A DNA stretch of 64,000 nt, taken from assembly GCA_024679065.1 (NCBI GenBank), contig JAGIQG010000017.1, positions 32,178,001-32,242,000 of the forward strand, read 5' to 3'. Source of the DNA: Sphyrna mokarran (lineage: Eukaryota). The translations under genes were made by a program, and so were the position numbers. The notes below the pieces were generated by a model, which was not told the DNA's origin, did not search any database, and worked only from the letters and a program-made list of their open reading frames with translations. Below, in pieces: positions 1-64,000 of the stretch; position 1 is the first letter of the stretch; each line of letters opens with the position of its first letter.

Positions 1-1423
1 GCCGCCAGGAAACCTGTGGGTGGGGAATGTGTTCCGGTGTGATTAAAGAATCCCAGTATTGTTATTGGCCGGAGAATTGACATCATGGCATGCACGTCAA
101 ATTTTTCAGGGGACAGAGTGCTCAGTTTGGGAATGTAGAATGTAACACTGTATGTGCTAAAGTCTGCAATGATCTTGTAGAGGACAAAGTGCAATTTGAA
201 CACTTTCAATACAATATTTTGATAACATGCATCCTTCAGTTCTTTAACCACTCTCATAATCCCTTCTGCTACATGGTGAGATTTTGTGTATAAAATTGCA
301 TTTGCTTTTTGTATGCATACCATTGGTGTGAGCTGAGCTAGGTGCCTTCTTGATGAGATAGCTTTTGTGGATGTCAGGAACTTGGAGCAGAAATATGCAG
401 AATTGTCTGATCAAGGTATCAGTTTGCATTTGGTGCTAGTTCAACTATAGGGGTGTCATTTTCGACTTCAGTGCTCTTGCTAATGGCCTCTCCTCTCGCA
501 CAGCCAGCTATGTATTCAGCAATAGGAAGAAGGAATGCCCACCACTTTTATTTAGTTGGATAATTGGTTGCTGATTTATTTCTGTGAGATGTTGTTAAGT
601 TGGTCTGGTTTGTACTTCGTTGAACTTTGTCGACAGTGGTGTTGCATTTTGTGACAGTCTTCTCTCTTCAAAAATTCTATTCATGATTCTTGATCTCAGT
701 CATGCCTGCTGTAATTTCCATCTGTCTTGATTTGTATCATCAAGAAGGGTTAGGGCAGAGATAATGCAAAGATAGACATGCTGATTGGAAAAACAGAAAA
801 AGGAGGAACGGAGTATTCTCAGTAGGAGACCATGTCCACCCCAGCTCTTCAATAAGTGTTCTTTCATCTTAAACTTAACGAAGAGAAATGTTTACAGTAT
901 TTCATTTTATGAAGGAGGTGTTCACTGAAATGCGTCACATGTTGCAGCCAGACTTTTGGCTTCGGGGTAGAATGAGGTGATGCTGCAATGGCTACGAAGG
1001 TAATGAGAATGGCCAATTTCTTTACATTTGGATCTTTCCATGCTGAGAAAGCTAATACCTCCCATATTCCCACCTGTGCTCAATAAAATGGGGTGGGGGG
1101 AGGTGATTGAATAATAATGCGCATCTCAGGTGATAGCATATGTTACATTGTATCTTTCCAGGGATGAGCAGGTGGATTGTGTTTGGAACTTCAACAGATT
1201 AGAAGGATTCTCCATAGTGTAGGGTGTTATTTGCTGCATATTTTGCTTATCAAATGCTGCATCTAAACGTAGAGAGATATCAGAACCACATAGGCTTCCA
1301 CAACTTGAATGTGCGTTTCAGGCGCAAATATATCCAGCACAGTGTACAGTGAATGCTCGGTGTTCTGTTAGTTATCATGATATCTTTATTCTGCATTATT
1401 CTGCTGGACCATCCTTATTTGAA

Positions 1424-1681
1424 CTCTCGAGCCTTCTGTCAGACGATGGCATCAGAGAGCTCTGTCTCTGTCTGCTGCGGGCATGACAGCGTGTTCGAGC
1501 TCTGGCCTGGCACTAATGCTGCCACTCAATGCCATTCAAGTGCCCCTTTTTTTTCAGTTATCGCTTGCAGGCTCGCTGTGGGCTGCGCCAAGCTGGAGCT
1601 CCACTGCCATGTCAGCAGGAGAGCATTTCTTGCAGTCCAGGATCAGACAGCCTCTCTGAAGACCCGAACCAAAACCTGGTA
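1424..1681 (+). other. Probable 3' part of rDNA ITS1 co-inserted with the 5.8S fragment
   Basis: A GC-richer block contiguous with the 5.8S 5' end. It begins exactly where Harbinger homology stops (PSLFE at 1423). ITS1 identity is inferred from position only. Confidence 0.65.
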
Positions 1682-1794
1682 CAACTCCTAGCGGTGGATC
1701 ACTCAGCTCGTGCATCAATGAAGAGCGCAGCTAGCTGCAAGAATTAATGTGAATTGCAGGATGCATTGATCATTGACACTTTGAATGCACTTTG
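1682..1794 (+). pseudogene. 5.8S rRNA pseudogene (5' ~110 nt, 3'-truncated)
   Basis: CAACTCCTAGCGGTGGATCACTCAGCTCGTGCATCAATGAAGAGCGCAGCTAGCTGCAAGAATTAATGTGAATTGCAGG...TTTGAATGCACTTTG aligns to vertebrate 5.8S. Most mismatches are CG>CA/TG. Confidence 0.95.
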
Positions 1795-1871
1795 ATCATT
1801 AGGTGTATGACTACAGCAAATCAACCACACGTGGGTAGCGTGCATTTTATGAGAGCCAAGTTGTTGCCATA

Positions 1872-2176
1872 CAATTTTATTGTACGTCATTCATGGGATG
1901 TGGGCATTACTGGCTGGGCCAGCTTCCCTGGGGACATAAAACAGTCAACCACATTGTTGTCGATCTGGAGTCAGTGTAGTCTAGATCAGGTAAGAATGAC
2001 AGATTTTCTTCCCCAAAGGATATTAATGACTGGTTTCATTAGACTTTTGATTCCAGATTTTTATTAAATTCAAATTTCACTATCTGCCATGTACAGTTTG
2101 AATTCTAATTGTCAGAGCATATCCTAGTTCTCAGGATTACTAGTCCAACAGCATTGCCACTATCCACTGCCTTCTC
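1872..2176 (-). mobile_element. tRNA-derived shark SINE nested in Harbinger
   Basis: Same family as 11378-11720 and 56865-57040 (shared agtcaaccacatt..tctggagtca..agatttccttcc core). A degenerate tRNA-like head lies at the right end. Confidence 0.7.
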
Positions 2177-3332
2177 GTCATTGATAATGTCATTGAACAG
2201 ACTATTGCAATGCTCAAACCACTGTTTCTGTTGCCTGGATCGTGCAGCAGTCACTGGAACATGTTTCATGATATACTGTGGCCAACTGCCTTTTGCACGA
2301 CCTCCCTATAATGAGGGCACAACCCATTATGCCAGGTATATGATGAGTAACAGATGAATAAGTGGAAGGGAGGAAACAACTATTACATTCTGTTTTTGGT
2401 CATCCAACTGTGGTGCCAACAATCCAACTTACAATTCTATAAGAATCCTGAGCTTATCTTCCCTCGGTTACTGACTACTGTCCCCTTCGCCACAATGTTG
2501 AAAAATATTATTGCTAAATTATTAAATGCAAAAAGCATTCACTTGTACTTTACTGTTCATATTTTGCCCATCTGAGCTGTAAAATTCTGTTTTAATTGAC
2601 TGTCTCTGTTAAAACTTATCCTTTTTTCAACCCATTCTCAATGTCTTGCATGGTTAATTGATAATGTAATTAGTATTTAAATGAATACCAAATTATTGTA
2701 ATGGTCTAAAGTGTTCTTAACTCATCTAGTCTTACCTTCCCCTAGACCAGCCAGCATTTCAAGATGCAATAACGAACCTGTGGTGTACTAACCATAGTAG
2801 GTGGCAATGTTTAACTGCAGTTTGATAAATTGGCACTGCATTTTTGCAAGAGTGCCGATCTATTTTATATCAATCATTTTTTTCATTCTAAATTTCCATC
2901 AGTAAATTAATACACTTGCAGTCTCAGTTATTGCTGCAATGCCAATCAAGGCATAACACTTTTTAAAATATTAAAGCAAAGCCTTAAGATTGCTGGGATA
3001 CTAAAATCTGAATCACTGATAACATATTTACAATTTGTTTGATAGCAGCCAACTTGTGTGTTTGTTATCTTGTATCCTCATTTTCAAAAGTCAAGCCTAT
3101 ACAATTCTTATTTGGGATCTGCACAAAAACTTAAATGAAATAATGTAAGTTATTTTTCTGTTCAGATTTAAGGGCTGAAATGCTGTAATACATGTTTGGC
3201 GTTTGCATTTCTGTAATTCAGTTTGCTTATATCCTTCATGAAGAAACCCTGTGCATTTTATTGAATAAATGCAGTTATTATGATGATCTTTAATCTAAAT
3301 GCATTGTTTATTGAATAGTTAAATAATGTTAT

Positions 3333-3508
3333 CAGAATCCCTACAGGGCAGAACAGGACCATTCAGCCCATTGTGTCTGCACTGACCACCATCTCATCCA
3401 GGTCCTATTCCCGCAACCACAAATATTTACTCAGGAGTCTCCCTGAAACTAGGGTCAATTTAGCATGGCCAATCAACCGAACCTGTACATCTTTGATGTG
3501 TGGGAACT
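3333..3508 (-). mobile_element. HE1-type V-SINE, 3' half
   Basis: The reverse complement contains the V-domain (caaagatgtacaggtt..gattggccatgctaaattg) and a CR1-type tail (gggctgaatggtcctgttctgccctgtagggattct). Confidence 0.75.
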
Positions 3509-5204
3509 TTGAGTCTGAATCTAAAGCTTATTTTATGGTGTTCGACTGAGGACTTTTGTCTTCACAGTTAATGAAGTATGGCATATGTGTTGCTCTTGGA
3601 AGCAGAGCATACATTTGACACATTCCACAAAATGTATTTGGGGTTAGTGATCTTCTTAGCAGTATAGTTATTCATTTGTTTGAAAGACAAATGTATGAGG
3701 AATTTAGCTTGTGCTTAGGCTTAACAGCTGTATTGGATTTCTGACAGGGGCCAATGAATTGTAGTACCCTCTTTCTGATTTACAAGACATATTCAGTGCT
3801 CCTTTGATCATGTGCATTATATTTTCATCTCAAACCTGCAATTAAGCTGCTAGAACTATTTGTAGTTCTAAGTTATTTGCTGTAATTTGTTCTGCCAATT
3901 TATGAAATGAAACAATTCAGCAGGCACCAATATCTGCTATATGTTATGCAGTGTTGACTGACACAACTGAAGCAGACTTTGAAAATGTACGTGTAACATA
4001 TATTTGGTATGTACATTTCAGCCTTAAAGTGAGAATTTGGGAAATGATGTCCCATTTTTGAGTGCTCTAAATGCTGTTAGAGCTCCAAAAAGACATCTGT
4101 TCCATGTGTATACTTGTGGGCCAAGTGTGCTGGGCTGTAACTTCCTAATTCCTCAGCATCTTATTTGGAAGGTACCCCAAACATGCAATGCAAAAAAGCA
4201 GTTACTCAGAAAAAATTAGAACTTCTGGGTATCAATTGACCCAGACCCAGACTGACAGTTCCACCTCCGTAGGCCCTGTTCTCCAAAGAACTGCCCCAAA
4301 CCTCATGGGACTCCTGATGGGTTTTTTTCCCCAACACCTCAACTTCTCATGGGAATTCCCCCCGTCCCTACCAGTCAGTTGCCCCGCAGGCCTGGCTGGA
4401 CATCCTACCCCTACAGCTACTCCACTTCCAAAGTCCAACTGGAGCCCAACCTCCAAATATCTCCTCCCATTTACCCATGAGCTGATCACCCCAGCCTTGA
4501 AACCCTTATCTTCAAACAGACCCTCCATCTCTGATTCAGTCAACGCTCCCTGAGCCCCCAACCGAACAACCCACACTTGAGGACTGACCTTCATTCCCTG
4601 ACCCAACACCTCCAGACCTCAGATCCAGCCCAACTGTTCCCTCCCCTCACCTGATTGACACTTCCAACCAACCCCTGCCACCCCAACCTATGACTCCACA
4701 AAACCAACTGAGTTGCAATACCCCGCTGCAAATCCCACTCCGCTCATCCCAGATGTCTGATCATGCCTAGCTCTGACATCCTCCCACCCACCCTCATAAC
4801 TATGAACTCTGATCACTCCTGACTGCTGTTCCTGCCCACCACCCCAACCCTAATATCCAACTTCCCATTTCCTGCCGAAGTCCCATTATACCATCCACCC
4901 CTGTGTTTGTGGCCTCTGTCTCTTTAATAAAGACAGTACAGCAGATGTGAAACACTCACTTGAGAAAGCAATATAAACTGAGTGATCACTCTAGAGGGTG
5001 GAGTCCTTTCTCAGCCAGAATCATTGAACAATCATGCAGCAAGCATGTAAAGACTGGAACACAGATCCAGAGCAGCCTGGAACAGCAACTTTTCTGTACC
5101 TCTGTCGATGATAGAATGCCACAACATAACAGGTTCCATCACCCACATCCACTCCCATGGTTCCAATCCCTGTCACCCCCAAGATTCAATCTCCCATTTA
5201 CTCC

Positions 5205-5773
5205 TGAGGGAAATAAAACAGTCCTCTTTCGTCCTGGTTTCTTCATACTTGTTCAAGGTGTTGTGGGAAAGTCACCAGTTTGGAGTCAAACTTGGAGATT
5301 CAACAAACACTTTTATTTGGATGAAGCTTTGAGAGAAAGGTCGGTACCTTCTCAACCACATAATGGTAGTTGAGCATCTTTTATACCTTTTGTTAGAAAA
5401 TAGACAATACGGGTGTTAGCCATTAGCACATCGTTAAACGTTGAGCAGACAAGTACGGACATCGACAGTTATCATATCGTTGTACATAGAGTAGATATAT
5501 TTATGCAGTTACGCCCCTATCGATGGCTGATCTTGTATACATTTATGTCCCCCCAAGAGTGAATGATTTCATTATCAATCTCATTGTTTTGGGTCTGCTT
5601 TTATCTCAAGCTTAAGGTGCCTCAAGGTCTGACTGTTTTCTGCAGTAACTTAAACACTACAATTTTTAACTCTTTGTGTACTGTCTGTACCCAAAGTTAG
5701 CGTCTCTTAATGTCTTTTCCCAGAGTCCATTTTGTGCCAGGTATCCATTTTGTGTCCTTTAACTTTGATTTCA
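5205..5773 (-). mobile_element. Solo LTR (569 bp), ERV1-like or Gypsy
   Basis: TGA...TCA termini with a 4-bp TSD CTCC (5201-5204 and 5774-5777). On the minus strand, TATAAAA (5379-5385) is followed by AATAAA (5312-5317), and CAAAATGG is duplicated in U3. Confidence 0.75.
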
Positions 5774-5975
5774 CTCCAATAAAGACATGGTAGAAGCATT
5801 TTGGAGCTAATCATCTGGAGCATTGCCGCAGATGCTGCACTCTCATCATTGACCCTAACCACATGGAATATGATACCGTGCCTCGTTTTTAATCAGTTCA
5901 GCCATCCCTCACTGTAGTTTGTGTCATCTGAGTTTGATTTGCTGCAATTAAGATGCTGGCCACTCAATATTGGCT

Positions 5976-6180
5976 AAAAGCAAAATTCTGTGGATGTTGG
6001 AATCTGAAACAAAAACAGAAAATATTGGAAAATATCAGCAGATCTGACAGCACCTGTGGAGAGAGAATAGAGCCAACGTTTTGAGTCAGGGTGACCCTTC
6101 ATCAGAGCTCTGCTAAAGGATCATCCTGACTTCAAACATTGGCTTGATTCTCTTTGCACAGTTTTGGTTCTCTGCTGATG
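5976..6180. mobile_element. Penelope-derived palindromic element with two opposed degenerate hammerhead cores
   Basis: Imperfect hairpin at 6053-6161 centred on cagag|ctctg. The minus strand reads CTGATGA-AGGGTC-ACCCT-GACTC-AAAA-CGTT. Confidence 0.7.
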
Positions 6181-6465
6181 CATTCATTTGATCAACAGTG
6201 TGGTTAGTGCAAGATGAACGTCAAAATAAACAGAGAAATAAGCAGAGAGCATTAACTTAGTGTGCTGCTCACATTGCAGACACCCAGCATATGCAATTGC
6301 TCATTGTGGTCCCTCTACCAACTTTATTAATTAGAACTCTTAATGCACCTAGAACGCATGTCCATCTATACATTTTGTCAGAGGACACTATTCAAGGTCT
6401 TTGATCATAGTGTAAGATTCAGTGCTGCAATGATTTTGGTATGAACACAGATGTTCAGACTCTAT

Positions 6466-7079
6466 GAGCTGAATTTTAGAAGCCCTTGGGATCAGGTTGG
6501 GAAGTGGGAGTTCTTGTAATATAGCAGTGAGAAGTGTTGGAATGGAAGCCAGGGGATATTGTCAGCAGTGGGAATGGCATTGGCCAATTAATGGCTAGTT
6601 ACTTGACTCCTTTCCAGCATTTAATCCAGCATCAGGATGGGTGAATTGAGGGAGCCTCCAAGCCGTTCCCAAGCATGTGGAGAATTGGGTATGCATCCCT
6701 TTATGGCCATACCATGGAAGGACCCTCGATGGCAATGCAACTCCAGTTCCATCATTGGCGGGTTCATCCCTCCAATTGCCAGTTTCCATCAATATGACAC
6801 TGGCACATTAACAAAATATCACACCTGCACTTTGCGGCATCTTTAAATGGAGGTGCCCTCTTCTCCTTTGCCTCTATTAGTGGTGCTGCTGATCTATCAC
6901 CCCTCTGTTTTGACTGGAATCTCTGATAGTTGGACCTGTATGCTTTGACTGCGCTATAGTGGTCTTTTAATTGGATGTTTCTGATAAAATCTCACACCCT
7001 GTCTCCAGGTCCCATCATCCTCCATGGAGGTTGGGATCTGCTTTCAGCCTCGGGATTATCTTTTTGTAATATCAAGCTC
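6466..7079. mobile_element. Probable non-autonomous Harbinger-type element (MITE-like)
   Basis: Imperfect terminal inverted repeats gagctgaatttta ... taatatcaagctc, with TAT/TAA flanks and a GC-richer interior. Confidence 0.45.
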
Positions 7080-7134
7080 TAAAGTTCGCCGTGACAAGTT
7101 GTGAAATTGAACCAATTAATGCCATCTTTAGTTC

Positions 7135-7410
7135 ATTGATAGCACTTGCAGTTCTGATTAAGATGGTCAGGAGTTCAAGTGGATATTGACCCTTCAGCAT
7201 TACCGGAATGCTGGGCTGTCTTTTGGATGAGACATTAAATGATACCCATCTTTCTTCTCCTATGGAAATAAAAAAGCTCCCATGGCAGAGCAAGAGAATA
7301 CTCCTTATGTCCGATCCAAAATTTATGCTCAGTAAACACCAAAGATAGATAATCTAGTCTTTGGAACTTTCTATATACCACTTGTCTGCTAGATTTTCAT
7401 ATTACTGTAT
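7135..7410 (+). mobile_element. DeuSINE (SacSINE1/AmnSINE1-like) remnant
   Basis: Deu-domain-like ctgtcttttggatgagacattaaa...aaaagctcccatggca...aatttatgctcag. Confidence 0.65.
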
Positions 7411-8019
7411 CTGCAAATGTTATTAGACCAGATGGCTTTCTCTCAACTTGTTGAGAGTGCACTTGTCCATTTTTTTTAAATTCATGATTTCTGGGAATAG
7501 CAAAGGTGTTTGAATCAGATTTAAATGCTGATTCAATTACATATTTAATAACACTTACGATTTTGTGTGATCTTGATTAATCTCAGAACCTGGCCACTTG
7601 CACAGAGTTAAAATCAAGCCCTATATCTCTGCTCTGGAAGCACTTAGAAAACAACTTGACCTTGCTTGTTCCAAAAGCACTTTTGAAAACCTATTTGTTC
7701 CACTGTGTTGGATTCCCCATCTAAAATCCATCATTTTCTCCTCAATATATACCTATTTTTCTCTAGGCTTTCAACAGAAAAGTTAACTGAATAAGTTTGA
7801 AGCCCACTGCAGACATACCACATGTGTATAAAACTCATTTCAAGCTTTTAATGGGAAATGCATGTTGCCATTGGCATTTCATTAAAATATGAAAGTGTTT
7901 TGTGTGAATTTAATATTGCTACTACTTGAATTGTGAATAGCATCCAACATTGATGACTATAGATTTTGCTCATCAAAATTAGGTTTGTGTTTGAAGAAAG
8001 CAGAATTGTGACCTGAGTA

Positions 8020-9127
8020 ACAGTAAATCAAAAGGCATTTGATAAGATTTTTTATTAAAGGTTTTTGCAGGAAATAAAAGCACATGCTGTAGGGGTAACA
8101 TATTGGCGTGGATAGAAGATTGGCTGGTTAACTGGAAATCAAGAGTCAGCATAAATGGGTCATTATCTGATTGACAGAACGTGAAGAATAATATGTCACA
8201 GGAATCTATACTAGGGCCTCAACTCTTTATAATTTATCAAAATGATTTAAATGAAGGAATCAATGATATAGTTGTTAAATTATATAAAATTAAATTTATA
8301 GTTGTTTAAATTGATTAAGTAAATGATTCAAAATAGTAGGAAACTAAGTTGTAAGGACGCTGCAAAAGGTTATTATAGAACCATAGAAAAGTTATGGCAG
8401 AGGCTATTCAGTCCAACTTGTTCATCCAGCTGAGAACACATAGTTGTCCTTTCTAATAACACCTTCCTGCACCCAGTCTATAGCATTTAAGAGTGCAGAT
8501 CTGAGTACTCCTTAAAAACGTTTAGTGTCTCTACCTCTACCATGAACTCAGGCAATGAATTGCAGACACGCAGTACCTCTGCAAATAAAATTCTTCCTCA
8601 TATCCCTTCTATATCTGCCATTTATCTTGAATCTTTGTTCTCTGGTTCTCGAATTCTCTGCCAAGAGAAACAATTTTATCCTGTTTATACTATCTCTTCC
8701 CCTCATAATTTTGTACACTTAAGTCAAGTCACCAAAATCAGTCAAGAGTTTTGAAAAGTCAGAGGCAATTTGATTGAAAAGTACAAAATCCTGAGGGGAC
8801 TTGACAGGATGGATGAGGTAAGGGAAGCTTTTTGTTGTGGCAAAATCTCAATCTCTGGGCCAAAGTTAAAAATAAGGGGTTCACCGATCTAAAACAGAGG
8901 TGAGGACTTTTTCCCCCATGGTGGTGTGAGACTTTGAAATTCTTTTCCTTAAAAGATGATTGAAGCCAAATCTTTGAATATCATTAAGGCAGTCGGTAGA
9001 TTCTCAATAAGCAAATAGGTGAAAGGTTATCAGAGGTAGACAGGAATGTGAAGTTCAGGTTTAAACTTATTGAATGGTAGAAAGGTCTCGAGGGACCGAG
9101 CAATCTACTCTTTTCTTAATTTTTACG
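8020..9127 (+). mobile_element. Old CR1 LINE RT/3' fragment split by an antisense CR1 3' end
   Basis: KAFDK-encoding caaaaggcatttgataag and WIEDWL. Homology resumes at ~8757 (RGNLIEKYKILRGLDR) and runs to a 3' UTR. Confidence 0.75.
8375..8735 (-). mobile_element. CR1 3' end nested antisense in an older CR1
   Basis: Starts with the tail atagaaccatagaa (reverse of the ttctatg repeats), followed by CR1 3' coding homology. Confidence 0.7.
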
Positions 9128-9598
9128 CTTTTAAGTCGAGGTATTGGTAATTTATGATCTTGTCGCTTGTGATGATGATAATGGGAGATAAGCTTTTGAA
9201 TAATCTTTATATTGTTCCCTCTGATTTGATCATCAAAGAACAAATTTCATATACCAAAGTAAGCTAAATAAATCATATTAGAATTGTGAATTGCATTGTA
9301 GGTATTTTTCATTGCAGAACACTGAAGAGTACATTCAAAACAGGTCCGATGGAAATATGGACAAGCTAACTGATGTGAGGATGACTGAGGGATAACTGAA
9401 TCCTAAAATTTCCTGTTTTATTAATGTGGAATATTTCTCTGAATTGGTGAGGTCTAGGATCAAGGTGTTATTAATAGTTTTAAAAACTAGAGATTCAAAT
9501 ACTTTACTTTTGTAACATATTTACTTTGATAACAATAGAAGAATATTTCTGTGCAAGCAAATATGTTTCACATTTTCTATCATGATGACTAAAATATT

Positions 9599-10516
9599 TT
9601 GTGGAGGGATGGGTTGGTAAGTTTGCTGATGACATGAAAGTTGGTGGTGTTGTGGATAGTCTGGGGGGATGTCAGAAGTTGCAGCGTGACATGGATAGGG
9701 TGCAAGACTGGGCGGAGAAGTGGCAGATGGACTTCAACCTGGAAAAATGTGTAGTGGTCCATTTTTGGCAGGTCAAATGAGATGAAGGAGTATAATAACA
9801 AGGATAAGACTCTTAGCAATGTAGAGGATCAGAAGGACTTTGGGGTCTGGGTCCAGAGGACTCTTAAATTGGCCTCGCAGTTAGACGATGTGGTCAAGAA
9901 CGTGTATAGCGTACTGGCCTTCTTCAATCGAGGGATTGAGTTTAGGAGTCAGAAGATAATGCTGCAGCTTTATAAGACCCTAGTCAGACCCCACTTGGAG
10001 TACTATGCGGAGTTTTGGTTGCCTCATTACAGGAAAGATGTAGAGGCTATTGAAAGGGTGCAGAGGAGATTTACAAGGATGTTGCCTGAATTGGGTGGCA
10101 TGCCTTATGAGGATAAGTTGAGGGAATTCGATCTTTTCTTCCTGGAGAGATGAAGGATGAGAGGTAACCTGATAGAGATTTATAAGATGTTGAGAGGTAT
10201 AGACCAGGTGGATTCTTAGAGGCTATTTCCCAGGGCTGAAATGGTCACTATGAGAGGACACAGATTTAAGGTGCCGGGGAGTAGATACAGAGGAGATGTC
10301 GGGGTAAGTTTTTCACTCAGAGGTTGGTGGGTGAGTGGAATCGGCTGCCGTCAATGATAGTGGAGGCGAATTTGTTAGGGTCTTTTAATGGATGAGTACT
10401 TGGGATTTATCACGAATTGAGGGTTATAGGTAGGCCTAGTAAGTAGGGATATGATCAGCGCAACTTGTGGGCCGAAGGGCCTGTTTGTGCTGTAGTTTTT
10501 CTATGTTCTATGTTCT
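9599..10516 (+). mobile_element. 5'-truncated CR1/HER1-type LINE (RT C-terminus + 3' UTR)
   Basis: SKFADD motif; ORF 9782-10153 contains [24 protein letters not shown]; tail gggccgaagggcctgtt..ttctatgttctatgttct. Confidence 0.92.
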
Positions 10517-11377
10517 GTGATATTCATGCTCATCGTCTGTGCAGTGCAGAGTGTGGGAGATACTCGTGTAAACTCCCACTGAAAAACCAACGTGAATTAC
10601 TCCAATTTTCCTACAGATTTGACACTTAGAATGTTTTTGAGAGAATTCTGCCCAATATTTCCCATCAAGGGAATTTTTGAGACCAGGGAATTAGCTCAGA
10701 AGAAATCATTGATGCAAATATACATTTCCAATACATGCCAGTAAATTGGTGCATGTGTGGACTTTTCTAATTGAGACAAGAATTTTTTTGTTCCTCTCTT
10801 GTTTACGCAACTCCTAGCCTTTAGTAGCTAAACAGATCTTTATATTTTTCACTTTCACTTTTAAGTGGTTTTAATATCAAATTATGAAGGTACTTTATTT
10901 CGTTGCACAGCTGAATAAAAAGTAAGTCCATATTTTTCTACTTCGTGTTAATGAGGGGTGAATGGAAAACTACATATCAATGACTACGTTGATTGGAACA
11001 GTTAGGAAGCTCTAAGACCATGATTGTTTAATTTGATCTAAAGTAAAGTGCTGCAGTTATGAAAGTGGCAAAGTGCAGTGCTTGCAGACTATTATAAGCA
11101 TATTTGTTTTATTGATTATGATAAATTGGATTATATAACCACTGCAAGCACAGCTGGAATGCACTCAGATTCTAAGAAGACTCCAATGCTTAAATTTAAT
11201 GTTTATGTTGTAGTGAAGAATTATGAGAAATTCTACTTTAAAAGCTAAGAAACGGGCTGTAATAGATTTCCTGTAATATATTTCTTATTATATACATCTA
11301 TATAATAAGATGTATGTTTACAAACTAAAAGCAAATAGTCCTAAAATAAGCTGTCATTCAAATTTAATGAGAATTTT

Positions 11378-11720
11378 TATTTATTAATTCATGAGGCATG
11401 GACCAACATTTATTGCCCATCCCTAGTTGCCCTTGTTCAGGGATCAGTTGAGAGTCAACCACATTACTGTGGTTCTGGAGTCACATGTAGGTCAGATTGG
11501 GTAAGCAAGGCAGATTTCCTTCTCCAAAGGACATAAGTAAACCAGATGGGGTTTTCTGACAACCGTCAATGATTTCACGATCGTCAGTAGATTCTTAATT
11601 CCAGATATTTTTATCGAATTCAAACTCTACCATTTGCCATAGTGGGATTCAAATCCCCAGAACATTAGCTGAGTTTCTGGATTAATAATCTAGCAAAAAT
11701 ATCACTAAGATATCGCCTCA
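11378..11720 (-). mobile_element. tRNA-derived shark SINE, near full length
   Basis: The minus strand starts gaggcgat..tagtga (A-box-like) and has gatttgaatcccac (B-box-like). It ends in a gggcaataaatg..tgaattaataa tail. Confidence 0.75.
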
Positions 11721-11929
11721 CCTTCATTGCGTGTGAGTGAACCTTTTTAGACATAATGGCAGTGATTCCTTCCCCACTACACTCAGATCAATGTTACACA
11801 TATTGTTATGAATACATAGAAATGTTCTTGACTCCAGTATGAGAAAATATATGATAGTTTACAGAGGACAGAAAAGTTACTGGGGGTTAGTGCTTCTTGA
11901 TTAACTTTAAAAATTACTGCAAGCAATCA

Positions 11930-12638
11930 CAAGCGAACTTAAATTCAGTGTTGTGTCGTGTGAGGTAATAGGTCTTGGAAGAAAGAATAGGATGTATACA
12001 ACAAATGGTAAAACCTGAAAAAGAGTAGTACAGCATCAAGATTTTTCAAGGTTTAGACGTACAAATTTTTGAAGTTGGAAGACGAGTTGATAAGACTGAT
12101 GTCAAATAAAATATGAGATCCTGAATGCTATAAATGGAACCAAGAACAAAAATCCAAGAGACTATATCAAATTTGCACTTGTCACTTGGTAGTACAGAAC
12201 TTGAGTATTGTTGAATGGAAAAACCTGTGGTTAAAGCTTTTTGTCTCCCACTTATTAGGATAAAAGTAGAAATATCAACTTTCAAATGATCATAATTTAT
12301 ACTACAGGAAGAAAAAATATTGATTGGTTGACAAATCAATTCTGATTAATTAAAATATTGTTGTGGAGAAAACCACAGGGGAACAGAGTACAAGACATAA
12401 AACTTAACAATATGTTTGTCCTTTCAGAAATGTTCTTACAAATTTTTGATTAAGCCAGTTATACTAGTTTTCAGTTTCAGGTGCCCTACTTCAAGTATGT
12501 TAAAACTTTGGAAAGGACTAAACGTGATTGAGTAAGATAATAATAATGAGGCTTATTTAACAAAACAGAAAAAAAGTTGCAGTGTTTTTAGTAAACAGTG
12601 AAGATTAAGAGGCATTGTGATAGCAGTATTTAAAATTC
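11930..12638 (+). mobile_element. Very old CR1 fragments
   Basis: aaattcagtgttgtgtcgtgtgaggtaata..ggaagaaagaatagg (FN..KCEVI..GRKN-like) and RLRG.VIAVFKI at ~12600. Confidence 0.5.
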
Positions 12639-12639
12639 A

Positions 12640-13103
12640 GAGTCATAGAGCAATATGGCATAGGAAAAGGCCCTTCAGCTCAATTGGCCCATGATGCCCT
12701 CCCAAATAGTCCCAAGTGCTCATGTTTTGCCCATATCCTTTTAATTCTTTCCAATCCATATACTTACTAAATGCATTTTTAATGTAGTTATTGAACATGC
12801 CTCAACCACTTTCTTTGGCAGCTCATTCCATATACACACCACCCTCTGTGTGAAGAAGTTTCCCCTCAGGTCCCTTTTAAATCCTTCTCCTCTCACCTTA
12901 AACCAATGCCATCTAGTTTTCAATTCCCCTATCCTGGAAGAAGATTGTGTATGCTCATCCTATTTATATCCCTGATGACTTTATACACTTCATTCTTCTA
13001 TATTCCAAGGAATAAAACCCTAGTCTGACCATCCACTGTCTATAACTCAGGCCCACTAGTCCTAGCAACAATCCTCCTAAATTTATTTTGCGCTCTTTCC
13101 GCT
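12640..13103 (-). mobile_element. CR1 3' fragment
   Basis: ORF 12741-12923(-) KTRWHWFKVRGEGFKRDLRGNFFTQRVVCIWNELP, with the tail at 12640. Confidence 0.88.
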
Positions 13104-13334
13104 TGTGTGATTTGTTTTGGTAATGTAAGGAAAAGCTTGCCATTGATTAGTTAGTTAGCCAGTTAGGCTAATTGTGCATCTTCAGGGATGATGGAATGCA
13201 CCCAGAATGTATGTCACTTTTGTATTGAGCATCCTCTGTTGCAGTTTGGAAGCCAATTTGTGAGTGACAGACTCTTCAGCAGGTGGCGCAGATAAATAAT
13301 ATTGGCCCAAGGTCGACCGACGCTTTTTGCACCC

Positions 13335-14077
13335 CAACACCACACAATTCTGCCACAGCAACCTCTGCAAGATGTGCCAGATCAACGACACAGTTGCCAT
13401 CATCTCGCATGAGAATGCCATCCACCAGGTACACAGTACAAACTCTTGAGACTCGGCCAATGTTGTCTACCTGATACATTGCAGTAAAGCATGCCCCAAG
13501 GACATTGGGGAGACCATGCAGATGCTACAGCAACAGATAAGTGAACATTGTTTGACAATCACTAGGCAGGCGTGTTCTCTTCCTATCAGGGAACACTTCA
13601 GCATTCAGCCTCTGATCTCCAGGTAAGCGTTATCCAAGGCAGCCTTCACAAAATGCAGAATTGTTGAGCAGAAACTGATATCCAAATTCCGCACACATGA
13701 GGATGGCCTCAACCAGGATCTTAGGTTCATGTCATGCTATCAGTAACCACCACAACTTGCCTGGGTTTGCAAAATCTCAAACTGGCTGAAGACAATACAT
13801 ACTTCTTTAACCTGTGCTTAATCATCTCTACACTCACATTATCTGTACCTTTAAGACTTGATTACCGGTAGACTCGCATTCCAACCACTATTTTGTAAAT
13901 TGAGTTTGTATCTATATATGCCGTATTTGTGAACACAACTCCTTACTGACCTGAAGAAGGAGCGATGCTCTGAAAGCTTGTGCTACCAAACCTGTTGGAC
14001 TTTAACCTGATGGACTTTAACCTGATGTTAGACTTCCTACTGTGCTTACCCCAGTCCAACGTCAGCATCTCCACATC
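13335..14077 (+). mobile_element. Penelope-like element: GIY-YIG endonuclease remnant + 3' repeat with hammerhead
   Basis: CHSNLCKMC zinc motif; NVVYLIHCSKACPKDIGETMQMLQQQISEH (13459-13548); LISKFRTHEDGLNQDL; a 15-bp tandem duplication tggactttaacctga in the tail. Confidence 0.88.
13948..13982 (+). ncRNA. Minimal hammerhead ribozyme motif of a Penelope repeat
   Basis: CTGAAGA (13951-57), stem II GGAGC-GAT-GCTCT, GAAA (13972-75), then palindromic AAGCTT. Helix I is imperfect. Confidence 0.65.
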
Positions 14078-14159
14078 AAGAGAATAAGTCACAAACGACA
14101 TCCTGTTAATCTTGATATTCCCCTTCACTGAAAATTGACATATTAAAAAAATCTGAGCA

Positions 14160-14900
14160 AGACAGCAGCAAAGATTAAAACATTAAACAGCCTCTTGAGC
14201 AGACTTGGTGACTCTTCATGGGTGCTCAAACTTTAAGGAACTCAGCTCTTACCATTATCTTATAACTCTGCATTGATTGTAGAGTACTGTGCATCAGTAT
14301 GGTCCAACTCATCCCATATCAGGCTTGTAGATACTAGCTCAAAATAGCAATGCATTATCATCTCAAGTACTTTCCAATCAACTCAAATCCACTGACTCCC
14401 AGTCCTGAGCAACTTCTTGCCCCCTCACATAAGGATAAAGGTTGCAACAAGAAAGGTCCTGGAGAAGATTTACATCAACTCAAGCCTGCTACTACACGAC
14501 AATTTTACCAGTTCACCTGCTGCTCGCCTGCCTCCACGCTAGTCTTTATGATTAAGACCACCATGCCAAGGGAAAACAGCAGAGGCTCTGTGCAGCAGGA
14601 ACAGAACCAACATGTCATCAATAGAAATCACTTCTTCGTCACAGATCCCACAGTCAGCTTCAACCTACAACTGACTCTCCGTCTGGCACGTCTCAGCTGT
14701 TTCTGCGCTAATATTGTGCAACAAATTGGTCCCATTGCTGGGAACCCTAACTGCAGCAGTGGTCTACCATGGTCAGTGACTCACACCATTGAAGACTGCC
14801 CTCTCACAAAATTCATCAGAGAGCTCCGAGAATTATGTTTAGCAATTATGGAAGCCTTATTGTCTAAGTTGATAATCTATGTACATGCGGAAAAGAAAAA
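14160..14900 (+). mobile_element. Vingi/Ingi-like (I-group) LINE 3' fragment
   Basis: TAAKIKTLNSLLSRLGDSSWGAQTLRNSAL..VEYCASVWSNSSHIRLVD, a decayed C-terminal knuckle NPNCSSG..THTIEDCPLTKF, and an A-rich gaaaagaaaaa tail. Confidence 0.7.
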
Positions 14901-14949
14901 CTAGGCAACAAGTTGACTGCACTCCCACTAACTGCTGCATTCTATGTAT

Positions 14950-15110
14950 AGTAAGAAGTCTCACAACACCAGGTTAAATTCCTGATGAATCACCTGATGA
15001 ACGAGCAGTGCTCCAAAAGCTCATGGTACCAAATAAACCTGTTGGACTTTAACTTGGTATTGAGAGACTTATTACTGTCCCCACTCCAGTTGAACACTAA
15101 TATCTCCATA
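14950..15110 (+). mobile_element. Penelope 3' repeat with inverted arm and decayed hammerhead
   Basis: Homologous to 13948-14077. Segment 14950-14978 is the imperfect reverse complement of 15048-15076. The core reads CTGATGA-ACGAGC-AGT-GCTCC-AAAA-GCTC. Confidence 0.8.
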
Positions 15111-16053
15111 GCATTCTATGTATGCGAAACAGGAAACATCATTGTTACCATCTGTATGATCGTGATGTTACCTGTTGTATTTTACTATTATTAACTTGGA
15201 ACTGGGAGAATACTGTCCTTTTGATTTCCTGTGATGTAATGTAGCATAATTCGAACTAATGCTTCAATGTAGAAACGTTACAGCAGTTTTTATACATTTA
15301 GCCAACCTTTCCAGGCCAGTATTTCCTAATAAATGCCTACCTAGAAACAGATTCATTCCATGTGTTTGTATCTTTCAGAATTAATCAGTGCTGTAAAATT
15401 TCAGAATATAAACTCTTGCGTTACCACTACATTTGGCAGTTATATATTTCTCAGTTTTAACAAGCCCTTTAAATATGAGCTCTAAACAATACTTTACTAA
15501 TGTTCTTTACATGATTTATGATTTTGTTTTCCCCGTAAAATATTTCTACTGAAAGGTGTGTTTCAGTAAGTGCTTCAGTTTGTCAATTCATTCTACTTGC
15601 CAATAGGACAATATGCTAAGCAGAAGTGCTATGAAAGTTATATATAAAAGTGTTAACTTTGATTCTTGTTAGTTAAGTGGCAAAAATATTATAGTTGCAT
15701 TTCTTTTGTATACATAATTAATTAGCGCAGTGAATGTAGAAATTTATCAGTGGGATGATGGAACAGAGATATATGTTGTGACTGCAGGAAATAACTAGAT
15801 GTTCATGGAAAATTAAAAATAAAATCTGCATGTTTAGCAGAGAAACATCGAAACTTTTAAATATGTGTTTGCTGCAATGAATGCCACAGTGCCTCACTGT
15901 ATTTTAAACATAGTCTGTTATGTACTTAGTGCACTGTACAAAATTCCCTTGTTTATGTGATAAACAATACACGTACTTAACCTGGTATTTTCTACGCCAA
16001 ATTATTTCAGAACATTTAGCACAATTAATTGCTTTCTAAATTGCAGGTGATGG

Positions 16054-16275
16054 TAGAACATAGAATAGAACATAGAGCATTACAGCGCAGTATAGGCCCT
16101 TCGGCCCTCGATGTTGCGCCGACCAATGTAACCAATTTTATGACCCTCTATCCTAAACTATTCCAATGCTATCCACATGCCTATCCATGCCCATTTGAAT
16201 GCCCTTAAACTTGACGAGTCCACAATTGCTGCAGGCAGGGCGTTCCACGCCCTTACTACCCTCTGAGTAAAGAAG
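16054..16275 (-). mobile_element. Relatively young CR1 3' end
   Basis: tagaacatagaatagaacatag tail, then ggcccttcggccctcgatgttgcgccgacc with CpGs retained. Confidence 0.88.
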
Positions 16276-17117
16276 TATTTTATGAGCATGGTATTTAATG
16301 AGCAATGGAATATAAGAGGAAAAATAAGAACAGGATTTGGCTAAGTTATTTGAGCTGTTTTGACATTAATTTAGATCTTTGTTGATCTATACTTCAGCTC
16401 CCTTTTTTGACTTTTCTCTAAATCATCTCACACTTTTATGAATATTGTTAAATCTTAATTGTAGTGCAACACCATTGTTGTATTCTGCTCTTACACTTCG
16501 TAGCGATTCTGTTCCACCTTTATGGTTTCATTCTCTATCGTTTTCCAAATTCGTTGACATCAAAAGTAGGCGTCAAATTTTTTGTATATTTATAGTCAAA
16601 GACACACGTTATTGGGACATAAAGCAAATATCTGGCTCAAGTATTCAATGTAATTTAGGTACAGGCAAGTCATATACATCGTTGTATCTTGCCTAATTTC
16701 CCTTGCTCTTCTGAACCATCTATGAATCTCTCTATCCCAACATATTTTCACTCATTACAATTTTCTTGTTTCTCAAATAAATTTGATATTTGGCCATTGT
16801 AGAAGTTTTGCTGTGTTTCCTATGTTGATATCCTTTGCACCAGAAAGAAGAAGTAAATATTTCGCAGTCTCTGCCTTGAAGTACTAAATAATTTATCCCA
16901 GCCAAACAATCTCCTGTAATAATGCTTACACAGCATGTCTTTTGGGCACTGTCAGCAGAATTCTTAAATGACTGTTGCTCAATTATCAGATTACAGTGAG
17001 ATACTGACTTGCTTTCAACTATGATTTCTCCAAAGGATCTGGACAATCTAAAGCAGCAAATTTCTTGTTCCCAGACACGTGACTGTCATGTTAACACTGA
17101 AGGAACACTTAAAAGTA

Positions 17118-17737
17118 CAGTGAAACCTTGACTTACGAGTCACTCAACTTACGAATTTTCCAAGATACGAGCCGCCGTTCGGTCGATTTTTTGCTTTATG
17201 ATGCGAGCCGAGATCTGAGTTACGAGCGAGCGAGCTTACGCCACCCGCCACTAGGTAGCCCAGCGAGCGTTCAGTTCACGTGCGCGAATGCGAGTGGTGA
17301 CTGCAAGATTAAGCCACTACTTGTATATCACTTTGAAAACCCCAGAGCCTTTAAGTCTCATAAGATACTTAAAGAAAAATTAAATTTGGCAATAAATAGA
17401 GCACAAAATGAAAAACTCCCCCAACCTCCTCCGCCAATCTCCTCCACCTCCGCCAGCATCTTCGTCTGATCTTCAAGGTAAATACACTTAATAAAACCAT
17501 TATTTCTTTACATTCTCTTTTATTATGTATTTTTTTATACATTATTTGTTATTTATAAAGTACATTTTTCTTATTTAAAAACACGTAACAAAAAAAATGG
17601 TGTGGTTTTTGGGGGGCTGGAATGGATTAATAGCATTTCAATTCATTTTAATGGGGAAATTTAATTTGATATACGAGCAAATTGAGTTACGAGCTCGGTC
17701 ACAGAACGAATTAAGCTCATAAGTGAAGGTATTACTG
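17118..17737 (+). mobile_element. Non-autonomous Tigger/pogo (Tc1-mariner) element, 620 bp
   Basis: TIRs cagtgaaaccttgacttacgag / ctcataagtgaaggtattactg with a TA TSD on both sides. It carries an internal transposase fragment CANASGDCKIKPLLVYHFENPRAFKSHKILKEKL. Confidence 0.92.
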
Positions 17738-17748
17738 TATTCAGTTTT

Positions 17749-18105
17749 AGAATCATAAAAATTTACATAATAAAATGGCCATTGGATCAAGAAAGAGTTA
17801 CCCAATCTAATCCCACTTCCAACTCTTGTAGGCTATGGAATTTGTAAAAGCCTTCCTCCATTCTTTTCTAATCTTTCTATTGAACTTGTTGCTAAGTGAA
17901 GCAGGGCCTTCTTACCCACTCTTCATCAAATTTTATAATTATGTGCATTCCAATTAAATCGCTCCTCAGTTTTGTCTGTCTCAGTGAAAACAACCTGAGC
18001 AGACAGCTAATATCTTTCAGCCTCAGCGACATCTTTGTAAATCTCCTCTGTGCCCTCTTGTGTCATTACATCCTTTCTATAATGCAGTGACCAGAAGTGT
18101 ATAAT
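17749..18105 (-). mobile_element. Old CR1 3' fragment
   Basis: tagaatcataaaa tail; tcctttctataatgcagtgaccagaa encodes FWSLHYRK on the minus strand. Confidence 0.65.
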
Positions 18106-18457
18106 CTATAGTTACATTCATATTGAACAAATGTTTGTATGCATAGGGGTTGGTTCAATCCCAAATATGTTTCTGTTTAGCTTAGAGAGGACTACAGTGT
18201 GAAGAGTAAATAGAGCAAGTGCGTGAGTAAAGGTTACAAAGAACAACACAAAGATACCTCATCAAAAATGAGTGTATTTTCTAAAGTTATCTCAGTTTTG
18301 TGGTGTATGAATCTTTCTGAACTCAGAAATATGGAAAATAAACTTTATAATTGTTTTTGGTGTCCGAATGCTTAAGTGATTTAACTAATTATGAATGTTT
18401 AAGCACTATGGTTTGTGGCAGTTGATTCCACTTATGGTACTTAAACAGTTTGATAAC

Positions 18458-18655
18458 CAAAATTATTGTTTGCACTCAAAACCAATATCAAATATTCACT
18501 AAATGATTACTGTTGAGTGAAACTGATATCAAATAATAGCTAAATCATTACTTTGAGTGCAATGCATGACAAGTGATAGCTAAATGATTGCTTTTGAGTA
18601 TCACCAGTATCAATTGAGTTCAAATGAATGTTGTTCAATGGAAACAATATCAGAC
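18458..18655. repeat. Degenerate minisatellite, ~41-bp period, ~5 units
   Basis: ctaaatgattactgttgagt at 18499, ctaaatcattactttgagt at 18540, ctaaatgattgcttttgagt at 18580, with weaker units at ~18458 and ~18621. Confidence 0.7.
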
Positions 18656-18659
18656 TTCT

Positions 18660-18905
18660 CAGGTAGGGACAGGTTTCCATCCTGTTTGTAGTAGGTCCTT
18701 CTCCTTTCTTACTTTATTCACTTGATCTTTTTGTATTTATAATTCATTCTGGGATTTTCTGTGGGCTTTTTCCAAATATTTTTTTTCATGCCCTCTATTT
18801 GCTTTCAAAATATCCATGTAGCCTCACCACTACATATAGTATACTCCTCTAGATTCTCTGCAGTATTTAACTCTTGGCACCTGGCAAAGGTTTCAGGCTT
18901 GTAAA
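18660..18905 (-). mobile_element. Old CR1 ORF2 fragment (tether region)
   Basis: The minus strand encodes ANRGHEKNIWKKPTENPRMNYKYKK, homologous to CR1 IKENPKAFFRYVK at 58035. Confidence 0.55.
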
Positions 18906-18990
18906 TCTCGGGATTCCAAATGTATGGATAAATATGAGTGCTGATACTTGCTGAGGTTAAGTTTGCCAAGATTTCATGCTGAATTTTACT

Positions 18991-19305
18991 CACCAAGGTT
19001 CGAAACAATTGCAGCAAGACTTTACTCCTTTATTCAAATCCCCTTGCAATAACTAGCACTGTACAATTTGCCTTCCTAATTTGCATTTTAACTTTGTGAA
19101 TTAAGAACAAGACACTCATGTCCCTTTGAACATCACTTCCCATTCTTTCACCATTTAAAAAATACACCGCATTTCTGGTTATCCTCCTCAACTGGATAAT
19201 TTCCTATCCATTCCTGAAAGTTCACTTAATCTACCTAAATCCCCTTGAAAGTTTCTGACAACTCGCATTCTGGTTGAGTGTCAAAAACAAATTTGGAAAT
19301 ATTAC
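18991..19305 (-). mobile_element. CR1 RT fragment (left half; host of the Gypsy insertion)
   Basis: The right end encodes NISKFVFDT (=ISKFADDT) on the minus strand. The element continues at ~24800. Confidence 0.7.
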
Positions 19306-22300
19306 TGTTATTAAAAACTATACTTACCCTATTGTGCTTTGAAGTTGGGAACTTCAACTTCTAACAGATCTTGGACTTTTTAAGTATGCACAAGCTGGGA
19401 ACAGGATGTGCTGTTCTGCAATTCGTAAGTTCTCTGTGCCCAGAAAAGGCTCAGTGCCTATGTGCTTACAGTAAGTGAAATAAAGGTACAAGAATCTGGG
19501 TAAGGAATGGAGTACCTTGAAAAATTTGGGTCCCAGGCAGGGCAGGAAGAGGAGACTGAGAAGCCCAAAAAAGGGGAAAGAGGACTGGGAGAAATTCCCA
19601 AAAGAAAGTCCCAAGTAGAATACAGAGATGGACAGAAGCAAGTTCCAATTAAAGTTGAGGAAAAAGAGAAGCAAAGAAACAAGATCCAAATAGGAAAAGG
19701 GCTGCTGGCCTTTGGTACAAGGGTACCACTCTAGGGCAGTGGTATTCTGCATGGCGCGGTCAAAGACCTGAAGTTTGTGTAATTTGGTGTTTGAGTACAT
19801 ATTTGGAAATTCAGGTGAACAAAATTGCAGGTGACAAAATTGAAACCCTTCGAGATAGACTATTGTTGGTGATGTCCAAGTTTACTAATTGAAGAGAGCT
19901 CACAAATAACCTTGAATATCCAAGAAGACAGATCAAGTTTGGTGACTACATGCTGCAAGTCATTGGAGCAGCAGTGTTCTGCTCATTGTGCCGAAGAGCT
20001 GAATTTTGTTTCTAATTTGGTGCTTTGGTGAGTACTCAGCAACATAAAGAAACAGGACCTCACAAGACAAGATTGAAACAGTGAAAGGTGGGCTGTTGTT
20101 GAAGCTGTCTGAGTTGGAGTGACTGTTGGAAAGAATTTCAAGGTGAGATCTTCAGAGGTGAAGATTTTAACCCCTTGTGAAAGCCATGGATTTCAGTGAG
20201 ATCGATTGACCCAGTCTTACCAGTGTTTGGATGAGTTGTTGAGAAACCTGTGGAATCTGTTTTAGTTGCATCTGTCAATTGTTGTGCAGTGTGGTGTATT
20301 CAACCACAGTTTTCCTGTTGATTCATACGTAATCCATATTAGCTTTGAATATTATATTGTAAATTGCTTTGTTGCTCTGACCTTGTATAGTAAAGTTCAT
20401 TTTTATTTGTTCAAAACAATTGGAATCTTGTGACTCTTTTTGCTAAGCAATTGTATTGAATCTAAGAGTTTGCCTAATTTAAACAAAACTTCAGTGGTCC
20501 CAGGCCGAATCTTACCAAAGACTTGGGGGTCTGGCCAAGGATCATAACATAAATTGGAAGAAGATCTTGTAGAATTCCAAATGCATGGATAAATATAAGT
20601 GCTGATATTTGCTGAGGTTAAGTTTGATAGGATTTCCATGTTGAATTTTACTATACCAATTGAAAATCAGAATTGCTTTGTTAATTGCTGTAACTTCTCT
20701 GAAGAGGGAAGATTTATCTTTGAATTATTTCAGCAACTAACCTTGGCTAGGCTAATTGCATAAATGTTGAGTTAGAGTTAAAAGCAGGAGCAATGAAAGC
20801 AGATGTAAATGAGGTAATAGCACAGCATCTAGCATTGGAAATCAGTTGCAGATAAAGCAATTTAAGATGGAAAAATACTGGAAGAGTTTAAACTGCAGAG
20901 AGAAAAGTCACTGAGGGAGGAAAGATGTAAAGAAAAAGAGCAAAAGCTCCCAAGAGAGAAAGAAATTAGATAGCTGGACTGGCTAGAGGAAAATTTAGGA
21001 TTACTGGATGAAAAGGAGCGGAGTAGTTCAGGTGAGGAAATGAGTCCTATTCCGAGCTTTGATATTACAAAGAGCCTTTGCTTATTGTGTAAATTCACGG
21101 AATATGGAGTTGAGGTATTTTACCTCATTTGAAAAGGTTGCTGCGAAACTAAAATAGCCAAAGGACACAAGAACTCTCATTTTCCAAAATGTTTTGGTTG
21201 GTCAGACTATGGCTGTGTATTCTTGCCTTTCAGAAGAAAGATTTTCCGATTATGAGGTAGTTAAACTGCTGTACTTAATGCTTACGAGCTAGTCTCTGCA
21301 GCATACCAATTGGAATTTTGAACTTCAAAAAAAAGATTGAGTAAGACATTTATAGTATTTTCTAAGGAGAAAGAAATGATGTGTTTTCAATCACAGAAGT
21401 CACAACAAACATTGGGAATTTGAGGGCGCAAACTTAAGAATTTCAAAATTAGCTATTAGATCATACCTGGAATACCGTAAGTTTTCTAGGATAGGAGAGG
21501 CAGTAGTTTTGGCTGATGGATATGAAAAATCATGTGGGCAAGTCGTGGGCAGTAGATCTCCAGTTTTAAATCCTTAGGGAAACTGGGGTAATAGAAAAGA
21601 GTCTAACGTTATGCAGAAGGCAGAAGCTTTTTCCAGTCAATAAAAATGATGATGTCGAGAATAAAAAGGATGCAAAGAAACTGGGTTTTTTTTGTCATAA
21701 GGTAGGGCAGCTCAAAGTCAATTGTTGGAAGCCTAATGATAAACTGGTCACAGTCCTATAAATGTTTAAAGAGCTTACATAAAAAAAGGGTGATAAACTC
21801 ATAGCAATAGTACAAGTGAAATGCGTTCCCTCAGACCTAGAAAGGAGGATATGACTCAGGGTAGTCCAGATAATTTTCCCTTGAAGTGAATCATGCCAAT
21901 GCAGGTTTTAGAAGTTTTATCTCAAAGGGAAAAATGTTTGCTCATGCTTGTGTCAAATAAAGTAAATAAATCAATATTTTGAAAAACATTCGGGCAGATA
22001 AGTCATTGATGGTGGTTGATGCAATTTGTATTCCACATAGTTTGATGAAGTGAACTTGTTCCCTTGTATAAAGTCAGTTTACAATGTGACTGAGTAAATG
22101 GAATTGTTACTGTGGAAATTGTTCCCAGTTTATCTATTGAAGGGGTAAATTTTTTTCTGGACACTGATTTGGCTATCATAGATACTTATCACCGTGTTAC
22201 TGTGATGCAGCCATTGTTCGATTCTGCTAATCTTGTCAAAATCCTAAAAATTATTATGGCCACTCATGAGAAGCATGTTGCCAATAATGAGCAATTAAAG

Positions 22301-24799
22301 GAAAATCTGATTAGTGTTGAGGACCCAACTTCCATACAGGAGAAATGAATTTGCAAATGAAAAACAAGATCTAGTGAGAGCATTTGAGTGTTGGTGGTAG
22401 GAAGTAGAATACTTGAATGGGAACTTGAAATGTCTAAATGATAAACTTGTAGAAGCAAATTCAACAAAGGTAGATCTTAAGGTAAAACTTATTGAACTTC
22501 AAGCGTCAGAAGTCTCTATTAAGTATCATCAGATGCCTTGACCAGGAAAAGATGTTGGTGACGAACCAGAATAGTTTGTTGAAAGCAGAATTAAAAATCA
22601 AGACTGAACTGTTGGAACTGCATAGTGAAAAGGGGAGTTGAACTCTGATACGATCGGGAGAACGTGGAAGATGAGACATTGATATATGAGAGCAGATCCA
22701 GACATTAAAAGCACATGAGGAAAATTAAAAGAGAAAGATTCAAGAGCTCTTGGGTGAATTGAAAAGTGATCAATAACCATACAAGAAAGATTTTAAAAAT
22801 GCAAAGTTGTTAAGCTTGTATAAAGGTTTTGCTGGTAACTGAAAAACTTAAAAAAAAACTTGAAAAAGAATTGGAAAATAAGAGAAAAAACAAGTATATA
22901 AATAAAATTACAAAAAAAGTGGAAATGATAATTCAATTTTGGTGACACCAATAGGAAGCATATGAATATATTCCGAAGGCTGTGGCACAAATTGTGAATA
23001 AAGTAAAATTGACTTGAGTACAGATAGCAAAACTCCCTTCATGCAAATATATTAATCTGTTGTTGATCAAAATAACGAAAAGAGAAAGCCTGTTATGAAG
23101 GCATTATTGAGGAAGATAATTTTGAAGCTCGTTGTGAGCAGACATACCCAGTTCCCTTGGCAAATTTAAAGAACCTTTTGGAGGCATGTTTCCATTAACA
23201 GAAAGAATGAAGAAAATCCCCTTGCATTCTTCTGTATTAAAGTTGCAATACCTATGCAGAAGTCACTTATTGCATATAGTGTGATAAATATGCATATGTG
23301 AATAGGGGAAGGCAGCTAGGGTACTGGTTTGCGGTCACACCAGCAAAATTGAAATTGAGTTCAAAACAGTTCAAGCTGGCTAAGATGTTTCTGAAGAAAA
23401 TTTTAATTTATCTTCAATACCTTTGGTTGATCGTGAAAAGATTGTAGCCAAAAATCACATAATTATTGGTATTGTATTTAGAGTTTAAAGAAAGTGTGCA
23501 GGATAAAAGGCAAATTCTGAATAAGATAGTTATTTGATGTTTAAATCCTCTTATTCCTACTTATTACTGACCTTTATTTTGGTTAAATTTTCATAACTAT
23601 AATACAGTAAGTATAACTGTAGAACAAAATGAAAAATTTATCTGCACTGAAGCGTTCTTTTTTCCAAGGGGATGTAAGCTCTACTTACTCAGATGAATTC
23701 AGAGGTTGGGAACTCCTAACAGACCTTAAACTTTGTGCATTTGTGTGCCTGGAGTGGGCTATGCATGCACAGTACTACAATTTATAAGTACTTTGAGCTT
23801 AGGGCAGGCCAGCACAATTGAATATAAAGGGGGAAAGTGTGTCTCAGGCAAGGGTCTGAGGAGATCCCAAAGAGAGGTTAAAGGATGGGGAGAGATCCCA
23901 AAACAAAGTCATGGATAAGGGATAGAGACAAAAGGAAGAAACAGACCCCAAGTTAAGGAAAAGGAGAGGATCAGAAAATGGGTCCTGAACAGGAAAGCAC
24001 TGTGGACCAGTAGGTTAAGAGTTTCCCTTTGGAGCATTAATATTCTGCTTGATGTGACAAAAGATCAGATGCTGAGTCTGTAATTTGCTGTTTAAATGCA
24101 TTCTTGGGAATCCAAGGGAGCTGAATCTCAGGAGATGCAATTGAAACTCTGTTAGGTTGGCTGTTGGTGATGCCATCTGTGTCTGGCAATTGAAGCGGTT
24201 TCAAAAGAATCCCTGAAGAACCAAGAAGGCAACTGAAGACTAGTGACACTGTGATATGAGCCACTGGGGCAAAGTTACCCCTTTGGAGTATTTGTGTTCT
24301 GCTTGGTGTGGCTGAAGAGCTGAAATTGTGCTTGTGAGTTGGTGATTGAAGGAGTACTCTGGAATCCAGAGGAACAGAATCTTGTCAGACAAGACTGAAA
24401 ATGATCCACCTTGCAGGATTTCAAAGTCATCTATGTTGGATTGACTGTAGGAAAGAATTCCAAGGAAGATCTTCAAAACTGAAGATTGGAATTCCTTGAG
24501 GCAGACAGTTTCAGTGATATTGGCTGCTACTAATGGTGTTACTGATGTCTGAGTGGAACTGTTGAGTAATTCGTGGAATTTGTTTTAGTCGCGTTTGTCA
24601 TCTATTGTGCAATGTATGTTCATGCGTATTTGGCTTCTTAATTCATGTGTACCTTATATTTGCCTTATCATGGGTGGGGGTGGGTGGTGGTGGGGGGTGA
24701 GCATGTGGTAGCAGCGGCAGCTGGGTGGGGGTGGTCGGTGGTGGTGGTTGGGAAAGGATCATAATTTCAGATGGTTCCCACATCCAGATCATCGTGATA
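19306..24799 (+). mobile_element. Ancient Gypsy-type LTR element: LTR ~19306-20549, gag-pro remnant, LTR 23672-~24799
   Basis: LTR1 ends atcataaca. A purine tract aagggga precedes the tgtaag start of LTR2, and the two LTRs are colinear but strongly diverged. Gag remnant FDITKSL..KFTEYGVEVF..SCLSEERFSDYEVVK..LNAYELV (21058-21300), knuckle FCHKVGQLKVNCWK (~21690), decayed protease INILKNIRADKSLM (~21970). Confidence 0.8.
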
Positions 24800-25090
24800 G
24801 ATTGAAAGTAACTGGGCCCTGCTCCTTGCTGTACCTCACTATTCTCAGCCCGCTAGTCTGTGTTTCTGCTCTTTAGTTAATCCATGTCGTTATATTATTC
24901 CTCATCTCACATGGTCTAAATTTATTAACTAACCTCTTGTGTGTGACTTTATCCAAAGCCCTCTGAAAATCCAAACACACCACATCAGCTGGTTCTCTCT
25001 CATAAATTCTGTTGATTACATCCTCAGAAAGCTGTAACAGGGTTGTCAAAAATTTATCTTCCTTTCAGAAATTAATGTTCACCCTGCCCA
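24800..25090 (-). mobile_element. CR1 RT fragment (right half of the split element)
   Basis: The minus strand encodes EPADVVCLDFQRALDKVTH, homologous to [15 protein letters not shown]. Confidence 0.75.
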
Positions 25091-25849
25091 ATTCCCACCT
25101 TACCCTCCCCCGCAACACACATAGCACATTCATTACTATACTATTGATCTCAGCCTGTTGACATGCAAACTGTTAGTTCATGTCCCACCTACTGGGGAAT
25201 TGGACATAGTTCCCCAGGAATCATGAACTGTCTGTTCACCTGCACTATCGTAATCTCTCTTTGGTGTTACAGCCCATCAATGACATAGTTGAATCTGGAC
25301 TAGGAAAGTCGTACCATCCTGGAATCACAGCTACACTCACACAAATGTCAATCTATTCCCCTATGTGTTAAATCCCCTACCACTGTTGTGTCCTGATGAT
25401 ACTTTCTGATGTAATTATCTTGAGCACACCAAATGTCCTGTAGTTCTCACATGACAAGCCTACCAGCAGTAAAATTAAAAACTTCTCCCTGATTAGGACA
25501 AAAAAAGCTTGTTGTCGGAAGAAAAGGCCTGAAGTCTCAAGGCCTGAATGGTTAAATGATAACTGTTTATTTATTACACATAAATAGGGAGCGTTCACTT
25601 AATATGATGGTTCTGTTTCTGAAAATTGCCATTTTCAGTGAAACCCCTTTATGTGAAGCATGATTTTCCATGGGAATCAATGTCAAAGTCAGACTTAGGT
25701 TCCTGAGGACAAGTTTTGCCTGGAAAATCAATATACAAAATTGAAACACTGTATAATACATGTGTAATGCTGTGCATTTCTATCTGAAGTAACTTGCAAA
25801 TAGAAATCACTGAATATGACAGACATGCTGTATTAATTTAAGTTTGACA

Positions 25850-26110
25850 ACTAGTGTCTCTTAAGCAGTCTCTCTGGCTGGGGGTGAATTGCTTTTGCTC
25901 CAATTATGGGTTCTGGAATCGTTGATACAGTAAGTGCAATGAATAATCTGCAGACCCTATCACGTGGGCAAATGTTTTATTTTGTTTGTACATTCCCAAC
26001 TGAATTCCCATTCTGGTTGGTCACCATAAGTTGCTGGTGATGTTTGACATACTCAGAAATGCTTGAGGGCATGCCTAAAGCATTTCAGCAGAGGTGGCTT
26101 TGAATGATTT
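25850..26110 (-). mobile_element. Possible RTE-type LINE 3' remnant
   Basis: Weak resemblance to recalled shark RTE 3' ends (ttgcttttgctcca..tctgcagaccctatcacgtgggca). The sequence is degenerate. Confidence 0.3.
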
Positions 26111-26329
26111 AGAGCATCAGAATTGTGATTTAGAACCATAACATTGGCCATTTTGGCTCGGGGGAAGACCTTGCTGTTGCCACTTCCTTGCCACTGGATT
26201 TTGAGGATCTTTTGAAAACATTGCTTCGTTTGAATTCAAAGTTGTGTGCAACAGCCAGAACTTGGTGGAGTTAATGGCATAAATGGCCAGGATCCCCAAC
26301 ACACTAGAAAAATGTATCCAAAGTTTGTT

Positions 26330-27875
26330 CGACAGCTTACTGTTAATTTTTCTGGTAGACCTTTAAACAGCTCATGGAATCATTGAATGCTCTGTTCTCT
26401 TCGGCACTGTGCTCTTCGTTCAGATCATTCTCTGTTAAAATTTTCATCCCTTTGTTTATGAGTTAGAAAACTCTTGACAGTTCCTTTGACAAAACTCAAA
26501 CGGGTGGTGTTTCAGTGCTGTCGTCCTCTTCAGCTTGTTGACTCTAGCTCCATTAAGTCCTCAGTAGACAATTATACGGCATAGGATGCAAGCAATTTCA
26601 GCACATCAGCCTCATTCACTTCATCAAAGCTAGCTTCCTTTACCAAAGTCATGATTTCATGTGAAACCTCAGGAAGAATGTCATGAGATTCTTGGCCACC
26701 TACACATTCAGGCCATAGTCTCCGTTACATACCATTCAGATACAATGATGTGACTTCCTCCCAAGAATCAGCAAGGTTGTAGCCATGCCAAAATTCCCTG
26801 GCTGATGATGTGTTCTCACCATCAGTTTCCTTGATGAATTGAGAGAAGGTACAACTGAGACAGTAGACCTTGAGTGATGCTATTGCTCCCTGTTCTATGG
26901 ACTGTATCATTGCAGAACTGTTGGGTAGCAAGAAAATCACCTTCATGTTTTCAGAGATTTCATCAAGGCTAATAAGATGATCTAGGTAATTATCCAGTAG
27001 GAGCAAAATCTGAAGGCAAGATTTTCTGTCGCTCAATATATCCTCCAGGCAGGGATAGCAAATGGAGAGAACCATTCTTGAAAGAATGTCTCCATCATAT
27101 ATGTTTTCTTATTCGTGTGCCAATTGGCACATAGATGCTTTTCGAAGTAACCCCTAAATGTCTCTCACTGATTTACTATGAAGTGCTTTAACGTAAAATC
27201 TATTGCAGTGCTCCCAGCAAGGAGAATAGTTAGTCAGTCTTTGGCAGCTTTGAATCTTGGTGCTGCCTTCTCTTGCAAAATGTATGTTTGCTGATGTATC
27301 ATTTCCAGAAAGATTCTGTTTCATTAACATTGAAAACCTGTTTTGCTGAGTAGCCACCTCCTTCAGTGACTCTGTTCACATAGCAGGGAAATCAACAGCT
27401 GTTTCTGAATCAGCAGTAGCTGCCTTGCTACACTCTCTAATGATGTGTAGACAGGTATGCTTCTTGAAATGGTTGAAATCCTTTTTGGCTGTGAATTCCT
27501 ACCTGCTCATTCTGTAAGGCTTTGTACAGGCTTTTGGCTTTTTCTTGGATCCCAAAAACTGAGCACCTGTCACTGATTTTGGCCTTATAATCCAAACAGC
27601 CAAGAGTCTTTCCATGCTTGTCATGATGTTGCTTCTATACTGACTCAGCCTGCCAGCACTTAAAGGTGTAAGACTTTGTCAGTGTTACCATGGATTGTTC
27701 CCATTATTGTATGTGATAGCCAAGCTTACTCGCAATATTAGCTGTGCATTCTCCTGCCTCAAGCCTTTTCCAAACATCTAATTTCAAGCTAGGGTGATGG
27801 TTTTTCCTTATTTCTTGCAGCAACAGACTCACTGCTACCTGTTGCAGGGCAGCTCTGGCTAATGGTCAGATGGGA
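26330..27875 (-). mobile_element. Degraded Tigger/pogo transposase (CENP-B HTH + DDE)
   Basis: ORF 26725-27075(-) ILLLLDNYLDHL..VIFLLPNSSAMIQSIEQGAIASLK (=LLDNAPGHP..FLPPNTTSLIQPMDQG). QVFNVNET is at ~27320 and an N-terminal RKTITL..KLDV at ~27800. Confidence 0.88.
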
Positions 27876-28479
27876 TACAAGTCTCAAATACTGTACAATA
27901 AATGAGTTTAAGATTGGTGCCTTGCCTTGCAGGTTTCTTTATTGCAGAAACCGTTTTGAAATACCAAATTTACACCAGGTTCCTCCAAAGTGCTGTACAG
28001 TACAATGCATACTGTACCAGCAGCAAAGGAACTTGGAAAACAAAGTTTATGGCGCAGTGTCTGTGCTGTAAGATACAGTACAATGGAGCATTCTTCCAAA
28101 ACTGTGAGGGTACATTAAAAAGTTTAAAATTAAAATTTAGTTCAGTGCAATGGGTTACCTGAAAATACAGCAAAATAATGCTCCTCAAATGAAGAGAAAG
28201 GATAAAATGGCAATTTTCACAAGCTATTGTGATCCACACATGTTTTCTGTAGCTGGCTATGCAAGCACCCCAATGTGATGATGTCATCACGTTGGATGTG
28301 ATGATATAACGGCACTGTTCATAACCATTAAAACAGGGATTACTCCACTTTAAGTGGAACTTTGGCACAAAAGAATAAAGCACTTAAAGGAAAACCACTT
28401 TAAAAAGGGATGCTTAATAGTAATATTACTCCAGTCTCATATTTACTTTTAAAGTCCCAAACATCCTGATACTATACTA

Positions 28480-29900
28480 CATCCTCAAGTCTTTACCCAA
28501 ATTTGTTTACAACAATATTAGCATGCAATCTCTACCAAGTCCCACCCCAAGTCCCTGACTTTAAGTAATCACTCTGGAGGCTTTACAGCTGTTCCAAATC
28601 TTGTTTCTTTTTTTCAAGATTTGAGTAGTTCCAACCTCTTTAAACTGACTTTGTTAGCCTGGAGTTGAAATAGTAATACTTACTGTTGCAGTTATTTGAG
28701 TTTGACATCTAGTGCACTCAAATGTATGGTAACAGATTTACCACAAGGCATGAGGAGATGACTTCTGAGGTATCAATAAAGTAAGACTGTCATTGATTTT
28801 TCATCCATCAGGACAATGACATCTTCTTTGTCAAGATCCCTGTTTCGTATCTAACCATCGCTGTTCAGCCTAGAAAGTTTTCTAGTACAGTTCCTTCTAT
28901 TGCAAATGGAAGCTTGTCACCGTTGATGGGACTGTTCTTGATCCTGAACTTAATGCCTGTCTGCCAATCCTAGGATTAGTTTCTTCAATAGCTTGGGCAA
29001 TTGAATGCAAATTTTTCTGTCCATCAGCAGCTTCAATGGGGCTAATCCACATTGTAGTAGGGTATATCAAAAGCACTGTTAGAAAGTTGTCACTTTTCTT
29101 CAAGAGTGTTTAATAATGTGGATGCCCCTTTTTATCTTATTGTATCATTGCAGAGTCCTTTGGGAACTTGAGTGGTGTTGAAATCTGTAATTCCTGGCAA
29201 AATAGTTTTTAAATATTCAGTAGCGAATTGCAACCTGCAATGATCCTTCTTTCTCTTTCTGCTTTTGTCAGAGTTTGTTGGGCTTCTGTCACAATTACAG
29301 AACCATTTTAAACTTGTATATTCTTGCAGAACATCTTTTGAATAAATTGTTTTGGTTTCCTAAGCTTTAGGAATCGAATTGAAGCCAATCTTTTGCTGTG
29401 ACTTCTCTCTAATTTTTTTTCTCTGTTAGCACATAATCGCCATGTGTTACAACACCAACTCTGGATCCAGAGTTCTTCAAGCACCCTCAATGAAACAATT
29501 GATCTGCTAATTATTGTACTGAATTTAAAAGCTTAATTCAGCCTTTCTTATTGTCTGGCTAGATTGTTTGATTGTGCTTTTGTTGAGTTTTACAACACTC
29601 TTCCATGTGCTCTGGTGGAGTCCTCTTGCACTGCATAGTGGACCTTTCTTCTGCCTTTAGCCTCCATGCCTGTAATGGAGCTTCTTAGCTGATCTCTAGG
29701 TCTTTAAATTGGGTGCTCATATTGCAAATCAGTCTGCACTTTTTTTATTACTTCATTTTTGGGAATTTTGGTATCTTTCACCAGTTGCCACCATATTGAA
29801 AGCTTGTTTATTGTCTCATGAAGAGATCTAAAGGTTTGTATGGTTGAGTAGTAGCTGTTTATTGATAATACATAGCTGCATACAAATATAATAGAATCCA
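28480..29900 (-). mobile_element. Old Gypsy pol (integrase) fragment
   Basis: Minus-strand VLLIYPTT (ALLTYRTTP-like) and C-terminal TRFGTAVKPPE (TRSGRVVKPP-like), followed by a purine tract. Confidence 0.55.
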
Positions 29901-31169
29901 GGCTGATTGAATGCTTTTCTTATGCTATTCTAATGCAGTCTTACTACTGTACTACTCCCATGTGACTCTCTACATCATAATATGTGTAGTATTATTAAGT
30001 TTACAGATTAAACTTTGCAAGCCTAAGCATTCTACACTCACCAGTTTGCAGTTTTATTTCTAATTAGTAATCAACTGAAATATTCCCAGTGATAACAACT
30101 GAAATCTGAGCTTGGGTCTTCGGGGTATCAACTGCTCTTTTGTTATCTCAGCCTGATGACTGTTGTTGTATTAAGAACCTCGACTATGTGTGGTGGACAT
30201 CTAATCAACTGTATGACATTAAGATGCATCTGGCTTCATTTTTCCATGATATTTGCACATGCAGATATTCTAGTGTGTTGAGACCATAAACAGAATTTCT
30301 GACTGCCTTGTTTATGCAGACTATATACTATTGATGGAGAATGAATTGCTGTGAATCATACAGCAAATATTTTTATATAATACCAAGGTACTTGTGTGAA
30401 TAAAAGAACATGAAATCATATTGAATATGGTAAAAACAGAGAAATTAATATTAAGCCAACAGAGAAAATGACCAGTATGAAGAGTACAAAATTCTATAAT
30501 AATCCCAGTTGAAATATGAAAGTACATTCACATGGACATGAAGCAAGTTAGCATACGTGATGGGACCAAATAGGATATGAATACAAAATGTGCATTCAGA
30601 TCAGGAAAGAAATTTGATGTTAATCTCTGTGCTACAGATTTTTTGTGTTGTTAGATGAGGAAGACAATGATTTTGTTTCAGGGATGCTATGATGTTAATG
30701 TTGAGAAAATTGAGACACAAAGCACATTCATTATTGCCTGAAGCATGCTGAAAGATAGAAATGAAAAGGGAATTATTTTCTTCTTCTTTTGAAATTGTAT
30801 GACAACCAAAACAAAGTAGCATGATAATAAAGAGGTTTGATGGCACTGGCCAGATAGAGAATCTGAGAATATTTCAGTGCCACATTGAAAAAGTGTCTTG
30901 CTGATAATCATTTGAAAGGAACCTAATATTTAATATGTGTTGCAGATAATCAGTTCTCTACCTTTACTAACTACCTAATATCTAGTATGTTGGTCACTGA
31001 TGTAGTGCAATAGCCTTAACTAATCAGAAAATTGTAGTTGTGATTAATGGTCAACTGGTTTTCCATTGAAGGGCAAAGTTACAATTAAAATCCAAAGTTG
31101 TTTTACACAATTATAAATGTAACTTCTGTTCCATATCAAATAGAAAACACTTCTCTGAATTCTCCCCCA

Positions 31170-32030
31170 CATCCACAAAGATAAATGAGGAAGAATCATT
31201 TGCCCATCTTGCCCATACTTTTATAGAAACATATGGATTCCCCAGCAGAGTGACTAATAATTGCAAAATTTCAGTTTATTTCTCATTATTACCTCTATAA
31301 GACTGTTCAGTTTCATGCATGTTTGATCAGCTTATTCTTACCAGAACTATCATGGTTTACTTTGACAAAGTGTTCCAGATAGATTATTATTTTTATTTTG
31401 TGAAGTATCTTGGGGTTTTTGTTCATAAAGATGTCATATACTTCTGAGATGGTTATTATTTATCATTTAGCTCTCTTCCCTTTAGGCTTCAGTTGAATGT
31501 TTTGTATTTTTCAGCCTTAATGCTTTTTTCAGAAACTAATCATCTGCCACATTATTTTCCACTGCATCTTTGTATGCTGCTTGTTTCTTTCGTGCCCTGG
31601 TGAACAAAATTGAACTTGGAATTCAGTGCTTGAATACAGGACTGATTCAAGCACTTTACAGATTCAACATGATAGTCTTAGACTGGGGAATAAAGCTGAG
31701 TGGTGGACTGGACATAGTAAGTGTTGAATCTACTGGCAATCAGAGATCATATGCTTCTCCACTAGCTGATTCAGCATTATCCATATTGAATTTCATCAAC
31801 CACAGTTATTATTGTAAATTTTGTCCATGACTCACTACTTTCCCACTTCAGTGTCGTGCTGCATAAGTTCCATACTGAAATTCCTCTGATTTCCCATTTT
31901 TGAGGAAATTTAGTGATATGGTAATCCTTATTTCTATTTTCTGTAGGAAAAAGCTTCCATTCTATTTTATGGTCATCTGTTCTTTTCACTAATACAGCCA
32001 AATTAACCAACACTTCGATTACTCGCTTTA
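31170..32030 (-). mobile_element. Highly degraded CR1 remnants
   Basis: The minus strand encodes CKVLESVLYSSTEFQVQF-like (LYKxLVRPxLEYCVQF) sequence at ~31600-31660. Otherwise faint. Confidence 0.4.
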
Positions 32031-34543
32031 TTTATTTTCCTGAAATGAAAGAGAGGGTTCAAGATAAATCTAGAAATGGTTATATTTCACTGATAAAAGC
32101 CAGATGATTAAAACAGAAATTAGCTCTTAATCTGTAAACTATTCCATAAATGTATAGTAGGCTTAAAACAGCAGTATTATAGGCACATGAAATTGCAATG
32201 GGATTTACCAGTAATTTTAAGACTTCTTGTTATATTGAAATATGTTTTCCCATGTTTTGGTCTGATAATGATTATCTGAATTGGGTACAAAATGAGAATT
32301 TAAAAGCCCCTTGTAGCCACAAACTAATTTCACGACTTGTGTTGTGAAGTTTGTTGAAATCCACCAGGTAACAGGGTTGAGACAAAGTCTCGATGCACAT
32401 TATGCAAATGTTTAAACATTGTGAATGGTCCATGAAGGTGACAGAGTTCTATTTAAAATTAGGCTGGCAATTCTGACTTTCCATCCAGCCTTGGCAACAA
32501 AGGAGCAAATGAAGCACAGTTCTCAGAGTATTCTTGAATCAAACAAACTAAGATGATGCAGGTAGATTTTGGTTAGCACTTAACTCATAAAGACGTAAGG
32601 AGGATGGAAATTGCATATGAACGTTTTCTTCTTAATATGAGTATGGTCTGTTGCAATCCTGAAATCTTGTTAATTTCAGGAAGGTAGATGATATGATACA
32701 TCAACGTATCATATTGTTACTAACTTTTTAGATCAATGTTTATTACATTTCTTTAATATTTTATAACTGTAGTGGGGCTGGATATTCATATCAAAACCAT
32801 GTGAGGAATAAGAGGGATTCCAATATATTAAAAAGAGTTGACATACCAAGATATTCTATTCATTGTCCTGCAAATGTTAACAAAAGTTCTGTCAAGATGC
32901 TAGGACCAGTGAAGACTATAATTGCACATGATGACCAGTGAGCTTGTTAGATTTATTTCGAACTACTGAGAGTTAAAATAGTTTGTTTTCATGTATTTGA
33001 ATGAGAAGCAATAATACATGTCAATATTCAGATAATCAGTTAAAATAGTTTGAATAGCCATGTATTGTGCTTCATCCAAACATGAGTGGTTTTGCATTTC
33101 AATGGGCATGTTTACTTCTGGAGGAAGGCCACAACCATTAAGTGGCTTGAGTTGAAATCTCTACTCCTCAGCAACAGGAACTTCTCCCTCAGAGAGCTGC
33201 TAATCAAAAAGGTTATGAGCTTTCCAGTACATGCAGCATTTGCAAGATTTATTTGTGGTTCATAATTCCATTTATTGGAAATAATTATCTCCAGTTACTT
33301 CAACTTGTGAAATCTCTGGTCTATGCTCTGTACCCTGTCAGTTTGAAAATAATGGTATTATACTGTGGCAAATCCAATAAGCAGATTACTGCAAGTAAAG
33401 ATAATTCTTAATCTCTGGTCATGGGGCTCAGCAAAGGGAATTATCAATAAAATACATCTTCTGGATCGTAGGGGAAATGCTTTGGCTTATGGGAACTTTT
33501 GTGAATTGTGAAAGAAAACTGTTCAATAAATGCATTGCAAATCTAATCTATTGAATGGGGTGGGATATTTCACTCTGACACGGCACATCCTGCGTGGCAG
33601 GTGTGTTGAGTCAGGCAAACATCCAGTAATTGGGGTGCGACTGGAACATCCTACCAAAGAACCTATGTGAATGGATTGTGATGAGTCTTGAAAGGGGAAT
33701 TATGGAAAATGACAGTGGGGAGAATGAGATTTTGGAGTAGTACTGAAGAAATGGCTGCCACACATGTGGCTTTCGTCTGTTAACTGGTGATAAGCTTTTA
33801 CTGTTTCAATGAATTATTGGTATTGCAAAGTAAATTTTAATTATGTTAGACAACCAGAAAACTTTTTAAGTGAAATGTCATGTGACTGAATTACTCAGAA
33901 ATGCTGCAATTATGATTATTGTAAACATACTCAAATGCATTATTTGAATTATAAAAATAGCAACTTTTACACACTTAAAATAAAAAACGTACTTGCAAAA
34001 TTTCAAAAATTGAAATTTAACCATTAGCTGATATTAGAGGCTGCAAAGTCTCCAATTACAAAAATATGCTGCAACAAAATTACCAATTTCTTTATTTTTG
34101 AAAAAGGTTGTGCTGCAATAGCTATTTTATCCAAGACATCAATCTTATTTGGCTGCCAGAATCACACAAGTAGTAAACTCTTCATTTTACCAGGAGCTTT
34201 CAATATGTTTGTTCCTGTTATTCATGGCATCAAGAACACTCGCACACTTTACTTAAGGAAAGTATCTTGAGGTTTGAATTTTGGAGCATTGTTTGTCTAT
34301 ATTGTAGAGAAATTAAGCCAAATGCTTTACAACGTATGACCATTTCATCAACGTGTTCTAACTAATCCATACACTCATAATTAGAGGAAAAGTAAAGTAC
34401 TTGGGTATTTTTTAAATCAATTTTTTTAATAAGATTCTGACTATCATTGTTGAATGTGTCACTATAAATAACCAATAGAACACATTCAGTGGTATTTTAA
34501 TCAATTTGATTTACTGTCAAGAATACACATTAAGGCTGCAGCA

Positions 34544-34857
34544 CTGACTCTTTAAGAACTGGCCCTTAAGTGCAACAATGGTAGGAATTCGCTAAAATAA
34601 GGTATACCTATAAATTAGTAATTATTATTATAAATTAGCAATTAAGACTGCAGATACAGTAACATAAGTTCAGTGTAGTTTCTGTAGAGTGCAAACCTGT
34701 GTGAGGTAAACTATGGTTCTAGCAATATTCACTGAAAAAAAAAACTCTTCATACCTGATTGAACTTGTGCAGAAGCCATTACTAATTTATAGGTATACCT
34801 TATTTTAGCGAATTCCTACCATTGTTGCACTTAAGGGCCAGATTCTTAAAGAGTCAG
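34544..34857. repeat. Inverted repeat, ~80-bp arms (34544-34622 / 34778-34857), 155-bp spacer
   Basis: ctgactctttaagaactggcccttaagtgcaacaatggtaggaattcgctaaaataaggtatacctataaattagtaat matches the reverse complement of arm 2 with a single 1-nt indel. Confidence 0.95.
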
Positions 34858-35784
34858 AGCTACAATTATTTTCCAACCAATATATCCCTGAACCCACTGT
34901 GCAGTGACATGAAAATGACAGCATAACTGTATCAACTATTGGTTTATTGAATTAGAAAGGAAAAAGCTGTTTCGATAAATTTTCCGGTTCTGTCTACCAT
35001 GGGAATTGTTGTGGGTGGGATGGAAAATTTCACGCATCATTTAAAGGTCCTTTAACCTTGAATGGAATTTCCAGTCTCGGGTTGGATGTGACTGGAAAAT
35101 CCTGCTGTTTGCAACTAATAAAATTAATTTATAAAAATCTTTCTTGTATCTGAATTTCATTGAAATTACATGTCTATTTAGGCATTTATATACTGTTGCC
35201 AAGTGAAAGAGAAAGTGTGGGATGTTATGTAGGTATTCTATTTATCAAATACAACTTCATTTTCTAAATTAGAACTCCATCTCATAAAGTTGAATTATTT
35301 TAAAATATTGTTTTTCTCCAAGTCTCCTCCCTGTTCTAAATATAATCTGCGGTCATGTAGGACAGTAATCTTGTGGGGCAATGGCACATTAATTCTTGAA
35401 TATCAGAAATAAGTTCATTGCCAACAGAAAATGTGTTTTTCGTAGACATATTAAATCTTCTTGGTTTTCCTGGTCTCCTTCCTTATTCTTTCCAAGACAA
35501 AGGAGGTTTGGTTTATGATCCACGAAAATGAGCACAGTGAATGCAATGTATAATTAATCTGCATTCATTTAGTGCATTGTGCGAGGGTGGCTGTTGTTCT
35601 GAAGCATTGTGGTGCCTAAGCAGCACTAATTGTGTTGTTGACGGACTGGAGGTTTGAGCAGAGAGTCAGTATTGTGAGTGGCTGACACCAGTTAAAACTT
35701 GCTTACATTTCAAAAAGAGAAGATGAAATGTAGCTGGAACAGGTGCTGTGGCCACATAGGAAGTCAGATCTGTGAAATACTGAA

Positions 35785-36010
35785 GAATGACATAGCAAGG
35801 AAGTGTGCAGGCTTCAAAGTTTGTGGAATGGAAATGTTGTTTGAGGAGTAGTAAAGGTAAGAGATGTCCTGGATCAACGGGGAGCTGGGACACCCTCCAG
35901 ACACTACAATACAGTGGCAGCAGATTCCTTTAGAGGTCAATACCAAGTGTCAAACTTTATGGAAGTGGATACAGTGCCTCAAAAAATTCATTTGACCTCA
36001 CAAATTGTCA
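35785..36010 (+). mobile_element. Harbinger accessory gene remnant (Myb/SANT trihelix, NAIF1-like)
   Basis: QWQQIPLEVNTKCQTLWKWIQCLKKF (35912-35989) fits W..IA..VNA....RTW.QCRKKF, and is preceded by MEMLFEE..RDVL. Confidence 0.75.
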
Positions 36011-36097
36011 CGTTCAGTGACAATCTTACATGTTTGCCATCACAGTCAATCAGCCTGGTGAGTCAGGGAGATAATATGGGAGGTCAGAAATCCGATT

Positions 36098-36442
36098 CAC
36101 ACCTTAAACCTGTGCCTTTAGTTTTGGATTTCAGCCTTGGGGAAAAGACCTTGGCTAGTCACCTTATCTATTGCCTTCGTGATTTTATAAGCATCTATAA
36201 GGTGACCCCTCATTCTCCAGTGATCCTGAGAAAGAAGTACTAGCCTATCCAGCCTCTCCTTAGAATTCAAATCTTCCAATCAGTAACATCTTTAAATATT
36301 GTCTGCAATATTCCAAAGGTGGGTGTACCAATGTATTCTGCGGTTGTATCATTATGTCTTAACTCCTATGTTCAAAGCTCTGAACGATGAAGGCAAGTGA
36401 AGCCAAACATCATCTTCACCACCCTGTTTGTGTGTGATGTTA
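36098..36442 (-). mobile_element. CR1 fragment nested in the Harbinger
   Basis: caccttaaacctgtgcctttagtt...tctataaggtgacccctc is homologous to CR1 at 43820-43930. Confidence 0.8.
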
Positions 36443-37799
36443 TAGACAAAGAGAAATTTGCAAGCATGCTGATCGGGAAGGAAAGGTGATGGTGATCTGG
36501 GAAGGAAAGGAATCCCTGCAAGGGTGGTGATTGGCTGGGAAGGGGAGAGCTCCATACCAATGGTGGGAGGGAAGAGGAGAATATGAGAACGGGGGTGGTG
36601 ATGTCAGTGGCAGGAGACCTCCTGGTTTACTGGAAGATCGGGGCACCTGCACAATGGCACCCCAAGAGTTCAGCAGCAGGCTCCACTGGCAAGTTTAGGC
36701 TCTGTCCCTGCCCCTTCCTAGCAAGAATTGCATCGGAGCTCTTTTTTCTTGCAACATGTGTCATAAGATTGTCGCTGACAGCTCGTCAAAAAGACTGGTG
36801 TGATTCCCTCCCATTTTCTTGTTCATTCAGGACTTAAACTTCTTTTTGTAAGATTGTACCCTTAGAACTTTTTGGGGAAAGTTCTACCCAATATCTTGAG
36901 ATTCTATATTCTAACAAGTGATTCAGATACTTTTGAATCCTCCACACACTTCTTGCATTTAAGAGCAATTTAAATCATTGAGTATTCAGTTGAAATGCTC
37001 CACTGCAGCCTCAAAAACCTAGCCCTGCTGCAGACATTATAAATTATATAAAGTGCAATGTTATTCTGCCATGACCGAACATTAGCAAACAGATTGCACA
37101 GTGTTGTTAGCCACACTCCCCGTTTTTTTGTAGAACAAAATGGCAAATAATTGGAGGCGGCAGAGTAGAACAGAGGCATTTGAGTCATTCTTGAATCTTC
37201 TCATACCTCTCTTTCTTCCTCCCACTCTCCTGCCTCATTCTGTAATATCTTTTGATTTACAAGCTGCAGTTGCGTAAACACATATCTCTATTTTTTTTTC
37301 TTCTTTTTGTACCACCGGCACCCAAGAAATGCAAGCTGGCCAGGGAGTGCAGGAACAGCAAGGCAATAGTGATGAAGATGTACTATCACTTAATTTCACA
37401 CTCAACCACCAGCTGAAATATTGAAACCCTGCATAAATTAGGGAATAGTATAGAAGTGGGATCTGCACATGGTGAGATACAGAGCACAAATGGCCTGCAG
37501 CCATTATGAAGGGGAAAGTTAATGTAAGTGCCAGCTCACTGAAGGGTAAGGTTACACCTGAATTCTTCTGTCGAGGACTCAGTCAAACATTTTGATAGTG
37601 CAGAATGTGTCTGAAGGGTAAGCACAACACAATTATTTGTGTCCTGGAAAATCTACAGGAAATGTCAAGGAGCATGGAGAAGTCCAGCATCAGTATGGCA
37701 TAAAACTTGCACAGCTTGGAGCACATCTTTGCCAGCCTGGAAATGATCAACTGCTTAAGCATATGTGGACCGAACCATAATTCAGCGTCTCATGGCCAA

Positions 37800-38830
37800 T
37801 ATTTCTACTTCCATTGCAGCACAAGCAGCTTTTAGCAGAAGTCTGAGTGCTGCAGTAGTAGATTGTGGCAAATTAATGTGCAAGGGGCTTGCAAGTACAG
37901 CAATTTGTTCTCCGATAGATTATTAAGAATGTTAAGAAATGCCTGAATGACAGTGCTGCCACAGAGCATAAACTTAATAGTATCACACATGGATGAGTAC
38001 TTCACTGACTGTCCAGCAAAGAATGCCTGGCTAGCTTGCCTTCTCTGTACTTCCTCCTTCACATGCTGCTGCTCATGCTTTGGTTCCTAAGCTGTTTGCC
38101 TTATAGTTGGTGGCAATTAAGGAATTTCCTGTCAGGAAGGCCACGTAGAGCAACATGCTGCAGGTTATGTTGCATCAGTTGGCATGGTGGATTGACGCAG
38201 AATGAAAGAATCATAACTGCTATCAGAATAGCAGGCATTGACCTGTATGATTTGTTGTCTGTGGTCATACATCAGTTGCACACTGAAAGAGGCGAATTCC
38301 TCTCAGTTCTAGGATAGTACAAAAGTGACATAAGATGCCTTGAAAGTGGTATTTGCGGTCAGAAGCTCCTGTGCCATTAGGAAGTTTGCAATGCTGGTGA
38401 TGATGAGTACTCTCTTCACCTACCTCTTTCGGGCTTAAAATGTTGAAATGTAGTTATCTTGCAATGAATAGAGAGCATCAGTAGCTTTCCTTATGCAATA
38501 TCAAACTACGAGACTTTCCACATGTATCTAGTTCCATCGAGCAAACAGCCATATGGTTAAGAACCCATTGGCATTGTCTCTTTTTCAACCATTGGTAATG
38601 CTTGCTCTGAAGTTGCAGCTATAGCTATAATGGACCTCAGATTTCAATGAAAATTTCTGAATAAAGTATAGACAAACATCTCGTACATTATTCCTGACGA
38701 AAGGTAAAGCAGGGTAATTGTTTCCAGAACACCTGAGTGGATATGGCCTTCTGCTGATGGCTTAACTCCTCTTCCTCCCCCTCACCCTTCCAATAGCATG
38801 TCCTGTTTTGTGTGCACCCTTTTAATCTTA
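37800..38830 (-). mobile_element. Degraded Harbinger transposase, convergent with the Myb remnant
   Basis: Minus-strand ISRRPYPLR (~38760) and FSVQLMYDHRQQIIQVNACYSDSSYDSFILRQS (38287-38189). Homologous to the copy at 700-2345. Confidence 0.85.
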
Positions 38831-41419
38831 TATTCATTCTCCAAATCATGGTATATTGCTAAGGACTTGACTTTGAATGCACCTATTTCTGAGAACAAGT
38901 GGCTTGTGCAGAAATCTTAAGAAATGCAAAACCTCCTTCAGCATCTACCACCTCCCTGAAGACTTTAAATAAGTGCAGAGAGCACCAAACATTTACAAAA
39001 TTGAAGAACCTGCCATAGCAAAGTAATCAGCAACTAACTTCTCAACAGTTGATGATTCTCTTAAAAATAACGCTGGTTGTAGGGTCTTCCTGCTGCTGAA
39101 CACATGTCCAACTGGGTGATGTTATGAGTGGGTGATACTTGGAGCGATGAATTCCAAAGTGGCATGCTGGTGTTAGATCAGTTCTACCCAAACAGGCATG
39201 ACTATTACAAATTTTGTATCAAAAGTGTTCCATCAATCAAAATACTTCATCTTGCAAGTAGAAGAGAGCTGCTTGAAATCTTTTCACATAGGCTGGAATG
39301 GCATCTCCTTTTGTTGAGAGTTTTAAATCACTACTTCTCCAGCCAGATAATCGATATTTGTTGCAATTCTTGAGGAAATTTTGCTGCCATAATGTTTTAA
39401 TTGTCCTAGATCAGTAGGAAATGTATCACAGAACCCATTTTATCTTCATAAATTCTAATAATTGTGCAGAATCATGTACCATTAGCATCATCCTCATCCC
39501 CTATTTGCTGCCAGGAGTAGCATAATGATGCCTTAATCATAGTGCATCAATTTCTTTTACGAGGCATCAATATTTATCATTCAGCTGTTGTGAGAGTGCA
39601 ATGTTATTGATCAAAGAGATTCATAACTTCAGTTATTTTGTAATCAGATTTCAAAACTTTTTTACTTCTTTTATATATCCAGTGTAACATAAATGCACCT
39701 CATTATAGTGTATTGTTTCCCCTGGATAAGGCTTTTAGCCAAATGATAATGCAGATTTCTATAGCTGATTCTATAACCAACACTTATTAAGCAAAGTTCC
39801 ATGTCAGGAACAGATTCAGGAAAAATGACCACGTAAAGCACTATTATATGGATTCAGTACATGAACTTAAATAAATACATGACTTAGAAATTGAACTAGT
39901 AGTAGCTCGCCCAAAGAAAAGAATAACATTTCACAGTTTGGAGATGGGATACCATGCTAGATTGGGAATAACTAATCTGCGTTGCAGGCATTTTCATTAA
40001 CTTTTATTTAAATTACCCTCCCACTGTGACAGACAATGTGGTTTTTTTTTGGGGAAAAGCTGATATTTTTGTGTAGATGTGATGGTCCCTTCAAGAACAT
40101 AGTTTCTTTTGGATATGATTTCTAATAAAACACCTATGTGACCAGATTGCCTAGGAATAAACAATAGATTAAAAAATGTCAGTAAGTTTAATTAAAGGGA
40201 TCTGATTCAGTGCTCAAGCAGTTTATGTTAGATCAAAGAACAAGCTGGCTACAGAAGAAAAAAAATCTCTCGCAAGCAAAGTTTAGTTGAAATTTTATGT
40301 GTTGGCTAAAATCTTGTTAATTGAAAGACTTCTAAGAGTGAGTTGGACTTATGGTATAACCAAGTTCAGAGGGAAAGTTTCAGATGCAAAAGTCCACAAT
40401 TAAGGAATAGTTTAACGAAGAATGAGCAGAAGGCTCTAGAAATCCCAACCCATTTATAAATCTTTAAAGCAATATTCAGATGTCACCACCTCTTCTCCAA
40501 CACACAGCACAGTTTCAGTGGATTTGGGCCATTTTTTCAATGGATATGGTTCATGCATCTCAATGTAGTTGTGAGCCAGGGTAGGGGGGAGCCCCGGTCT
40601 TGAGTAGCGGACAATTAAAAAGAAACAGCCACCTGATCCTGAAATTCCTTGAATGAGCAATCAAGTGTAGCACAGAAAAATCAAACAAATCTGTTCTATG
40701 AATGTCAACATGCTGCATTTTTTTTGGAGCTGTAGTGGTTTAGTTTGATAGCTGAGCCCATTATGAATATTTGGCTATGTTTCAAAACTTACCTCAGCAA
40801 GATGCTGTACGAACAGTTTAACAACTCAAGAATTATTGAAGTATTTCATGTGAGCTATTAGAATATTAATTAACTTTGATGTGAATAGATGTTTCTTTTT
40901 GCAACTGTATGTGGTTGACAGGATTTAACTTTGCATTGGATCTCAAGTTTTCTTTTAGTATGAATGGTTGGGCATTTTTGATTAATTTTTTTCATATCTA
41001 TTTCAAATACTTCCCATTGCTATCATATTCTCCTGTGGCCTATTCATTCTGGATATTGGGAAGTAGTTGTTGAGATTGCATGGAGAGGTCATGGGGAATG
41101 AGTGAGATTGAGAAGGAGAATGATGAGTAAAGATAATCATGATTACAATTGAGCTGATGTCAGAGTAAATGGAGGCAGACCTAGTCTGCCCACCTTGCCA
41201 TCTGTTGCTGCCTCATGTCATCATCTTGGGTTAGCCCAAATCCCATAATGAAAATCCAGAAGGAGAATCTCCTTCGTCGCAGTGGAAACTTTCCTGCTTC
41301 GCACTCATCATTTCCTAAACAAGAATCCAGTCTGTACAAAGAACAATGTTCTAAAAGTAATCAATAGACATGAAAATTAGTACTTGCAAACATTATTCAA
41401 CCTGTTAGACTTTGGTTTT

Positions 41420-42600
41420 CCTGCAACTAAATCAGTCTGGCCCATGCCTTCAATCTCCCCTCATCAATATACCAGTGAAGCATGCACCAAATCTTTTGTA
41501 GTTTCTTTATAATCTTGGGCAGAGCAGAAGCCATACGAAGCTGTGATACAACCAGAAAGAATGCTTTCTATGGTACATCTGCAGAATTTGGTGAGAGACG
41601 TAGCTGACAAGCCAAATTTCCTTAGTCTCTTGAGAAAATAGAGGCATTGGTGGGTTTTCTTAACTATAGTATCACCATGGGGATCCAGAGAGGTTGTTGT
41701 TGATCTGGACAGCTAAAAACCTGAAGTTTTCGACCATTTGTTGATGTGGACGGGACATGTTCTCCTCTATGCTTCGTGAAGTTGATGATAGTCTCCTTCA
41801 TTTTGTTAAGATTGAGGGAGAGATTCTTGTTGTTGGACCAGTTCATCAGATTCTCTATCTCATTCCTCTACTGTGTCTCGTCATTGTTTAAGATCCAACC
41901 CACTACAGTGGTGTCATCAGTAAACTTGGACGCCAAGTTGGAGAGGAATTTTGCCACACAGTCATAGGTGTATAAGGAGTTTAGAAGGCGGCTAAAAATA
42001 GAGCCTTTTGGGGCACTGGTATTGAGGATGATTGTGGGGGAAGTATTGTTGTCTATCCTTACAGCTTGCGGTCTGTCGATTAGGAAGTTCAGGATCCAGT
42101 CACAGCTGGAGGAGCTGAGCCTCAGGCCCTAGAATTTGGAGATGTTTTTTTGGAATAACAGTGTTGAAGGTCGAGTTGTAGTTAATAAATAGGAATCTAA
42201 TAATGGTGCCTTTGTTGTCTAGATGTTCCAGGGTTCAGTGCTGGGCTAGGGAAATGGTATCTGCTGTAGACCTGTTGTGGCGATAGATGAACTGTAGTGG
42301 ATCCAGACAATTTGGGAGGCTGGAATTGATTTGTGCCTTTCGAATTGCTTCATAATGATGAATTTCAGAGCCACTAGACAATAGTCATTAAGGCACTGTG
42401 CTTGGCTTTTCTTTGGCATTAGGATGATGGTCATCTTCTTGAAGCAGATAGAGACCTCAGATTGTTGTAAAGAGAGGTTGAAGATGTCTGCAAATACCCT
42501 ACCAGCTAATCAGCTCAGGATCTGTGTGCTTGTCTGGATACCCTGTCTGGACCAGTCACTTTCCATGGGTTGACCTTCGAGGAGGATGCTTTGACATTTG
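41420..42600 (-). mobile_element. Rex1/Babar LINE RT fragment
   Basis: ORFs MPKKSQAQCLNDYCLVAL..IMKQFER and WSNNKNLSLNLNKMKETIINFTK, plus KKTHQCLYFLKRLRKFGLSATSLTKFCRCTIESILSGCITA. Confidence 0.88.
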
Positions 42601-42664
42601 CAATGGTGACCTCAGATGTGGATTCATCCAAGGTTTTCAGGATGGAGGGCTTGCTCTTGCTGAT

Positions 42665-43283
42665 CATGGCATGCTTGCCTTTATAGGATGGAGTATAGAG
42701 TATAAAAACTGAAGTCTGATGTTACAGTTATATAGAATGTTGGTTAGGCCACATTTGGAGTACTGCATCCAGTTCTGGTCACCACATTACCAGAAGGATG
42801 TAGAGGCTTTGGAGGAAGTGCAGAAGAGGTTTAGCAGGATGTTGCCTGGTATGGAGGGTCTTAGCTATGAGGAGACATTGGGTAAACTGGGGTAGTTCTC
42901 CCTGGAAACTTGGAGAATGAGGGGAGACCTAATAGAGATGTATAAAATTATGAAGGGTATAGATAGGGTGAACAGTGGGAAGCTTTGCCTAAGGTCGGAG
43001 GTGATGATCACGAGGGGTCACAGGCTCAAGGTGAGAGGAGCGAGGCTTAACTCAGATATCAAAGGGATGTTTTTTACACAGATGGTGGTGGGGTCCTGGA
43101 ATGTACTGCCAAGTAGGGTGGTGGAGGTGGACACGTTGGGATCATTTAAGACTTATCTGTATAATCACATGAACAGACTGGAATGGAGGGATACAAATGA
43201 ATGGTTTCGTTGGACCAATGAGAGAGACAGGCTTGGAGGGCCGAAGGGCCTGTTTCCTGTGCTGTATTGTTCTTTCTTTGTTC
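42665..43283 (+). mobile_element. CR1 3' fragment
   Basis: [33 protein letters not shown]; ORF 42917 MRGDLIEMYKIMKGIDRV; tail gggccgaagggcctgtttcctgtgctgtattgttct. Confidence 0.92.
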
Positions 43284-43289
43284 TGTCTG

Positions 43290-43435
43290 TTGATGTGCTG
43301 GTTACTTGCATTGGCCATGCTAAATTCTCCCTCGGTATACCTGAACAGGTGCCTGTATTTGGCAACTAGAGGATTTTCACAGCAACTTTACTGCAGTGTT
43401 AATGTAAGCCTACTTGTGACACTAGTAGTAAACAA
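43290..43435 (+). mobile_element. V-SINE variant 3' part
   Basis: V-domain end cattggccatgctaaattctcc followed by a distinct tail ..gcagtgttaatgtaagcctacttgtgacac. Confidence 0.55.
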
Positions 43436-43542
43436 AATAGTCTGAAATGTAATCTTGAAATATATTTTCTGCATTATGACATAAAATGCTGAACCGTTTC
43501 ACATGATTACTGTATATTGATAAACCCTGTGTCTTGAATTGG

Positions 43543-44868
43543 AGTCATAGAATTATAGAAATTTACAGCTTGGGAACAGGCCTTTTGGCCCAATTCGTCC
43601 ATGTCGCCCTTTCTTTTTGAAAACCTTAAGCTAATTCCAATTACCTGCATTTGGCCCATACCCCTTTGTACCTATTGTACCCATGTAACTATCTAAATGT
43701 TTTCTGAAAGATAAAATTGTAACCGCCTCCATTATTAACTTTGACAGCTTGTTCCAGACATACCCCAACCTCTGTGTGAAAAAATTGCCCCTCTGGACAC
43801 TCTTGTATTTCTCCCCTCTCACCTTAAACCTGTGCCCTCTAGTTTTAATTCCCCTATCTTTGGGAAAAGATATTGACTATCTACCTTGTCTATGCCCCTC
43901 ATTATTTTATAGACCTCTATAAGGTCACCTCCACAGCCTCCTACGCTCCAGAGGAAAAAGATTCCAGTCTGTTAGTCTCTCCTTGTAACTCAATCCATCA
44001 AGTCATGGTTGCATCCTGGTAAATCTTTTCTGCACTCTTTCTAGTTTAACAATATCCTTCTCATAATTGGGTGACCCCAGAATTGCACACAGTAATCCAA
44101 GTGTGGCCTTACAAATGTCTTGTCCAACTTTACCAAGATGTCCCATCTTCTGTATTCAGTGTTCTGACTGATGAAACCAAGCATGCTGAATGCCTTCTTC
44201 ACCACTCTGTCCACCTGTGAATCCACTTTCAAGGAGCTCTGAACACATACCCCTATATCTCTTTGTTCTGTAACTCTCCCCAACGTCCTACCATTAACTG
44301 AGTAAGTCGTGCCCTGGTTTAATCTACTAAAATGCATCCCTTCGCATTTGTCTAAATTAAACTCCATCTACCATTCGTCAGCCCACTGGCCCAATTGATC
44401 AAGATCCTGTTGCAGTTGGAGATAACTTTCTTCACTGTCCAGTATGCAACCAATCTTGGTGTCTTTGCAAAGTTACTAACCATGCCTCCTATATTCTCAT
44501 GCAAATCATTAATGTGAATAATAAATAACAGTGAGCCCAGCATTCATCTCTGAGGCACATCGCTGGTCATAGGTCTCCAGTCTCAAAAACGAGTTTCTAC
44601 AACCACCCTCTGGTTTCTGTCAAGAAGCCAATTTTGTATCCATTTAGAGACCTCACTCTGGATCTTGTGAGATTTAACTTTGTGTAACAACCTATTGTAT
44701 GGTACTTTATCAAAGGCCTTGCTAAAGTCCATGTAGACAACATCAACTGCACTGCCCTCATCTATCTGCTTGGTTACCTCTTCAAAAACTCTTAAATTTG
44801 TGAGACATGATTTTCTACTCACAAAGCCATGTGGACTGTCCTTAATCTGTCCTTGTATCTCTAAATAC
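43543..44868 (-). mobile_element. 5'-truncated CR1 LINE (RT)
   Basis: ORFs 44583-44930, 44352-44543, 44041-44367 and 43631-43822 (-) contain [29 protein letters not shown] and FVRPHLDYCVQFW. Confidence 0.95.
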
Positions 44869-45087
44869 AGTATAAAGTATTTACTAGCTATTATAATATT
44901 TACTTTTTTAATTATTACAGCTGTTGGCACTTTGTCCTTGGCAAGAAAGAGTAGAGTTCATTTCCCTCAGGGATGCTCCCAATTAAAACTTGAACCCAAA
45001 GTCATTTACAAATGCTTGATGGAATAACTGTGAATTTCCCAGAAGCTGAATTGAATCTGTTAATGTTATTTTTGCTGCTTGCTCTAT

Positions 45088-45335
45088 TGTCATAGAATTC
45101 CCATGGTGAGAAGAGGCCATTCGGCCCATTGAATCTGCACTTACTGTTTGACAGTGTATCTTACCAAGGCTCTCTTTTCCGCCCGACCCTGAAACACCGT
45201 GCATTTACCAAAGCTAATCCATTTAACCTGTATATCTTGGGACATTAAAGGGCAATTTTTGCATGGTCAATCCACTTAACCTGCACAACTTTGGAATGTG
45301 TGAAGAAACTGAGCATGTGGAAGAAACCCATGAAG
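45088..45335 (-). mobile_element. HE1-type V-SINE (5'-truncated)
   Basis: The reverse complement gives gggtttcttcc..ccaaagttgtgcaggttaagtggattgaccatgc..gggccgaatggcctcttctc..ggaattctatg. Confidence 0.8.
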
Positions 45336-48300
45336 TGGGTTTGCAGTATTGCAGTATTTATTTTTTTTAAAATGTGATTATTGGATTTTTTTTGAATAAT
45401 ATAAACTCTATATATAGCATTAGAATACTGGCTACAATACCTATCACACAGAACTTATTAAACTGTTGGCAGACATACCAACAAAAACCAGCAAGTGCTG
45501 TGATTTTTGTTATCTGGACAGAAGCTCATTTGCTTATTATAGTTGAGATTGCAATGGTTTTGTTAAATTTCAAAATGCAAATCAGAATCAAATCATGCTG
45601 TTAAATCTAATTGCAGCTGGTAATTTCTTTTCATTTTTTGTGAAATTCTTGCCAGAAAACTAAGTTGCCTGGTATAATTTTAAATGCCTTTGGTAAACAA
45701 AAATATTAGATTCAGTTTAAATCTGAGATTTTAAGACTGATGAGGAATATGTGAACACTTTATCCATTCTGACACAGTAAAAGATCTGTTAGTAGAAAAT
45801 GGGTTTTCATGCATCTAGGGATCCAACTATCCAAACTGCATGCATACAGAATGATTTTATGTTTCTTTCATAAGTATTTTTATATGAATAGGTGCCTTCA
45901 GAGCACAAGTTGATGGATGAGTGCAGCAATCAGACGTGACTGGAAATTCACATTAATGCATTTTCTTTAGAATGGCAACATAATGTAGTTAAATATATTT
46001 AACCTTACTGTAATAAGACCTTGAACACACATTAACATAAAACATATCTCCTTTCTTAACACATTTTTGTAACAGTATCTGATCTTAAGCTTGTATGTTG
46101 TCTGATCATATTTTGATTTTAAGGTGAGCTTCTTCAATTGTAGTTCTCCTTTGCCATCAATACCATTTATTGATTGATGAGGCTGAGATGTAGATTAGTC
46201 TTTATGCTGTTGATTGTACTATCTTTGTTTTGTGAAGTGATAGTGCTTGTCCTACGGTGCCTTTCTTATATTTTTAATCATGTTATATTGGGTTAGGTAT
46301 TAACCCAAAGACAAGGAGGGAGTAGGACTTCTCTACGGTTGATAACATAGAAGAATGCATTTCCCAAATTTAACAATGTGACCCAGTTATTTCCCTTGCT
46401 GTCTAGTTTCCTGACCACAGCTGGTCGAATGCTGTCCTTTGGTACCTGTAGGGGAGCTAGCGATGATTGAGGATGGAGGTTGGGGAATTTTGGTACCCAG
46501 ACCCCGGGATCATTATGACTGAAGGTGATGCATAGAATAATTAGGGCATAGAGCCAGAAAATATCAGGAAATGGAGCAGATCAGATCTGTGAGGATGATC
46601 AGGGTTTCACTGATGAGCTAGGTAAAGAGACTAAGACCACATGAAAGGGATAGTAGACCTTGTGAAGGTGATTGGAAGAGTTGTGGGAGTGATGGGTGAC
46701 GTTTGAATTGGGTTGGTCAAGCATATGTACTCAATCCAAAAAAAAGTAAGTGGAAAAATGAAGCACTAGGGATTGCAAACCTACTTCCTGTGAACAACTT
46801 GATTGCTCTCCCCTATCTCATCATCATCAAATTCAAGCAAGTTAGGCTGGGATTGACACTTCCAAAATCCTACTCAAAACAATCTTTTTGTTTTTGGTAG
46901 CAAAATGTCCATGATAATCTGTTCTGATAATCTTCTACAAGCATAGTTAAGAGAACACCAAATCTAGAAATCTAACTATATACAAAAAAAAAGGAGGTTC
47001 ATGGACATATTGAAAGCATGTCAGCCATAGGGACAAACAAAGTTATGCACCAGATTGTCCCCGAAGTAAAATATGAAAAGATATTGGAATTAGTTAAAAC
47101 ATTTAATTTTTACTTTCCTATTTATCAACTGAGCATAGCATTTGCAGACCCACTTCTTCTCAGCCAGCAAATGTGAAATTGTGGTCTTGTGGCACTTGGA
47201 TGATTAAAACTGAAGCTCACAATTTATTAGATTGTGATTTTAAGATGGAGCTGTGCAAAAATGCAAACATTCAAATGCAAGTAACTGGGATTTTATTTGG
47301 TGCTGATTTGGGACATGAATATCGAACAAACGGACACAGTCCTAAAGTTTGACTATGTATGTAAGATTACAGTTGGTTGATGTTTGTCTCTTGTTTTTCT
47401 TTCCCTTGCTCCCATGTTTATTCCCTTTCCACTTCAACTATACTTTTTCCCTCTCATTTCATATCATTCCTACCTCTCTATCACTCCTATTTTTGTTCTT
47501 CTCTTTTCATACTCTGCTCAGTTTTCATTTAACCTTTATCCCATTTTTGCCTTCCTCTTATGTAGAGACAATAATATAAACTTTTTGTCTCTCTTATCTC
47601 TATTATCACTTGTAACATTATGCTGCCAGACAGGGAAACAGAAGACTTGAAAACCTGGCCTGGTAGCTTTAAGTGTTTTGTAGAGACAGAGAGAATACCA
47701 GCGAGATTAAAAAGTTAAAAGTGGGAGAGAATAGACTAGAGCCTCTGATATAATTTAGAGTATAAATGAGTCAAGCCTGCCACAAAGGTATTTGGCATTC
47801 CTATTCTGGGGAAGTCAAAGCTATGCTCTATTCTGAGATTCAGACTTTCTAATAAATTATTTTGAGATTAGCAATTCCTAACTGTTGTTTGTAGTCAATC
47901 TCTGATTACCTGGATGAGTTGTAGATTAGAGATTAGAGAATGCTGCTGATTTTGGTCAGCAAACTCAGACCCCAAAGCATAAATGATAATCCATCAAGTG
48001 CAGGTGTTTGGAATTGTTTTAATAGGTCTGCTTTTATTATTTGTCACCTTAAAAGGTGGCTTGCTTTGTATTATGGAAATTGGATTAGACAAGCGCAGGT
48101 AGTTCGTAATTGACAATGATGGCTAAATGGTATAAAATATGCAAATTTATGAGTTTATTCTAGTGCACGTTCTAAAATTAGAATGTGGAATTATGTTCCA
48201 TAAGATGCCATATATATTTGGCATGTATTTGCACATATTTTGTATATAATGACTATATTCTATTCTAAATCTGTTAAAAATTACCATTCATAAATGTTTG

Positions 48301-49826
48301 ATAATGCTTGGGCATTAAGAAAACCAAACTTTTTGAGATTTAAAGATGTAATAATTTTAAAGTTTTAAAATGCAACAATGCAAGGTAATTTGCAGATGCC
48401 TTAACCTTTTGTCCATTGTGCATTTCAGTAGTCATTTTCTTTGCAGTACAAGCTAGAGTGAGTTTGTCTTTTTTTGTAAATGAGTTCAATATACAATATT
48501 TGCACCAAGAGCCACAATTTATACTATATTTATTTTTATGTCTGAGAAAGCAACAGCTTTTGTGTATATTTATTCATTTAGAAAGCATTCATGATGGGAG
48601 TTCCCTCTGGCCTCCTGATGCTCAGTCACTAACAGCAGGGGAAAGCCTGTATCTACACTTAAACAAGATTTCTGTTAATCCTCCACAACAGTAATGTTAG
48701 TTAATTAGCAGAATATGCTAGGAAGTTTCCACTGAACTGCTTCATATGCCAAAAATCAAACACACTAATAATGGATGGTACTCAGATTGTTGTTTTTCTC
48801 AAATGTCAATTGGGTGAATTCTCACAGATATTCAAAATTACTGAAAGTAGCTTTACAAGTAGCTATTACTAATGCTGCTGATGTTGGAGGTTGTGTAATA
48901 AGGAAAATGATGTGGCTCAGATGCCAGAGCATCATGGAAAAGTTCCCCAATACATGCTTCATTTCTCCCATGAGACAAGGCAACACCAGAGCAGAAGCAA
49001 TTGAATGCTGTTTGTGCCCTTCTTTCTGCCCAGGACCTGCCAGCTCAATCCTTTTTTGGTTCTTTTTTTCTGTTAGTGGTTATGCTAAGCACTCAGACAA
49101 GTCAAATCAATCCAGAATTGCAGCTTTTACACTCTGGCCAAGTTAATATTGCAAGCCACAGTAACAACTTTAAAGTAATTGCATAAGTCAAGGTACATTT
49201 TTGTTTTATGTTAATTCCATGTTGTGGAGTCAACTACATAGAGTACATGGGGTAAATTTTACAGTACCAAGAGCCAGAAAAGAGCAAAAGACTGAAATCA
49301 GTAAAGTACCCTACAACAGTAAGGAATCAATATCTGGAAGATTCTTCTTCAAGAAGCAGTATATGAGGGTCACTTTCTAAACTTGCACCTGGCCTACAAT
49401 GTTGGCAAATGCTCCAGCAGTAAGTTGAAAATTATCCTGAAGCGTCCAGAAGATCCAACAGATCTCATTAAAACTTTGTAACTAAATCTGATGCTATCTT
49501 GTGGCATCAAATCTAAGTGACCTGAGACTAGCAGTGCCAGGGAATGTGACAGTTTTGCTGAGCATATGGGCTGGGTCCTTCCTTGATTTACATTACCAAT
49601 TTAACAGCTTTAAAAATTACTTTGCATTAATCCTAAACTTGCCTTTAAATTAACCCATTGACCTAGAGGTATTAAGCCATAGAGATTTTAAGAACCAAAT
49701 AAAAAAGAATATTTCCAGATAATAATATAATTGAAGGTGTTATGTAAAGCACATGATGGCAGTGTTCTTTTGATCTAACAGTTTTTGTTTGATCTAAAAT
49801 TGTAATTACACCTTTTTTCACCTCAG

Positions 49827-49928
49827 GGCAACTTTGTTGCTTGCATGACAGCCATCCTGAGGCAGATGGAAGATTATCATTATGCCCATTTAATCAAGAC
49901 ATATGGGAAGATGAGATCAGATGTTGTG
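49827..49928 (+). CDS. DOCK1: DOCK1 (DOCK180) internal coding exon, 102 nt, phase 0/0, region between DHR-1 and DHR-2
   Basis: The acceptor is ccttttttcacctcAG and the donor is GTaagt. It translates GNFVACMTAILRQMEDYHYAHLIKTYGKMRSDVV, nearly identical to recalled human DOCK1 GNFVACMTAILRQMEDYHYAHLIKTFGKMRTDVV. Confidence 0.95.
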
Positions 49929-50929
49929 GTAAGTGGAACAACTAATCTTGCATAATATTGTGCAATTTGTTTTCTGAACTGAGTGTATGGTGCATTGAAC
50001 AGATGCCAATCGTGTTTGAAATGTATGCCTCAGTGATAGTGTTGCAGTGTGAATTCTTCATTCTGACAATACATTTCAAATTTATAATAAAAATTACTTT
50101 GTCTTCTTAATAACACTTTTGAAAATAAACTGTGGAGCCTCTTTGAGTGGTTTTGAAAGTTTTGTGGAATATTCCTGCATCCTATGAATTGGCAGTTCAC
50201 CACAATCTTTCCATTTGATTATTCTTTCTTCCTTTTCATTATCCTCACATTTGCTACCTCTTGACTTTACTACCTTCTTCCTCAGTTCTGTCACAATATG
50301 TACTTGTGCCTTTTGAATTGCCCATGCAAACCCACACCGTCAACTCTTATTTGCTCTGCTGTCACACGCCTCATCCTGAATTCTTGATCCGCTTTCTCTC
50401 ATTCCATTTATTCCTTCTAAGGTTAAGTTACAACAGATCAGAGATTCCCATATAGTGTACATATTTCTTTTCTCCAATTTTTCCTTCCTATAACTGTAAT
50501 ATATTTTAAATTTCATAGAAGAGCAAGCAACATCTATACTAGCTGCATCACCATAATGCTGCTTTCTTTCATCTTTTCAAAAGAAAAGCAAACAATATAA
50601 ATTTGTCCTCAGTAATGCTTGTGACACATATCTTTTCCAAAATTATTTGAAAGATGCTGGACTGAAAGTACATAGAGTTAAAGAAAAAATGTCCCGTTAG
50701 CAGAGTTGACTAAACATTATTGAAACAACCTGAGAATTTAAATATACTGAACATGCTCAGACTGTGCAATCCAAATTCAGTTCTCAGTTCTGGGCACAAT
50801 TCTAGGCACAGATATAAACACCAAGTCCTCACTTTTGAAAGCAGGAAAAGCTATAATGAAAGTGGAAAAAGCAATTTAATCATTCATTTAATAATTTTAT
50901 TGTAAAATATGACTGGTCAAACTGAGAGT

Positions 50930-51441
50930 TTCCCCCTTTCACCCCCCATCAGACTTCACCCCTTCAGGCCCTGTTCCTTTAGGTCTTGGCCCCTTGGCAC
51001 TACCAGCGTGCTTGGTGGACAGTGTCAGTATGCCAGCTGGCAGTGTTGGGGTAACTGGCACTACCCTATGGGCACTGCCTGGCCCTGCCCCCAACCACCC
51101 AGAGTTTTCAGTGGCCTCCAGTCCCACAGCAAGGCCATCACATCTGTTCCATATTGGTGGAGCCCATCTGTGATCTTCACCAGTGAGGACCATGATCAGC
51201 AAAGGGGCTAAGGTAAGGGTGGCCACATGATAGCGCCTGAGGCTTATTCATTGTGCATAAGACATGTCATTAATATTGAAATCAGCTTCATGCCCTTTCT
51301 GGCTGATTCACCAGCAAAACGGGGTTAGCAAGATCTTGAGAGGTGAGAAACCGGGTGTGAGCCCAATTTTTCATCTGTCGCACTATCTTATCAGCTCGCC
51401 ACGCCTGTTGATCAGTGTGATGAGCCATAAAATCATGTCCT
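50930..51441. mobile_element. GC-rich non-autonomous DNA-transposon (Harbinger-MITE-like) fragment
   Basis: 51070-51145 is homologous in inverted orientation to 62356-62432. It ends ataaaatcatgtcc. Confidence 0.55.
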
Positions 51442-51906
51442 GCACACCTATACTGCAGTTTCACATTGGGCAATGATCTTATCAACTGAGTTATTAAGGA
51501 ACTTAAAATAACATGGAAATCACATTTCTTTAGAGCAGGTCACGAGCCTTGTGCTCAGTTTCTCAGATAATATCTGATTTCCATGTGGAAACTAGAAATT
51601 CACAGCAAAAAGGTAGCTGCTTGCCCTACCGTTGTAACTGCACAGCTCTCGAAAGGATGATCTACGTCATTCTTCTTGTACTTCTCTATTTTTTTCAAAT
51701 TTCAGATATAAAACATTCGGTGGATTCTATTTCTGTCACTGTTTCTGGTGGAACAGCCTCAATTCACGTCCACAGTTATTGTATCATCATATTTCATTGG
51801 TTGAGAAAACTATTGCTGCAGACAAATATGCCCCTGTATTTGAGGTAGTATGCCTAGGTTTACCATATGACTCGTGTTAGCAGAAACCTTGTGTAATGAC
51901 ATACTA

Positions 51907-51960
51907 AAAAAATTACGTAATTTTTTAAAAATTATGTACTTACATAAACTAATTACATAA
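51907..51960. promoter_or_regulatory. Candidate D-box (PAR-bZIP/NFIL3) site cluster
   Basis: TTACGTAA at 51913-20 inside a 20-bp perfect palindrome, TTATGTAC at 51932-39, and TTACATAA at 51940-47 and 51953-60. Function is untested. Confidence 0.35.
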
Positions 51961-52064
51961 CAGCTGAAATTTAAGACATAAATGTTGAATGAAAGAAAGG
52001 AATAGTATCTACATAATGGGGGACTCTCAATGAAATACTTTTGACTTGGAGTTTGCCTTACTGT

Positions 52065-52245
52065 GTACGAAACACAACAGAGAACTTGTTACAGTAAGGT
52101 CTGCAATGTAACAGTGACTAGATATTCTGTTTTAGTGATGTGATTGAGAGATAATTATTGTCCATGACTATGAGAGAGACCAGGCATTGCCTCATCAGAA
52201 AGATGGTACCTCTGATTGTGTAGCATTCTATCAGTACTGCATTTT
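52065..52245 (-). mobile_element. DeuSINE remnant
   Basis: The reverse complement reads gcagtactgatagaatgctacacaatcagaggtaccatctttctgatgag..atcactaaaacagaatatctagtca. Confidence 0.6.
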
Positions 52246-52266
52246 TGTGAGAATGAGAGCACAACT

Positions 52267-52385
52267 TTGATGAGTACATGGAATTTAATGGGATTGGGAG
52301 TCACAGATAGTTCTGTGGCCTGGTCGGTATGGATATGATTGGTGCAACTTGTGGGCCTGTTCGTGCTGTAGTGTTCTGTGTTCTA
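52267..52385 (+). mobile_element. CR1 3' UTR fragment
   Basis: gatgagtacatgga..gcaacttgtgggcctgttcgtgctgtagtgttctgtgttcta, the same subfamily tail as 10390-10516. Confidence 0.75.
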
Positions 52386-52843
52386 ACTTCCTGTGTCATG
52401 GGTAAACCAACCATAATTCAGAATGAATTATCTCATTTCAAAATGCAAACTAGACTTTGGAACAAGAAAGTATAAATTTATGCACAGTTTATCTGGGTGG
52501 TCCCAAAATCTATTATGCATTGTGAAATACAACATTCAGAATAAAATGCTAATTATAATTCTCATAATATAGAGATGACAATTTGTGCTGGAGTGCAGAA
52601 CTACTGAGAAATAATTAGAATATTAAAACATTACTTATAATAATTTTACTTTGCAGATATGCATTTGGAACTGGTGGAGTTTGCAGAAAAAAGCTTGATA
52701 TTATGCATCAAATTTTGTAATAAAAATAATTTTATTGTTCTCCAATTACTGTTGAACAATTTACCTATTTGGTCATTTATTGGTTTTTCATACATTCTTA
52801 ATTTTTCTTCACAAAAACAATAAAAGCATGTACTCTATTTCAG

Positions 52844-52938
52844 GACTTTCTGATGGAAACATTCATTATGTTCAAGGATCTCATTGGAAAGAACGTCTAT
52901 CTTGCTGACTGGGTTATAATGAACATGATGCAGAACAA
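52844..52938 (+). CDS. DOCK1: DOCK1 next coding exon, 95 nt, phase 0/2
   Basis: The acceptor is tactctatttcAG and the donor is GTaagt. It translates [31 protein letters not shown](K), in frame with the previous exon and matching recalled DOCK1 [32 protein letters not shown]. Confidence 0.95.
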
Positions 52939-54534
52939 GTAAGTATTGAGAAAAGCACTGAATACTTACTACAATATTGCTGCTTCATGTTTCATTCAAT
53001 ATTGCATTTGTGCCTAAAATCAACAACTCAATGGAGAGAACAACATTTCGGAAGATTAGTACATAGAAATAATTTTAATTTTGCCTTTCAATTCAGCAAT
53101 CATTTCACAAATTCTGTTCACAAATTAATAGTGTAAAAAGTTAAATTCTTGAAAACATCCGATATCTTTTAAAACAACATAACCAGATATAATTAATTTT
53201 GGCTTTGCTTTTTTGTTATTTCCCTCTTAATCTGTTGAATGCATACCACTGTTGCAAATTGAATTATTTTCACATTAACTTGCTGTTCTGAGTCAATCTT
53301 AGTGTTAAAATGCCAGACGATATTTAAAATTCATGTGTCATTCACTATCTTGTTACAGCCAAATAACTCTGATTCGGTGCACTGAATCGTGATAGTTCAG
53401 GTGTTCATGTTGATGTGGTTAGACTTTGTTTAATGAATTCATTGTTGGTTGAGAAGGAAAATCATAAATTGAGACAGTTATATTGTGTTCCTCTGACTGA
53501 AATAGATTACAGGTGGAAGTTGGCGAAAAGCAATTTGCATCTCTCCTCTTAGAATTTTTCCTTCTGTGACAGTTGGTCACACAAATGTAGGATCCTATCA
53601 TTCAGAAGAATTGTGTTTCTAGTCAAAAATTGAAGTTGTTACTGAGGTATAACTCTGTAAATAGTGCATAAATATTTAAATTTAAAAAGTATGTGCAGCA
53701 AAAACTTTATGGATTTGTGAAGCACAAGTTTTCTGTATGAGGAATTTACAGAGTTATTAGCTTACGCACATCTTAGGTAGTTTCCTTTTTATTAATGTGG
53801 GCCTGAAAGAAAGATATCAGGCCATCTTTTTGAAGGCAATCATTAATTAAGAACTGTATGTTTACCCTCTTGACTCAGTAACTGTTCACATTGCTTTACA
53901 CTACTGACTTCTTGAGTTTGGATATATCATTCATTCATTCACTGGAGTTCAACATGATGTAATATTTTAAAGGTAAGGAAGAGCATTCAGTAAAATTCAC
54001 TTGTGCTAATTTTTTTAACAAATATGAAATTAATTAAATAAATGTACTTTTTTCTTTAGAGAAAGCTTGTGTCAAGGAAAATCTTGAAGTTGATAATTCA
54101 ATGTTGGGAAAAAAGGCATGATATTAAGTACCCTTCTCCTTATCCATTCTGGAATACCCAAAAGTGTTCAGCACATAGTAACCTGGACACCTTGGATTAT
54201 TTCAAATGGTTGGATTTGTTTCTAGAGCATTGTGTTTATCACAAGTATTAATGTATGACTTGGGTGTGAATAAACCTGATCTAAGTATTTAAACCTCCTG
54301 TACTTTCAATGTTGGATAATTTGGAAAATGACTGAGACAAAACTTTGCCTGTGAGAATGACTTAGTTGTTAATTCTGGAGAGATCAATTCTGTTTGTGTT
54401 CTCTGACCTATAGAAATCATAATGATCCTTTAAGTGACTCTGTTAATCAGGGATTTGGTTAAATATGTTGAAATCATTCTTCCCGGGAACGTGTTCCTAT
54501 ATACAAGAGTAAAGCTAAATGATAGGCAGTAAAA

Positions 54535-54655
54535 TATTTCTATAGCACCTCTAATGATCTCAGGATGTTCAAAATAATTTTGTAACCAATGAAGTACTTT
54601 AGAATTGTAGGAACCATTGTAATATTATAAAATGGAAAATGTGGTAGCCCTTTTT
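54535..54655 (-). mobile_element. DeuSINE 3' tail remnant
   Basis: The reverse complement reads aaagtacttcattggttacaaa..tcctgagatcattagaggtgctatagaaat. Confidence 0.55.
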
Positions 54656-54799
54656 TTTAAACATTAAGAATCCACTTTCAGCCATTAAGCTATTACCAGG
54701 TAGAGAAGATATACTAAAAAGATTAGCATTATTGAAATTTGGTTAGTCTCCTGGTCCAAATAAAATACACGTTAGATGCTGAAAGTAGCAGAGACATTG

Positions 54800-55400
54800 A
54801 TCACAATCTTTAAATCCTGATTGGTTACAGCAGGAGTGCGAGAGCATGGTCCGGTTATTAATATTAAGTTGCTGTTCAAGAAAGATAAGAGGAATGAACC
54901 AGGTAATGACATGGAAATTACTGGAATCCATTATTAGAAAAATAATGTATTTTGACTTGGAAAGAGTTGGTCAAGGAGAGATAATTTGGATTTGTTAAAG
55001 ACAAATCCTGTCTGATAAACTTGCTATTACTTACAATGAGGTAACCAAAAAGGCTGGTTATGATTAGTATATGTATGGACTTTCAGAAGACATTGAATAA
55101 TGTGCTAGGCATGAGATGTATTAAGAAGATGAAAATCCATGGAATTATGAGAAAATAGGTGGTATGAAAATGGATTTGCCTCAGTGACAGGAACCAGGGT
55201 GTTGGTGGATAGATGATGGTCAGACTGAGAGGTGGTTGGGTGCTGTACTCTGAAGGTCAGTTTTGGGTCCTTTACTCTTAATTTTAATGAACGATTTATA
55301 GACTGGTGTAGGAAGTAGCATTTTCATACAACAGTGAGCAAAAGGGATGGTCTGACATATGGTGGAGAGCAGGCAAGATGAAATAACAAAAGGATGCATA
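54800..55400 (+). mobile_element. Old CR1 RT fragment
   Basis: GFVKDKSCLINL, CMDFQKTLNNV and RSVLGPLL motifs. Confidence 0.7.
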
Positions 55401-55579
55401 ATACAAGACCAAGAGAGTTATTATGACACAAACAAAGAAACAAAGCATGTTTAAAATGATATGATTGTAGAATCATGAATAATTACTGCAAATAAGAGGA
55501 AAAAAGAGAGAAACAAGGAAAAAAACATACTTACAAATTAAAAAAAAGAACAAAATGGGAGCAGGTGTTCCAATCAAAA

Positions 55580-56040
55580 GTTGTTCAACTCACTGTAGAG
55601 ACCTGAAGGCTGTCAAGTGTCCAATCAAAAGATAATATACCATTCCTTGAGCTTGTGTTGAACTTTACTGGAACACTGCAAGAGACCAAGGAAAGAAAAA
55701 TCAGAGTGGAAGCAAGGTGAAAAATCAAAATGACAGCCAACTGAAAGTTTGGAGTCAGGCTTGCAGACTGGACTGAGGCAATCTGCATTGTGTTCAAGTA
55801 GTACTTGTTTAATCTCGCCGATGCAGAGGAGACCATATTGAGAGTAGCAAATACAGTGTACTAAATAAAACGAAGTGCAAGTAAGTGCCTATTTCATCTG
55901 GGAGACATTATTTGGATGTTGAATTGTGAAAAGAGAGGAGCTAGGAAAACAGGTATTACATATTTTACTCTTGCATGGGAAGGTAGATGATGCAGGGGGT
56001 AACTACGGAGTGCTGCAGGGGAGTGGTTCAGACTACAACT
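55580..56040 (-). mobile_element. Penelope-like GIY-YIG fragment (second family)
   Basis: Minus-strand LTCTSFYLVHCICYSQYGLSCIGEIKQ (=FTCTSSNLVYCIRCSQCGLLYIGETKR). Confidence 0.75.
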
Positions 56041-56399
56041 GCAAGAAATAACCTTTTGAATTTTTAACTACAATACTCAGGCTTTATTTCATATTCTTGT
56101 GTTTAAAGCCTGACAATTCTGTGTCCTTTTATATCTTTTTATAAACTGTAACCCCAGAAAACAGCAGATAATCTCCCTGACTCCTTGCTGAACAATGTTA
56201 CGACGAAGTCCAGAAGAATGAATAAGTAATTCCTGAGTTGGCTGTAACAGTGTTTAAATTTTTAAAGTTGAGATTTTTTAAGTTGGTACATATGTGACAG
56301 TATGTAGAGCTATAGGGAGAAATAAACTAGGCAGATCTCTAGAGTTAACAACTAACAGGGTAGTTTTACTATTAAAACTAACTCAGGTAAAAACACTCT

Positions 56400-56530
56400 C
56401 TTTTCATGCAATAAAAATTGTTATTCCTTTGATTGTTGATATTCTTGTGAACTATCCTGATGAGCACTAGATAAAAAACTTCCACACCATGTCTCTTTTC
56501 AGCAATATTCAAACCTGTACTACCAAACAA
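56400..56530 (+). mobile_element. Probable Penelope terminal-repeat remnant with decayed hammerhead core
   Basis: tcCTGATGAgcactagataaaaaacttc..atgtctcttttcagcaatattcaa. The GAAA core is lost. Confidence 0.45.
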
Positions 56531-56699
56531 TTATATAAAAGCATAAAATTTTGCCGTGGCTTTTGAATCACATGTAGGCCAACCAGGTAAGGACGGCAGG
56601 TTTCCTTCCTGAAATCAAGAAATATAAAATAATAGAGAGCTACAAATCACTTAAGTGTCAATTTGAAATTTTTAAGACTGAAATTGAAATATTATGTTC

Positions 56700-56815
56700 A
56701 GTATGCCAATTAAGAGGTGTGGAACAAAAGTGGGGAAATAAAGTTAATCAGCTATGATCTACTGTTTGGTGGAGAAGGCTTGAGGGGCTGGATGGTCTAC
56801 TTCTATTCCCAGGTT
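56700..56815 (+). mobile_element. CR1 3' UTR fragment
   Basis: atcagctatgatct..ggtggagaaggcttgaggggctggatggtctacttct. Confidence 0.65.
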
Positions 56816-56864
56816 CACTTCTAGTGTTCAACTTGTTTTTCTTCATTCACGTACTATTTATTTA

Positions 56865-57040
56865 TGCATTCGTTTACTGCCCATCCCTTATTGCTTTGAA
56901 CTGAGTCCATTGCAGAGGGCATTTAAGAATTAACCACATTGCAATGGCTCTATAGATTTTCTTCCCTCAAAAAAATCAGTGAACCAGAATTTTTTTTTAT
57001 GACAATCAACAATGGTTTTATTAGACTTTTAATTCAAACT
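56865..57040 (-). mobile_element. tRNA-derived SINE fragment (family of 11378-11720)
   Basis: tttactgcccatcccttattgc..aattaaccacattg..agattttcttccc..gaaccaga..attagacttttaattc. Confidence 0.7.
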
Positions 57041-58025
57041 ATTTACATTTGGAAACGTCACTATTTAAACTTACTCGATCTGCAGGAAGATAGTAATTAT
57101 AGTTATGTTTGTTTATCATCCAAATAAACCCAATGTTAAAATGTCCACACTTAGCTGTTACATTTAATTGTTACACCTATTACTTATCAATCTAATGCCA
57201 GTAAGTGTTTTGTTCAGATGTTCAACATTAATCTTATGATTTACTAGTGCCTGTAACACCACAACATAGGATAATACTCTTTTCCCCCACAAATGATGCC
57301 ATCTTTTCAATGCATTCATTGTATGTCAATACATATGACAATAATAAATCAAATCAAATATTTTCTGAAGAATATTTTGCCTATTTTTGCATATTAACAG
57401 AAAATAAAGCCTTAAGCTAACAAATTCAAAAAGGGACATATTTCTCAATGAAGTGACGTCATTTATCTGTTAAATTGTCTTTTCTGCATTCATTAAAAAT
57501 TTCCTTGAAAGCTTTAGTCCTTCCCACAAACCTGGGCATCAAGTTGATCTCTATGTAGAGAACTATGATTCTATTAATTGAACACAGATGAATTTGTTGA
57601 ATTTGAATTTGTTAGCTTAAGGCTTTATTTTCTGTTAATATGCAAAAATAGGCAAAATATTCTTCAGAAAATATTTGATTTGATTTATTATTGTCATATG
57701 TATTGACATACAATGAATGCATTGAAAAGATGGCATCATTTGTGGGGGAAAAGAGTATTATCCTATGTTGTGGTGTTACAGGCACTAGTAAATCATAAGA
57801 TTAATGTTGAACATCTGAACAAAACACTTACTGGCATTAGATTGATAAGTAATAGGTGTAACAATTAAATGTAACAGCTAAGTGTGGACATTTTAACATT
57901 GGGTTTATTTGGATGATAAACAAACATAACTATAATTACTATCTTCCTGCAGATCGAGTAAGTTTAAATAGTGACGTTTCCAAATGTAAATAGTTTGAAT
58001 TAAAAGTCTAATAAAACCATTGTTG
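57007..58025. repeat. Perfect inverted duplication: 424-bp arms (57007-57430 / 57602-58025), 171-bp spacer
   Basis: A base-by-base comparison found no mismatch. The duplicated ORF tails NNGFIRLLIQTIYIWKRHYLNLLDLQEDSNYSYVCLSSK at 56939(+) and 57905(-) confirm it. Confidence 0.98.
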
Positions 58026-59852
58026 GCTGATAGGATTAAGGAGAATCCTAAAGCTTTCTTTCGATATGTTAAGAATAGAAGATTGGTTAGGGCAAGATTA
58101 GGGCCAGTCATAGACAGCAGTGGGAAGTTGTGCGTGGAGCTGAAGAGATTGGAGAGGCACTGAATAAATATTTCTCTTCGGTATTCACGCAGGGAGATGT
58201 AAATGTAGTTGTGGAGAACACTGGGATACAGGGTTGCAAACTGTAAAGTATTGAAGTAGATAAGGAGGATGTGTTAGATATTCTTGAGGGTTTGAAGTTA
58301 GATAAGTCCCCTGGGCCGGACGGGATTTACCCTAGGATTCTCTGGGAGGCAAGAGAGGAGATTGCAGAGCCTCTGGCTCTGATCTTCAGGTCCTAGTTGG
58401 TTACGGGTGTGGTTCCGCAGGACTGGAGGATAGCGAATGTGGTCCCATTGTTTAAGAAGGGGAAGAGAGACCTTCCTGGGAATTATAGGCCAGTGAGTCT
58501 TACTTCTGTGGCGGGCAAGGTATTGGAGAGAATTATTAGGGATAGGATTTATAGTTATTTAGAGAGAAATGAATTGATTGGGGATAGTCAGCATGGTTTC
58601 GTGAAGGGTAGGTCATGCATTACTAACCTCATTGAGTTTTTTGAGAAAGTGACCAGAGAGGTGGATGGGGGTAAGGCGGTTGATGTAGTATATATGGACT
58701 TTAGTAAGGCGTTTGATAAGGTGGCCCATGGAAGACTTCTACAGAAATGCAGATGTGTGGAATAGAGGGTGATTTAGCTAATTGGATTAGGAATTGGCTG
58801 GCAGATAGAAGACAGAGGGTGGTGGTTGATGGGAGATATTCATCGTGGAGTTCGGTGACGAGTGGTGTGCCGCAGGGGTCTGTTTTGGGGCCCCTGCTGT
58901 TTGTAATTTTTATAAATGATCTGGATGAGGGTATTGAGGGATGGATCAGTAAATTTGCAGATGATACTAAAGTTGGTGGAGTGGTAGATAGTGAAGAGGG
59001 TGTTTTAGTTTACAGAGTGACTTGGACAAGTTGCAGAGCTGGGCCGAGAGGTGGCAAATGGAGTTTAATGTGGAAAAGTGTGAGGTAATGCACTTGGGCA
59101 GGAACAATAAATGTGTAGAGTATAGGGCTAATGGTAGGGCTCGTAATAGTGTTGAGGAACAGAAGGATCTTGGTGTATGTGTCAATAGATCACTGAAAGT
59201 AGGCAGTCAAGTGGATAAAGTTGTTAAGAAGGCATATGGAGTCTTAGCTTTTATTGGTAGGGGGATTGAATTTAGAGCCGCAGCATCATGTTGCAACTGT
59301 ACAAAACTCTAGTGCGGCCGCACTTGGAGTATTGTGTGCAGTTCTGGTCCCCACATTATAAGAAAGATGTGGAGGCATTGGAGGGGTACAGAGGAGGTTT
59401 ACCAGGATGTTGCCTGGTATGGAGGGCAGGTCCTATGAAGAGAGGTTGAAGGATTTGAGGTTGTTTTCGTAAGAAAGGAGGCGGCTAAGAGGGGATCTTA
59501 TTGAAGCATATAAGATGATTAGAGGTTTAGATAGGGTGGACAGTGATAGCCTTTTTCTAGGATGGAGAAAACTAGCACGAGGGGACACAGCTTTAAATTA
59601 AGGGGTATGAGTTATAGGACGGATATCAGAGGTAGGTTCTTACTCAAAGAGTGATTAGGGAGTGGAATGCCCTGCCTGCAGCTGTTGTAGATGCGCCAAG
59701 TTTGGTGGCGTTTAAGAGGTTAGTTGATAAGTATATGGATGGGAAGGGAATGGTTTCGTTAGGAGGGGCATTGCTTTTTATTTTGGTCGGCACAACATCG
59801 AAGGCCGAAGGGCCTGTTCTGTGCTGTATTGTTCTATGTTCTATGTTCTATG
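58023..59852 (+). mobile_element. 5'-truncated, relatively young CR1/HER1-type LINE (~1.8 kb of ORF2 RT + 3' UTR)
   Basis: [52 protein letters not shown] and KFADDT, with several stops and frameshifts. Tail (gttctat)x3. Confidence 0.97.
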
Positions 59853-60477
59853 ATAGAATCAGAACATGTTCAATAAACTCAATTCCCTACTATCTTAAGT
59901 ACATAAGTCTGCTAATGTTAAATATTTCACTTAAACTGTGAGCAATTTTACTCCAATTATTCCTCTAACAAATTTTGAGAAAAACTAGAGGATAAATTTC
60001 ACACTTCCAATCAGTAAAGCTAGTTTTTTTTAAAAAAACAGTGCTTTGAATGTTTATGGAGAAACAAACTATTCTGAATAACATACTTGTTCTACTTTAT
60101 AATTATCAGTGAGCATATCATGTGCTGAGAACCAGTGTCTTCTCTAATCCTATTAGAACATACTTTTCATTAAAGGTGAATTGGGAGCCTCCAAGACCTG
60201 TACTTTTCTCATACTGAATTTAAACATGTTCATTACTGACCATTTTAAAACAGAGAGGAAGAGAAAGTTATTGAATTTTGCAAGCAACTACAGGTTTTCT
60301 TAAAGGAAATGAATGATGGCAGAAGAGAGAAGAAAAGTAAGATGAGATTAAGAAAAACTACCTTTGGGAAGTAAGTTGCAATGTGGTAATAGTGAAGTGA
60401 TTGGGAACAATAGATTGAAAGGAGAGAAGGATTCAAGATTCAGAAAGATGCAGGTGGTCATTCTCCTGAATCTTAAA

Positions 60478-60920
60478 CCTGATTTTGTAGTGCACTGGGC
60501 TGGGAGACTTGAGTGGAGATGGATCAGGATGTGGGGGGAGCGAGACTGGCTAAACACATCTGAGGGGTCAGTGATCGCGCCATGGGCAGGATCTCACAGC
60601 CGGCGATACAGGGATTGTGCGGGGCTGACAAACAATCACGCTGCCCAGCGATTGGGAGGCTGGCAACGCTGGCTACTGCACATGCGCCAATCTCCCCAGG
60701 ATCGGGGTATGCACAGTGGCCCACTCAGTACTATGCTACTGGCCTCTCCAACAGGAATATGCCCCATTACCTGATTTTCAAAGTGATTGATTTAAGTGCA
60801 CCCAGCAGTGCACAGTGTGTGGGAGATTCATATTGGAACAGTCATGGAAAAAAACATTTGATTTATTCCAGTTTTTATGCAGATTCGATACTCAGAATTT
60901 TGGGGGGAGAATTGCGAAAG
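60478..60920. mobile_element. Non-autonomous DNA-transposon-like element
   Basis: GC-rich interior. The right end (gcagtgcacagtgtgtgggagat..cagattcgatactcagaatttt..gagaattg) is homologous to 10540-10653. Confidence 0.5.
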
Positions 60921-61334
60921 CAGTATTAAAGATAATATTGGAAATAAAGGTGTAGTAAGACAAAGAGGGGCACTAGAAAGGCCAAATGATTGAAGTTTTG
61001 AATGGAGTGTGGATGAGGATAATGGCCCATCTAGTGATGAGAGGGAAACCACTTAGACCAAGAGATTATATTTTCCTCAAAATTCCCACTTCAAACGAGC
61101 AACTTCTTTCATTGCCGGATTATCCACTACTTCCAGAAAGAAAAAAAAGGATGAGAGAGAACCAGGAGAGGACAGTGAAAGGCAAAAAAAAAGTTAGGGA
61201 ATGAGAAATGACAGAAAGACAAACAGATGGAGCGAAATACAAAATTAATGGCTGAGAGAGAGATAATACTTGTCAATTTACCATTTCTAATACCATTAGA
61301 AATCCACCAGTATGTGTATATAATATGTATATAT

Positions 61335-61885
61335 ATGCATAGCCGTTCAGCACTTTGAACTTGCTCTACCATTCAATATCATGATTGATCTTCTACTTAA
61401 GGCGCAAGTCCCACATTTTCCTCGTATTTCTTGATTTGCTTAGTATCCAAGAATCTCTGACCTAAATATACTTAATGACTAAGCCTTTACAGCTCTAAGG
61501 GGTGATATGTTCTAAAAACTCACAATTGTTTGAGTGAAGAAATTTCTCCTCATCTCAGCCTTAAATGGCTGCCCCCCATTCTAAAACTGATCTCTAGCTG
61601 TAGAGTCTCTAGCCGGGGGAAATTTCATGTTGGCATTTCCCCTGTTTAAGCCTCTTGTTTATTATGCAGCAGTATGTTTCCGTATGATCATTCTTCCAAA
61701 CTCTAAGAAATATAGACATAGTCTATTCAATCACTCCTAATGGAATTATCCACTCACCCTGGGAATTACTGTACTGAACCTGTGATGCACTTTTTAGGCA
61801 AGCCTGCCTGTCCCTTGGTAAGGAGGCCAAAACTATACACAGTATCTCCAGGTATAATTTTACCAAGGCTCTGTATAAGTATAGT
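61335..61885 (-). mobile_element. Old CR1 3' fragment
   Basis: ORF 61723-61911(-) LYLYRALVKLYLEILCIVL; gagtgaagaaatttctcctcatctc encodes EMRRNFFTQ on the minus strand. Confidence 0.75.
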
Positions 61886-62203
61886 AATGTTAATTGTTCT
61901 GCTATCTTCATCCCCTAATAAGTTAAACCTACCTAATCAAAACTCAACTGAGAGGAATTTCAGATCATTAAAGAAATTTAGTCAATTTTATCAGCTGCAG
62001 ATTGGATCCGAGAATGTAAATGTCCTCCTTCCTAGGAATTTTAAACTAGCAAAATTACCTCCGGGTAGAATGTAGTTATAGGTATATTATAACAGAAACA
62101 ATTATTTTTAAGCTTGCCAATATCAACACTTAGAATCCTAACTTAAGAATTCTAGGATACTATTATCTGTGTATGGGCTTGTGAAGATATAAGTATGAGA
62201 ATA

Positions 62204-62455
62204 CAGGTGCAATCTTGCTAGCCGCTTCTGCTGGTCGATTAGCGAGGCCAGCCAGCAAGATAACTGGAGAGGCAAAAAATCAGAATTGCACCTGGTTTCT
62301 TCCCTCTCACGAACTTACTGGCATTGATCATGTATGGTCTCATTAGCAGAGACCAGATGTGATGGCCTTGCCAGTGGGACTGGAGGCCATTGAAGTCCCC
62401 CAGCAGTCAGGGGCAGGGCCTGGCACTGCCCACTGGGCACTCTGGCACAGTCAAT
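62204..62455. mobile_element. Fragment of the same MITE-like family as 50930-51441, opposite orientation
   Basis: agatgtgatggccttgccagtgggactggaggccattgaa..ggggcagggcctggcactgccc is the reverse-complement homologue of 51070-51145. Confidence 0.55.
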
Positions 62456-63149
62456 GGAACAGAATCTGGGCCTTTTTTAAAACTAAATACTGTACAGTGG
62501 CAATTGGGAACTCGCCCAAGAAGTCAATGCGATTCTCACTTGTTTTCATGCTTTGGCACTTTGAATGCTTTCCAAGGAATTCTGCCGTTCAACTCTTTTA
62601 TACATGCTTATGTACATTGGTTTTACAAATCAATAGATTACTATATAACAAAATACATGGTACTTAAAGATGAACACTTCACTGATTATGATCATTCGAA
62701 GAGAAATACATATTCAGTACTGTATTCCCTGAGAGTGTTAGCTATAGTCAATCAAAGCTCATTATGACATCACTTTTGCACTTTAAATTTACATACAATG
62801 TCTAGTTCCACTTTAATTAATGATTGAATACTCAATAAATTATTTACTCAAATAAATATTGATTGAAAAAGATTATATTATTTCTTTAGAGTGTCTTTCG
62901 TCTCAGCCGTTAAGGAGAATTGATGATAAACTCAACCCTTTATGTCCTAAAGATGACTTTATGATTGGCTTTTTTAAGCCATGGTTTGTCTTTGTGGCTC
63001 ATTGAAACAGGTTAATATTGTCCATTGTATACTTTCATAAGACTCATCAATTGTTTTCAGATACCTTTAACTGAGTCTTTGAGGGTCTTTGTGCCCTTAT
63101 CATCTAATTTCTGTCACAGGTATTTGCCTTTTTTCCAACAGTAATCTCC

Positions 63150-64000
63150 CCATTGATTTGTAGTACTTTTTTCACTAGGTACTTAGCACTAGTTCAAATG
63201 CTGCACAGTATACTTCATTTTCTCAACTTCTGTTAATTCAGTTAACACCTTAATTTCTTCATGAAATGGGTCACTTCCTTTACAGCAGACTTCTTTACTC
63301 TAATTCTCCAATTCCCTGGTAACAAAGGCTAATGTACTATTTGCTTTCTTAATTGCTTACTGTACTTGCACATTAGTCAGCCCTCTTTCACATCTAATTT
63401 GTATCATCAGCAAACTTGGACTTTCTATACAATCACCTCATCTAAGTCATTGATATAATTTGTAAGTAAATGAGGCCCAAGCACTTGTCCTTGTACACCA
63501 TCTGAGGCAAGTATATCCTTCCTTAGGTAAGGAGACGAAAATTAAATGTACTATTTCAGGTGTGGTTTATCAAGGCCCTCTATAATTATAGTAAGATTTA
63601 TTTACTTTTATACTCTTTTTAATGATGTCTAACATACAATTTGTTATATCCCATTAATTAACTACATTTTGATCCATTTATTCCTTCCCCTGTTTTATGT
63701 CCATTAACTAATCCTCAATCCATGCTAAAATATTACTTAATCCCATCTACCCTAATATTGTGATAGCTTGTTGAATACATTTTGAAAATCTAAATTCACT
63801 ACATCCATTCACTTCCCCATTTCCATCCTACTAGTTACATCCTGAAAATGCTTTAAAAATTTGTCAATCATCATTTCCCTTTCATAACTCTGTTTATCAT
63901 ATCCTTAATAATAGGTTCTTACATTTTGTCTATGGCTATTGATATCAGGCGAACAGACTAGATACTTTCCATTTTTTCACTCTCTCCTTTCAAGAATAGC
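63150..64000 (-). mobile_element. Several old CR1 RT fragments
   Basis: gtatcatcagcaaacttgga (SKFADDT), ttttgaaaatctaaattcactacatcc (DVVNLDFQN) and tttccctttcataactctg (GFMKGK-like), all on the minus strand. Confidence 0.7.

Follow-up and report, generated by a model that had tools for sequence, protein, structure and literature searches.

Inverted duplication of flanking DNA at the 5' end of a CR1-like LINE in a DOCK1 intron of Sphyrna mokarran

Inverted copies of target DNA joined to a newly inserted LINE have been described for human L1. Insertions with an inverted duplication at the reciprocal end are reported from one cell clone and one tumour and are accounted for by a model in which a resected end anneals to itself, primes synthesis and is joined to the reverse transcription (RT) end (bioRxiv 10.1101/2024.12.14.628481, March 2026 version); this is also the mechanism that a sequence-only reading had proposed for the locus described here. 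An earlier version of that work mentions the reciprocal-end class briefly (PMC11702581). In yeast, local fold-back inverted insertions at double-strand breaks are reported to be mostly 5-34 bp long (up to more than 150), with a 41-nt loop (PMC11724301). Polymerase theta is described as priming on a single base and, by reiterated priming, leaving at least 2 overlapping inserts copied from one flank; about 85% of its templates lie within 10 bp of the breakpoint, the inserts are mostly shorter than 25 bp, and snap-back products are a minor class in C. elegans (PMC5068794). A search of titles and the opening parts of abstracts, with subscription papers mostly outside its reach, returned no published CR1 or shark case of such an inverted duplication, which does not imply absence from print.

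The locus lies in a stretch of 64,000 nt from Sphyrna mokarran (GCA_024679065.1, contig JAGIQG010000017.1, positions 32,178,001 to 32,242,000, forward strand), henceforth the window, which contains no N anywhere. Positions are those of the window, and features are on the plus strand unless stated otherwise. The host gene is DOCK1. One coding exon, at 49827..49928, is 94-97% identical to named cartilaginous-fish DOCK1 proteins and matches Pfam TPR_DOCK; the next, at 52844..52938, was located by tblastn with 7 chondrichthyan DOCK1-type proteins. The exons match named DOCK1 proteins from sharks, rays and one chimaera, and the feature is in the following intron, so that its earlier placement within DOCK1 is confirmed. 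No DOCK1 exon was found by tblastn after 52938 up to 64000 (same 7 proteins) or in positions 1-49826, and the intron before 49827 therefore exceeds 49 kb.

At Rfam gathering scores, the feature has no match; the sole match in the window is an isolated, full-length 5.8S rRNA (1683-1838, 79 bits), probably a pseudogene or the head of an rRNA-derived repeat, which is followed by a SINE-like repeat at about 1.9 kb. Elsewhere in the window are an imperfect, MITE-like palindrome of 108 nt (6054-6161, 80%) and two diverged direct duplications, 18913-18990 / 20574-20652 (90%) and 19556-20292 / 23856-24615 (65%), in a region (18913-24615) that shows strand skew and possibly represents remnants of a larger element.

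The feature consists of two arms, 57007..57430 and, on the minus strand, 57602..58025, which are exact reverse complements (424/424) separated by 171 nt, as had been noted from the sequence. The similarity ends abruptly at either end. This is the longest among the 17 inverted pairs listed in the window, and it scores 765 bits vs at most 33.7 bits in block-shuffled controls (n=3). An old SINE-like repeat, which we take to be a SINE, covers the outer edge of arm 1 (56880..57070, limits approximate) and aligns across 57007 with 2 other copies, near 1.9 kb and 11.4 kb. Because this repeat continues through 57007, arm 1 is in its native context and represents the original (template) copy, and arm 2 is the derived, inverted one. 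The arm is thus local DNA that begins within a SINE rather than a terminal inverted repeat (TIR), as first described, and no third copy of it is present in the 64-kb window. The SINE at the arm edge lacks (at 56945-56955) a 33-nt segment, which another SINE fragment, lying about 350 nt upstream (56545-56615), does contain; these could be two fragments or the product of an older local rearrangement.

Long, perfectly paired stems in a pre-mRNA can in principle undergo A-to-I editing or be sensed as dsRNA. RNA folding predicts the full 424-bp stem (-741 kcal/mol), and the dsRNA stem envisaged for DOCK1 pre-mRNA stands to that extent, although it follows trivially from the sequence. Nothing points to a function of this stem, which is most likely a structure without one.

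Arm 2 runs directly into a 5'-truncated CR1-like ORF2 (58023..59755; protein alignment and Pfam RVT_1) that comprises the end of the linker region, the reverse transcriptase and the C-terminus. RVT_1 was found in 3 of the 5 ORF2 pieces scanned, 2 of these above the curated cut-off. The copy is 94% identical over 449 codons to an intact relative (P0005) and 82% identical over 573 codons to a second relative (P0007), at residue 363 of which it begins and which carries PF14529 and PF03372. The 3' end of the element (59756..59852) bears a (TTCTATG)n tail, and 4 other copies in the window have similar ends. In LINEs of the CR1 clade, the 3' terminus is a short tandem repeat instead of poly-A, 5' truncation occurs, and in full copies an APE-type endonuclease precedes the ORF2 reverse transcriptase. 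The element has such an end, such a truncation and a reverse transcriptase; we take the element at 58023..59852 to be a CR1, the named matches themselves bearing no clade names. These matches are shark, ray, bird and turtle proteins, the closest named LINE matches being from Scyliorhinus (83%) and Hemiscyllium (81%).

Homology to ORF2 begins at 58023 in 6 of the 10 aligned relatives and further in for the other 4. The TTG at 58023-58025 is common to the end of arm 2 and to the ORF2 frame, where it encodes the conserved leucine of L-A-D-R. The reported end of arm 2 at 58025 and its sharing of TTG with ORF2 are thus borne out, and microhomology of up to 3 nt at this join is plausible. Two distant relatives have TTG at the same leucine codon and no similarity upstream. 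A scan of contigs from bacterial and archaeal genomes yielded 3 loci from 200 candidate stretches, with 61-78% protein identity, too distant for dating the CR1 and of use for the TTG codon only. Two short contigs in a bacterial genome record (L001:1-1760 and L003:1-1016) encode a LINE reverse transcriptase of vertebrate type, with 74-78% identity to the query, and are likely host contamination of the bacterial assembly.

The unique spacer between the arms (57431..57588, about 158 nt) would be the loop of the fold-back, and its last 26 nt (57563-57588) the target-site region. At the inner junction, position 57588 is followed by a 10-nt inverted copy of 57419-57428 and 3 nt (together 57589..57601), and then by arm 2, which restarts at 57430; such a 10-mer occurs in 13 of 62,875 control windows. 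This order reads as overlapping rounds of 9-10, 6 and 424 nt from one template spot, the insert presumably being left by abortive copying rounds.

The opposite end of the CR1 also appears to be related to the spacer. Seven nucleotides across the end of the tail recur directly at 57563-57569, and the adjoining 3'-junction tract (59853..59874) contains 9-nt and 8-nt inverted matches to 57566-57574 and 57577-57584. Under a strict criterion (a 9-mer plus an 8-mer from the last 40 nt of the spacer), no control reaches this match (0/20,914 query and 0/31,870 target windows), under a summed criterion 3/20,914 and 15/31,870 do, and a looser coverage measure is reached by 81/20,914, counts that overstate the significance since the windows were picked after the matches were seen and 6 nt of the 9-mer mirror the CR1 tail itself. 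We read the real chance level as roughly 1 in 100 to 1 in 1000. Taken together, these matches suggest that the end of the spacer and the right flank are two sides of one break, such that the fold-back would have started at the CR1 target site. Candidate target-site duplications (TSDs) amount to 4 nt (59860-59863 = 57585-57588) or 5 nt (59862-59866 = 57580-57584). The earlier statement that no TSD is evident is therefore right insofar as there is no clean one and too strong otherwise: a TSD-like overlap between the start of the fold-back and the RT breakpoint may exist, for which there are these candidates and the 7-nt tail-end match, and the inverted 9- and 8-mers link both ends.

A second fold-back, in which no LINE ORF2 match was found, lies 22 kb away (34529..34857, no strand assigned) and is a mirror image of the main event. 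Its arms, 34544-34622 and 34778-34857, are identical in 79 of 80 columns and enclose a spacer of 155 nt. Beside the inner junction there is again a 10-nt re-copy (34629-34638; 14/63,528 controls), and the inserted arm is flanked by a direct repeat matching at 12 of 13 positions (34529-34541 / 34641-34653; 67/63,526 controls), which opens with a TT-AAG motif that we take to resemble an L1 endonuclease site. The loop from break to template start is about 137 nt at 34.5 kb and about 158 nt in the main event; with n=2, a tie to nucleosome length is speculation. Because the 34.5-kb event has the same junction pattern, a cellular process likely lies behind both fold-backs, and because it contains no LINE, the product need not include one.

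At 57589-57610 and at 34623-34640 there are short inserts that overlap and share one flank as their template, as described for polymerase theta (PMC5068794), and this enzyme may have carried out the copying at the inner junction. The abortive rounds alone fit its usual insert size: the main tract of 424 nt is far longer and may need another polymerase. A pre-existing 10-bp microhomology serving as the primer is disfavoured, with copying restarting upstream of the 10-mer here and the 10-mer at 34.5 kb lying outside the direct repeat of that event.

The best explanation, which we hold tentatively and at somewhat short of an even chance, is that the inverted duplication is a repair scar of the CR1 insertion formed by fold-back of the left end. 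A staggered break would have opened near 57580-57588, and its right end would have primed reverse transcription from the CR1 tail, the cDNA stopping at 58023; the intact tail and the truncation are seen in the sequence, and the priming is taken from established LINE biology. The left end would then have been resected, and its 3' strand would have looped back by about 160 nt and, paired over 1-3 bp, primed at 57428-57430. Copying, possibly by polymerase theta, would have aborted after a short stretch once or twice, leaving the overlapping 10- and 6-nt re-copies, before a processive round copied 424 nt to 57007. Finally, the new end and the truncated cDNA would have been joined, with the shared TTG providing up to 3 nt of microhomology. 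One extra assumption is needed because the arms are perfect beside a damaged CR1: the CR1 defects would stem from a damaged source copy or from assembly (consensus) errors in the repeat, or the arms would have been homogenised later. Homogenisation by template switching is reported for short inverted repeats in yeast (PMC8604942).

The geometry argues for coupling: the derived arm is on the 5' (reciprocal) side and adjoins the truncation point, and arm 1 is local and original. As in the L1 cases (10.1101/2024.12.14.628481), an inverted copy of the flank is joined to the 5' end of the element, whose 3' tail is intact, and the priming reported there, on 2 bp, compares with 1-3 bp here. Unlike those cases, which are described with small hairpins at the inversion junction and a preserved TSD, the present locus has a loop of about 160 nt (158-171 nt, depending on whether the insert is counted) and no clean TSD; the L1 cases come from an induced human clone and a tumour, whereas this one involves a CR1-like element in an elasmobranch assembly, with reiterated priming and an apparent age mismatch. 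Yeast fold-back insertions (PMC11724301) share hairpin priming near a resected end, synthesis and joining, with 0-5 bp of microhomology; in contrast to the present locus, they are described with a pre-existing 10-bp inverted microhomology and no retroelement, and they come closest to the LINE-free 34.5-kb event. Among LINEs other than L1, the junctions of zebrafish ZfL2-2 and of R2 (PMC4245944, PMC2666801, PMC11371274) likewise carry flank-templated or antisense sequence between the target and the LINE 5' end, but as reported this consists of several extra nucleotides or mostly of cDNA self-copies, not of hundreds of inverted-flank bases.

The evidence that weighs against a single event is the apparent age of the CR1. 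Its ORF2 has 3 stops (58244, 58394, 59470) and 7 frameshifts, all -1 (near 58140, 58747, 58998, 59277, 59384, 59557, 59640), beside identical arms, a combination to which the sequence-only reading had already drawn attention. At the 388 codons where P0005 and P0007 agree, the window copy differs at 18, vs 4 private changes in P0005. Taken at face value, the 18 changes correspond to 2.1% per site and predict 18 differences between the arms; there are 0. Part of this divergence was inherited, because 11 of the 18 private residues are also found in two or more relatives (vs an expected 32%; P=0.011) and a stretch of 48 nt contains a cluster of 6 of them (P=0.002). This cluster, 16 codons at 59139-59186, is possibly a mosaic or a conversion tract from another subfamily. 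After removal of the tolerated changes, private change of about 1.2% remains, predicting about 10 arm differences (P(0)=4e-5). The stops alone give 4.8% divergence (95% range 1-14%), and under equal age 3 stops in the CR1 vs 0 changes in the arms have P=3e-4. The arms changed by less than 0.35% per copy, vs 1-5% for the CR1 by protein damage. The CpG clock leans toward a young CR1, with at most 1 of 31 informative bases decayed (the CpG ratio of the window is 0.24), and is compatible with 2% (P=0.07-0.44), ages of 0.5% and 2% being inseparable by this measure. Stop density in the CR1 is over half that in five other remnants in the window (0.52 vs 0.92 per 100 codons; the sixth remnant gave no hit and was left aside).

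Long-read consensus errors tend to be -1 shifts. The exclusively -1 indels of the CR1 suggest such errors, but this reading is without statistical support against the five other remnants, which over 980 codons have 9 stops and 8 frameshifts, the latter -1 in 6 cases: the frameshift to stop ratios, 7:3 and 8:9, do not differ significantly (P=0.42). Run context is uninformative here, half of the CR1 bases being in runs of at least 2.

The rival that profits most from these figures, unlikely on balance but a serious contender, is a sequence of two events: the CR1 would have inserted and aged by 1-5%, and a later break at or near its 5' junction would have been repaired by fold-back as at 34.5 kb, the join within ORF2 removing any CR1 sequence 5' of 58023. 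Identical arms beside a decayed CR1 then follow without an extra assumption, and the LINE-free fold-back shows that such events occur in this region. The cost is that the later break must have hit the correct side, no more than about 25 nt from where the CR1 had inserted, a coincidence that we put roughly at a few per thousand events; moreover, the 34.5-kb fold-back retained the direct repeat at its break and shows no deletion. The snap-back coupled to retrotransposition, as originally put forward, is partly supported: it has the geometry, the junctions at both CR1 ends and the published L1 model on its side and the age mismatch and the LINE-free event against it. Since fold-backs here need no LINE, coupling is favoured rather than demonstrated, and membership in the L1-type class depends on the assumed shared age; the two coupled routes together stand slightly above even.

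The second coupled route, which we regard as distinctly improbable, is led by the cDNA. The 3' end of the truncated cDNA would have jumped to the upstream flank at 57007 via the shared 3 nt and been extended in the direction of the nick, with slippage at 57419-57430, before joining the left end, yielding a product identical to that of the fold-back route. Read in this direction, the slips are consistent with re-priming on 4 and 2 nt; R2 cDNA ends are reported to prime synthesis on nearby target DNA (PMC11371274), and many of the extra nucleotides at ZfL2-2 5' ends are described as flank-derived (PMC4245944). This route needs the cDNA to invade a site 600 nt upstream with 3 nt paired; the 34.5-kb fold-back has the same inner-junction pattern in the absence of any cDNA, and the age mismatch is just as much of a problem here.

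The feature is very probably real. That arm 2 was created or made perfect by a fold-back read, an amplification chimera or the resolution of a repeat is very unlikely, although the arms are perfectly identical, the seven -1 shifts hint at an imperfect consensus and fold-back and palindrome artefacts of long reads have been described (PMC12870357, PMC6218980). Such an artefact would need two junctions, the second on a LINE 5' end, overlapping re-copies and a templated 3' tract would be unexpected of it, and the copies in the 34.5-kb event are not identical and are accompanied by a TSD-like repeat. An origin of the arms as TIRs of a MITE or foldback transposon, or by twin-priming inversion of the LINE, shares with the feature just the overall shape of long arms and a short spacer next to a LINE 5' end and has a negligible chance, because arm 1 is collinear with the SINE across its edge and has no dispersed copies within 64 kb, so that the arms do not bound an inserted element with a TSD, and because the inverted segment is local flank rather than element sequence, with no ORF2 similarity on either strand of 57001-58022 (arms and spacer) to the 8 relatives tested.

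The feature is best filed as a CR1 example, in a genome assembly, of the published L1 reciprocal-end inverted duplication, a kind that is itself already known. If the duplication was coupled to insertion, a rare outcome of L1 retrotransposition seen in cultured and tumour cells extends to another LINE clade and to a vertebrate genome assembly, and its junctions preserve the order of repair steps in LINE 5' joining, which is still debated. The occurrence of two scars in 64 kb suggests that loop length, association with LINEs and homogenisation of the arms could be measured by counting such scars across the genome. When the window was scanned for local inverted repeats old enough to have diverged, no pair of unique DNA with arms longer than 40 bp came up besides the two near-perfect ones; n=2 is too few to conclude that conversion is at work. 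A joint reading of both fold-backs, which we offer as a doubtful one, is that elasmobranch germlines routinely mend staggered breaks, many of which LINE endonucleases may have cut, by fold-back in two stages, first a 10-nt abortive copy and then processive copying on a loop close to nucleosome length (137 and 158 nt), and that the arms are later kept identical by arm-to-arm conversion or are quickly lost. Conversion or rapid loss of this kind would explain why an older CR1 has perfect arms next to it and why the window contains no half-decayed examples. If the two-stage fold-back is indeed routine, long, near-perfect inverted repeats would be numerous in the introns of these fishes, and a LINE would accompany some of them but not others.
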